64,000 bases of DNA from NCBI RefSeq assembly GCF_009914755.1, contig NC_060936.1. One strand, 5' to 3'. The notes below the pieces were generated by a model that saw nothing but the letters and a program-made list of their open reading frames with translations, did not search any database and was not told the DNA's origin. The position numbers and the translations under genes are program-made. Within the stretch, counting starts at the first letter, position 1, and every line of letters starts with the position of its first letter. The DNA is from the human T2T-CHM13v2.0 reference genome, Homo sapiens. This document shows positions 1 through 64,000 of the stretch, piece after piece.

Positions 1-249
1 AGCATTACCCCATGGAGTGTGTAGTGTCATTACGTGTTAATGAAGTCTATTCATTCTGTCACCTCTCTAGGATAACATAATCCCATTAATAGCAGCTTTG
101 GGTCATCCAATACAAACACTTTCTTCTAGTGCTCAATTACGATGTATTATTTATCACTTTATTCTTCTGTACATCATACTAAATAATTCAGTCTATCACA
201 CCAAGTATATGTTATAGATCACTATGAATGCTGCCTTTTCATTTCTTAC

Positions 250-363
250 CTTCTTGCAATTCACTGCCATTTTCCAAAGGCTTTTCTAACTGTTTTTCTG
301 CTGTAGGTGTCATGCTTTTTGATGACAAAATATCTGGAGGAGTATGAAATCTGTAGTATTCCC
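250..363 (-). CDS. C12orf50: C12orf50 internal coding exon (G-EYYRFHTPPD...NGSELQE), 114 nt; gene continues past the window's left edge
   Basis: ag acceptor (plus ct 364-365), G|gtaag donor (plus ac 248-249), phase 1-1, open frame continuous with the upstream exons. Confidence 0.9.
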
Positions 364-444
364 CTAATCAACCATAAGAAAAGTAATGGTTAGTATATTT
401 ATCACATCAAGTATTAGAAAATACAAAAATGTTTGATTTCTTAC

Positions 445-522
445 CAGATTTATAACACATCTCCTTTATTGCTCTTTTTTCTTCAATTTCTTCAGGGGTC
501 TTTGTCCATAAACTAGAAGCAT
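445..522 (-). CDS. C12orf50: C12orf50 internal coding exon (D-ASSLWTKTPEEIEEKRAIKEMCYKS), 78 nt
   Basis: tag acceptor at 523-524, G|gtaag donor at 443-444, phase 1-1; followed by an 81-nt intron. Confidence 0.9.
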
Positions 523-1302
523 CTATAGGATATAGATTTTTTAAATTAAATTGTCCCAAAGCCAATTAATCTGAAAATTTATAAACCAGAAAGGAAAACC
601 CCAAATACTGTTCTCATGGATAGATTACTTTTTTATATTTCTAAAATCAATAATTTTACATACTAGTACATGTTTCAAATTGCTACATTTTAAGTATTCA
701 AAACAATGTCAAGAGAAAACAAAGGGCTATGTATTATGTACTTTGAAATGAGACGCTGAATGTACAGACTCAATGTTGAGATGGTGTATGTTTATTTCGA
801 GGTTGATGTAGGCATGAGAGACATGGAGCTGCAGCACACAGAAATAGTAATAAATAGCTCAGTGTACTCCTAAGCACAGAAACTATGGTGTCCCGTAGTC
901 CATAGAAGGACATATTCCAGCACAAAGACAGATCGAGAGTTTTTCTTCATGTTTATCTTGTATATACACACTTTCTGGCACCACTGTGCTGGGTTGATAT
1001 GGGAGGCAAAGGATGAACTAAAATGCAAAAGACATGGGTCCTAAGCCTGTTCATACTCTTGTGAGGATGACTTAGAATAATGCAGATGACAGTGATTTAT
1101 AGATTATTAACTACTACATAGATCTCTATAACTTCCAGGATTAAATGTGAAACTGATATATTATTAATACATATGTAGATAAACAGATACACTTGTGCAT
1201 CAATGTTTTAGAAACATATATAAAAAACATAGCTTATTAGTATCTCTATAAGCATCTGTAGATATATAAATATCTATATATATACATTTATATAGATATA
1301 CA

Positions 1303-1657
1303 TTTTACTTTAAGTTCTGGGATACATGTACAGAACGTGCAGGTTTGTTACATAGGTAAACACATGCCATGGTGGTTTGCTGCACCCATCAACCCGTCAT
1401 CTACATTAGGTATCACTCCTGATGTTATCCCTCCCCTGGCCCTCCACCCCACAACAGGCCCTAGTGTGTGACATTCCCCTCCCTGTGTCCATGTGTTCTC
1501 ATTGTTCAACTCCCACCTATGAGTGAGAACATGTGGTGTTTGGTTTTCCATTCTTGTGTTAGTTTGCTGAGAATGATGGTTTCCAGCTTCATCCATGTCC
1601 CTGCAAAGGACATGAACTCATCCTTTTTATGACTGCATAGTATTCCATGGTGTATAT
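1303..1657 (-). mobile_element. L1PA 3'-end fragment
   Basis: Typical L1PA 3'UTR in reverse (tactttaagttctgggatacatg...cattgttcaactcccacctatgagtgagaacatg). Confidence 0.85.
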
Positions 1658-1910
1658 GAAGCACCTAAATATACTTAAGCATCAGATCTGTCTCCCAGCT
1701 ATCGTACAACAAAAACTTTCCAATCCAAAAGATCATAAATATGTAGCAAATTAGAACATAATGAATTAAATTAGTTTAATACAATTATAGTTATTTTCTC
1801 AGCAAAATCTGCCTTATATATTACATCATAAACCTTTACAGTTAAACACATATGTAAAAAATGTGAGGTTTTTGAATGTGTATTGTAAACCTGAAAAAAG
1901 TTCTACTAAC

Positions 1911-2066
1911 CATTTTGTTCATCTACTTCCTCTTCTTCCTCAAAATTAGTTTTTAAAACTAAAGGATGGTGGATGGGTCGTGATATATTTTCCTGAGGTT
2001 TCAGAGGTTCTTGACTCTGGGACTGGAGTGGAATTCCTTCCTGAATTTCTTTCTGTAGTGTGATAT
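1911..2066 (-). CDS. C12orf50: C12orf50 internal coding exon (N-ITLQKEIQEG...IHHPLVLKTNFEEEEEVDEQN), 156 nt
   Basis: ttttctctgcag acceptor, G|gttagt donor, phase 1-1; matches ORF track 1906..2130. Confidence 0.92.
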
Positions 2067-3096
2067 CTGCAGAGAAAATGCAACATTTCAGTCTGTTCAA
2101 GATATATGTGATGATAAGTAGATGTAACAATCAATCATTGCCCTCCTAATTAACTATATATTATTTTAAAATGTGTACAATAATAATACATTAATGGATT
2201 GTGTTTCTACACACTAGCAATGATTAAACTGAAAATGAAATGAAAAATAATCCCACTTACAATAGCATCAAAGAGAAAAAAGTATTTAGGAATTAATTTT
2301 AACATAAGATGTGCAAAATTTATATTCTGAAAAAGATTCTGAAAATATATATATTGAAAAAGATTTTTATCTTATTTCAATAAAATAAAAATATTGTTGA
2401 AAGAAGTTAAAGAAATGTTGAAATGGAAAGATATCCTTGTTTATGGACTGATTTGTATTTGGTATGGCAATATTTTCCGAATTAATCTATAGGTATGATA
2501 CAACTCTTATCAAAATCCCAATGGACTTATTTGCAAAAATTGAGAAGCTGATTCTAAAATTTATATGGACATTACTACAAAACTAAAGTAATCAAGACTA
2601 TCTGGACTAGCATAAAAATAAAAGTAGATCGATGTATCATTGGAATAGGACTGCAAGACCAGAACTAAATCTTTATATGAATCAATTTATGCTCAGCTGA
2701 TTTTCAAAAAGGGTACATAGACCATTCAATGGGGGAAAAAATAGTATTTTCAACAAATGTTGCCGGGACGACTAGATTGCCACATGCAAAGTAATTAAGT
2801 TGCACAACTTCATCACATTAGAAACAAAAATTCATGCAAAGTGGATGTAAGAACAAAATGAAAGATCTGACACTATAAAACTCATAGAAGAACCCTTAGG
2901 TCATGAAAAGTTTTTTAGATATGACACCAAAAGAAAAAGCAGTCAATGAAAAGTAGCCAGCCCCCTGGCACATGGGGGTGAGCCATGATAACACCTGCCA
3001 ACAAGTCCCAGATTTTGCTGGAAAGCAGTTCCCAGCCCTCTCAGCCAGATAATGAAGAAACACTCAGAACCCCAAGGTGACACAGAAAGAATAAAT

Positions 3097-3329
3097 AAGA
3101 TCCAGCCTGGGCAACATGGCTAAACCCTATCTCCACAAAAAAATACAAAAATTAGCCAAGTGTGATGGCGCACACCTGTAGTCCCAGCTACTCAGGAGGC
3201 TGAGGTGGAAGCATCACTTAAGCCTGAGAGGTTAAGGCTGCATTTAGCCGAGATCATGCCACTGCACTCTAGCCTCAGCAACAGAGCAAGACTCTGTTTC
3301 AAAACAAAAACAAAAACAAACAAAACCAA
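3097..3329 (+). mobile_element. 5'-truncated Alu (AluJ-like)
   Basis: ccagcctgggcaacatgg...cctgtagtcccagctactcaggaggctgagg...A-rich tail. Confidence 0.85.
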
Positions 3330-3898
3330 ATGAGATATCACTTCATACTACAACGATTACAATGATTAATTTCTTTACTAAAAAGACAATAACAAGTGTT
3401 GTCAAGGATGTGAAGAAACTAGAATCTTTGTACACTGCAGTTGGGAATGAAAAATGCTGCAGCTACTTTAGAAAACAATTAGGCAGTTCCTCAAAAGGTT
3501 AAATATGGAGTCATCACATGTCCCATCTATTCCATTTTTAGCTACATACCAAGAGGTGTGAAAATATATGTCTATATTATACAAATGTAATCATTTGTAC
3601 ACAAATGTTTATATCAACATTATTTATAATAGTCAAAAAGTGGAAACAACCTAAATTTCCATTGTCTGATAAATGGATAAATAAAATGTGGCATATCCAT
3701 AGAATGGAGTGCTATCTGGCTATAAAAAGTAATAAAGTACTGTTGCATGTGAGAGCATGGATGAATTTTGAAAACATGCTAAGAGGAAAAAGTCATTCAC
3801 AAAAAATAATATATTATATGATTCCATTTATACAAAATATCAAAAATAGATATATTTATAGAAACAAGAAGTAAAGTAGTGACTGTGTAGGTTTTGGG

Positions 3899-4035
3899 AA
3901 TTGGAAAAAAATGAGGAGTAACTGTTAATGAATGTGAGTTTGTTTTTTGGAGTGATCCAATGTTTCATTGGAAAGAAATGAGAGGTAACCGTTAATGGGT
4001 GTGGATTTCCTTTTTAAAGTGATCCAATGTTCCAA
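3899..4035 (+). repeat. Diverged tandem duplication of about 67 nt inside the L1 3' end
   Basis: ttggaaa..aatga..gtaac.gttaatg..tgtg..ttt..tttt..agtgatccaatgtt occurs twice in tandem. Confidence 0.7.
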
Positions 4036-4049
4036 AATGGAATATTGTT

Positions 4050-7000
4050 CTTTGATCCATTTTGAGTTAATTTTTGTTTATGATGTGATGCAGTTGTGCT
4101 ACTTAATTACTTTGCATGTGACTATCTAGTTGTCTTAGCACCATTTGTCGAAAATACTATTCTTTTCCCCATTGAATGATCTATATGCCCTTGTTGAAAA
4201 TCAATTGAGCATAAACTGATTGATATAAAAGTTTATTTCTGGTCTTACAATCCTGTCTCAATGACATATAGATCAATTTTTATGCTAGTCCATATAGTCT
4301 TGATTACTTCAGTTTTGTAGTAACTTGTAGATTTTGAAATCAGGAAGTGTAAGTCCTCCAAATTTGGTTTCCATTTTCCTGATTTTTTTTCACTATTCTG
4401 GGTCCCTTAAATTTCCATATAAATTTTAGAATCAGCTTCTCAATTTCTGCAAATAGGTCCATTGGGATTTTGATAAATTCTACATTAAACCTGTGGATCA
4501 ATTTGGAGAATACTGGCATACCAACCACAAAGTCAGTCTATGAACAAGGATATCTCTGTTTTTCAAGGTTTTCTTTAATTTCTTTCAACAATCTTTTGTA
4601 GTTTTCGAATATAAACTTTGCACATCTTATGTTAAATTAATTCCTAAATATTTTTTCCTCTTTGATGCTATTGTAAGTGGGATTTTTCTCATTTCACTTT
4701 CAGTTTGTTCACTGCTACTGTAAAGAAACACAATCCATTACTGTATATTAATATTGTATCCTGCAATGTTGCTAAATTTATTTCTAATAATTTTTAGATT
4801 TCTAGAATTTTCTAAATAAAAGATCATGCCATATGCAAATAGAGATAATGTTGCTCTTTCTTTCCAATACAGAAGCCTTTTAGCTGATGATGTTGCAACA
4901 ATTTCCCTGTCTTGACTGCAAATGACAAGAATGAACAACCTTGTCTTCTTCCCAATCTTAGGGGTAAAGCTTTCAGTATTTCATCAAGTATGCTATCAGC
5001 TGTGGATTTTTCATATATATTCTTTATCAGGTTGAAGAAGTTTTCTTCTGTTTCTAGCTTGTGGAATATTTTTTATAACGTATGTGTGTCAAATTTTTAT
5101 CAACTGTTTTTTATTCATCTGTTAAGATGATCATGTGTCTTTTGCTCTTTATTATATTATTGTGGGTATATTATTATTATTATTATTATTACAGAAATTG
5201 ATTTTGGGAAGTTAAACCAACCTTGTTTCTGAGTTAATCTCACTTAGTTATGGAATATAATCCCATTTTAAAGCTGTCAGATTTAGTGTAATCGAATTTT
5301 GTTGAGTATTTTTCAGTGTCTATATTCATAGGAAAAGTTTGGTCTGCAGTTTTCGTCTGATGTCTTAGAACATCTCATAGACATGAGTTGGAAAGTGTTG
5401 CATCATCTTTTTTTTTTTTTGGAAGAATTTATGACAAATTAGTACTAATTTTTCTTTAAATGTTGGTTACAATTCAGTATTGGAGCCATCTGAGCCCAGA
5501 TTTTAATTGTGGCAATGTTTTCAAATACCCAATCAATCTCTTTATTCCTATAGATGTATTCAATTTTTTTCTTTTTTTCTAGAGTCAGTGATGGTAGTTT
5601 GTGTCTTTCTAGAAATTTGTCTATTTTATATAAGTTATCTAATTTGTTGAAATATAGTTGTCCACATTATTCCCTTTTAATTCTTTTTATTTTCATAATA
5701 TTGGGAGTGATGTCTCATTTTTTATTTCTGATTTTAGTAATTTCAACCTATCTCTTTTTTTCTTGGTCAGTCAAGTTAAAGATTTTTAATTTTCCTGATT
5801 TTATCAAATAACCAACTTTTGATTTCCCTGATTTTCTCTATTGGTTTTCTTTATTCATATTCTCTAGTTCATTAATTCCTGCTTTAATTTTTATTATGTG
5901 CTTCATTCTGTTTGCTTTAGGTTTAATGTGCTTTTCTTTTTCCAGTGTCTTAAGGTATAAGTCTAGGTTATCTATTCGAGATTTTTAAAAAATATATAGG
6001 CATTTACAACTTATATTCTTCTAAGCACTGCTTTACTTCATGTCATGAGTTTTGGTATGCTATGTTTTACTTTTACTAAACACAAAGTATTGGCTGATTA
6101 CCCTTGTAATTTTCTTGTGATTTCTTGGTTATTTACATGTGTGCTATTTAATTTCCATATATTTGTAAATGTCTCAATTTTTTTCTCTCAACTTTTAAAA
6201 CCATTATATTCAGAAGACATACACAGCACAATTTCAATCATTTTAAATTTATTCAGGCTTACCTTATCACCTAGAATGTGATCTATACTGGAAAATGTTT
6301 CTTGTGCACTAGAGAAAAATGTGTATTTTACAATTGTTAAATGGAGTGTTTTGCTGATGTCTGTTAGGTCTAGTTGCTTTACAGTTGTTCGAGTCTTTTA
6401 TTTTCTTGTTTATAATTGTTTGCATGGTATATATTTTCCATTCTTTTATTTTCAGCTTGTTTGGGCTATTGAATTTAAAAAGTGTTTTCTGTAGACAGCA
6501 TATAGTTTTATCTTTAATTTTATTTTCACAATCTCTGCCTTTTGATTGAATTTTTTACCCATTCACATTTAATATAATTATTGATATAGTTGGATTTAGG
6601 TACACTATTTTACTTTGTTTTCTATATGTTTCATGTTCTGCTGTTTCTCTTTCTTTTACACTGATGAATATTTTCTAGTATAATATTAAATTCCTTTAAT
6701 TCTTCATTTTTATAATATTTTCTTAGGTTGCTCTATGGCTTACTATATGCTTCTTAACATCAGAATCTATTTCACTTTTATACTAATTTAACATCAGTGA
6801 GATAGATATAAGAGGTTACTCCTATATAGCTCTATGCCCTCTTCCTCCTTTCTGTGCTACTATTGTAACATATATTACATTTCTATACATGACAAACCCA
6901 GTAATACATTGTTATAATTATTACTTAAGATAATTGTATGTTTCTTAAAGGAGCTAAGAGGGGAAAAAGATCAAGTAGGTATTTATAGTTTGTTCTATAA

Positions 7001-8115
7001 ACAGAGACTATTAACCTTTTTATTTATAATTTCTAATTCTCATCATTTGTTCCTATGGATTTGTGTTACTATCTGGTGTCATTTCTTTGTCATCATACAG
7101 TTTTGCTTCCATCTGCCTCTTTTGTGTGGCTATTATTAAATATATTACATTTCTAAATGTAACAGACTAAAAAAAATTGTATGTATTGTTTTATAAAATT
7201 TTAAAATCAGATTATAGAAGGAAAAGAAATATGCCCTTATGATAGTTTTATACTTACACAACTACCTTTATCAGCATACTTTGTTTCTTCATATGGATTT
7301 GAAATACTGACTCAGGTCACTTGCTTTCCACCTGAAAGTTTTCCTTTAGTATTTCTTTTAAGGTAGACAAACTGGCAACAAATTCTCTCAGTTTTTGTTT
7401 TCTTTGAATGTCTTTGTTTGCCTTTTTATTTTTGAAATACAGCATTTAAAACTAGTTTTCTGGACAAAGATTCTCGATTGCCACAATTTTTTTTCTTTCA
7501 GTCTACAGTGATTACTGCCTGTATTGTTTCTGACGGGAAGGTAGCTGTTAATCATACTGGGGTTCTATTATATGCAATAAAACATTTTTATCTTGTTGTT
7601 CTCCAGAATTTGCCTTTATCACTGGTATTTATCTTTTTTCATATGATGTGTCTGGCTGCAGGTATATTTGTGTATATCCAACTTAGAGTTTGTTGAGCTT
7701 CTTGTATATGCAGATTAATTTTTTAATTAAATCTGGGGAATTTCAGCCATTATTTTTTCTTTCCTTACATTTTGGTAAAATGCCTCATATTTCTCTTAGG
7801 CTTTGTTCATCTTTTTTTTCATTTATTTTTCTCTTGATTTTTCAGATTGTATAATCTCCGTTGATTTATCTTCAAATCTACTGGTTCTTTCTTTTGCAGT
7901 TCTCAAATCTACCCTTGATCCCTTATAGTATTTTTTTCCCATTTCAGATATTGTGTGTTCAACTCCAAAATTTCAATTTGTTAGGGTTTTTTCGTAGTTT
8001 TTACCCATTGATAGTCTCTATTGTTGAGATGTTGTCATAATACCGTTCTTTACTTCTTTATGCAGGAGTTTAGGTCTTTGGACATATTATAATTACTGCT
8101 TTAAATCATTGTCTG
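4050..8115 (-). mobile_element. Old degenerate L1 (L1M) ORF2, antisense
   Basis: T-rich reverse L1 ORF2; ORF-track peptides such as LIHRFN..IKIP..LFAEIEKLILKFIW and LSLFAYGMIFYLEN are L1 ORF2 remnants. Confidence 0.75.
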
Positions 8116-8119
8116 CTCA

Positions 8120-8935
8120 TGAACACTTTTCAAAAGAAGACATATACGCAGCCAACAAGCATATGAAAAAATGCTCATAGTCACTAATCATTAGAGAAAT
8201 GCAACTCAAAACCACAATGAGATACTATCTCACACTAATCAGAATGGCTATTATTAAAAAGCTAAAAAAATAGCAGATGCTGGCAAGGCTGCAGAAAAAA
8301 AGGAATGCTTATACACTGCTAGTGGGAATGTAAAATTAGTTCAGCCATTGTGGAGAGCAGTTTGGCAATTTCTCAAAGAACTTAAAACAGAAATACCATT
8401 TGACCCAGCAATCCCATTATTGGGTATATACAGTCTACCATGAAGACACATGCATGTGTATGTTCATCACAGCACTATTCACAATAGCAAAGACATGGAG
8501 TCAACCTAAATGCCCAACAATGGTAGACTGGATAAAGAAAATGTGGCACATATACACCATGAAATACTACATAGCCATAAAAGAGAATGAGATAATGTCC
8601 TTTGCAGCAACATGAACGGAGCTGGAGGCCATTATCCTAAGCGAACTGACACAGTAATAGAAAACAAAACACTGCACCTTCTCACTTACAAGTGGGAGCT
8701 GAACATTGAGTACACATGGACACAAACAAGGGAAGAACAGACACTGGGTCCAACTTGAGGGTGGAGGGTGAGAGGAGGGTGAGGATTGAAAAACTACCTA
8801 TCAGGTACTATGCTTATAACCTGGGTGACGAAATAATATGTACATCAAACCCCAGGACATGCAATTTATCTTTAGAACCAACTTGCACAAACAAACCTGT
8901 ACCCCTGAAGTCAAAATAAAAGTTAAAAAAAAAAT
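8120..8935 (+). mobile_element. L1PB-like 3' end
   Basis: cacttttcaaaagaagacata...tgacccagcaatcccatta...aataaaagttaaaaaaaaa. Confidence 0.8.
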
Positions 8936-9532
8936 CAATGCATAGTTGAACATCACAATCCTCTCATAAGCATTCTGTTGCCTCCTTTATTTCTGTATGT
9001 GGATTATAATTTTCTGTTTCTTTGCATGTCTTATAATTTTTATTGAAAGCTCAACATGTGTGATAATACATTGTAGCAACTCTGAATATTGACTTCTCAT
9101 CCTAAACCTGAAGCTTGTTGTTTGCTTTTTAATTTTTGAGTGACTTTGTTGGAATATTTTAGTAAAATTTATTTTCTCCCACAATATGCAGCCTCTGTTG
9201 TCATTCCTCAGAGGATGTAGCCTTGGCATGTCCACAGTTAACAGGGATAACACGGACTTTAGCAGGGCTCATTTTGCTCCATTCCCTGGTTTCTCTGTTA
9301 AGCTGTCCACCTCTGTTGGTATCACACTGAGATGTTAGCTTCCATTCATTGCTGGTGTAATGCCCCATTGTTTTCATCAATGCACTAGGGCATAAATTGC
9401 TCCACAGTTTAACCCAAGTAAATTGACTCCTTTGCAGAGCTAAGCTTTGAGCCCAATCTTTCAAGTTTGTTCCAATCCCAAAAGAACTCTTTTTATTTTA
9501 TGTTATTTATTTTATTTATTTATTTATTTTTT

Positions 9533-9620
9533 GGAGACGGAGTCTCGCTCTGTCGCCCAGGCTGGAGTGCAGTGGCGCTATCTTGGCTCACTGCAAGCTC
9601 CGCCTCCCCGGTTCAAGCGA
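9533..9620 (-). mobile_element. Alu 3' fragment, with its A-rich tail at 9495-9532
   Basis: gagacggagtctcgctctgtcgcccaggctggagtgcagtgg...ggttcaagcga, abruptly truncated. Confidence 0.85.
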
Positions 9621-9733
9621 GAATCCATGTTTTTAAACACCAGGCGAAATTGCCTGCCCAGTAGTTACCTGCAAGGTGTTCCAGTATCCCCTTCTGGGAT
9701 AACTAGAAATGGAAGGCCAGGAGCTGTTAATAG

Positions 9734-10092
<359 letters not shown>

Positions 10093-11249
10093 CAAAAGAA
10101 CTCTTTTTAACTGTGTCTTTACCGGGTTGTCTTTGGTAAACTTCTAGCTGGTTTACAGTTTAGTTTGCTGCTCTCATGGAGCTACTAGCCTCCTCTTAAT
10201 TGCTTATCCCCAATCACCATTGTTTTCAGAGCGTCCCTAATCTTAAACTTCCCCACACTATGTTCTATTCCAAATAAATTCAGTTCTCTTTCCGAGAGCT
10301 TCAGAGTTTTCTACTCTCTGCCTGCACAAAATCTCAGTGCTAATGCTAAGAGCAAGGACAGTCACTTAATTCTTTTGGAGTGACGCCCTGTTTTAAAATT
10401 GGGGCACAAAGCAGGGGTGGTAATTTCTGGTGTTTACAACTTGTGCCTCCTGGCATGGGACCTCTATCCATGCTCCAACTGAGGCAAAGGTAATTGAGGT
10501 CCTGTTATTCCTAGCCTGCTGCACGTGGGATAGAACTTTTGCTTTATGCTTGGGGCTGGATGAAAACAAGATTCAGGCCTGAAAAATAGAGCTCTAGCAA
10601 CATGGAGTTGGGAATTGGAGAGGATGAGAAATGTTAGCAGCTTTCTCCCCCCAGAAAGGTACTATAGTTCTTGACTGGAAGCTGGACGTAGAAAGAGCTC
10701 TGTGTTCTTGGCTGTATCCATTCAGAGTAGAGCTTCTGTCACACTAAACAGAGAGGTGGTGAAAGGAGTGGGTGGTGGTTCCAATACAACTGACTTGCCA
10801 TTTTTACTGGCTTTAGTATATTTTATTGAATTAATACGATTTCATTTGCTGTATGCCCTTAGGACAATTTCTTAACACTTGGAAACATTTTTAACATATA
10901 ATTTTCATCAACCATTGAAATCAATTGTTATTTCACTAGGGAACAGGTTCATGGAATTCTTCGCAACATCATTCTGAAAGTAATCTAGTCATCACAATTT
11001 TTTAAATGCAAGTAGAATTATTTACAAGTTTGCCAAATTGTTCACAATATCTTAGAAAAAAACCCATAGATACAATTTTCAAATAAAATCTTCCAATTGA
11101 GATAGTTAAGATCTCTTTTATAATATTGTGAAATCTTCTAATTGAAGTGAGTCCTCATCTTATTTAAGTTTATAAAATGTTTACTATATTGTAACTGACT
11201 TAGCAAATATTAGAACAACCTGCTCGTTCTGAATATTAGTTTTTAGCAA

Positions 11250-11580
11250 GTGTCTTAGTCCATTTGTGCTGCTGTAACAAAATATCTGGGTAATTTATAA
11301 ACAACAGAAATTTATTTATCACAGTACTGGAGGTTGAGAAGTCTAAGGTCAAGGCACTGGCAGGCTTGGTCTCTATTGAGGACTCCCTGCTTCCAAGATG
11401 GTGCCTCGTTACTGTGCCCTCTGGAGGGGATAAATGCTGTGTCCTCACACAGAAGAAGGCAGAAGGGCAAAAGGGCAAAAAGGGCCAAGCCCTGTGTGAA
11501 GCCTCTTTTATGAAGGCCTTAATCCTATTCATATTCAACATGGATTTTGGAGAAATACAAACAAGCCATGGCAGCAATAT
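11250..11580 (-). mobile_element. MaLR solo LTR (MST/MLT1-type)
   Basis: tgtcttagtccatttgtgctgctgtaacaaaata...tctaaggtcaaggcactggcag. Confidence 0.65.
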
Positions 11581-11936
11581 ATACCTTTTTTTGTTTTATA
11601 AACAGATAAGAATAATTTTGATCATTAATTCACCTAATGAAGAGGTAATTTTCTTATATAATTGTACTTTGATATGCAATAATTATCAATATTTGTAATG
11701 TAATTGTTGTTTTAATAAATTAAATGCCAGTGATAATTGTAATAATAATTCAATCCTAAAGGCATGTTAAAGACCATATGGCTTTAAAAGTGGAACTTTA
11801 TCATCGTTTAAAAAAATGAAAATTTAAATTTATATATATTTTTGTTATATTAATTTTAATAGGTGATCAATAAACTCAAGCATAAAAATATTAGGTTAGG
11901 GTAAAGATATGTGAAGAAAGTTAAACAGCAATAGCT

Positions 11937-12400
11937 TTTTTTTTTATCTTTTCTTTTCAGTTCAGGGGTACACGTGCAGGTTTGTTATATAGGTAAACTT
12001 GTACCATGGGGGTTTGTTGTACAAATTATTTCATCACCCAGGTATTAAGCCTAGTACTCATTAGTTATTTTTCCTGATCCTCTCCCTCCTCCAACCCTCT
12101 ACCCTCTGGTAGACCCCAGTGTGTGTTGTTCTCCTCTATGTGTCCATTTTTCTCATCATTTAGCTCCCATTTGTAAGTCAGAACATGCAGTATTTGTTTT
12201 TCTGTTACTGCATTAGTTTGCTAAGGATGATGGCCTCCAACTCCATCCGTGTCCCTGCAAAGAATATGATCTCATTCTTTTTTATGGCTGCATGGTATTC
12301 TATGGTGTATATGTATTAATACCACATTTTCTTTATCCAGTCTATCATTGTTGGGCATGTAGCTTGATTCCCATGTCTTTGCTATTGTGAATAGTCCTAA
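11937..12400 (-). mobile_element. L1P 3'-end fragment
   Basis: Reverse L1 3'UTR (ggggtacacgtgcaggtttgttatatagg...atggctgcatggtattc). Confidence 0.8.
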
Positions 12401-13354
12401 GTGGCAATAGTTTTAACAGAAGGAAATAAAGAATTGTTTCTTAATATAAAGAATTATTTATATAATTCTTAAATAAAGAATTGTTTGCTTAAGCATTTTT
12501 TACCTATTTAAAACTGTGAAATATAACACATACACAGAAAAGTACAGAAACTATAAAATATATATTGTAACAAGTATCACAAAGCCAACACCTAAGTCAT
12601 GTAATAATAGCCTCCTAAACATCCTCTTCATTCACACAATTTTCCTTCCCCATACCCACAATAGGTATCTTCATCCTAACCTATTGTAATCACTTTTTGT
12701 TTGTCCTTATGATCTCACTACCAAGTATGCATCCCTAAACATAAAGTTTAATTTTGCTTATGTTTGAACATTTTATAAATAGAGTTAAGCCATATCTATT
12801 CTTTCTTGCCTTCTTTCATTTAATTTTATCTGTTAAATACATCCTTACTCACCTGTTTCTCCTATTTTCATCACTGTCTAGTATTGAATGAATGTACCAC
12901 ACTTTATTTATGCATTCCACTGTTGTTGCACATTTGACGGTTTCTAGCCTTTGGCCATTACAAACTGCTGTTACGTGCATTCTTGTATTTAATACATGTA
13001 TCCAGATGTACACAGTAATGGATTTCTCTAGGATATATGCTTCAAAAGTGGAATTGCTTGGTCCTAAGTTATGCATAATTTTAACTGGACAAGATAATGT
13101 TAGGCTGTTTTCCAAAGTACTCGTATCCGTTTATATATCCTTCTACAGTGCACAATAATTCCTAATGTTCTTTGTCTTCACCAAGAATTGATAGAATTTT
13201 TGATATTTGCCAATAATATGGGTATATTATATCTCAAAGTGCTTTCTGTTTGGATTTCCCTAACTATTAATAAGACTGATCATCTTGTTTGTTTACATTT
13301 TAATTTCTTCCTTTTCAAATGCCTGTTTATAAGCTTTCTGTTTATTGTTCTATG

Positions 13355-13580
13355 ATAGCAGTTCTCAAGCAGAGACAATTTTACTCCCTACGTACTAGGA
13401 AATATTTGACAATGTCTGGATATATTTTTGGTTGTTACAACGAGGAGATTTCTATTAGAATCTAGTAGGTAGAAGCTAAAGATGCTGCTAAACAATCTAC
13501 AATACATAAGATAGGTTCCAACAACAAAGAACTATCCAGTCCAAAATCTCAATAGTGGTAAAACAGAAAAACCTATTCCA
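13355..13580. mobile_element. MER20-like hAT DNA transposon remnant within old L1 sequence
   Basis: cagttctcaa...tttgacaatgtctggatatatttttggttg...gctaaagatgctgctaaacaatctacaatac. Confidence 0.6.
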
Positions 13581-14247
13581 TTAGGTTCTCTGGCCTTTCT
13601 TGTTGATTTGTATTCAAGTATTGACTTCAGGTCTTTCCTTGGAGTCACATAAGCACACATGCTGCAAATATTATCTTATTTGGTGGTTTATCTTTTTACT
13701 TTTTTATGGTGTTTTTGATAAATACAAATTTTAATTTCAGTGCAGCCAAATTTATTCATATTCTCTGAAATGGTCAATATTTTGTGACCTTATTATCTTT
13801 TGAAGTATTCAAATATTGGCCTTTTACATTTTGATCAATAATTGACTCAAATTGATTTGTATCTATTGTGTGAGAGAGAAGTCCATTTTTCCCTCATTAA
13901 CTGAAAAGACCACCCATTACTCATCCATGCTACCTACTACAAATCAAGTGTCCAATCCGTTTCCATAATGTAGTGGTTATCATGTTCACCTAACAAATCA
14001 AGTGTCCATCTATGGAAAGGTCTGTTTCCATCTACTCTGTCCCACTCACCAATTTGTTTATCCTGTGGCCAGTGCTAGACTGTCCTAATCTCTATCACTT
14101 CATAGGCCTTGAAATCTGGTTGAACAAGTTCTATTATTTTGCTCTTCTTCAAGCATCTCTTGACTATTTCTGGCTCTTTGCACTTCCATGTAAGTCTTAG
14201 AACCTGTTTAGTTGTAATTGAGATTATTATTCTTGTATTTTTTAAAT

Positions 14248-14369
14248 AGATTATAAGATTAAAATTATTATAATCTTATAATAAGATTATAAGATTAAAA
14301 TTATTATAATCTTATAATAAGATTATAAGATTAAAATTATTATAATCTTATAATAAGATTATAAGATTA
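14248..14369. repeat. AT-rich 36-nt minisatellite, about 3.4 perfect copies
   Basis: Unit agattataagattaaaattattataatcttataata starts at 14248, 14284, 14320 and 14356. Confidence 0.95.
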
Positions 14370-15290
14370 TTCCATTTATAAGATTATAAATGGAATCATT
14401 ACGGCAAGATGTCATTAGATACATTTATAATGAGAAAATTTTTACTTTTAAAGCCAATATTGATAAAATGTTGAAAGTTACACCATTTCAACTAAACTTA
14501 TAATGAAAAAATTTAATCAAAAATGTTGTAGTGGATATTTCATCAAAAATAAAGACCACTGCTCATCACACCTTTCTATTTAATGTGTTTAAATACATAT
14601 CAGAAGGAGAAAGAGATAGGATGGGAAAGAGCACATATAGTTAACAGAAACTACCCAATTAGAAATATGAAATAAATAATTCAAGTGCATTACTTGACAA
14701 CCAAGTAATGCAGTAAAACTTCAGACACTGGTTAAGTTTACCTCTCTACAATGGTTGAAACAAAAGGGTGCTGAATTTGACATGTATTATTATATCTTCA
14801 TTGATTTGAGCAACTTTCCTATGAGATCACAAATACTAATGGTCTTTGCATTTTAAGAAACTACTATAATGTACTTTACATGAATTTACACATAGATAAT
14901 TTTTGTCACCTTGATTTTTCTACCAAAAGCATAACTTCATGTCACTATGATCAACTTTGGGGTGATCACATATATTTCATATGATTCTTCTGAAAGACAT
15001 ATTTTTTATATATTATGTAGTGATTACCTATTATTTTTGCTTGTCCTGTAATCATTTTATTTCTCTTAGGTAAAGTGTATCAGAGTTTTTTTTAAGGGAA
15101 TAACCTTTTTCCCATTTTCAATCAACTTAGTGTGAGTGAGGATGACCCCTGGGACCCAAAGATTAGCTCATCCCCTAGCTTGAACAACTATTAGGGATGA
15201 GCACATTTTCTACACCATTAGATGACATTCAATAATTGGGCTTTAGTTGCAGAAGGACTTACTTCTTCTGAGATTAATTTAGAATGATGA

Positions 15291-15393
15291 TGATAATGAT
15301 AACACTGATTACTCACTCTTTGCCAAGAATTCTAAACAATTGATAATGATAACACTGATTACTCACTCTTTGCCAAGAATTCTAAACAATTGA
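15291..15393. repeat. Perfect 50-nt tandem duplication
   Basis: tgataatgataacactgattactcactctttgccaagaattctaaacaat at 15291-15340 and 15341-15390. Confidence 0.95.
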
Positions 15394-16660
15394 GTATTAA
15401 TCTGTTAAATGTCTAAAACCCAATGCAGGTACTATTACTATCTCTACCATACAGATGAAGAAATTGGGCCAGAGAGACATTAAGTTGCCCATGTTTACAG
15501 TGGCAAATATGTGGTAGGTTGATATTTCAAACTAATCTGAGCTAGAGCTACTATTCTTAATATTTGCCTATTCTGCTTCCAAAATCTAGTTCTGGAGCTT
15601 CTGGAGTAACTGTAGTACATAGAGAAGGACACCTAGCTCAGAACTAAGGGTTGGTGAAGGAAACACGGATCCAGCTGGGTCTGAGGTCAGTTCTGTCCCT
15701 AATCTCTTTAATTATATAAGCCAAGAATTCCAGTTTTCCCTTAAATCAAATTGAGTTGGGTTTCTCTCCTTAAAACCGGTAATATACTGGAGTGGGCTCA
15801 GATAAGCACGTAGAATTGGCAAATTTTCAGGAATTTTGCAAGAATACTGACGTCACATTTATAGTTTGAAATTGGCCGTAGAGAAAATATTTGCTTCACA
15901 GCAAATGACAAATGTGAACCAACAGAGCTGTTTTGTTTTGCATTTTTTCCCATTTGTTTTTTGGGGTAGGGGAACAAGGTGGGGGAAAGGAGCCAGTTAA
16001 AACATTTAGCACTACTCCACTCTTTATGACCAAGGGAGTCGGAGTCTCTACAAGGGAGTACTTATGAGAGACTACTATATCGCATCATGCCAGGGCATTT
16101 CATACATGAACATCTACTTTCTATGCTTTGTCAATTTTCAAAACAAATTCAGTTTTTTTTAAACAGATGTCATAAATGCAATCATAATGCAGTATTTCCT
16201 ACTCCCATAAATACCTCCATAGCTAGAACACACATGCAGTACAAAACACATAGGTTAAAAGAGCCTTTTGTATAAACGAATTATTTATAACTAAACAAAT
16301 TGTTTTCATTTAGACTCACAGGAATTGGGCACTGTTCTTCTCTTGTCCTTCAAAGAGTACAAGAAATGCTAATTTTTGTAAAATTCACAGAGCAGAGGTT
16401 CTTCGCAAATTATTTTTCTTCCCTTTTCACTAATTCTTTAAGAGCACCTCCATGGAATAGTTTGGTTAGGGCATTAGGGCAAATCTATACAACACTTGTG
16501 TAAATTTTAAAATAACTGACTGATCTTCTTTGTACTATTTTTGCAAAACAAAAGTTTAATCTAAAAGTAATTAGGAGGAAATAAATGAACAAATCCCCAA
16601 TTTAAAAGATATCCTACAAAGCAACTAACCTGAACTCTTTTAAAATGTATATGACATGGG

Positions 16661-16947
16661 GAAGGGTGCAGTGGTTCATGCCTGTAATCCTAGCACTTTG
16701 GGAGGCCAAGGTGAGTGAATTGCTTGAATCCAGGAGTTGAGACCGGCCTACATAATATGGTGAGATACCATCTCTACCAAAAATTACAAAATTAGTCGGG
16801 CATGGCGTCATGAGCCTGTGGTCCCAGCTACTCAGGAGGCTGAGGTGAGAGGATCACTTGGGCCCAGGAGGAAAAGGAAGCAGTGAGCTGTGTTCACACC
16901 ACTGCACTCTGGCCTGGGCAACAGAGCAAGATCCTGTCTCCAAAAAA
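16661..16947 (+). mobile_element. AluJ-like element
   Basis: Two-arm Alu with many substitutions; atgtatatgaca flanks both sides. Confidence 0.85.
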
Positions 16948-17119
16948 TACACATGTATATGACAAGGAAGAAAAAAAAATCCTGGGATTTTTTTTAAAGA
17001 GACATCAGATTTTTAAAAAGAGATTAAATAAAGAGACATGACAACCAATTGCAATGAATGATGCTTAATTGTAAATTGGATGGGGGAAAAAAAATAAAAC
17101 TAACAATTTTAAGGCTGCT

Positions 17120-17262
17120 CTACCCAACACTTGGTCCCAAGAACCTATGAGCTTATTAGAAATTCAGAACCTCAGGCTCCAGCCCAGATATACTGAATCA
17201 GACAGCAGTTTAAACAAGATTGTCAGGTGATTCCTATACGTACTAAATTTTGAGGAAGCATT
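17120..17262. mobile_element. MER5A-like DNA transposon remnant
   Basis: ttagaaattcagaacctcaggctccagcccagatatactgaatcagac...aacaagattgtcaggtgattc. Confidence 0.55.
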
Positions 17263-18159
17263 GCTATTACAAGTATTATTGGACAATTAGGAAAATTTGA
17301 TACAGACTGAATATTACACATTGTTGATTCTATCATGTTAAATTCCCTACATATGATAGTCATGTGCAGTTATATAGGAGAATGCTCTTGAACTTAGAAG
17401 GTACATGCTGAAGTATTTAGCAATGAAGTGTGAGGATATTTGCAACTAACTCCCAAATGGTTCCAAAAAAACAAAAATAAAGAAATGTATATTTATACCT
17501 TATATGCAGATATGTAAATACAGTAAAGAAAAAAGAGAAAGTAAATGTGACAAAATGTTAATTGGTGAAGATAGGTGAAGAATACATGGACAGCTGGTGT
17601 TCACTGAACTATTCTTGCAAATTTTCTGTAAGTTACAAAATGTCTTAAAAAGTTGGGGGGAAAACAAAAGTATAATGAAGCATCAGTTTAATTGGTGGTT
17701 TAGGTGGTGGCTGAGAACTGTTTGGTTTTTGGTGGTTGTTGTTTTAAGCTCCCCAGGTAATTCTAACGTGGAGCCAGAACTGAGAGCCTGTGGGTGAGAC
17801 AAACTTCAGATTGGGTATCCGGGCTTCTGAGCTTCACGTGATATAAGAGAACAAGTTTCAGAAAAGACAGGGAAATATAAATTGAGAAAGAGAAAAGAAG
17901 CCTTATTCAATGGAAGTACACATAACTCAGAAGTGCTAGAATATCTCACTCTAATACTGTAAATTAAAGGGGAAAGGCAGTCTTCTATAAAATATAAAAA
18001 ACTTTAATAGCTTTGAAAAGAAGTCTATGGGGTAGAGTGGAATAGAATTAGCCCCTCAGAAGGCAGAAGACAGATCAGGAGGTCTGATGCATGGGTCATT
18101 CAAATGACAAAAAGCATTGGAGTATACTTTAAATGTTACGTCTGATTTTTGTGAGATAC

Positions 18160-18475
<316 letters not shown>

Positions 18476-20999
18476 GAGATACTTCTAGAGTCAGACAGCA
18501 CTATGTTTGAATTCAGAAACTGCCACTTATTGAGAGGTATTATCTTGCCTAAGATATCTGGCCTCTGTGGACCTCATTGTCTTCATCTGTAAAATCGGGA
18601 GATTAACTGTATCTATTCGGCCAGTTTTTATGATGATTAAATAAAATCAGGCACGAAAATTATCCAGCATAGCGCTGCCACACGTAATACACTTAACAGA
18701 TTATTCTAAAACACTGGGTATGTGATTTTCTAATCTCTTATAACTCCACTTCATTTTTAAAAGCCATAATTAAACTGCAAGTTTATAAGTCCTAAAAAGC
18801 AAGATGTGGAGTTCTTAAACATGACTAACAAATGTTAAGCCTGAAGAAGTAATATTTGAGTTCCTGCCTTTATTTTTTTGCATGTTTTGATGCTCTTTGG
18901 ACCTTGGATGAGAACAGAAGCAGTATGTAGTCAGGATAAAGAATCTGCCATCCAACACAAATTATCTCGGGGGCTACCATTTGATGTGCTATGGCATTTT
19001 CTTATCCCCTCTCTTCCTTCCCCAGAGAGGAAAGAACTAAGCTGAAGAACTTTTATCCTTATAACCATTATGAATTGTCTTCTTTTCTAAAACACACACG
19101 CACAAAAATTAGTGTGTGTGTACTGACTGAAATATTCAAGTCAAAGTGTTTATTAAATTATTTAAAAACAATTTATTAGCAAGTGGCTTTTCAAAACTTT
19201 AACTAAAAGGCAGATAATAAACACAGAGGCTAGACATTCTAAAGAAAGCTGACCAAAGTTTAATTTAAAGTGGCCAAATCAGTTGTCCAAGGCGTCACTG
19301 GACACTGACCTAGAATAAATAAAAATCAAATGATCCTATTCAATTGTTCATTACAGAATAAAGTGGCAACTAGCCAAGGAAAGATGAGCAATTTCCATGT
19401 TCAAGCTAGCTACTGTGTTTGGAACAAATTTTTCTTCAGCAAAATATAAGAACTTTTTTAAAACAAGTTTGTCTAAGAGATTACACTAACTTCTAGTGCA
19501 TACCATAGGAGAAAGAATAAGTGCCTACCAGGCTTGCAAAAAAGTACGAACTGTACTCAGAAAATGTCTAGGGAATTTTTATGGTAAATATTAACAGAAT
19601 TATGTTTTCTTAGCATTCTCAATTGGTTTAGCAGCTATTTGCTTTTAAACTTAGAAATGATAACCAGAGAGATTATGTCTTTTAAAATTCCATGGTTTAT
19701 AAACATGTAAATAAAATATATTTTAAAAGAGTCCAAAACCTTTTAAAATTCACTAGCAGGTTGAAGTTTAAATTGCAAAGAGAGTAACTGGCAGTTTTAT
19801 ACCCCTAGACAAAAAAATGTAGGACTCCTGATAATTGCACTTAGTGCTTAAAGATAACAACATACAATGGCAAATCATCTAATAGGAAATTGCCTTTGGC
19901 AAGTGCCTCATACTGGAAGAACACAGCCGGTGATTTAGATAGCACTGCTGTGGCTCCAACTCATCTACTTAATATGGACTATGTGACAGGTCTCAATTCA
20001 TCAAGCAGAAGCCCTAAAGTTTCACAGGTTGCACATTTAAATATCTAAATTTTATCTTATTTTAACCTGAGACAAAATTACACACATTTGTACAATGCTC
20101 TGTATGAACCTATACTTAGCCAGTTACAGTTTGCTATGAAATGGTTTGTAATAACCTCACCCTAAATTTATCAATTAATCATATGCATTTACCGACACTC
20201 ATAAAGGTAGATATTCACAAAGGTATTACTTTATAATTTAATCTTTGTCTAAGGTGAAAAGATTTATGGCCCCAGTTTTGGTTATTATGGGCATTGGTAG
20301 ATAGAAGTTCCTGGAAATATCATAGGAAATATTAGGTCTGCCAGGAATCAAATTATTACTTCTGAGGTATTGAAATATTTCCAAATAAAGAAGCAATGCA
20401 GTAGTTCAATACATATTTCAGCTGAGCTTGTTAGTTTATCTGCAGTCTGGAAATTGAATCCTTTTTCCTAGAGTACAGAAATGTGTCAAGCAGCGGGAAA
20501 ATAGTTAACAGATTTAACATAAATAAATGCTGTTCATGGATTCCCGGAGTAGAACTGGCCACTATGTGAGAGCCAGTACTATGTGGCTATGTTAGGTGCT
20601 TGAGATTCATCAGTGAACAAAATAAAGATTCTTGCTCTTATGGTACTTTCATTCTATAGGGAGGAGTCACACAACAAATAGACATATTAAACCAGTAAAT
20701 TATATTGTATCTGAGAAATCATAGGGAGTATGGCAATAAGAAAGTAGAACAAGGCAAGGAAGTTTGGAAGTGTGTAAGGCATGCTTGGGAAGGCTGACTA
20801 CATTTCAAATACAGTGTTCAGAATAGTGTTATGTAAAACATATTTTAGCAAGGCTGTGAAGAAATGATGGAATTAGCCATGAAGATATTGAGGGAAGAGT
20901 GTTTTGCACAAAGCCCCTAAAGCAGGAACATGCTAATATGCACTAGGAAAAGCAAGTATACAGTATGATTTGAGTAGAGCAAGCAAGCATACGGGTGTG

Positions 21000-23373
21000 T
21001 GATATAGTTTGACTATGTCCCTACCCAAATCTCATCTTGAATTGTAACTTCCCAAATTCCCACATATCATGGAAGGAACCTGGTGAGAGGTAATTGAATC
21101 ATGGGGGCGGGTCTTTTCTGTGCCGTTCTCATGATAGTGAATAAGTCTCATGAGACCTGACAGTTTTAAAAACAAGAGTTTCCCTACACAAGCTCTCTCT
21201 CTTTGCCTGCTGCCATACATGTAAGATGTGACTTGCTCCTCCTTGCCTTCCACCATGATTGTGAGGCCTCCCCAGCCATGTGGAACTGTAAGTCCATTAA
21301 ATCTCTTTCTTTTGTAAATTGCTCAGTCTCAAGTATGTCTTTATCTGCAGCATGTCTTTATCTGCAGAATAAAAACAGACTAATACAGTAAACTGGTGCC
21401 AGTAGAGTGGAGCACTGCTGGAAAGATACCCAAAAATGTGGAAGCAACTTTGGAACTGGGTAACAGGCAGAGGTTGGAACAGTTTGAAGGGCTCAGAATA
21501 ACACAGAAAAATGTGGGAAAGTTTGGAACCTCCTAGATACTTGTTGAATGGCTTTGACCAAAATGCTGATAATGATATGGACAATGAAATCCAGGCTGAG
21601 GTATTCTCAGTTAGAGATGAGGAACTTGTTGGGAACTGGAGCAAAGGTGACTCTTATTAAGTTTTAGCAAAGAGACTGGCAGCACTTTGCCCCTTCCCTA
21701 GAGATTTGTGGAACTTTGAATTTAAGAGAGATAATTTAAGGTATCTGGCAGAAGAAATTTCTAAGCAGCAAAGCATTCAAGAGGTGACTTGGGTGCTGCT
21801 AAAGGCATTCAGTTCTAAAAAGAAAACAGCATAAAAGTTTGGAAAATTTGCAGCCTGACAATAAGATACAAAAGAAAATCCTATTTTCTGAGGGGAAATT
21901 CAAGCTGGCTGCAGAAATTTTCATAATTAACAATAAGCCGAATGTTAATCCCCAAGATAATGGGGAAAATGTCTCCAATGTATGTCAGGGACCTTCTTGG
22001 CAGCCCCTCCTATCACAGGCCCAGAGACCTAGGAGGACAAAATGGTTTCATGGGCTAGGCCCAGGGTCCCCATGCTGTGTGCAGCCTATGGACTTGGTGC
22101 CCTGTGTCCCAGTCACTCCAATCACGGCTGAAAGGGGCCAAGATACAGCTCAGGCCGTGGTTTCAGAGGGTGCAGACCCCAAGCCTTGACAGCTTCCATG
22201 TGGTGTTGAGACTGCAAGAGCACAGAATTTAAGAATTGGGGTTTGGGAACCTCTGCCTAGATTTCAGAGGGCGTGTGGAAATGCCTGGATGCCCAGGCAA
22301 AAGTTTGTTGCAGGGGCAGGGCCCTCATGAAGAACCTCTGCTAGGGCAGTGTGGAAGGGAAATGTGGGGCCAGAGCTGCTACACAAAGTCCCTACTGGAG
22401 CACTGCTTAGTGGAGCTGTGAGAAGAGGGCCACTGTCCTCTAGACCCCAGAATGGGTAGATTCACTGACAGCTTGCACCGTGTGCCTGGAAAAGCCACAG
22501 ACACTTAACACCAGCCAGTGAAAGCAGCCAGGAGCAGGGGCTCTACCCTGCAAAGCCACAGGGGCAGAGCAACCCAAGACCATGGGACCCCACCTTTTGC
22601 CTCAGTGGGACCTGGATGTGAGACCTGGAGTCAAAGGAGATCATTTTGAGCTTTAAGATTTGTCTGCCCTGCTGGATTTTGGACTTGCATAGGGCCTGTA
22701 GCCCCTTTGTTTTGCCCAGTTTCTCCCATTTCGAATGGCTGTACCTACCCAATGCCTGTAACCCCATTGTATGTAGGAAGTAACTAACTTGTTTTTGATT
22801 TTACAGGATCACAGGCAGAAGGGACTTGCCTTGTCTCAGATGAGACTTTGGACTGTGGACTTTTAAGTTAATGTTAAAATGAGTTAAGACTTTTGGGGAA
22901 TGTTGGGAAAGCATGATTGGTTTTAAATGTGAGGACATGAGATTTGGGAGGGGCCAGGGATGGAATGATATGGTTTGGCTCTTTCCCCACCCAAATCTCA
23001 TCTTGAATTGTAACTCCCACAATTCCCATATGTTGTGGGAGGAATTCGATGGGAGGTAATTGAATCATGGGGCAGGTATTTCCCATGCTGTTCTCGTGAT
23101 AGTGAGTAAGTCTCATGAGATCTGACGATTTCAAAAAGGGGACTTTCCCTGCACAAACTCTCTTTCTTTGCTGCTGCCATCCATGTAAGACGTGACTTTC
23201 TCCTCCTAGCCTTCCTCAATGATTTGGAGGCCTCCCCAGACATGTGGAACTATAAGTCCATTAAACTTCCTTCTTGTAAATTGCCCAGTCTTGGGTATGT
23301 CTTTTGTAAATTGCCCAGTCTTGGGTATCTCTTTATCAGCAGTGCAAAAGAAGTGTAAAAGCAGACTAATATA
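21000..23373 (+). mobile_element. Full-length THE1 (MaLR) provirus: 5'LTR 21000-21387, internal region, 3'LTR 22966-23373
   Basis: Both LTRs begin tgatat..ttt and end ctaata(c/t)a; typical THE1 internal sequence; 5-bp TSD GTGTG at 20995-20999 and 23374-23378. Confidence 0.9.
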
Positions 23374-25230
23374 GTGTGGTAGAAAACTTCAGAGAGCTAA
23401 CAGGGCACTAGATCAAATAGAGTCTCTTGTTACATTTGGGAGTCACTGACATGTGGATCATATTCAAAATCATAAGGCTAGATGAGACTACCAAGAAAGT
23501 AAACAGAGAAAAAAAAAACCAAGAACTAACTCTGCACATGTAAGAGATTGGGGAAAAGAGGAAGAACAATCCAGGGAGAGTGATAACAAAGCACTAGGAA
23601 GGTAGAAGAAAAACAAAGAAACCAAGTTTGAAACAAAAGAAAAAAAATGTTAAAGACAGCTGGAGAGAAGGGTAGGTTACCTACAAAGCGAAGTCCATCA
23701 GGCTAACAGTGAACCTTTCAGAAGAAACCCTACAAGCCAGAAAAGATTGGAAGCCTACATTCAGCATTCTTAGAGAAAAAAAAATTCCAACCAAGAATAT
23801 CACATCCAGGCAAACTAAACTGCATAAGTGAAGGATAAATAAGATCCTTTTCAGACAAGCAAGTGCTGAGGGAATTTTTTACCACCAGACATGCCTTACA
23901 AGAGGTCCTGAAAGATACACTAAATACGGAAAGGAAAGACAGTTACCAGTCACTACAAAAACACACTTAAGAATGCAGACCAGTGACACTATAAAGTAAC
24001 CACACAAACAAGTGTGCACACAAACCAGCTAACAACATGATGACAGGATCAAATCCACACATATCAATGTAACCTTGAATGTAAAGGAGCTAAATGCACC
24101 AATTAAAAGGCACAGAGTTGCAAGCTCGATAAAGAAGCAAGACCCACTAACATGCTGTCTTCAAGACACCCATTGCACATATTATACAATGATACCCATA
24201 GGCTCAAAATAAAGAAATTGTGAAAAATCTACCAAGCAAATGGAAAACAAAAAATATCAGGGGTTGCAATCCTAATTTCAGGCCAAAAAGACTTAAACCA
24301 ACAAGATTAAAAAACATAAACACATTATACAATGGTAAAGGGTTCAATTCAACAAGAAGACCTTACTATCCTAAATATATACACATCCAACACAGGAGCA
24401 CCCAGATCCATAAAGCAAGTTCTTAGAGACCTACAAAAAGACTTAGATTCCCATACCATAATAGTGGGAGACTTCAACACTCCACTGACAGCATTACACA
24501 GATTGTCAATGCAGAAAAGCAAAGATATTAAGGACCTAAACTCAAAACTTGACCAAATGGATTTAATAAACATCTACAGAACTCTCCACCCCAAAACAAC
24601 AGAATATACATTCTTCTCATCATCACATGACACATCCTCCAAAACTGACCATACATTTGGACATAAAACAATACTCAGCAAATTAAAAAAAAAAAATACA
24701 TCATACCAACCATGCCCTCAGGCCACAGCACAATAAATATAGGAATCAATACTAAGAAAATCACTCACTACCATACAATTACATGGAAATTAAACAACCT
24801 GCTCCTGAATGACTTTTGGGTAAACAATGAAATTATGGCAGAAATCAAGAAATTCTTTGAAACTTTTGAGAACAGATACAACATACCAGATTCTCTGAGA
24901 TACAGCTAACTCAGTATTAAGAGGGAAGTTTATAGCACTAAATGACCACATCAGAAAGAAAGATCTCAAATTAACAACTTAACATCACAACTAGAAGAAC
25001 TAGAGAAGTAAGAGAAAACCAACCCTAAAGCTGGCAGAAGACAAGAAATTACCAAAATTAGGGCTGAACTGAAGGAAATGGAGACACAAAAAGCCATACA
25101 AAAGACCAGCAAACCCAGGAGTTGATTTTTTGAAAAAATTAATAAGAAAGATAGACTGCTACCTAGACTAATAAAGACAAAAAAAAAAAAGAGAAGATCC
25201 AAGTAAACACAATTAGAAATGACAAAGGGA

Positions 25231-25536
<306 letters not shown>

Positions 25537-27259
25537 TTACCACTGACCCCACAGAAATACAAAAACCTATCAGACACTACTATAAACACCTCTATGGGTA
25601 CAAACTAGAAAATTTAGAAGAAATGAATATATTCCTAAACACATGCAACCTCCCAAGACTGAACAAGGAAGAAACTGAATCCCTGAAGAGACCAATACTG
25701 AGTTCTATAACTGTATAAGTAAGAAAAAGCCTACCAACCAAAAAAAACCCAGGGCCAGATAGATTCATAGCCGAGTTATATCAGATTTATAAAGAAGAGC
25801 TGGTGCCATTCCTACTGAGACTATTTCAAAAAATTGAGGATGAAGGACTCCTCCCTAACTCATTCTATGAGGCCAGCATCATTCTGATACCAAAATGTGG
25901 CAGAAAGAAAACCAAAAAAAAAAAAATTTCAGGCCAATATTCTCAGTGAACACAGATGTCAAAATCCTCAACAAAATACTAGCAAATCAAATTCAGCAGC
26001 ACATCAAAAAGCTAATCCATCATGATCAAGTATGCCATATCCTTGGGATGCAAGGTTGGTTCAACATATACAAATCAATAAATGTGACTGACTACATAAA
26101 CAGAACTAAAAGTAAAAACCATATTGAGATATGATTACCTCAATAGATGCAGAAAAGGCTTTTAATAAAATTCAACATCCCTTCATGCTAAAAACCCTCA
26201 ATAAGCTAGGAATTGAAGAAACGTACTTCAAAATAATAAGACCCATCTATGTAAAACCCACAGCCTACATCAGACTGAATAAGCAAAAACTGGAAGCATT
26301 CCCCCTTGAAAACTGGAAGAAGACAAGTATACCCTCTGTCACCACTCCTACTCACCATAGTATTGAAAAGTCCTGGCCAGAGCAAACAGGCAAGAGAAAG
26401 AAAGAAAAGACATCCAAATAGGAATCAAGGAAGTCAAATTATCCCTGTTTGCAGATGACATAATTCTATATCTAGAAAACCTCATAATCTCTGCCCAAAA
26501 GTGCTTTGATCTGATAAACAATTTCAGCAAAGTTTCAGGATACAAAATTAACATACAAATATCAGTAGCATTCCTATACAACAACAACATCCAAGCCAAG
26601 AGTCAAATCAGGAATGCAATTCCATTAATAACTGCCACAAAAAGAATAATATATCTAGGAATACAGCTAACCAGAGAGGTGAAAGATCTTTACAATGAGA
26701 ATTACAAAACACTGCCCAAAGAAAGCAGAGATGATGCAAACAAATGGAAAAACATTCCATGCTCATGGATAGGAAGAATCAACACCATGAAAATGGCAAT
26801 GATGCCCAAAGAAATTCACAGATTCGAAGTTATTTCTATCAAACTACCAATAACATTCTTCACAGAATTAGAAAAATATATTTTAAAATTAATGTGGAAC
26901 CCAAAAGGAGCCTAAAGAGCCAAGGCAATCTTAAAGCAAAAAGTTCAAAAAGGGAGGCATCATGTTACCCAACTTCAAACTATACTACAGGTCTACGGTA
27001 ACCAAAACAGCATGATACTGGCACAAAAAAACACACATAGACCAATGGAATAGAATAGAAAGTCTAGAAATAAAAGCCTCATGCCTGCAACCATCTAATC
27101 TTTGACAAAGGTGACAAAAATAAGAAACAGGGAGAGGACTCCCCTTTCAATAAATGATGCTGGAATAACTGGCTTGCCATATGTAGAAAATGGAAACTGA
27201 ACCCCTACCTTATACCACATACAAAAATTCACTCAAGATAGATTAAAGACTTAAATGTA

Positions 27260-27560
<301 letters not shown>

Positions 27561-29398
27561 TTAAAAAACCCTGGAAGATAACCTAGGAAATACCATTCTG
27601 GATATAGGACATGACAAAGATTTCATGACAAAGATGCCAAAAGCATACAACAAAAAAGTTAACAAAAAGGATTTAATTAAACTAAAGAGTTTCTGCACAG
27701 CAAAAGAAACTACCAACAGAGTAAACAGACAATCTACAGAATGAGAAAAAATATTTGCAAACTATATATCCAACAAAGGTCTAATATCCAGAATTTATAA
27801 GGGACTTAACAAGCAAAAACTAACAACTTCATTAAAAAGTGGGAAAAGCACGTGAACGCTTTTCAAAAGAAGACATAAATGTGGCCAAAGCATAGGAAAA
27901 AATGCTCAACATCACTAATCATCACAGAACCACAAATCAAAACCATAATGAAATACCACCTCATACCAATAAGAATGGCTATTTATTAAAAAGTCAAAAA
28001 ATAACAGATGCTGATGAGGTTACAGAGAAAAGGGAACACTTATATACTGCTGGTAGGAATGTAAATTGGTCCAGCCACTGTGCAAAGCAATGTAGCAATT
28101 ATTTGAAGAACTTAGAAGAGAATTACCATTTGACCCAGCAACCCTATTATTGGGTATATACACACAGGAATATAAATCATTCTACCATAAAGACACATGT
28201 ACCTGCATGTTCATCACAGCACTATTCACAATAGCAAAGACATGAAATTAACCTAAATGCCCATCAATGGTAGAACGAATAAGGAAAATGTGGTATATAT
28301 ATGCCATGGATTACTACACGCCATAAAACAAGAATGACATCATGTCCTTTGCAAGAACATTGATGGAGCTGGAGGCCATCATCCTTAGCAAACTAATGCA
28401 GGAACAAAATCCAAATGCCACATGTTCTAACTTATAAGTGAGAGCTAAATGATAACCCAAAGAGAGGGACAACAGATACTGTGGCCTATTTGAGGGTGGA
28501 GGCTGGTAGAAGGGAGAGGATCAGAAAAAATATCTATCAGATAGTATGCTTATTACCCAGGTGATGAAATTATCTGTCCACCAAATCTCCATGACACACA
28601 GTTTACCTATATAACAATCCTGCACATGTACCCCAGAACCTAAAATAAAAGTTAAAGAAAAAAAAGAAAGATAAATGAAGAGAATGTGTCCTGCAAGCTA
28701 GATAGGAAAATTATGTCAAGAAGGAAGGGGTGATTAAATGTGTCAAATCCTGCTCGTGGTTCAAGTTACATAAGGACTGGAAATTGGCCACTGGATTTAA
28801 TAATGTGTATGTGACAGGTGAAAGGAGTGAATAAGCCTGATTTGCATGGGATTAAGAAAGAATGGGGGAAGGATTTGGTGACAGCAATAATAAATAACCA
28901 CTTTGAAGAGAATTATTGCAACGGGAAAAAAACATGGGGTGGTAGCTTGTGAGAGAATAGATCAAAATGGAGAATTCCATAAATAAATAAATACATGTTT
29001 GTATACTGATAGAAATGATTCAGTAAGAGTGAATAATGTTTATGTAGAAAAAGAGGGAAGAATCATTAACTCAATGTCTTAGAGTAGACAAGAGAAGGCA
29101 ATGTCTAGTTACCAAGTGGAAGGATAGGCTTAGATAGGAGTATGGATGATTCATGGTAAGAGCAGGGAAGAAGTTAAGTACCAATGCTACTAGGTGGGTG
29201 GATGTGGTGACAGAAATATGCAGAAGTTCTCTTCTTATTAAAAGTTTCTCAGTTCGTAAGACATAAAGTCATCATCAAAGAGGAGGTGGCAATGGAGGTT
29301 TAAGGAGAGGGAAGGAGGTATAAAAAGCAGTCTGGGAGAATAGGAATGAACTGGGGGAGTACCATGTAGTGTTATTGGCAGTCAGCAGTAAGGGCTCA

Positions 29399-29746
<348 letters not shown>

Positions 29747-30363
29747 TCACTGGTTTACACTGTGGTGTCTTCTGTATCCACTTCCCAGAACCAACTTTAA
29801 GGTACATCACATGGTAGAGTCTCAGTACCATTTAGTTAGACTGAATTGTGCCACGGCTTTTGTAGCAATGGCATTGCATTTTTTCCACAATTAAAGTGTT
29901 AGAAAGAACCATCACACATAGCTGTTCTGCTAGAAACAGAAGTGTGTAACCCAGATCCTGCCCTTGCTCTCTCCACCTACGAGATAGCTTTCCGCACATT
30001 CACAGAGACCACCAGTGAAGGTATGACCTCTAAGCTTGGCTTCAGTTGTGCGATACTTTGCTGAGACACAGCCTCCTTCTATTTAGTGAGGTCAGTAGCT
30101 GTCTTACTTTTCATATGAATAAAATCCATTTTAGATACACATAGAGAAAGTTTAACTTGCTCTTTGTTCATTTCATCTTGTTAGTTACTTAATGGTTCAT
30201 TCTAAGCTTTCTCTTGTCTCATGTAGAATCATTCCAAATTACCCATTGGCTATTAAATTGCATTGCTCACCTTGTCATACTTTTTAAATGTGTCATTCTA
30301 TGCTGCTAGTCCAAAACCAGATTAGAATATGGTAAGTCTATGTTATTCAAAAAATGTACTCAC

Positions 30364-30484
30364 TGCTACTTGGTGGCAAAAATAATCCATTGATATTTCG
30401 AGGTTTGCTGTGATAAAAGATACAGCTGATCTTCACACAACCAAGAGGCTGAGTTTCCCAGAAGCATGAAATGCTGCAGTTTTG
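30364..30484 (-). CDS. C12orf50: C12orf50 exon encoding CCCH finger 3 (QNCSISCFWETQPLGCVKISCIFYHSKPRNINGLFLPPSS), 121 nt
   Basis: ttttatctag acceptor, A|gtgagt donor, phase 0-1; C-x8-C-x4-C-x3-H followed by the GLFLPPS motif of the ZC3H11A family. Confidence 0.93.
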
Positions 30485-30646
30485 CTAGATAAAAGGAGAT
30501 TGGGGGAAATGTAATGATTAGATGCCATATTTACAACAAATACAATGTGCTACAATACAGCACAAGGACACAAAAACAATTATAGTTAACTGATTTAGGA
30601 TCATGTGTGTCTTCCAGCTTTCAGTGTTTCTAAGCCCTGCTATTCA

Positions 30647-30946
<300 letters not shown>

Positions 30947-32942
30947 CTAAAAGAAAAAGTAAACAGTGTAGAAAGCTCAATATGTTGACATTAGTGTTCA
31001 ACAACAATAGGTTGCTAATTAGTTAAACGAAATATGAGTAGATTACACTAGAATCACAAAGATATACACTATCAATTTTAGGCCATAAGTCTAAATTTTA
31101 GCAAATTAGTCTAACTTTAGTGAGAAAGCAACAAGATAGTCTAATGGTTACATAGTACAACATGCCACAAATCACTGATAAAATGCTACCTTTTGTTATT
31201 CGTTAATCCATATGGTTCACTAGGAATAGAGATATAAGAATCCAGTGACACTTTGATCACAATTCAATGACAGAACAACTTAATTTCTCTTTTGGAAGAA
31301 AGCCAGATGAAATTTTTAAGAATCTCTACCTACATTCTAATTGTGAAAATGATTTCTATTAATCAATCCTTTTATTAGATAATCTATTTTCTCAGTCTAT
31401 GGAGATACTGTTAAGTTTTTATGGAGCTTAAAATTTATGTTATTGTGGAATTTTAATTATTGTATTATGATATACTACATTAAATATATGTGCTTTGTGC
31501 CTTTGGCTTAGAAAGATAAACAATTGCCTATACATATACTCACTGACTTGTTAATATGCCAACAAAAGTAGATGTGGATTGTTTTAATGGGCCGCTATTA
31601 CTTCTTAAAAATTCTATGTTCTTTTAAATGTAAACGCACATTTGGTAAAAACTACAAGCCCCTGTTGTGTGGGAAGAGAGGTGGATAACATTCTTCCCTC
31701 TTTTGACACATGTTCCATGGTTGTTCTTTATCTTTTATCTCTCTCCTACTTCCATCTTCACTCTCTCCCCCTTGTTAAAGTAGATCCATATACTCTCATA
31801 GCACGGGTTAGTAGGCAGGGGTTTTCAAGTCAATAAACTGGTATTTGAAACCCTGGGCGCCACCACTTGCCCATTGTCACAAAGTTAATACTTAACTCAT
31901 ACTCTCTGTGCTTCAGTTTTCTCATCTGTATACAGGAAATAAAAACTACTTTCCTTACAGGTTAGCTGTAAAAATGATGTGATATAAGGTATTGTGAGCT
32001 ATTATTATTATTTATTCATTTAATTATTTACTGGTAACTTACTCATTAGCCACTGTGCTAAGTACTTGGGGATACAGCAGTGAAATAGACAAAACACTCT
32101 GCCCACCTGGGACATGAAATCTGTTATTATTCTTTATTATCCTAGCATTTAATCTAACAGGTAATAGAAGTGAATCCAATTTCTGTGGTCAGAGAGGTTG
32201 ACTCCATTCAGGTTTCCTAACAGAGAGGAAACACTTGAAACCAGACATATCATCTTTTTCACTGGATTATTTCTTGCATGAGCACAAAGCTCCAAATATT
32301 GAGTTTCTACCTTTATCTGGTTTTACTAAGATCTATACATCCTAATACATTGGAGGAATTCTCAGTTTTTCCCATTTAACTTTATAAAGTTTAATTTATA
32401 TGTGGCCAATTTGTTTATATTAATTTTCTTTTTTAATGATATTTAAATATTTGTTATTACTTAGACTTTTGACAGAGGAAAATTCAGTAATTGGGTTAAT
32501 AAATTTCAAATAGGAAAACAGATTTATTACACTAAGTTTGACACTTACCTGAATTCAACTATTTGAATTATAATGACTGGAATCATATTAACTAAAACAA
32601 TATCTTGTAACCTATGATGTTTTAATATTAGGAATTTAATGTCTCAAGGTGTCATAATATAGGCAAAAGTGCCACATGAAGATTCAAAAGCTATAGACAT
32701 ATAACTGGTATATATAAGGGTAGTTTCAAACAAATAATAATTTTAAATTATCTCAGATTTCTTCAGAGAAATTCAGTATGTCAAAAATACATGATAAGCT
32801 GTTACTCCAGATTTTACAAATATAAGATATCTTGCAAGAAAATAGTAAATTTTTGTTCAGCAATACAAGTTATTGCCATATCTCCCTTCATTCTACTAAA
32901 AAGATTAAGCATGTGAAGTACTGTCAATTGTACAATATTTAC

Positions 32943-32996
32943 CTTTATGCATGTGGAATTAAAAAAGAAATAGCAGTCATTCCCAACTTCTGCCAT
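32943..32996 (-). CDS. C12orf50: Predicted true first coding exon of C12orf50 (MAEVGNDCYFFFNSTCIK)
   Basis: Strong Kozak gaaaATGG; AAG|gtaaat phase-0 donor; peptide aligns by eye to the ZC3H11A N-terminus (..GEDCYFFFYSTCTK). Confidence 0.8.
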
Positions 32997-33215
32997 TTTC
33001 AACTCTCTTGCTGCTAATCCAATGGTTTTTTTTTTTTGAAAAATATATATGAATTTCAGGAATGCAAATACAAGAACTATCAGTGTGTAAGGGGGAAAAA
33101 TAATTTCTTTTCCACAGTCTTTCAGGCTATCAGTAGTATTCCTTTAAAACTGACCTCCTGTTGACAGTATATTACGCAATAGATAATTCTTAAAGACATT
33201 TAAATTAGAAGATAC

Positions 33216-33280
33216 CTTCTCTAGCTTTGCAGAAACGCTGAAAGTGGTTGCTAGTAAGCACACAAACTCAAACTTCTAGA
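33216..33280 (-). other. C12orf50: Candidate non-coding first exon / TSS region of C12orf50
   Basis: AAG|gtatct donor-like site at 33214-33215 in unique sequence upstream of the ATG exon; the 5' boundary is not visible in the sequence. Confidence 0.35.
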
Positions 33281-33349
33281 ATTTTCCTCATTGTTACCTA
33301 ATCCATTGTTTGCTCATCATAAATGACCTCACATGTAACTGCAGGCCAA

Positions 33350-33387
33350 TGTTCACTCAGGTAAACTACAGTTTACCTGAGTGAACA
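33350..33387. repeat. Perfect 18-bp inverted repeat with 2-nt spacer
   Basis: tgttcactcaggtaaact-ac-agtttacctgagtgaaca. Confidence 0.95.
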
Positions 33388-33979
33388 CTGTATTTCCCTT
33401 ACTCAGTTTTAGCATATTAACTACAAAGGACTAGCAAAAATAAAATAGCATACTTTAATCTTTCAATGTTCTGGTTGAATATGGACTATAAACTAGTTTA
33501 TACTTTTATAATAGAAAGTGATAAGTATTTCACAAGTAAACAGCTATTTCTAAATCTTCGTTTCTATAGAGGTTTTGGGAATAACACTAAAAATTTGCCA
33601 TAGGTAAATGAGCTACTCATATTCTAAGATAATAAAAACAATTATTTAAATATGTACTCTCTACTATCCATTGATTTGGGAAAAATCATATTCAAATTGT
33701 GATATATTAATAGGTACCTGAAAATATATTGGGCTACTTATTCATCTTGTGGCTATATTCCATTTATTTTTCATCCATCATAAAAAGAGGAATATCTTCT
33801 TCCTATAGCAGAAAGTTTCCAGAGTGCTTGAAGGCTTTGAGAATTTGTTGAAAACAAGGGAAATACTCTGATTTCCAGAATGAAACATTTCAATCAGCAG
33901 TTATTTATATCTTCCTCTTAGTATCTTTAATCAAATAATTAAAACCCAGCAGAAATTAATAAAAAATATTCCTCATAAA

Positions 33980-36260
33980 TGTATTAGTCCGTTTTCATGC
34001 TGCTGATAAAAGCATACCCAACTGGGAAGAAAAAGAGGTTTAATTGGACTTACAGTTCCACATGGCTGGGGAGGCCTCAGAATCATGGCAGGAGGTGAAA
34101 GGCACTTCTTACACTGCGGTGGCAAGAGAAAATGAGGAGAAAGTAAAGGTAGAAACCCCTGATAAACTGATCAGATCTTATGAGACTTATTCACTATCAT
34201 GAGATTAGCATGGGAAAAACCCGTACCCATGATTCAATTACCTCCCCCTGAATCCCTCCCACAACATGTGGGAATTCTGGGAGATACAATTCAAGTTGAT
34301 ATTTGGGTGGAGACAGAGCCAAACCATATCATTCCACCACTTGTCCCTCCAAACTTCATGTCCTCACATTTCAAAACCAATCATGCCTTTCCAATAGTCC
34401 CCCAAAGTCTTAACTCATTTCAGTATTAATCCAAAAGTCCACAGTCCAGTGTCTCATCTGAGACAAGGCAAATCCCTTCCACCTATGAGTCTGTAAAATC
34501 AAAAACAAGCTAGTTACTTCCTAGATACAATGGGGATACTGGTATTGGGCAAAGCCACTGCAAGTGGGATAAGTTGGCCAAAACAAAGGAGTTACAGGAC
34601 CCCTGCATGTCCTAATTCCAGCAGGGCAGTCAAATTTTAAAGCTCCAAAATGATGTCCTTTGACTCCAGGTCTCACATCCAGGTCATGTGGATGCAAAAG
34701 GTGGGTTCCCATGGTCTTGGGCACTCTGACCCTGTGGCTTTGCAGGGTACAGCCTCCCTCCTGGCTGCTTTCACAGGCTGGCATTAAGTGTCTGTGGCTT
34801 TTCCAGGTGCATGGCACAAGCTGTCAGTGGAGCTACCATTCTGGGGTTTGGAGGATGGTGGCTCTCTTCTAAAAGCTCCACTAGGCAGTGCCCCAGGAGG
34901 GACTCTGTGTGGGGGCTCCAGCCCACATTTCCCTTCCACACTGCCCTAGCAGGGGTTCTCCATGAGGTCCTTACTTCTGCAGCAAACTTTTACCTAAGCA
35001 TCCAGGTGTTTCCATACATCTTCTGAAATCTAAGTGGAGGTTTCCAAACCTCAATTCTTGCCTTCTGTGCTCCTGCAGGCTCAACAGCAATGTGGAAGCT
35101 GCCAAGGCTTGGGGCCTGCACCCTCTGAAGCCACAGCTCGAGCTCTATGTTGGCCCCTTTCAGTCATGGCTAGATTGGCTGAGACACAGGGCACCAAGTC
35201 CCTAGGCTACAGATGGCACGGGGACCCTGGGCCTAGCCCATAAAACCACTTTTTCCTCCTGGGCCTCTGGGCCTGTGATGGGAGGGGCTGCCGTGAAGGT
35301 CTCTGACATACCCTGGAGACATTTTCCCCATGGTCTTGGGGATCAACATTAGGCTCCTTGCTACTTATACAAATTTCTGCAGCTGGCTTGAATTTCTCCT
35401 CAAAAAATGGGTTTTTCTTTTCTACTGCATCATCAGGCTGCAAATTTCTAAACTTTCATGCTCTGTTTCCCTTTTAAAATGGAATGCTTTTAACAGCACC
35501 CAAGTCACCTTTTGAATGCTTTGCTAAGCATTCAATCTTCCAGATTCAGCAATACCAGATACCTGAAATCATCTCTCAGGTACTTTGTTCAAAGTTCCAC
35601 AAATCTCTAGGGCAGGGGCAAAATGCTGCCAGTCTCTTTGCTAAAATATAACGAGAATCACCTTTGCTCCAGTTCCCAACAAGTTCCTCATCTCTGTCTG
35701 AGACCACCTCAGCCTGGACCTTATTGTTCATATCACTATCAGCATTTTTGTCAAAGCCATTCAACAAGTCTCTAGGAGGTTCAAACTTTCTCACATTTTC
35801 CTGTCTCTTCTGAGCCCTCCAAACTGTTCCAACCTCTGCCTGTTACCCAGTTCTGAAGTCACTTCCACATTTTTGGGTATCTTTTCAGCAACACCCCACT
35901 CTACTAGTACCAATTTACTGTATTAGTCTGCTTTCACACTGCTGATAAAGACTGGGAAGAAAAAGAGGTTTAATTGGACTTACAGTTCCACATGGCTAGA
36001 GAGGCCTCAGAATCATGGTGGGAGGTAAAAGGCACTTCTTACATGGTGGCAGCAAGATAAAATGAGGAGGAAGCAGAAGTGGAAACCCCTGAGAAAACTA
36101 TCAGATCTTGTGAGACTTATTCACTACCATGAGATTAGCATGGGAAAGACCCACCCCCATGATTCAATTACTTCCCCTGGGTCCCTCCCACAACACATAG
36201 GAATTCTGGTGGATATGATTCAAGTTGAGATTTGGGTGGGGACACAGCCAAGTCATATCA
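33980..36260 (-). mobile_element. Full-length THE1 (MaLR) provirus: 5'LTR 35919-36260, 3'LTR 33980-34331
   Basis: Paired LTRs (tgtattagtc...catatca on the plus strand), THE1 internal sequence, 5-bp TSD ATAAA at 33975-33979 and 36261-36265. Confidence 0.9.
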
Positions 36261-36937
36261 ATAAATAACATAAAAGGTGCCATGAAAATCACACATTACT
36301 CTAGATAAAAACGTATTTTTAAATTGTCATGTATGTTTAATTAGAAATGTAAAAGACTAAGACAAATATGAATTCCCACTTCGGTTATGTAAAACAAGCT
36401 AAGCTGCTGGGAACTTTTTGAAGACAATGTTTTAGGATAAAAATCTGATATGTAAAATAAAATAAAATATAGAAAAAAGTTTTTAAATGTAAATTGAACA
36501 TAATTAAAAAAACGAGGTAGTGTGAGAGGTAAATGAAGTAGAGAATAAAGATTTGGCTAAACCCTTGAAAATACTGGCAAAGATACATAGAAAAATATAA
36601 CTACATTTTGTTTTGCCCTATCTTCTAACTCTAGAACAAAGCACCCATGAAGTAAGCACTTAAGCTACTGGGAGAAACATCCCTAAGAAATATTTTAAGT
36701 GGGTTTTGCCTCCAGATAAACACTGTCTACACCTGCGAACTTGTAGCTTCATTGGACTGTTTTCAAATATTCTTACCAAACACTATTATTGCATGTTACA
36801 TGTAACATCATGATTAAAGTCATTGTGAGAATTCCTGTTTTACAAAGGAGAAAGTCTGAAAAAAAGTGTTTACTTCTTGAAGTTAGGTGCAAACAGCTAC
36901 ATTCCAGTAGACACAGCAAAAACAGGTCAAACTCACA

Positions 36938-36971
<34 letters not shown>

Positions 36972-37170
36972 GTCATTGCAGAGCACATAAAATAGATCTG
37001 TACATTTTGGTAGTGTTTAGAATGCCTGGAGTCTTACCTTCTCTACCTTTTTAAACTCTCTTTTCTTTTCCTTCTCCCTCAGCCCCTTTTTTCTTTTCCT
37101 TATTCTCTTCAGTTCTATTCTTTACTGTTGTGAATTTCATTCTGGTCTTAAAAAAAAAAAAAGCTGTTAC

Positions 37171-37467
<297 letters not shown>

Positions 37468-39199
37468 CTATTACAGCCCTATGAGGATGATTACTCCTGT
37501 AATGAAGAATGATGGGAAATTTGTCTCCAGGGCTGGAAGTAGGCCTGAAAATTCTGTAAGTACTTTGTGTTGGCCAAAGCAGGCTCACATTGTGTGTCTT
37601 TCATCTTTGATGCTTACTAGAGCACTAACATATTAGTCAGAGAAGAAAGACTTTCTTCTATTTTGTAATCCTGTGACACCACTTTAAGTACAGTGGCTGG
37701 TAGCAACTCCTTGGTGACCCTTCAGAATTATGAGAATCGGGCAAAGTTGATGGCTGCTACCCGTCAGAGCAGGAGTCCAGTTTATAACCGTGAGTTGATC
37801 CTGTGCCTCTCCCCTGATGAGGATTTGTGTTTCTGCCAGAAGCTTTGCTCCAGGTACTGATGAAACCAAAGTTTTGGAAATAGAAAGTGCTTCCTGAGAG
37901 ATGACTAGCTTTGCAACTACTATTCAAAGAATAAGTAGAGTGTGTTTTAGAAGATGAGTATTTCCCACAAATGACAGAATGTTGGACTTAAAAGGTTCTG
38001 TGGCAGTTTGGGAGGTGACAGTTGATAGTTGTGAAAGTTGTTGTCTCTGAGATTCGTGAAACACGCCGCTTTTTAGAATGCCTCTGAAAGAACAAAGAAG
38101 TCACTGGCACTCGACTATAATATGCTAAAAAGTTTCTGGTTCCAACAGCACACAGCCAGCATCAGGTGTTTTCTTTTTTGATAAATGCAGGCGGGGTGTG
38201 ATGTGGGAGAACATTTTGTGTTTTCCTGTGAGAAAAAGATAGTAGAAAAGAAAGTAAACACTTTGAAATGGCAAATCTCTTTCTTCCTCCCTCCCCTCTG
38301 AATCCAGTAATCAAAAAACTGTGAACTTTTTTTAAATTTTATTTTTTTTCACTGTCAGTATTCAATATAACTGTGAACTTTTTAAAGGAAGATGTTTTAT
38401 TCTTTGAGAACCCCCTTACTAGTTAGATACCTCTAAGTGAGATATAGTTGTTTAATTTTTCCAAGGGCTAAGTCAGTAACATGCTGGACAGTTGAGTACA
38501 TGCAGATAAGACAAAGAAATGAGACCTGGGCCTAGTCCAAGCCCATAAAGGATGGCAGTAAAGTCAAAATTCCCCTACAACTTCAGGCTAGGAACTACTA
38601 CATTCAATGAGATGGAAAGGCTACTATTCCTAAATATTTAGTATTTATTTTATTTAGTCATTGTCCATCTTATCACTTACCCTCAAAATATTCTTTTGAG
38701 CAGTAAGTTAAGGCTGTTTTTAGCTCGCAGTTGATTGACTACCATTACTCAAGCCATTTGGGCTGTTGGAGCTCACCTTTAATTAAACAAGATTCTTATG
38801 AAAAACTTGAGAATGAAATCTGGTTGTAGGTATTCCTGTACTTTTGGATTAGTCTAAGGCTGAAATTTCGCACTCACTCCGAAAAGAACATCAGAATCAT
38901 TTCGACCATGCTATGCTGCACAATAAGGAGTAGTTCAAACGACAACTTTTTTTGATCCCAGGTGTTTTATTATAGGGTTTTCTGATAGTCTTACCGGAAA
39001 GGAAGTTTTCATTCTGCTTGGGAATCTGGGGATGTCTCTAGCCATTTCTAAACTTCTACAGTGCTTCCCCCACGAACTAAAGATAACAGGCAAGCAGTTT
39101 CCATTGGAACTGTGTTAAATCGACATCTGAAATGTTCATTGCTTATAATTTGATCTTATTTAATTTCCCAAAAAATCATTAGTTACTAGGTATTGCTAA

Positions 39200-39790
39200 G
39201 TACCCACGTTCGGGAAACGCATCTTTTTTTTTTTTTTTTCACGGTTATTAAAACCGAGGGTGGGGGGCGGAGGACGCACGTGGGAACCCACCAGGCGCCT
39301 CAGCTTCTGCACTACAACTCCCAGAAGGCGCCGCGGCCAGGAAGCCGCTTCTGGACGGGCGTTCCCGCCCCTCGCTGGGCTTGGTAGTTGGGGCGCAGCC
39401 GCGGTGGCTGGGCGCGGAGTGTGCGTGGCCTGAGCCGTGCGGGTGACTGCTTCAGGGCTTCTCCGCGACTGGACCGGGCGCCGCTCGAAAGCACGCCCTC
39501 CATTCGCACTGCTTGTTGGGCTCATCATGAAGCGCTTGGGCTCCGTGCAGCGGAAAATGCCGTGTGTGTTTGTGACGGAGGTGAAAGAGGAGCCTTCCTC
39601 CAAAAGGGAGCATCAGGTACGGAGGAGCGCCGGGCAGGCTTGGCGGCCCGCGTGGGCTCCTCCCCGCGGCGCTGGCTCAGTGCGAACCCGGCGAGGGCGG
39701 CTGGGCGCTTTAGAACTGCCCTGCAGGCCAGGAACCTCTGTAGGTTTCCCTGGGGAGGTCTGGGGTGGGAGTTCCGTACGCCCTGAGCTC
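39200..39790. promoter_or_regulatory. CpG-island promoter of RLIG1 with GC box (about 39263-39271), E-box CACGTG (39277-39282) and ZNF143/THAP11-type motif ACTACAACTCCCAGAAGGC (39311-39329)
   Basis: The only GC- and CpG-dense segment in the window; spans exon 1; motifs read directly; no TATA box seen. Confidence 0.88.
39527..39616 (+). CDS. RLIG1: RLIG1 exon 1 (aa 1-30)
   Basis: atcATGaag start; CAG|gtacgg donor, phase 0. Confidence 0.95.
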
Positions 39791-42700
39791 CAGGTTCTTG
39801 TACTTTTCTTAGTTGTGAGGGAGGGAATTTGCGAAAGAATTTTCCTTATCAGGAGATTCAAACTTGTCCTCGCAAGGAAATGGATAACTCACATCCACAG
39901 CATGTCCCTTCCTTTTCAGGTCAGCACCTTTTGGGGAAACCCCCTAATCAGGTAATTGCCACAGTCCAAGCTTTACTACTTTTCAAGAGTGCAGTAAGAA
40001 AGGGTGGATATTAGAAGACTTGCTTTACCTGTTCTGTCCGAACCAGTGGCGGTGTTGACAGTAGCCTAATTAGGTCACTGAAGTTCACACCTCATATTAC
40101 CAGTAATTACTTAATTTATTCTAACTTTGGTGTTCTCAAGGTTTTCTGTTGCAGCAACGTGTTTTCCATAGTGTGCCCTCGGTAAATGCTAGTGAGTAAC
40201 CTATATTTGGGTAATTTTTTCATATTGTACTATAAAACGTTGTAGTCTTTGATCAGTAGAATCCCCAGTGATTAGTTGGGTGCTTCCCAACTTTGCTGAT
40301 TTCAAACAAAACCAACATGTCCATTGGAAATCCACCTCACTTGAGTTTCATCATTGGCACTGGCTTTCTCGTCTTCTGGACTAAAACTTGTTTAAGGCAA
40401 AGATTGCCCTGTTATCTTTAGTCCCAGCTTCTAGGACCTGGCACGTGGTAGGCACTGGATAAATATTTGTTGAATTAAAGAATGAACCCTGGAATCATTT
40501 CATGCCAGTTTTCCATTCACCTTGATGCTTTTTACCTTATAGCATCTGATCTTTTCCTGCTTTCTATTGCTGTCACAGCTGTTACAGTTAATATTTCATG
40601 TCCTGCTCATTGCACCACCTAACTGGTCTTACTTGCCACTCAGACTGATCATCACCATGTTCTTTCCTCGTCAGAATACCACAGTTATTACTCAATGTTT
40701 GTAGCAGTAATTGGCTTTTTTTTTTAGCTGTAACAAATGTAATCCATATGAAACATTATCATCTGTTTTAGTATTTCACTCTACTGTGATTTTCAACTTC
40801 GTATGTTTGAGGGGAGTAGTTTGTGAAAGTATTCTCCACCAGGGAAAATAAGCAGCCCCTTCTCTTACCTCTCTGCAGTTAAGAACAGCTTACAGTATCG
40901 TTTATAGCATAGCATCCACATTCTTAATTATAATTCAGGGCCTCCCACTAATGAGGCTCAATCTACCTTCCATCGTCCTTAAAGTGGATTCTGTTTTAAC
41001 CATCTATTTCATCCTGTGAACATATCAACCACAATCCTGTCTCATATTTTTGCTCAGACTGTTCACTCTGGATCACCTCTAGAGTGTTTTTAATTTTTCA
41101 AGTCAGTTCTTCTCCATAAAATCTTATCAATTTAGCCATTTCAGTGATTTCCCCTACCCAGAAATTGTAGAGGGCCACTCAATTGATATTCACTATTTTA
41201 ATACACGTACCTTGTTTTTCCGGTAATAGTCTAAAGCCTTTTATGACAGGTGGAGAAGGAGAACTTTGTGTACCCCTCAGTGTCTCGTGTTGTCCTTTGG
41301 ATATGTCGATAGCAAAGAGCAGATGATTGATTTTTATGGAAGGAATGTTTATACTCATCAGGAGCTCCATGGGGCAGAGTAATCTTCCCCCCCACATAGG
41401 ATCTTTGATAAATTTAGATACACACACACTGCTATTGGACCAGACCCTGTGGCTCTACCACCCTGGGTTAAATTGATATCCTTTGAAACCAGCATCATAA
41501 GTTAGTGAAAACCAGTTGTATTTTTAAAGTACTGAATCCCTACTAGACGATTATATTTTAAAAGTATTGAATCAGTACTAGAAGGGGCTAATTTCTTAGT
41601 TTACCTGTTTGCAATAGTGCATAAGTCTTAAGCTCACACACAGCAGTATGTTTATATTGTACAGTGTTGTTTCACTTTGTAAGATGATGCTACTTCAGAT
41701 ACAGACTATAGAAGTGGCATAAGTCTTTTTCAGAAATGAAAATAAATTATAGATAAAAAGTTAGTAGGAACCCAAGAAACTGCCTTTTCCTCATCCTTGG
41801 TGCCCTTCTTCTTCCTGACAGTAGAAAAACCATAAATTAAATATGTAAACAGCTGACTACTGATAAAGCTGAAAGGGACAAAAAGTGAGTACTCTCAAAG
41901 CAAACAAACTCAAAGGAAAAACAAAAGGCAAGTGATTCTTACTAGTTTTAACGGTGAAAATTGTTAGGGGAAAAACATGAAAAAAACAAAATCAACTTCA
42001 AATCTTGAGTACTCATGGTGCAAAGACATAGAACTAAAATGGTTCTGAAGTATACGGTATAACATCTCTAAGATGGCATAGTGGGCCAGCTTGTGCTATC
42101 AGTGGGGCTGTATTTACAGGAGTGCTAATATGAGGTCTCGTCTAAGAGGTGATGCCAGCGGGTTTTACTCCTTTTTTTATATTCTGCCTGCATAGTCTAG
42201 GACAAGGCCGTTCACAAACTAGATGCTCAAGCTTTGTTGAATGAGTTACCACAAAGATTTTTAGATCAACATAGACTCCTAAATACAACTTTCAAAGTAA
42301 ACAATTCATCAGACTACATGGGGATGTCAGGTAACTGTGAAGAAAACTGTTGTCAAAGTGAAGCCTAACTCAAGAGTCAAGAGATTTGTTTTATAGAGGC
42401 AATTTTTCTTTTGCCATCTTGAACATTTTTTAAGTAAATAAACCATAGCTGATACAGCTCAGAAATTTAAGTTTGTAGTACTGTCATGTCTAATATAAAT
42501 CACTATTAATGGTAGGAAACCATCGGGGTGAACTTTCCTTTCAGGCAGATAATATATTTTCCTAAGAGTATTTGTTGAACTTTATGATGATACATCTGAA
42601 GATTTTTAGGATATAAAACTGAATCAAGGATAGAATAGTTCTGAAAATTAAGATGCTTTTAAAGTCTGTGATCTGTTATGTTTAGACAGAGATGCAAGCT

Positions 42701-44025
42701 CTGTGACAATGAAGGTATACTAATGATAATTGCTTCATGAAAAGGATGAAGATCATTAGTTTTTCAGCCTGTGCTTATAATAGCACTTGTTTATCATGCA
42801 GTTGAGGAGGAAAAACATGAAAAAAGTAAATCCAGAAACCATTTGATTTTGGCTCTTAAAGAAACTTCTTGGTAGCAAATAGAAACTGATGTCAATTATA
42901 TTGAGAAAAATGCACTGAAAAAGAGACAAGAAGTATGCCAAAACGTTCTTTGTGATACATCTGAAGGGTGATGACGTGGGTGATTCATTTATGCCTTTGT
43001 ATATTTCATTTACAAATTTTCTATAATGAGCATCTATTAGCTTTGCAAGGAAAAAAAGGTTAAAAAAGGCAAAAACAAAGTATGAACTATCTTCCGTCTC
43101 TTTTGCCTGCTCCCTGAGAATGTGACCTGAGACAGGAGTACATTACCACATCCTTGCTAAGACTCCTTATGAACCAAGTCTTAATTAAAAAACAAGTTTT
43201 GTAAATCACAAAAATGTTTGTGCTTATAAAACAGGGGGAAAGTCTCATGTACTGAAGAGTAGATTGACTCTTGGGAAAACTGAAAATTACAATTGAAAGA
43301 TACTTGTATTGAACTACCAGAAGCACTTATGAAGTTTAAGTTAATTAAGCATACAATCTAGTTTTACTTCACGCAGATCCAGACTCAATGTCTGCCTTGC
43401 ATTCTTCAGACACATCAAGAAACCTTACCTTTTGTTTTTTTCCTCAGATATTTACATGGTATTCCTTTGCTTCAAATTTGGTTAAAGGTTGCCTCCTCAA
43501 AGTTTCCCTTTCCACCGTATCCAAAATAGCACCTCATCCCTCTTTCCTTTACCCATTTGTTTTTAGCACTTGCTTGTCATAGCTAACATTATATTATGCA
43601 TTGTGCTTCTTTTGTCTCCCTCATTAAAATGCAAGTTTCACCCAAGGCAGGTACTTTTTTGTTCACCTCTGTATTTCCAGTGCTGAAGACAATGCTTAAT
43701 CTTAGGCATTTAGTAAATAATTGCAGGTATATGATTAAATATACTGAATGCCTTTGCTAGGGATGCAGCATTGCAAAGAACAAAGGTGGATAAAGAAACG
43801 TAAATAACTACAGAATTGTGTAGAAAATCAGGTGTTGCTGTGATAGTACAGAAGGGAGCAAACAATTCGGAACTTCACAGAATAAATATTTTTAAATCAT
43901 TCTGAAAGATGAACTGGAGATCATTCCTTAAAACTAATGAAATTAAGAAGATTTCAGGTGAGCATGTGTGCAAAGACATAGAGGCTATCTATCTTAAACC
44001 GGTTTTCTCTCTCTCTTTTTTTAAG

Positions 44026-44143
44026 CCATTTAAAGTTTTGGCAACTGAAACTGTAAGTCACAAGGCATTAGATGCAGATATATACAGTGCAATTCCAACA
44101 GAAAAAGTGGATGGAACATGTTGTTATGTTACTACCTATAAAG
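44026..44143 (+). CDS. RLIG1: RLIG1 exon 2 (aa 31-69); motif I EKVDG, with the K57 codon at 44104-44106
   Basis: Polypyrimidine tract + aag acceptor; G|gtaaaa donor. Confidence 0.95.
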
Positions 44144-44829
44144 GTAAAATAAAACTATAATATTTACTACAAATATTACTTATTTTTCTTAATCACTTTA
44201 CAGTCTATCTGAAATGAGGCATTTGCTCTTCATAAACACTTGGAAACCTAAGTATAGTAGCAAAACAAAAAGGTCACAATTGTTATAGTTCACTTATGTT
44301 ACTGTATTTTCTTCCTGGTGGAAAAAAGAAAGGTAACTAAAATATTTACTTAATACCCTTAAGGGCTCAGGCAGTATGGTGCTTGACATATATTATCTCC
44401 AATTTGTACAAGTAGCCTCTCCATTTCACAGACAATAAAAATGAGGTTTAGCAAACTTAAATAATTTGTCCAAGACCCAATAGTGACTGAATGGCTGAAC
44501 TGGCAATGGGACCTATGTTCGTGTGACCCTTAAGCTTGTTCTTCCTGCACTGATTCCAGGGGCTTTATTCCTCTTGGCAGTGTCTCTAATTAATTTCACT
44601 TTAATGTAGTTTAAAAGGTAGAAATGCAAATAGAAATTGTCAGTCATTTTAAGAAGAAATGTACGGAAAAGAGATTTTTTTTTTGCAATTATTTTTGGAC
44701 GGTGAGATTACCTCTCACTTCCAGAAAAAAATAGCATCTGGACACATTCCTGGGGCATTAAATGGACATCTGGACACATTCCTTGTATCAGGAAATTTAT
44801 TCTGAAATGCAGTAAAATAACTGGGCTAA

Positions 44830-45520
44830 AGCATACATAATATTTGCCATCTTAACCATTTTTAAGTATGCAGTTCAGTGGCATTAAGTATGTTTACATT
44901 GTTGTGCTACTATCATCACCTTCCATCTCAAGAATTGTTTTCATTTTATAAAACTGAAATGCTACCCATGAAACAACTCCTTATTCTCCCACCACCAGCC
45001 CCTTGTAACCAGCATTCTCCTGTCTCTATGAATTTGACTACTCTAGGTATTTCATATAAGTAGAATCATACAGTGTTTATTTTTTGTGACTGGCTTATTT
45101 CACTTAGCATAATGTCCTTAAGGTTCATTCATGTTGGTTGCATGTATCAGAATTTTATTCCTTTTTAAAGCTGAGTAATATTCCATTGCATGTATCTAGC
45201 ACATCTTGTTTATCCAGTCAACCATTGCTGGACAGTTGGGTTGCTTTCATCTTTTGACTATTGCGAATAATGCCACTGTAAACAGGCATGAACAGATATC
45301 TGAGGCTGTGCTTCCACAGAAGTGGAATTACTGGATGATATGGAAATTCTGATTTTTTGAGGAGCCACTATACTGTTTTGCATAGTGGCTGCAGACATTT
45401 ACCTTTCTACCAACAGTGCACAAAGGTTCCAGTTTTTCAATTTCCTCACCAGCACTTATTTTCTGCTTTTTTCTGTTTGGATTTTTGTTTTTGTTTTTGG
45501 ATAGTAGCCATTCTAATGGA
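44830..45520 (-). mobile_element. L1MB-like 3' end
   Basis: catcttaaccatttttaagt...tgactggcttatttcacttagcataatgtcc. Confidence 0.7.
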
Positions 45521-46701
45521 TGTAAATAAATTGCATTTTTTATGTTTACTGGTAAAAAAGAAACAAAAGGTCCATTGAACCAGAAACGATAATACAGTTT
45601 TAATCTGGTTCTTCATATTATTTATCTGGATAGCTAATAAGTAGCACAGAATATTTGGACCACTGTGCAGCAGTTTCTTTATAAACCTTGGATTTGTATA
45701 CTTGAGAAAACTGTAAAAGATTTTTTAGACTTTGATGTCTATTAAGAAACTATAGTGTGTATCATTATGCGTGAGGACGGCAAACTGGGTTAGAATTTAA
45801 CTGCTAAACTCAAGTCACAGAACCCAAAGTGACAATGCTTACAAATCCACATTTATTACTACTAAAGAATTACTACTAAATTATTACTACTAAGGCATTA
45901 AAAGTAAAGATGTGTATTATAGCCAAGGACTGTCTCACAGTAAGGAGTATGGAGAGGCCAAGTAAAAGCTACTATTGTTCCCTGCTTTAGAGCCTTGGCA
46001 GGACACATTTTCTTAGATCAGGAACCACTTATGTGTGCAGGCAAACAGCTTGGAACCAGGGAATGCAAAATGGACTCACAGCTGGAGATTTTTATATTTT
46101 TGCTGGTCACGTAGGTAGGCAGCTGATGCTCAGCTTCAACAGCAGAGCCCTCCAGGGTTCTCAGACCAAGCTATCAGTCTCACTCCTACCAATAAAGAAT
46201 ACTAGCACAGTGCCCTGCAACTCCTCAGATCCATGAGTACAAATCAACATTATTAGTATTTTCATGCCTTGATCAGGGGTCAGTGCCATGCAGAACAGCT
46301 CAGCCTGATTCCAGATGTGTCAGAATTAACCCTTACAGCACAGTGTTATGTTTGGGGGGAAGGGGTGGGGTAAATACAGTTATCTGGTTATGTTTCCATT
46401 TTGAAGAGGTAGCTTCAGTTGTCCATAAATGCTGCTAACTCATACAATATGACTATGCAGTGTCCTTATAAAAAAGATCATATATTTACTTTTTGTCTCA
46501 TCCCCCTCATTCTTTAACCAGAGAAATAAGTCTTCTCATAGCATCAGGTACTGCTAGGAGGTATATATTCTTAGACTCCATATTTCCCTTTGTCTTCTTT
46601 GAGAAATTAGCCTCCTGTTTGTTGACAAACTGTATTCTGAAATGTCTTTCAAGATAAGTTTTGTTTGCATCATACTTTTCCTTTTGTTATTACTTTTTTA
46701 G

Positions 46702-46797
46702 ATCAGCCATACCTTTGGGCTCGACTAGATAGAAAACCCAACAAACAAGCTGAAAAAAGATTTAAAAATTTTCTACATTCAAAAGAAAACCCAAAAG
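46702..46797 (+). CDS. RLIG1: RLIG1 exon 3 ([13 protein letters not shown]...ENPK)
   Basis: ttttttag acceptor; G|gttagt donor; phase 1-1. Confidence 0.95.
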
Positions 46798-47475
46798 GTT
46801 AGTTTTTTTTTAACTTTTCATGTTTAAATAGCTGAAATTTGTGGCATATTTATTGCTGTGGTATTTCTATACATTATATCCTTCTGTGTAATTTAAGCAA
46901 TTTAGGAAAACTATAATTGAATACTTTTATATATAAAAGGATATTATTGAAAAATATTGTAAAATATTTTTGTAATATTTGTCACTTCTTTATAGTATGA
47001 GTCTATTAAAACATACAAATTACTGCATATTGAAATGAGTGACATTTTGTGTAAGAGACAAATACGTAATTTTATAAATCAAGTACAAATCTCAGGAAAT
47101 TAATATTTTTAATTATTAAAATGCTTTTAAATATCTGTAGTAGATACTCATTGTATATCTATGCATTCATGTATTTATGTTTATATTTGTATTCATAGTA
47201 TATTAAAAATTCATAAATCTAATACTTAATGGAATATGATTACTTTAGTTTGACTGTTAAATACTGTATACAAATGGCGTATATGAAATTGAATATTTAA
47301 ATTGTTAGTACCCTAATCTTAAGTACAGTCATGTTGTGGTGATAATGAATGGAGAATAATTGTATCACACCTGATATTATGAGGTTTTAGTAGCTGTTCC
47401 CATTTTGAGTCTGTTTAGTATTTTACGTTTTTTAAGTATCACCACATACAATATTATCTTTTTAATATTTTTTAG

Positions 47476-47592
47476 AATTTTTTTGGAACGTTGAGGAGGA
47501 CTTCAAACCAGCTCCGGAGTGCTGGATACCAGCAAAGGAGACAGAACAAATAAATGGGAACCCAGTGCCTGATGAAAATGGACACATTCCTG
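47476..47592 (+). CDS. RLIG1: RLIG1 exon 4 ([12 protein letters not shown]...DENGHIP)
   Basis: ttttttag acceptor; G|gtatca donor; phase 1-1. Confidence 0.95.
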
Positions 47593-47867
47593 GTATCATG
47601 ATATCTCTTCTAGTGCAGTTTTGTGTTTACTAGTAAAATGATCAAAATATCCATTCAATCAGAAATTACAGAATTTTAATCTGGGTCTTCATTAATATGT
47701 ATAGCACAGAATTTCTGAATCAAATTTATGTAAAGTCCTACATACATTTTATATCAAAGATGTTTCATATCAAGAATGTCCTCTTAGGTTTAGAATCTTT
47801 TCTAAGATGGGCATTTTTTACTAGCTGTAGTCTGTGACAATAAAGCGTCAAAAGAGAATAGCCTTGA

Positions 47868-48160
47868 GGCCAGGTGCAGTGGTCACACCTGTAATCCCAG
47901 CACTTTGGGAGGCTGAGGTGGGTGGATTGCTTGAGCCTAGGAGTTTTAAGACTAACCTGGGCAACATGGCAAAACCCTGTCTCTACCAAAAATACAAAAA
48001 ATTAGTTGGGCATGGCATTGTGCGCCTGTAGTCTCAGCTACTCGGGAGACTAATGTGGGAAACACCTAAGCCCCGGAAGTTGAGACTGCAGTGAACCATG
48101 ATCGTGCCACTGCACTCTAGCCTGAGAGTTGGACTGTGACCTTGTCTCAAAAAAACAACA
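47868..48160 (+). mobile_element. AluJ-like element
   Basis: ggccaggtgcagtgg...cctgtaatcccagcactttgggagg, both arms present. Confidence 0.85.
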
Positions 48161-48592
48161 AAAGAAGAGGGAATAGCTTCCAAGTTCTTGTCAGGATAGA
48201 TGAGATGATCTAGTCTGAAATGAGATTTCAAGAAGTGGCTATACCTTTAGATTAGGGATGGGAAAATTTTGCGAAGGTATGCTGAATAGGAAGATATCCC
48301 AGATTAAGGTTATAGGTTCTCAACCGGCATGTCTTGAGTGCCCATTATGTGCAAAGTCCTCTTAGTTTCTGGTAATACAAAAATGAAGGTCAGAACCCTT
48401 GTCCTCAATGATCTTTAATTAGACATTGGGAGAAATTAACCAATAATAGTATGATTTAAGAACTAACAGGAATGAATACATCAGGTGCCACTGGAGAAAA
48501 GAGGAATTCCTCATTCAGCTTGTGGTTAGTGGAGGCTCCCAAGAGGAGTAGACATCTGTACTGAAGCTTAAGGACCAGGAAGTCAGCTGACA

Positions 48593-48667
48593 AGGAAGAG
48601 GGAAGATCAGCTTAGGCAAACTCCCAGGAAGAGGGAATATCAGCTTAGGCAAACTCCCAGGAAGAGG
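48593..48667. repeat. 33-nt tandem duplication, about 2.3 copies
   Basis: aggaagagggaa(g/t)atcagcttaggcaaactccc at 48593 and 48626. Confidence 0.9.
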
Positions 48668-49458
48668 AGAGGGCATGGGGTATTTTGAATATTTTATGTA
48701 ACACTTTATTGCAGCTAGAATGTTCAGGGTATATGACATCATGAAGTGGCTGTAAAAGTTGAGGCTAGAAGTGTGGTGGGCTCAGATCGGAAAGGCCCTT
48801 TTATTCCATCTAAAGGAGTTTGAAGTTTATCCTGAAGATAATGGTTTTTAATCAGTGGTACAGCAAAAGCAAATTTAAGTTTTAGAAATAGAACTATGAT
48901 AAAAGTGGGTTGGATTTCACTGGAGGCTAGGTGACCAGCAAAGAAGTTATTACAGTAATCTAGTGTGAGTAATGAAGGAATTCTGGCAATAAGAATGAGA
49001 AGGGTAATAGCAATAACATTCAATAAACGTGGCATCAGTAAATTGTTCGGTATATATTGGAACATTTTAATAAACTTGGAACACTTAACTGCATTATGTC
49101 CATTGTCCCTGAAGCTTGAGAGAAGGCAGAGAGAAAACTTATTTTATATAAAAAATTTTGAGTGCTGTGTCTTAGAATAATGTTCAGTTCTTAATGAATA
49201 AGGGTGAATTTTCTAGTAAGAGAATGCTAGGTGCTGTGTAGTGAATAATAGGTTAATTCTACAGAATAAAAAATGAACCCTTATGATTTTTTAAAAAGTA
49301 ATAAACTGTTAACTTTCCCACTGAATTTTAAAGTAATATCTCTTTGCGATAGACACCCAGAAAACATGAGAAATTTACAACAAAAATATAAATTACCTGT
49401 AGTGTCAGTCCAAAGAAAAACGATCTAATAACAAATAATTTTCTTCTTTATATGATAG

Positions 49459-49656
49459 GTTGGGTACCAGTAGAGAAAAACAACAAACAGTATTGCTGGC
49501 ATTCCTCTGTAGTTAATTATGAATTTGAAATTGCCCTGGTACTAAAACATCATCCTGATGATTCTGGACTTTTGGAAATTAGTGCAGTGCCACTTTCAGA
49601 TCTCTTAGAACAAACACTGGAACTCATAGGAACAAATATCAATGGAAACCCATATG
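49459..49656 (+). CDS. RLIG1: RLIG1 exon 5 (GWVPVEK...[15 protein letters not shown]), contains E195
   Basis: gatag acceptor; G|gtgagt donor; phase 1-1. Confidence 0.95.
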
Positions 49657-50299
49657 GTGAGTGAAGACTTTTTCTTGTTCAGTTATTGTAACTGACATTT
49701 ATAAAGAGAACTTTCTAGGTCAACTTAAAAAACATACACACACTAAAGAAATGACTAACAAATTTGAGTTAGTTTCCTAGGATTATATCCATTTCTGTTA
49801 ACTTTACATTCACAGAGAAATGAAACCATTTTATTAATCCAAAAGGTTGATTTTTATCCTCATTCTTTCCTGTAATAACATTACACAACTATATATGAAA
49901 AGTAATGACTCAGTTGTAACCCCCTTGCTTTTAAAAATTCAGGTGAGTTGAGTCGATTGATGAAAATGCACTTTTCATGGTTATTATAGCATCAATTTAA
50001 ATAGCCAACGGTATAAAGAATTGGCAATGAATAATACCATGTTAAGTATCAAAATATATATCATGATGAATTGAGTGCAAGTACTGAGAGCACTATGGGT
50101 TACACCTTGCTGACAAGGGGATGGGAAGACAGACCTAAGGATGCTAAAGCTATAATAGGAAAATCCTATATAGAGATCAAAAGAAGACTGCCAGGTGTAA
50201 AGAAGCTAAGATGGTAGTTAGACAAGTTATCAGAGATACAGTGCAGCTGTTTGGCAAACGTTGAAGAATAGTTGAATGTGGCCAGTGCCACACTGGTAC

Positions 50300-50485
50300 C
50301 AAAGGTTGGTAGACTTTTTCTGCCAAATGCCAGAGTAGGTATTTTAAGTTTTGTAGGCCACTCTTCTGAAAGGAGCTACAGACAGTACTTACATGAGTGG
50401 GTGCGGCTGTGTTCATGGAAAACTATTTACAAAAAAAGGTATCTGTCCAGACTTGACCTGCAGGTCATAGTTTGCTGAACCGTGG
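50300..50485. mobile_element. MER58A-like DNA transposon remnant
   Basis: ttttctgccaaatgccagagtaggtattttaagttttgtaggcca...ggctgtgttc...catagtttgctgaacc. Confidence 0.6.
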
Positions 50486-50684
50486 TGGAGAGTACACCAA
50501 GGTGGAATTTAGAGTTATTGGAATAAGGTGCCAGTGCACTGGGTTATATTCTTTTTAAGGAAACCAACCAGCCTTTCTACCTTTATTCCTAAGTGTTTCA
50601 AAAGACTTTATTTGAAGAGGTACGTTTTCTAGTTCTGAAAGTTCCTTTAAATGAATATGGCTAATGGCAAATTTTCCCACTTAG

Positions 50685-50854
50685 GGTTAGGGAGCAAGAA
50701 ACATCCATTACATCTTCTTATACCACATGGAGCATTTCAAATAAGAAATCTACCTTCATTGAAGCACAATGATCTCCTGTCCTGGTTTGAAGATTGCAAA
50801 GAGGGTAAAATTGAAGGAATAGTGTGGCATTGCAGTGATGGCTGTTTAATAAAG
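50685..50854 (+). CDS. RLIG1: RLIG1 exon 6 (GLGSKKHP...[16 protein letters not shown]), contains E250 and K263
   Basis: ttttcccacttag acceptor; AAG|gtaatg donor; phase 1-0. Confidence 0.95.
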
Positions 50855-52111
50855 GTAATGGCAAAAATAGCTCCGGTGGGGTTATGTCATCTTATATTCC
50901 TACAATAGAGTAGAAGTGACACTAAAATTCTCTCTACAAATGGCAGCAATTCTTATTTGCAGTAAAGAAATTTAATTTTCTCATCCCATGTACCACCATT
51001 TTTTAAGAGGTAAAACAGTGCTTCCCAGTGTGTATTGTGTGGGGCATCGATCATAACAGGTGTGCTTCAGAATTAAAGTGATAACTATATATCCCCTGCG
51101 TGGAAATTCATGTTGCACAGTAGTGCTCTCAGAGACATCTTGTACTAACTTAACTCAGCATCTCCCAGACTTGAGTGTAGAATCTGTTGAGTAAAAAGAG
51201 TGCCAAGGTAGCAGTTGATATATACAGAATGAATTATCTTATACTTTGTTCCCTTTCTGTCTCCTGGACTTGTCTGTTTGATTTCTCACAGGTACCTGAA
51301 ATTCATAATATTCAAAACTGGGCCTAGTTGTAACTCTCTGAGTCCACATAATTCACTGAAGTAAAAACTTGGATATTAATTTTAACCCCTCTTTTCATTA
51401 CTTCATACATCCAGTTATCAATTCCTAACAGTTCTAATCTATGTACTTCTTCCCAACTGTTAATTTTAATTTAAGCCAAGATTCATGCTTTAACTATCAT
51501 ATCACCCTCCAAAAATAGTATCTTTCAGTTTTAGCCCTGTCCTCTCCATTCTTCACAAATGAATGAGCATATTACTTTCCTGCATAAATCTGTTCAGTTA
51601 CATTAAACATTCATGATCTGGCCCCTACTTAATTTCCCAGAACTGCTCTCCACCTCTGCCCCCGCAAACACACTCACACTGTGTTTGCTGTAACCATATT
51701 TACATGATTGCAATTAGAGCAAAAAACTCCATTCTATCATATAACATTCCTTTCAATTAGAATGCCTCCTTGCCCACATTTTTCAGGTAGCTAGTCTGTA
51801 CTCAGCAACAGGCTCTATGATTCATAACATTTTATGGAGCCCCTGATAATGTTCCTGGCATGTTTCCAGGTGCTGGACATACACAGTCAACAAAACAAGG
51901 TGTCTGCCTTCATGAAGCTCACATTCTAATGGGGAAGATAGACAATAAACAAATATGTAATATGTCAGGAGAAGACCAGCTATAAAAAAAAAAACAGTAA
52001 GATAAAGTGGAGTCTTACCCAGTACCTGGCAGACAGTGGGCACTCAAATATTTCTAAGTGAATGAAGATAGTATCTGTATGCTAAAGCTAATACCTTTTT
52101 TCTCTTTCCAG

Positions 52112-52300
52112 GTCCATCGCCATCATCTTGGCTTATGCTGGCCAATTCCAGATACTTACATGAATTCAAGACCAGTTATTATCAACATGAACCTGAACAA
52201 ATGTGACTCTGCCTTTGATATTAAGTGTTTGTTTAATCATTTTTTAAAAATAGATAATCAGAAATTTGTTAGACTCAAAGATATAATATTTGATGTATAA
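52112..52300 (+). CDS. RLIG1: RLIG1 exon 7 coding part ([11 protein letters not shown]...DIIFDV*)
   Basis: ttttttctctttccag acceptor; TAA at 52298-52300. Confidence 0.95.
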
Positions 52301-52915
52301 AATGCAAATAAAATTAGTTTATCATTATATTCTAATCTTGAATATTCTACCATATTTAAAAATATCTCAAGGTTTCTGTTCATTATGAAACATCAATATG
52401 TTTTCTACCATTTGTGAAGAAATGAATTTTCCAGTTTCAAGTACCTATTCAAAATTTTATTAAAAACCAGCAAATTAATTTTAATCTCTAGCCATAAAAA
52501 CATAAGTAATAGTAAGCTCCTAAGCTTGGACAAAGGCTGGATTCTCTTCACTATAACTGAGTGGTAATTTAAAGACAACAATTTAATGTCACTAATTTTC
52601 AAAATTAAATAGTTTAAGCTCAATTTAATTTTGCTAGATATTTAACAAAACATACGGCTCAACCTCATAACCTATATGTGTGTATGTCTACATCTGTGTA
52701 TATATCATAGGATTTGAGAATCTTAACACATGTATAAATAAGTATATATAAACTCCAATTTTAAATCTTAAAATTGCTGAATTTACCCTCATATTCTTTA
52801 AAAAACTTAAAGCATTATGAATGTAGAGAAATTCACCAGAGCTCACTGCCTATTTGATGGCTGTAACAAGTCTTCAAGTATATACTTTTATAATAAGTTG
52901 AAAATTTCATATAAT

Positions 52916-52925
52916 TTTATTTATT
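52916..52925 (-). terminator. CEP290 polyadenylation signal (overlapping AATAAA pair)
   Basis: Plus-strand tttatttatt = minus-strand AATAAATAAA, about 140 nt after the CEP290 stop. Confidence 0.7.
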
Positions 52926-53061
52926 AAGAATTCCAATCTAAGTATAAAGGTACAAGGTAGTGAGAAGGAAATACTACAGTTCGGAGAACTGCTTATTTCC
53001 AAGTATATTTAACTTATAAAGTTAATAAATAGTTAAATGAAACAAAGTTTATAGGTGACCT

Positions 53062-53292
53062 TTAGTAAATGGGGAAATTAACAGGACTTTCTTCTTCATC
53101 TTCAAACTCTTCAGAAGCAGCAACAGGGCTAGTTAATTCAACTCCCAATTGTTCTGAAAGTTTTTTTACCTTCTCTTCTAAGAGAATATTCTTCTTCACT
53201 TCTTCCTTGTAATTATACTTAAGATCTTCAATTTCTTCAAAAAATGAAGGATCAAAATTTTCCAGTTCTTTTTTCAGCTTCTTTATTTCCTC
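53062..53292 (-). CDS. CEP290: CEP290 terminal exon (54): EEIKKLKKELENFDPSFFEEIEDLKYNY...PVNFPIY*
   Basis: Recognised CEP290 C-terminus; ccattag acceptor; TAA at 53062-53064. Confidence 0.96.
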   Translation of the reverse strand, partial: EEIKKLKKELENFDPSFFEEIEDLKYNYKEEVKKNILLEEKVKKLSEQLGVELTSPVAASEEFEDEEESPVNFPIY

Positions 53293-54015
53293 CTAATGGA
53301 AACATTATCTTTAAAAGTTGCATATAGGAAATATACATATTTTACGTTTGAACAAGGAGATTTAATTGTAAATATGAAAGCCAAAGTATTCCTGAATGGT
53401 CAAATACAGCAATAAAGGCAGAAGAATTAAGATTTTTCTTTGTTCCATTGTACAGTGTAAATAACTAAGTTGTTAACTGTCAAGTCCAGTTATGTATTCT
53501 GTAAGTTGTGTTCTAGTCTTTGACTAAAATTTATCATCTCTTATAATGGGACTTAATCTTTCTCTAAAAGCATATAAGAGCTTGTCAATAGAGCAATCAA
53601 TCAAAAAGATTTTGTGATTCATAACATTGAAGTTAGTCTGGTTAAGAGTTTTGGTTTAGACTTCATTTATATTTTCCTTACTAATATCTAATATTTAATG
53701 AATAATGATCAATTTTTTATAAAGTTATTAATATGATCAGGGAAACCTTTGGGACTTCTGACAGGCATCTGGTGAAGAGACAATTCAAGCCTTAGTGACT
53801 ATTTAGAATAGCCAGTGATCACTAGCTAATTCTCATATCCATGCCTTTTTGTCCTGTTTACAGTCTTAAAAGAGGTAAAACAGCAAATATTTTTTTAAGG
53901 GAACTATAACCTTAGGATTCCTGAAAAGAATTTCAAAAAAAAAATAAAGACACTGTTGCCAATGTGACCCAAAACTTAAGAACATACTAATGGCATATAT
54001 TTGTTACAATTAAAA

Positions 54016-54021
54016 AATAAA
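54016..54021 (+). terminator. Candidate distal RLIG1 polyadenylation signal
   Basis: AATAAA preceded by ATTAAA and followed by a GT/T-rich tract (tgttgagtctgaattttttgtt). Confidence 0.5.
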
Positions 54022-54231
54022 TTTACTACTTAATCCTATGTTGAGTCTGAATTTTTTGTTAACTCTAATATGTTAGGAATAGTCAGATGAACATAATTAA
54101 CTTTGCAATATAAAGGTCAAATATAAGATGTTATTACTGAATTTTTTAGGATACGTAGTTAAAGATGGTAATGAAAATAGTTTTCAACAGCTGTTTTCAC
54201 AAAACGATACTAAAATATAATTAAATATTAC

Positions 54232-54311
54232 CTTCAAATGCTGCTTTTCTAGATCTGACATTTTGAGCTGTGTCTCTAGATCTTTTATTTTTTCCTTTAG
54301 TTGATCAGCAT
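54232..54311 (-). CDS. CEP290: CEP290 exon 53 (DADQLKEKIKDLETQLKMSDLEKQHLK), 80 nt
   Basis: ttttcaacag acceptor; AAG|gtaata donor; phase 1-0. Confidence 0.95.
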
Positions 54312-55036
54312 CTGTTGAAAAAGTCATACAAATTAGACTCAGCTTTTTCCCACTACGAATGAGTTCAAGGTAATGGATTTGTTCTAGAGAACAGAGATAC
54401 ATTTTATGAAACCTAGAACCTGGAAAACACTGGATGTTATGGCTGAAATACTTCAGGATGTAAACACTTAATGCTGCCTCCCTCCATCAAGTATTATAAT
54501 TTCATAGCAGGCAGAAAGAGGTATGTGCTAGGTATTAGAAGTGTAGGCCAAGTTATTTTTTCTTCACATGATAGAAATTTTACATGGAAAAAATCCTAAA
54601 GCCAGGGAAACTTGTTAGGTACTAAAAGTACAACAGAAGAAAAGCAGACTGTTGGGTAAGAGACTATAACCATAAGCTAGCCAAATGCTCCCACTATCCA
54701 ACACAACACTGGCTATTCCATGTAGGTTATTACACATTTACTGTGCAATTACTATGTGCAAAACGTGTCATGCAGGCTGTGTAATACAAAGATAAGTAAG
54801 ACATAGCCCTGATACTTTGGTAGGAAAACAAAAGTCTCCAAATATAGCACAAAAGTTCTAATTTATTGGATTCACCCTCCAAGTTAACACCTCTAACTTT
54901 ATCAGCAGGCAAATAGGATTTTTGCTTTAATGCTATCTTTGCTAGATATCTCTTTTCTTTATATTATACTACATTTAATAAGTCATATTTTACAGCCATT
55001 GAAAAATAATAAAATACTAAAAGTTTGCGAAAGTAA

Positions 55037-55379
<343 letters not shown>

Positions 55380-55569
55380 GGTATAAATATCTTAAAAGTT
55401 ATCTTGCCATTTATATAGACAGTGATTTAGAATTTCCAAAACAGTTCTGGTTTGATCTTAAGCCTTAATCTTTGAAAAATGACAGGTAATCTGTCTACTT
55501 AGGAAATAAGGAATTTTGAGGGTTCAGAAATTCCCTTAAGAAACTGAGGAATGGAAAGATTAGAGAACT

Positions 55570-55661
55570 ATCTATGGCCATATGACCCTTAATGCACATG
55601 CACCTGATCTCTGATCTCAGAAGCTAAGCACTGTTGGGCCTGGTTAGTATATGGATGGAAG
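55570..55661 (+). pseudogene. 5S rRNA pseudogene, 3'-truncated (RNA5SP-type)
   Basis: tctatggccatatgaccctt...ctgatctcagaagctaagca..gttgggcctggttagta..tggatgg aligns to 5S rRNA nt about 1-90 with CpG decay. Confidence 0.9.
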
Positions 55662-56504
55662 GAAAATTATAAAATTTTCCTCACATCAACAGCATTAATA
55701 CTGTGTCTAGTGTACATACCAAGCTGGCTGCTATGAGACATATTTTGAGAGTATTTAATATGTACTTTTAGTTACCAAGACGTAGCATAGCATAGCGGGT
55801 TAAGGACTAGGAATGCCAAGGAGCTGTGGAGTTTCATACATTTAGATTTTAATCCTGCCTCTATTTCCTAGCTGGCTTAGGGAATGGTTACTTAACCACT
55901 TTGAATTTGTTTATCACATAAAATGGAGACAGTAATACCTATCATATATGGTTGTAAATATAGAATGCTTGTAAGGCAATTAGCATAGTGTCTAGTACAA
56001 CTCACACATGATGGCTTTTATTACAAATTAGTAATAGGACTACATAGCATACTGAAAAAGCTACAAGAGATAGTCAAAGATAGTTCAGATATAAATTGGT
56101 ATAATCCTTTGGAGAGAATGGCATCTCTATCATCCTATCACAATGGCATAATTAGGTCAATAGATTAATCATATTTTATAGAAGCAGAAACTTGGAAGCA
56201 AACTAAATATCCATCAAAACATAAATGGTTCGATGTGCTTATACATGCAATAATACACTATGGAATTATTAAATGGATGAGATAATTTATGAACAGACCT
56301 CAAAAGATGTCCATGATAAACTGTTAAAGGCAAATATGCTAGAAATGTGTATAGTATTAGTTCAATTTTATGTTACTTGCCAAGAAAATATATATACGTA
56401 AATGCAAACAAAGTATTCTCTATCCATAGTAGTTTTGGTCTATAAAGTTAGCCCAATTAGTGAATATCAAACCACTGCTGCTACGGGAAATATGTACAGA
56501 CATG

Positions 56505-56572
56505 CATATATATACATACACACATATATATACATACACGCATATATATACATACACCTACATATCTCACAC
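56505..56572. repeat. (TA/CA)n microsatellite
   Basis: catatatatacatacacacatatatatacatacacgcatatatatacatacac. Confidence 0.85.
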
Positions 56573-57528
56573 AGATGATAATCTTAAATCCTAAAGATAA
56601 CTCATCCTGGTAAATTCTATTTATTTACATAAGAAAACAAGATTCAGAAGTGTTACATGACTCTCCTAAGGCTAGAGCAGTAACAAGCCTCAGAATTGGG
56701 ATTCAAATCCCTTCCACCAGGCCCCAGAGCCACAGCTTCTTGCACTATGCTGTGCTGCCCTCTACTGTCTCCATCCTCTGCTCATTTCTCTATGAAAACT
56801 GAAATGAGGATACTGAGCACTGCCTTGTTGGACTTCTGCTGGGGACATGTAGGTTGGATTATTCAAACTTTCCAAGGCTCTGTGGATGTTTGCAAATGTG
56901 CTGCGAGTGTTGATTTGGGATTACATACACACTTTAGTGAGGAGGTGATTTAGAAAATACAGAATCCACAAATAATGAGGATATGTACATTGTACATATG
57001 AACATACAAACACATGTATGCATATGTGTGATATATATGTATACAAAATATGTGTGTATGTATATGCAGGAATGAGGAATGATTAGTAATCACTTTTGAA
57101 TGGGAATGGAAGGGAGCAGAAAGATTTTCTTTTTACTTTGTAAACGGAAAAAAATATAGGCAGTATTTACTTATTTGCAGTTTTTAAAAATGTTCAGAGG
57201 ACTTGAAAGAGCCTATACTTAGAAACTGGAAGCAACAGATTTAGTATTCATTGCTTAGCACTGTATTGTGATTAAATCTGTAACACCCAGATGGAGAACA
57301 AAGAGAAGAACACTTGGGTACTTGCTACTCTATAGTATAAACAACACAAAGAGAAAAATGGGAATATTTTTATATTAATAGCACAGAGAGACAAAAGACC
57401 CAAAGCTTATCAGGAATTCGATTTTACAGGGAGACAATGATCAGAAATCTGAGCCAAAAAAAAAAAAAAAAGGCAAACCCAAATTCAAAAACTTGGGGGT
57501 AGCTAACATGTTTTTTAAAATACATTAC

Positions 57529-57623
57529 CAGGTATGGTGCTTTCAGCTCCACTTTGGTCCTTGTTAGCTTCTATCTGATGGATTAATTCTGCTTTCTCTT
57601 TATCCAGCTGATGATTAGCTAAT
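57529..57623 (-). CDS. CEP290: CEP290 exon 52 (LANHQLDKEKAELIHQIEANKDQSGAESTIP), 95 nt
   Basis: gttctag acceptor; G|gtaatg donor; phase 2-1. Confidence 0.95.
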
Positions 57624-58216
57624 CTAGAACACAATGATAATGTGTTAAAAAAATAAAGCAGATATTGCTTCATAAAATATATGGGCATTTCTTATGAACT
57701 AGTGATGTACAGTAATCAGAACAAGCTAGCCTTTATCGAAGTAAACATTTACTCTCAATGCTACAATGTCACCATTCTCAAACAAAAAGCCTGGAATACA
57801 AAAGCCTTCACGTTTTTCTTAATATCTGACCTGATGGCATTTGCAAGTGTGGTTTCGTTATAAGAGGAGCTTAATGAAAGCAGGCTACAGAGACCCCTGA
57901 AAGTAAAAAAATTACTTGTTCTCTTTCATTAGTATTTTCCTCTGGGAAGCTAAGGTTTAACTCATTCTATGCTCTTAGAAAAGTTTAAACTAAATTACAA
58001 ACTGGAAACTTAGAGTTGGGTTTATCCTTTTTTTCTAGTGTGTATTATGAAAAAGAGTGATTAGCATTAGAGGGAAGAAATAAGGACCTAATAAGCCTGT
58101 TAGGCAGTAAAGTCGAAAAATGCTTGTCTCTAGTTGTAGCAATTCGGAGTATATAAAAACTAATAATTTTTTTTTTAAAGAAAAAAACAAAGTAGTCATA
58201 TGAATACATGATGTAC

Positions 58217-58290
58217 CTAAGAACTTGAAGCTCCCGTTTAAGGCCTTGCTCTGTCTCAGCACCTTCAGGAACATGTTTAAGAATCTTAAT
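58217..58290 (-). CDS. CEP290: CEP290 exon 51 (IKILKHVPEGAETEQGLKRELQVLR), 74 nt
   Basis: cctcaaag acceptor; AG|gtacat donor; phase 0-2. Confidence 0.95.
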
Positions 58291-58429
58291 CTTTGAGGAC
58301 AATGAAAAGTTAGAAGATAAGGTTTGCCATGGAAATATGAGGATTTATAAAGATACACATTTTTAACAAAGCGTAATATTAAAATATGGTTTTCAAAAGC
58401 ACGCATAGGCAAATTTCTATGTTCTATTC

Positions 58430-59350
58430 ACCATTCATTCAACAAGTATTGAGTAACTACTGCATAACTGGCATTGTCCTAGGCACAGAGGCTAACAGCA
58501 GTGAACAAAATGGCAATGTTCCATCTTGCATGGTCCTTGTTTAGTGGGGAAGCACAAAGAATGTGTGTTTAATATGATATGATGTAATATAGTGCCAGAT
58601 GGTAGGAAGAGCTATCAAGAAAAAATAATCCAGGGTAAGAGGATAAAGAGTGATGGCAAGTAGTATAGGGTTAGGGTTAGGGTTAGGGAAGGTCTCTCTA
58701 AGGAGCCTCTATTTCAGCAGAGACATGAAGTCTGGGAGCAAGCTATGAGAATATTTGGGTGAACAGTATTCTAAACAAAGGAAACAAGTATAAGGACTTG
58801 ACGCTTAAACGAGTTTGGATTGTTTAAAGTACTGAAAGAAGGTTACTGTGGTTAAAACATTGTGAATGAAATGAAGGGAAAAGTAGTAGAAGATGAGATT
58901 GGGAAGAAAACTGGGTGCCAGACCTCATATGTTGTTTTGGGATATGAAAAGAACTTTTAAGTTTTATTTTAGGGTGATGGAGAACCACTGGAAGATTCTG
59001 AGGATAGGACTTTGTGCTTTGTGATGTGCTTTATGTTTTAAAAGGGTTACCTGGCAACTGTGTGGAGACAGCCCAGAAATAGAAATAGGGTGAAATAATC
59101 CAAGAGTGGAAGCTGAGATACCAGCTTGGAAATTATTGCAGTTATTCAGGTATAAAACAATAGCTTGGACAAGACTGGTAGTGATGTCTCAAGATGCCAA
59201 GAAGTGGTCATATTTAGGATATAGTTTGAAAATAGAGCTGACATGATTTAATGATAGAAAATGTGGAGAATGAAAAGAATGAAGTCGTTGATGATCCAAA
59301 GTTTCTGGCTTAAGCAAATGGGTGAATGGGGTGCCCTTCAGTTAGATGGG
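58430..59350. mobile_element. L2 remnant
   Basis: cattcattcaacaagtattgag...ggcattgtcctaggcac...cagcagtgaacaaaa, followed by degenerate L2 body. Confidence 0.65.
58666..58688 (+). repeat. Short interstitial telomeric repeat TAGGG(TTAGGG)3
   Basis: tagggttagggttagggttaggg read directly. Confidence 0.95.
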
Positions 59351-59452
59351 TCTTCTTAATAGAGTCCATTTTTATCTATATAAGACAATGCAAGGAACAT
59401 CTTGCGATATTATGCATTATTTTATCATGTAAAGAAAAATTACGTTACTTAC

Positions 59453-59594
59453 CTGTTGTTCAAGGTCTTCATTGTATTTGTTAACTTTTTGTTCTCTCTC
59501 TGTTGCTTCTTTTACAAGCTGTTTAAGGTCAGTAATGCTTTGATTTTTTTTGGCAATATCAGTTTCCAATTCTTTTAACTTGGTTTCATACATT
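59453..59594 (-). CDS. CEP290: CEP290 exon 50 (MYETKLKELETDIAKKNQSITDLKQLVKEATEREQKVNKYNEDLEQQ), 142 nt
   Basis: cttttag acceptor; CAG|gtaagt donor; phase 2-0. Confidence 0.95.
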
Positions 59595-62500
59595 CTAAAA
59601 GTATAAGGAAAAAAAGTATAGACATGGCAAATAATTTATGTCACTGATTTAAAAGTCAGTTCAAATAACTGTACTAAAAATAAGCAAGAATATCTTATTT
59701 TACTGTTTCTTCTAGTCAAAGTTTTAGCTACATATTTATTTAGCATTAAAAAGTGGTGGCAAGAGATAAGGTATCCCTAATTAACAGATGGCCCAATCAA
59801 AATAAAGGATTTGGGTATTTTCCAAGGATGGAGCCTGATTTGACCATTTTAAAATTAATACCTTTTTTCAATCACAAAATAAGAAAATGCAAAGTAAAAT
59901 TCTTCAGAATATAAAATTCTGTATTACTAGATATTCTTAGAAATATAAAGATGGCAAATAAAAAGCTTTTCTCACATACACAGACACACATAGGAGGTAT
60001 CTAGGTAGGAAAACACTAAGGGAGAGGAAAAAATTGTGCAAAAGCATGGGTAAGAAAAATAGTGTATGATGGGAGAGGGATAAAGCTTGTAAAAATCTGA
60101 ATAGATTTATAATCATTAAAGAAATGATTAATAGTTCAAAAAAATACAGACTCCAGAAAAAAAAAATTCATAATTGAACCAAACAGTTCTGCAGGTTCAT
60201 CATACCTAAAGAAAAATAATGCTTACAATATCCAAACTTTTCCAGAGAAATGAATAGAAAGACTGCATTCTAAGTTAAAATGGCCAGTATAGCTTTGGCA
60301 ACAAAATCTGCTAGGATAATACAAGAAAGGAAAATTATGATTGTCTAAATATATTCAAACAGCTTTTGATAGATCTTAGAAACTTAGATTAGAAGGGAAT
60401 GTTTTTAACCTGACAGAGATTATCACAGATCTACCACAAGTAAACAGTGAAATATCAGAAGCTTACTCCTTCACTTCATCTAATTTTCTATTCAAAAGCC
60501 ACCCAAACAGAGAGGCCTCCTCTGATCACCCTATCTAAAACAGCCCCCACATCACCCTGGTATGTCCCAGTAGTCAGGAAAAGGCCTGACATAGAATACG
60601 TGTTACTAAGTTTGTTGAATAAATAATAAAGCAACTATAAAGATGTCAGCATGAGCAAGACCTGTGTCATGGGTCCCAAAAGAGATCTCTCTAAACTGCT
60701 TTATTGAGAAGGGTATATAATCCTCCCAGATTTAAACTTTAGTAACTTTTTTTCTTTTTCTTTCTCTTTTTTAATGGATTTAGGGAACCTAAATTTGAGG
60801 TCAAGGATCAAAACGAGCCTTCTCTCTGTCAAGAGATTTCTACTTAGACTTATGTCTTCTGCAATGTCTTCTGCAAATGATTTACTGAAGGCTTATGGTA
60901 TGCTCAGTGACCTGTATCGTTCTCAGACGAAAAACACGTATATGATCTAAAATGCAAAGTCATCTTCAATTATGGTTAAATATCATCATCACCTCTACTA
61001 ACCATTTATAAACCTTATAAACTCTTTTTGCACTAACAATTTCTTTTGTAGCCCCAAAGAGCCCTCTTAGAAAGAACTTGAGCCCACAGAAAGGATATAA
61101 TTTACTTAAGATCATAGTAAGAATTAGGGTCTTTCAAAACCAGGGAAGCCACCTGGTCCTTTGAGGAAATCTAGGCAAGGTGGGCTTTTAAAAAATAATA
61201 TCCAACATAAAGCAGAGTCTGGCAATAGGAGGTACTAAGTAAATATCTGTTGAATAAATAGATTTCAGAGTAACTCAAAATTCATTCTGAGTCCACATGT
61301 GATTATAGAAGAAAACAAAGGAACGACCAAGAAATCAACTGACAGGACTGCTGGCTCAGAGCCACTGCTAGGGTCCAATAAGACAGTAGAAGAGACCCCT
61401 TCTCCCACTCCATATCATCACATTTGTTATTTGTTCTCACCTTGACACTGGCTTTCTGACAGAATAATTTTTCCCAGTGTGTAGATGGGAAAAGTGAGAG
61501 CTAGAGTGGAGAAGTGTGGATTCTGGGTACTCTAGGTTTAGTATTAGGACAGGAACCAAGGCCTCCTCCAGGACTTCATGTCCATCTGGGCTGTCCTTTA
61601 ATATGCCTGCTTAATCTTTCTCCTTAGACTTGGTTGACAGAGGCAAGTACAGTGCAGCAGGCCCTCTGTGGGACTTGCTGTAGCCTCACGGTACTAAGAC
61701 TCCCATCCTAGTTGTAGTGATCACTATCTTGCCTCCCATCAAGACCATTCCAAATAGCAGACATGGAAGATGAAAACCTCAAAGACATCAAAGGGGACAT
61801 TGGAGGTGCATGGACATAAGGAACTGTATGAGAATGTTGAGATAAAGATGAGTATGCCTTTTGAAATGGGGGCGGCAGATGTGCTAGATGGTAAAGGATA
61901 CCACTTCATACAGGATGGCTTTAATGGGAAAAGACACAGGCAGGATCCCACTGGTCAATGACTTCCAGACTCCTTGAAGCAGCTGCTTAAAATTGGAAAT
62001 GAGAATGACACAAAGAGCCTTTTACCTACTCATCACAGTCATGATGAACCACACATGATGATAGTGGCAACAGACTGAATGTTTACTCATAAACTACCAC
62101 TACCTCTTTCATAGCCACAAAAATTAGTTTCACAGGTTGGAATCCCATGTGTTCGGGGTGGGAGAAAATCAAGTACCAGAAAGCAGAAGCTAGTAAAACA
62201 TCAAAGCTGGTGCTGAATTCATCTCTTGGGGCTATCTGAAGAGAAAGTTGCCCAGGATATAACTCTAAAAGCATTGCAGCACAGCCTAGATCCAGTATGC
62301 CACACATTGTGACAAGACAGCTCAATTATTCCTGGCTCATACTTGAGGAAGCAAATTATACAATCAAGAAGCTGAAGCTGCAGTTGGAGAAAAATAGCAC
62401 CCAGGAGAAGCTGAGCAGCCTCAGCCCAGGCTCATAGCTGATGACAGCTTCATGACGCACACACAGCTCCAACTCCTTCGCCCAGCCCCAGCTCTACACT

Positions 62501-62724
62501 GTTCCATGCCCTGCCACCCAAACAAGGTTAAACAAGTTAAACATTTCAAGGAAGAAAAAGTCTCCAACAATACTACAACAGAAAAAAAGTATTATGTTAA
62601 AACAACAACCAAACAAACTGTTCATCAGGAAGAAACCAGGTTATCCAGAATAGTGTTGTCTTTTAAAACAATGCCAAAATTTGAAATGATTAAACTTTGT
62701 ACAAGTTTAAAACTCTGTTCCTAC

Positions 62725-62897
62725 CTTGTAACCACAATGGATTTCCAGCTCTTACTGTCAGCACCTTCAAGCTGTGGACCTCTGCTTTCTGCAAACTGCA
62801 ATCTCTTACCAGTCTCTTCTAGTTGAACTGTCATCTTCTCATTTAATATCTCTAAATTATTCTTTGCTATCCGTAATTTCTCTGCAGCATCAGTTTC
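62725..62897 (-). CDS. CEP290: CEP290 exon 49 (ETDAAEKLRIAKNNLE...SWKSIVVTR), 173 nt
   Basis: gatag acceptor; AG|gtagga donor; phase 0-2. Confidence 0.95.
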
Positions 62898-63273
62898 CTA
62901 TCATTAAATGCTAATTAGTATTTTATGAGAAAACATAATACTGTTCTCATAGATTCAGTGTATTCAAAATTATCATTACAAATTGGAAAACAAAAATAAC
63001 CTGGGGCTCTAAATGCTGATTAAAATTTCAACAAATTCAACATCTCTCCTTTAAAGCAGCAATATGGCCAATAATAATTAGAACAACAGATCACGAAAAT
63101 GAGGTCAGAGGAATATATTTAGTTACTAGTGATTACTTTAAATTTGACACTTTGTTCCTCTATATTTTTAGAAAAATGGGATAGTTTATACCTTTACACA
63201 TGTAAAAGATTCTTTGTTTTGACTTCCTAATGCTTACGAGACCTAGCTATAAGCATAAGGTATGTGTAAGTAA

Positions 63274-63584
<311 letters not shown>

Positions 63585-63774
63585 AAATGTATTAACTTTT
63601 ATTATCAATGTTTTTCATGGTGGAATGTGATGACAGCAGGCATAGAAACACAATTCCTCAATCTCTTAATATCTACCTTTACAGACACTCTCATCAAGGA
63701 TCTACTTTCAGTTTTTCCAAGAGGTATTAAGTAAAATAAAAATCAAAAGTTATAATCAGTCATAAAAGTCATAC

Positions 63775-63897
63775 TTTTTTAAGTTCTTTACGAAGCCTTT
63801 CATTTTCAGCAATAATTTTTTCTGTGCCTTTGGTCTTGGATTCATAGTGCATGCTCAACTGATGCCCAAGATGAGCTTTAAGTTTTTCTAATTCAGC
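63775..63897 (-). CDS. CEP290: CEP290 exon 48 (AELEKLKAHLGHQLSMHYESKTKGTEKIIAENERLRKELKK), 123 nt; gene continues past the window's right edge
   Basis: ttttttactag acceptor; AAA|gtatga donor; phase 0-0; coiled-coil composition. Exon numbers are counted back from the known 54-exon structure. Confidence 0.95.
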
Positions 63898-64000
63898 CTA
63901 GTAAAAAAACAAACAAAATAAAAAGTATACATTATCAAAACAAGGAAATAAAAGATAATCTTATAAACTCATAAATCTTCAAAGTAGTTTTAGAAACCAT

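What the first reader, a model, noticed from the sequence alone, without database searches (positions are those of the whole stretch)
39527..52300. C12orf29 encodes a phage/prokaryote-style ATP-dependent RNA ligase (RLIG1)
Seen in the spliced 325-aa product: motif I TEK57VDGT (adenylated lysine, 44104-44115), W-A-R77 (motif Ia-like), TLE195LIG (III), KIE250GIVW (IV) and LIK263VH (V). The order and hydrophobic context are those of the covalent nucleotidyltransferase superfamily (T4 Rnl, DNA ligases, capping enzymes). Only about 60 residues follow motif V, so there is no room for the OB-fold of DNA ligases or capping enzymes, which points to an RNA ligase. Known: this protein has recently been characterised as a human 5'-phosphate/3'-OH RNA ligase, auto-AMPylated at K57 and linked to RNA integrity under oxidative stress, distinct from RTCB. 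So it is remarkable but not undescribed. To my knowledge its physiological substrates and end-healing partners remain open questions.
Basis: partly seen in the sequence, partly recalled or inferred. Interest (0 to 1): 0.8.

Follow-up and report, generated by a model that had tools for sequence, protein, structure and literature searches.

The report
Human RLIG1 RNA ligase gene, confirmed
The seven exons do encode human RLIG1 (C12orf29), an ATP-dependent RNA-joining enzyme of the same fold as phage and DNA ligases, but its activity, key residues and a homologue's crystal structure are already published, so the finding is correct and not new.

Summary
The seven coding parts at 39527-52300 splice (all six introns GT..AG) into a 325-aa frame carrying K57, R77, E195, E250 and K263 at the stated places. 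Each exon matches Pfam PF17720 (RLIG1) colinearly.

K57 adenylation, the mutants it proposed and the fold comparison are in print (PMC9931718, PMC11494293). The substrates are no longer wholly open: tRNA, 28S rRNA, ribosomes and Ap2N caps have been proposed, and ANGEL2 and CLP1 co-enrich with the enzyme.

- Homologues of about 185 aa are widespread in bacteria and tailed phages. They stand alone, without end-healing neighbours.
- Animal RLIG1 sits on a separate eukaryote and giant-virus branch.
- Two of three human retro-pseudogenes lack exon 2.

Novelty: already known.

The parts
39200..39799 (.). CpG-island promoter shared head-to-head with lncRNA LOC107984542. The RLIG1 5' UTR (39414-39526, 113 nt) has no upstream ATG.
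   Evidence: GC 0.61-0.685 and CpG observed/expected 0.69-0.98 in 39200-39799, against 0.33-0.43 and 0.19-0.71 in the flanks; the 39000-39999 window has GC 0.546. Gene positions come from the supplied annotation table.
39527..39616 (+). Coding exon 1, residues 1-30. Holds the invariant K10 (39554-39556).
   Evidence: frame, GT donor. (PF17720 positions 1-30, E 1.5e-11). (K10 invariant in 44 and in 20 aligned sequences).
44026..44143 (+). Coding exon 2, residues 31-69 plus one base. Holds motif I, TEK57VD59G60T (K57 at 44104-44106), the AMP-accepting lysine.
   Evidence: positions 31-69, E 3e-16; K57, D59, G60, T61 invariant. K57 adenylation was shown by MS/MS and by the K57M and K57A mutants in PMC11494293 section 5 and PMC9931718 section 7.
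46702..46797 (+). Coding exon 3, residues 71-101. Holds motif Ia, R77 (46722-46724), and the start of the animal-specific insert (about residues 82-113).
   Evidence: E 1.3e-12. One search aligns R77 with the Yasminevirus arginine that binds the ribose 3'-OH. Searches show the insert missing from the short forms.
47476..47592 (+). Coding exon 4, residues 103-140. Holds the end of the insert, the invariant W118 and the GH138 segment.
   Evidence: (E 1.1e-15).
49459..49656 (+). Coding exon 5, residues 142-206. Holds motif III, TLE195LIG198 (E195 at 49620-49622).
   Evidence: E 8.7e-34; E195, G198 invariant. E195A loses adenylation (PMC11494293 section 5).
50685..50854 (+). Coding exon 6, residues 208-263. 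Holds motif IIIa H221-G222 (50726-50731), motif IV E250-G251 (50813-50818) and motif V K263 (50852-50854, the last codon of the exon).
   Evidence: E 3.9e-27; H221, G222, E250, G251, K263 invariant.
52112..52300 (+). Coding exon 7, residues 264-325 plus the TAA stop. Holds the conserved HRHHLGL-W273 segment, then an animal-specific tail (about residues 280-325) with no OB fold.
   Evidence: E 5.6e-19; TAA. (only strand 285-288 and helix 303-309 in this part). (tail absent from short forms).
52301..54038 (+). RLIG1 3' UTR. From 52894 it runs antisense over the last exon of CEP290 (52894-53292, coding 53062-53292), a tail-to-tail overlap of 1145 bases.
   Evidence: Spans come from the supplied annotation table. 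AATAAA at 54016, 22 bases before the annotated RLIG1 end. On the minus strand, AATAAA (read TTTATT on the plus strand) at 52916, 22 bases inside the CEP290 end.

Best explanation
The region is the human gene RLIG1 (formerly C12orf29). Its 325-aa product is a single-domain covalent nucleotidyltransferase that joins RNA ends bearing a 5'-phosphate and a 2',3'-diol.

It works by the classical three steps:
1. K57 (motif I, KxDG) attacks the alpha-phosphate of ATP to form enzyme-(lysyl-N)-AMP. R77 (Ia), E195 (III) and H221 (IIIa) hold the ribose. D59, E195, E250 (IV) and K263 (V) are positioned for Mg2+ and phosphate contacts.
2. AMP passes to the RNA 5'-phosphate, giving AppRNA.
3. The 3'-OH attacks and AMP leaves.

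The chemistry and the roles of these residues are shown in print. Here they are confirmed only at the level of sequence, family and fold.

The enzyme has no OB or other appended RNA-binding domain. Compared with its roughly 185-aa bacterial and phage relatives, it adds an insert (about residues 82-113) and a C-terminal tail (about residues 280-325).

Its likely cellular job is to reseal broken tRNA and rRNA under oxidative stress. This is inferred from knockout phenotypes in the literature and is not settled.
For: Sequence:
- Intact 325-codon frame with canonical splice sites and all motifs.
- 7 of 7 exons hit PF17720 colinearly.
- A single intact, intron-bearing locus in the genome, plus three stop-ridden intronless copies.
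- Catalytic residues invariant across 44 diverse members, and across an alignment of 18 viral-contig forms, one metagenomic Yasminevirus-like form and the bat orthologue.

Solved relative:
- The profile of 44 sequences hits PDB 9c6l/9c6m 'RNA ligase1' at E 2.1e-59 over profile positions 3-278.

Fold:
- AlphaFold2 model of the 92%-identical bat orthologue P0012: pLDDT 93.4, pTM 0.91.
- Foldseek: 9c6m at E 7.5e-19.

Literature read:
- PMC9931718 section 7: K57A abolishes auto-AMPylation; ligation is specific to single-stranded RNA; D59, E195, E250 and K263 mutants are dead; R77L keeps about 12% activity.
- PMC11494293 sections 5, 8, 9: AMP on K57 by MS/MS; no ligation of nicked DNA, 2'-phosphate ends or cyclic-phosphate ends; crystal structures; ligation of the tRNA anticodon loop.
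Against: Nothing found here contradicts the ligase assignment.

Limits of the evidence:
- The spliced human protein itself could not be handed to the fold or search tools. The model is of the bat orthologue, which differs at 25 of 325 residues, none of them a catalytic one.
- The physiological role is unsettled. Published mouse and zebrafish knockouts are viable. RLIG1 does not seal tRNA exons in HeLa or HEK cells according to the review PMC13247085 (passages). It accounts for only about 20% of Ap2N-RNA (PMC13598233 passages).
Confidence: 0.97

Rival explanations
1. The main cellular product is not a sealed RNA but a 5'-adenylylated RNA (AppN, or 'Ap2N cap'). On this reading RLIG1 acts chiefly as a non-canonical capping enzyme that stops after step 2.
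Against: The same paper credits RLIG1 with only about 20% of the pool, and finds the stress-induced rise unchanged in the knockout. Complete ligation is efficient in vitro. Fragments with 5'-phosphate ends accumulate in knockout cells (PMC13244148 abstract), which fits a sealing role.
Confidence: 0.08
2. It is a member of one of the established RNA ligase families (Rnl1, Rnl2, Rnl3 or Rnl5) rather than of a family of its own.
Against: At E<=1 the exons hit PF17720, plus one sub-threshold match of exon 7 to PF21202 (SLX1_C, E 0.054); they hit neither PF09511 nor PF09414. Profile searches of the PDB give no significant hit outside 9c6l/9c6m, and neither does Foldseek. The domains that define those families have no counterpart: the alignments cover only the nucleotidyltransferase part of each target, and the protein ends 62 residues after motif V. 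Those domains are the Rnl1 C-terminal tRNA-binding domain, the Rnl2 C-terminal domain and the Rnl5 N-terminal OB-like domain.
Confidence: 0.03
3. It is a DNA ligase or an mRNA guanylyltransferase.
Against: There is no OB domain after motif V. Published assays show no sealing of nicked DNA, a preference for ATP and specificity for RNA.
Confidence: 0.01

Closest known systems
Human RLIG1 / C12orf29 as published (Yuan et al. 2023, PMC9931718; Hu et al. 2024, PMC11494293)
   Same: It is this gene. The product has the same length and the same residues K57, D59, R77, E195, E250 and K263 as in the papers.
   Different: Nothing differs.
Yasminevirus sp. GU-2018 RLIG1 (PDB 9c6l wild type, 9c6m K73M)
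   Different: It is 277 aa. It lacks the animal insert (about residues 82-113) and the C-terminal tail. Its anticodon-loop site preference in vitro is broader (PMC11494293 section 8).
Naegleria gruberi RNA ligase NgrRnl (Rnl5; PDB 5cot)
   Different: NgrRnl has an N-terminal OB-like domain and seals nicks in duplexes. RLIG1 has no such domain and did not seal nicks (PMC9931718 section 7). No significant sequence match was found.
Phage T4 RNA ligase 1 (Rnl1; PDB 9do4, 5tt6)
   Different: Rnl1 carries a C-terminal tRNA-binding domain and works with the healing enzyme Pnkp. RLIG1 lacks that domain. Its prokaryotic relatives have no kinase or phosphatase gene beside them in 0 of 135 flanking genes scanned.
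[quoted passage not shown]
   Same: Both join RNA ends in human cells.
   Different: RTCB has opposite end chemistry (3'-phosphate or cyclic phosphate joined to 5'-OH), depends on GTP, uses a histidine-GMP intermediate and has an unrelated fold. This comes from PMC11494293 section 5 and PMC13247085 passages; it was not tested here.

Membership tests
Pfam PF17720 RLIG1 (formerly DUF5565) | Match to the family profile above the curated cut-off (25 bits) over its whole length | tested here: met
   All 7 exon translations score 44.2-117.3 bits and tile profile positions 1-324 in order.
Covalent nucleotidyltransferase superfamily (ATP-dependent ligases and capping enzymes) | Motif I KxDG with the nucleotidyl-accepting lysine | tested here: met
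   K57-V-D59-G60 is present, invariant in 44 of 44 sequences, and aligned to the adenylated lysine of 9c6l.
Covalent nucleotidyltransferase superfamily (ATP-dependent ligases and capping enzymes) | Motifs Ia, III, IIIa, IV and V in order after motif I | tested here: met
   R77, E195, H221, E250 and K263 occur in this order. They are invariant or at least 90% conserved. They align to the Yasminevirus residues assigned to these motifs in PMC11494293 section 8.
Covalent nucleotidyltransferase superfamily (ATP-dependent ligases and capping enzymes) | Nucleotidyltransferase fold (two antiparallel sheets clamping the nucleotide) | tested here: met
Covalent nucleotidyltransferase superfamily (ATP-dependent ligases and capping enzymes) | Formation of a covalent lysyl-AMP intermediate | not testable with these tools
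   Published: MS/MS of AMP on K57, and loss in K57M and K57A (PMC11494293 section 5, PMC9931718 section 7).
Rnl1 (T4 RNA ligase 1, Pfam PF09511) | Sequence membership, and the C-terminal tRNA-binding domain | tested here: not met
   No PF09511 hit at E<=1 for any exon. No PDB sequence hit to Rnl1. The protein ends 62 residues after motif V.
Rnl5 (NgrRnl / DraRnl type) | N-terminal OB-like domain preceding the adenylyltransferase domain | tested here: not met
   The alignment to 5cot covers only chain 143-339, against model residues 7-278. Only 56 residues precede K57. The literature states that no OB domain is seen.
ATP-dependent DNA ligases and mRNA capping enzymes | OB-fold domain C-terminal to motif V (with motif VI) | tested here: not met
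   62 residues follow K263. The model shows one 4-residue strand and one 7-residue helix in residues 280-325.

The most novel reading that the evidence does not exclude
RLIG1-family ligases may be stand-alone sealers matched to nucleases that already leave 5'-phosphate and 3'-OH ends. These would be metal-dependent, PIN/VapC-type tRNA and rRNA nucleases, or oxidative scission. They would not be matched to the cyclic-phosphate nucleases that the T4 Pnkp-Rnl1 pair counters. Healing by ANGEL2 and CLP1 would then be auxiliary in human cells.

Leads:
- The roughly 185-aa bacterial and phage homologues keep every catalytic residue.
- They have no kinase or phosphatase neighbour in 0 of 135 bacterial and 1 of 125 phage flanking genes scanned.
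- They sometimes sit inside tRNA gene arrays (L125, L153, L020).
- In 4 of 4 Moraxella loci they lie beside a PIN-domain gene with a small upstream ORF, in two different gene orders.

The end chemistry of PIN nucleases is recalled from memory, not taken from any call. The four Moraxella loci come from one genus and may be a single event.
Probability: 0.15. Interest if true: 0.55.

Novelty: already known. Interest (0 to 1): 0.2.

Why it matters
RLIG1 is the only classical 5'-phosphate/3'-OH RNA ligase known in vertebrates, so it anchors any human RNA-repair pathway distinct from RTCB. As a discovery, the finding adds nothing to print. The gene is named for this activity in RefSeq and Pfam.

What remains open:
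- The true in vivo substrates.
- Whether sealing or 5'-adenylylation is the relevant output.
- What the animal-specific insert and tail do.

The prokaryotic and phage branch offers a tractable system for the first two questions. It consists of stand-alone genes that are occasionally embedded in tRNA arrays or placed next to PIN toxins.

Tried and rejected
- Exon 5 alone against PDB sequences gave no hit at E<=1; a profile was needed.
- Foldseek against the PDB found only the family's own structures. It found no classical ligase at E<=0.001. The relation to other ligases shows only with VIA-align 2.
The narrower phage-type alignment A5 worked.
- BLASTP clustering found no widely shared neighbour. 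The largest cluster spans 5 of 77 phage loci and 5 of 80 bacterial loci, and the bacterial clusters are confined to close relatives.
- Pfam scans for end-healing partners:
  - 0 of 135 bacterial flanking genes match a polynucleotide kinase or phosphatase family at E<=1e-6.
  - 1 of 125 phage neighbours does so: the kinase-like plus PF09414 ligase fusion in L015.
  - Only 125 of the 266 phage neighbours were scanned.
- tRNA genes lie in 12 of 80 bacterial and 6 of 80 viral loci. I have no matched background, so I claim no enrichment. The published figure is more than 20% of 390 neighbourhoods (PMC10364804 passage).
- Rfam at gathering threshold found nothing in the window.
- A second structure prediction, of a 191-aa phage form, failed once and was then not accepted.
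- The porcine circ-C12orf29 paper does not say which exons are circularised, so I dropped a link between circularisation and the exon-2-less retrocopies.
Full report
**Observation**

Joining the seven annotated coding parts (39527-39616, 44026-44143, 46702-46797, 47476-47592, 49459-49656, 50685-50854, 52112-52300) gives 978 nt: an open frame of 325 codons ending in TAA. Every intron starts GT and ends AG.

- TEK57VDGT, with K57 at 44104-44106.
- WAR77, at 46722-46724.
- TLE195LIG, at 49620-49622.
- KIE250GIVW, at 50813-50815.
- LIK263VH, with K263 at 50852-50854, the last codon of exon 6.

Sixty-two residues follow K263.

Translated on their own, all 7 exons hit one Pfam family, PF17720 'RNA ligase 1'. 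They tile profile positions 1-324 in order, with E from 1.5e-11 to 8.7e-34. Exon 7 also had a sub-threshold match to PF21202 (E 0.054). This is not a chance pattern.

**Conservation**

Exon 5 used as a query found 304 longer proteins. The 120 listed all carry PF17720, and those with names are vertebrate RLIG1 or C12orf29. The bat representative P0012 is 92.3% identical to the spliced human product: 25 differences, none at a catalytic residue. I used it as a stand-in because a spliced sequence cannot be handed to the tools.

A profile of 12 vertebrates found 666 representatives at E<=0.001 among 1.84 billion proteins.

In an alignment of 44 diverse members:
- Invariant columns: K10, K57, D59, G60, T61, W118, G141, E195, G198, H221, G222, E250, G251, K263.
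- At least 90% conserved: R77, D79, K81, H265, H268, W273 and others.

It missed motif IIIa (H221-G222) and K10. K10 is not mentioned in the main text of either key paper. Their PDF supplements could not be read.

**Fold and family**

The 44-sequence profile hits only one solved protein significantly: PDB 9c6l/9c6m 'RNA ligase1' (Yasminevirus RLIG1), at E 2.1e-59 over profile positions 3-278. Allowing for a one-residue offset in the deposited chain, human K57, R77, E195, H221, E250 and K263 align with the K73, R89, E174, H195, E240 and K253 that Hu et al. assign to motifs I, Ia, III, IIIa, IV and V.

AlphaFold2 on P0012 with this alignment gave pLDDT 93.4 and pTM 0.91.

Foldseek found only 9c6l/9c6m (E 7.5e-19). 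The next hit was E 0.058 and unrelated.

The Foldseek-independent search gave these scores:

|---|---|
| 9c6l (219 residues, 1.9 A) | 23.8 |
| NgrRnl, 5cot | 7.1 |
| T4 Rnl1 | 5.8 |
| T4 Rnl2 | 5.8 |
| REL1 | 5.3 |
| Trl1 | 5.2 |
| LIG3 | 5.1 |

The alignments cover only the adenylyltransferase part of each target. The model has just one short strand and one helix after residue 280.

**Literature**

The gene is well described.
- Yuan et al. 2023 (PMC9931718, section 7 read):
  - K57A abolishes auto-AMPylation.
  - Single-stranded RNA is ligated; DNA and nicked duplexes are not.
  - D59, E195, E250 and K263 mutants are inactive, and R77L keeps about 12% activity.
  - ANGEL2 enables ligation of cyclic-phosphate ends.
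- Hu et al. 2024 (PMC11494293, sections 5, 8, 9 read):
  - AMP on K57 was shown by MS/MS.
  - The enzyme needs a 5'-phosphate and a 2',3'-diol.
  - It ligates the tRNA anticodon loop, and knockout mice show tRNA changes.
  - They solved the Yasminevirus crystal structures and showed that bacterial, phage and viral homologues are active.
- Later work, seen as abstracts or passages:
  - Stumpf et al. 2026 report ribosome association, accumulation of 5'-phosphate fragments in knockouts, and enrichment of ANGEL2 and CLP1 with active enzyme (PMC13244148; abstract and section 36).
  - PMC13598233 reports that RLIG1 forms Ap2N caps but accounts for about 20% of the cellular pool.
  - A bioRxiv preprint (2025.12.01.691575, abstract) reports zebrafish neural phenotypes.
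  - A review notes that RLIG1 does not seal tRNA exons in HeLa or HEK cells (PMC13247085).

**'Phage/prokaryote-style'**

This is right for chemistry and fold, and the family really does extend to prokaryotes.
- A phage-type alignment found 336 confirmed stretches of 535 candidates in species-representative genomes. They include named Planctomycetota, Chloroflexota, Deinococcus, Moraxella, Rhodococcus, Massilia, Chitinophagaceae and two archaeal MAGs.
- In IMG/VR viral contigs, 148 of 168 candidates were confirmed.
- The viral contigs include tailed phages: among the 125 neighbour genes scanned are capsid, portal, terminase and prohead-protease genes.
- The encoded proteins are mostly 176-245 aa.
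- Of the 77 viral ORFs, 35 were scanned. All 35 hit PF17720, and 34 scored above its cut-off.
- They keep the equivalents of K10, K57, D59, G60, R77, G141, E195, G198, H221, E250, G251 and K263.
- Their profile hits 9c6l at E 1.6e-26.

A quick maximum-likelihood tree of 77 rows splits the family in two, with SH-aLRT 100 on both sides:
- One side is an interleaved bacterial and phage branch of 37 rows. One phage-contig sequence in it is identical to one in Segniliparus rugosus.
- The other side, of 40 rows, holds protist transcripts, Yasminevirus-like forms, invertebrates and a vertebrate clade (support 99).

So the human protein is not nested among phage genes. The tree is unrooted and says nothing about direction. 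Relative to the mini forms, animal RLIG1 adds an insert (about residues 82-113) and a tail (about residues 280-325).

**End-healing partners by gene neighbourhood**

I found no conserved partner.
- Neighbour families shared by BLASTP span at most 5 of 77 phage loci and 5 of 80 bacterial loci.
- None of 135 bacterial flanking genes matches a polynucleotide kinase or phosphatase family.
- One of 125 phage neighbours scanned does, out of 266 in all. It is a kinase-like plus Rnl2-type ligase fusion next to a PheRS-like gene on a 172-kb contig, L015.
- One bacterial locus (L127) has a T4-Rnl1-type ligase next door.
- tRNA genes occur in 12 of 80 bacterial and 6 of 80 viral loci.
  - In L125 the ligase sits inside an 18-tRNA array.
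  - Without a matched background I claim no enrichment.
  - A published analysis reported more than 20% of 390 neighbourhoods (PMC10364804).
- All four Moraxella loci have a PIN-domain gene with a small upstream ORF beside the ligase, in two gene orders. This is one genus, so it is only a lead.

**Surroundings**

- The gene starts in a CpG island (39200-39799), shared head-to-head with a lncRNA (and the supplied annotation).
- Its 3' UTR overlaps the last CEP290 exon antisense (annotation; poly(A) signals).
- The genome holds one intact locus and three intronless, stop-ridden copies on contigs 8, 3 and 5. Two of the three join exon 1 directly to exon 3 and so lack the 118-nt exon that encodes K57.

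**Verdict**

- Novelty: already known.
- Interest as a finding is low, despite the biological importance of the enzyme.

Noticed in passing
Own genome: L081 (contig 8, 89606677-89610162), L082 (contig 3, 112115354-112119037), L083 (contig 5, 57947719-57951159): There are three intronless, stop-ridden RLIG1 copies (processed pseudogenes). The contig 8 and contig 5 copies join exon 1 directly to exon 3 (mRNA position 203 to 320), so they lack the 118-nt exon 2 that encodes K57. The contig 3 copy keeps it. Identities to the mRNA are about 78-92%, 84-90% and 76-83%. This suggests an exon-2-skipped transcript was common in the germ line.
   Followed up: partly
window 52894-54038: The RLIG1 3' UTR and the 3' end of CEP290 overlap tail to tail for 1145 bases. 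The overlap includes CEP290 coding sequence 53062-53292. Each gene has AATAAA about 22 bases from its annotated end (spans from the supplied annotation).
   Followed up: partly
window 39554-39556 (K10): A lysine in the first beta-strand is invariant in 44 of 44 diverse family members and in a second alignment of 20 that adds 18 mini forms from viral contigs. It is named in neither key paper's main text. It may contact the ATP phosphates. Its position in the structure could not be checked here.
   Followed up: partly
L125:2864-5639 (Albitalea terrae); also L153:3762-4724 and L020:5866-7902: A mini-RLIG1 gene (L125:5001-5531) is embedded in an array of 18 tRNA genes, with an HNH endonuclease gene just after it. 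Other loci have 3 or 6 tRNA genes just downstream of the ligase.
   Followed up: partly
L105:4143-5561, L108:4119-5561, L112:4950-6249, L118:4665-5925 (Moraxella): A PIN-domain gene (130-136 aa) with a 70-74-aa ORF upstream, like a VapBC pair, lies next to the mini-RLIG1 gene in 4 of 4 Moraxella loci. It is upstream in two and downstream in two, between argH-like and Fe-trafficking genes.
   Followed up: partly
L015:4235-8600 (172-kb viral contig): An RLIG1 homologue (6001-6747) is flanked by a PheRS-alpha-like gene and by a 402-aa fusion of a P-loop kinase-like domain (AAA_33/KTI12) with a PF09414 RNA ligase domain. This looks like an RNA-repair cluster with two ligases.
   Followed up: no
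L039 (viral contig) and L162 (Segniliparus rugosus): The mini-RLIG1 proteins of a viral contig and of a bacterial chromosome are identical in the tree alignment, so this is probably the same prophage.
   Followed up: no
window 55578-55655: The annotated 5S rRNA pseudogene RNA5SP364 does not reach the Rfam gathering score. The whole window gave 0 Rfam matches at that threshold.
   Followed up: no
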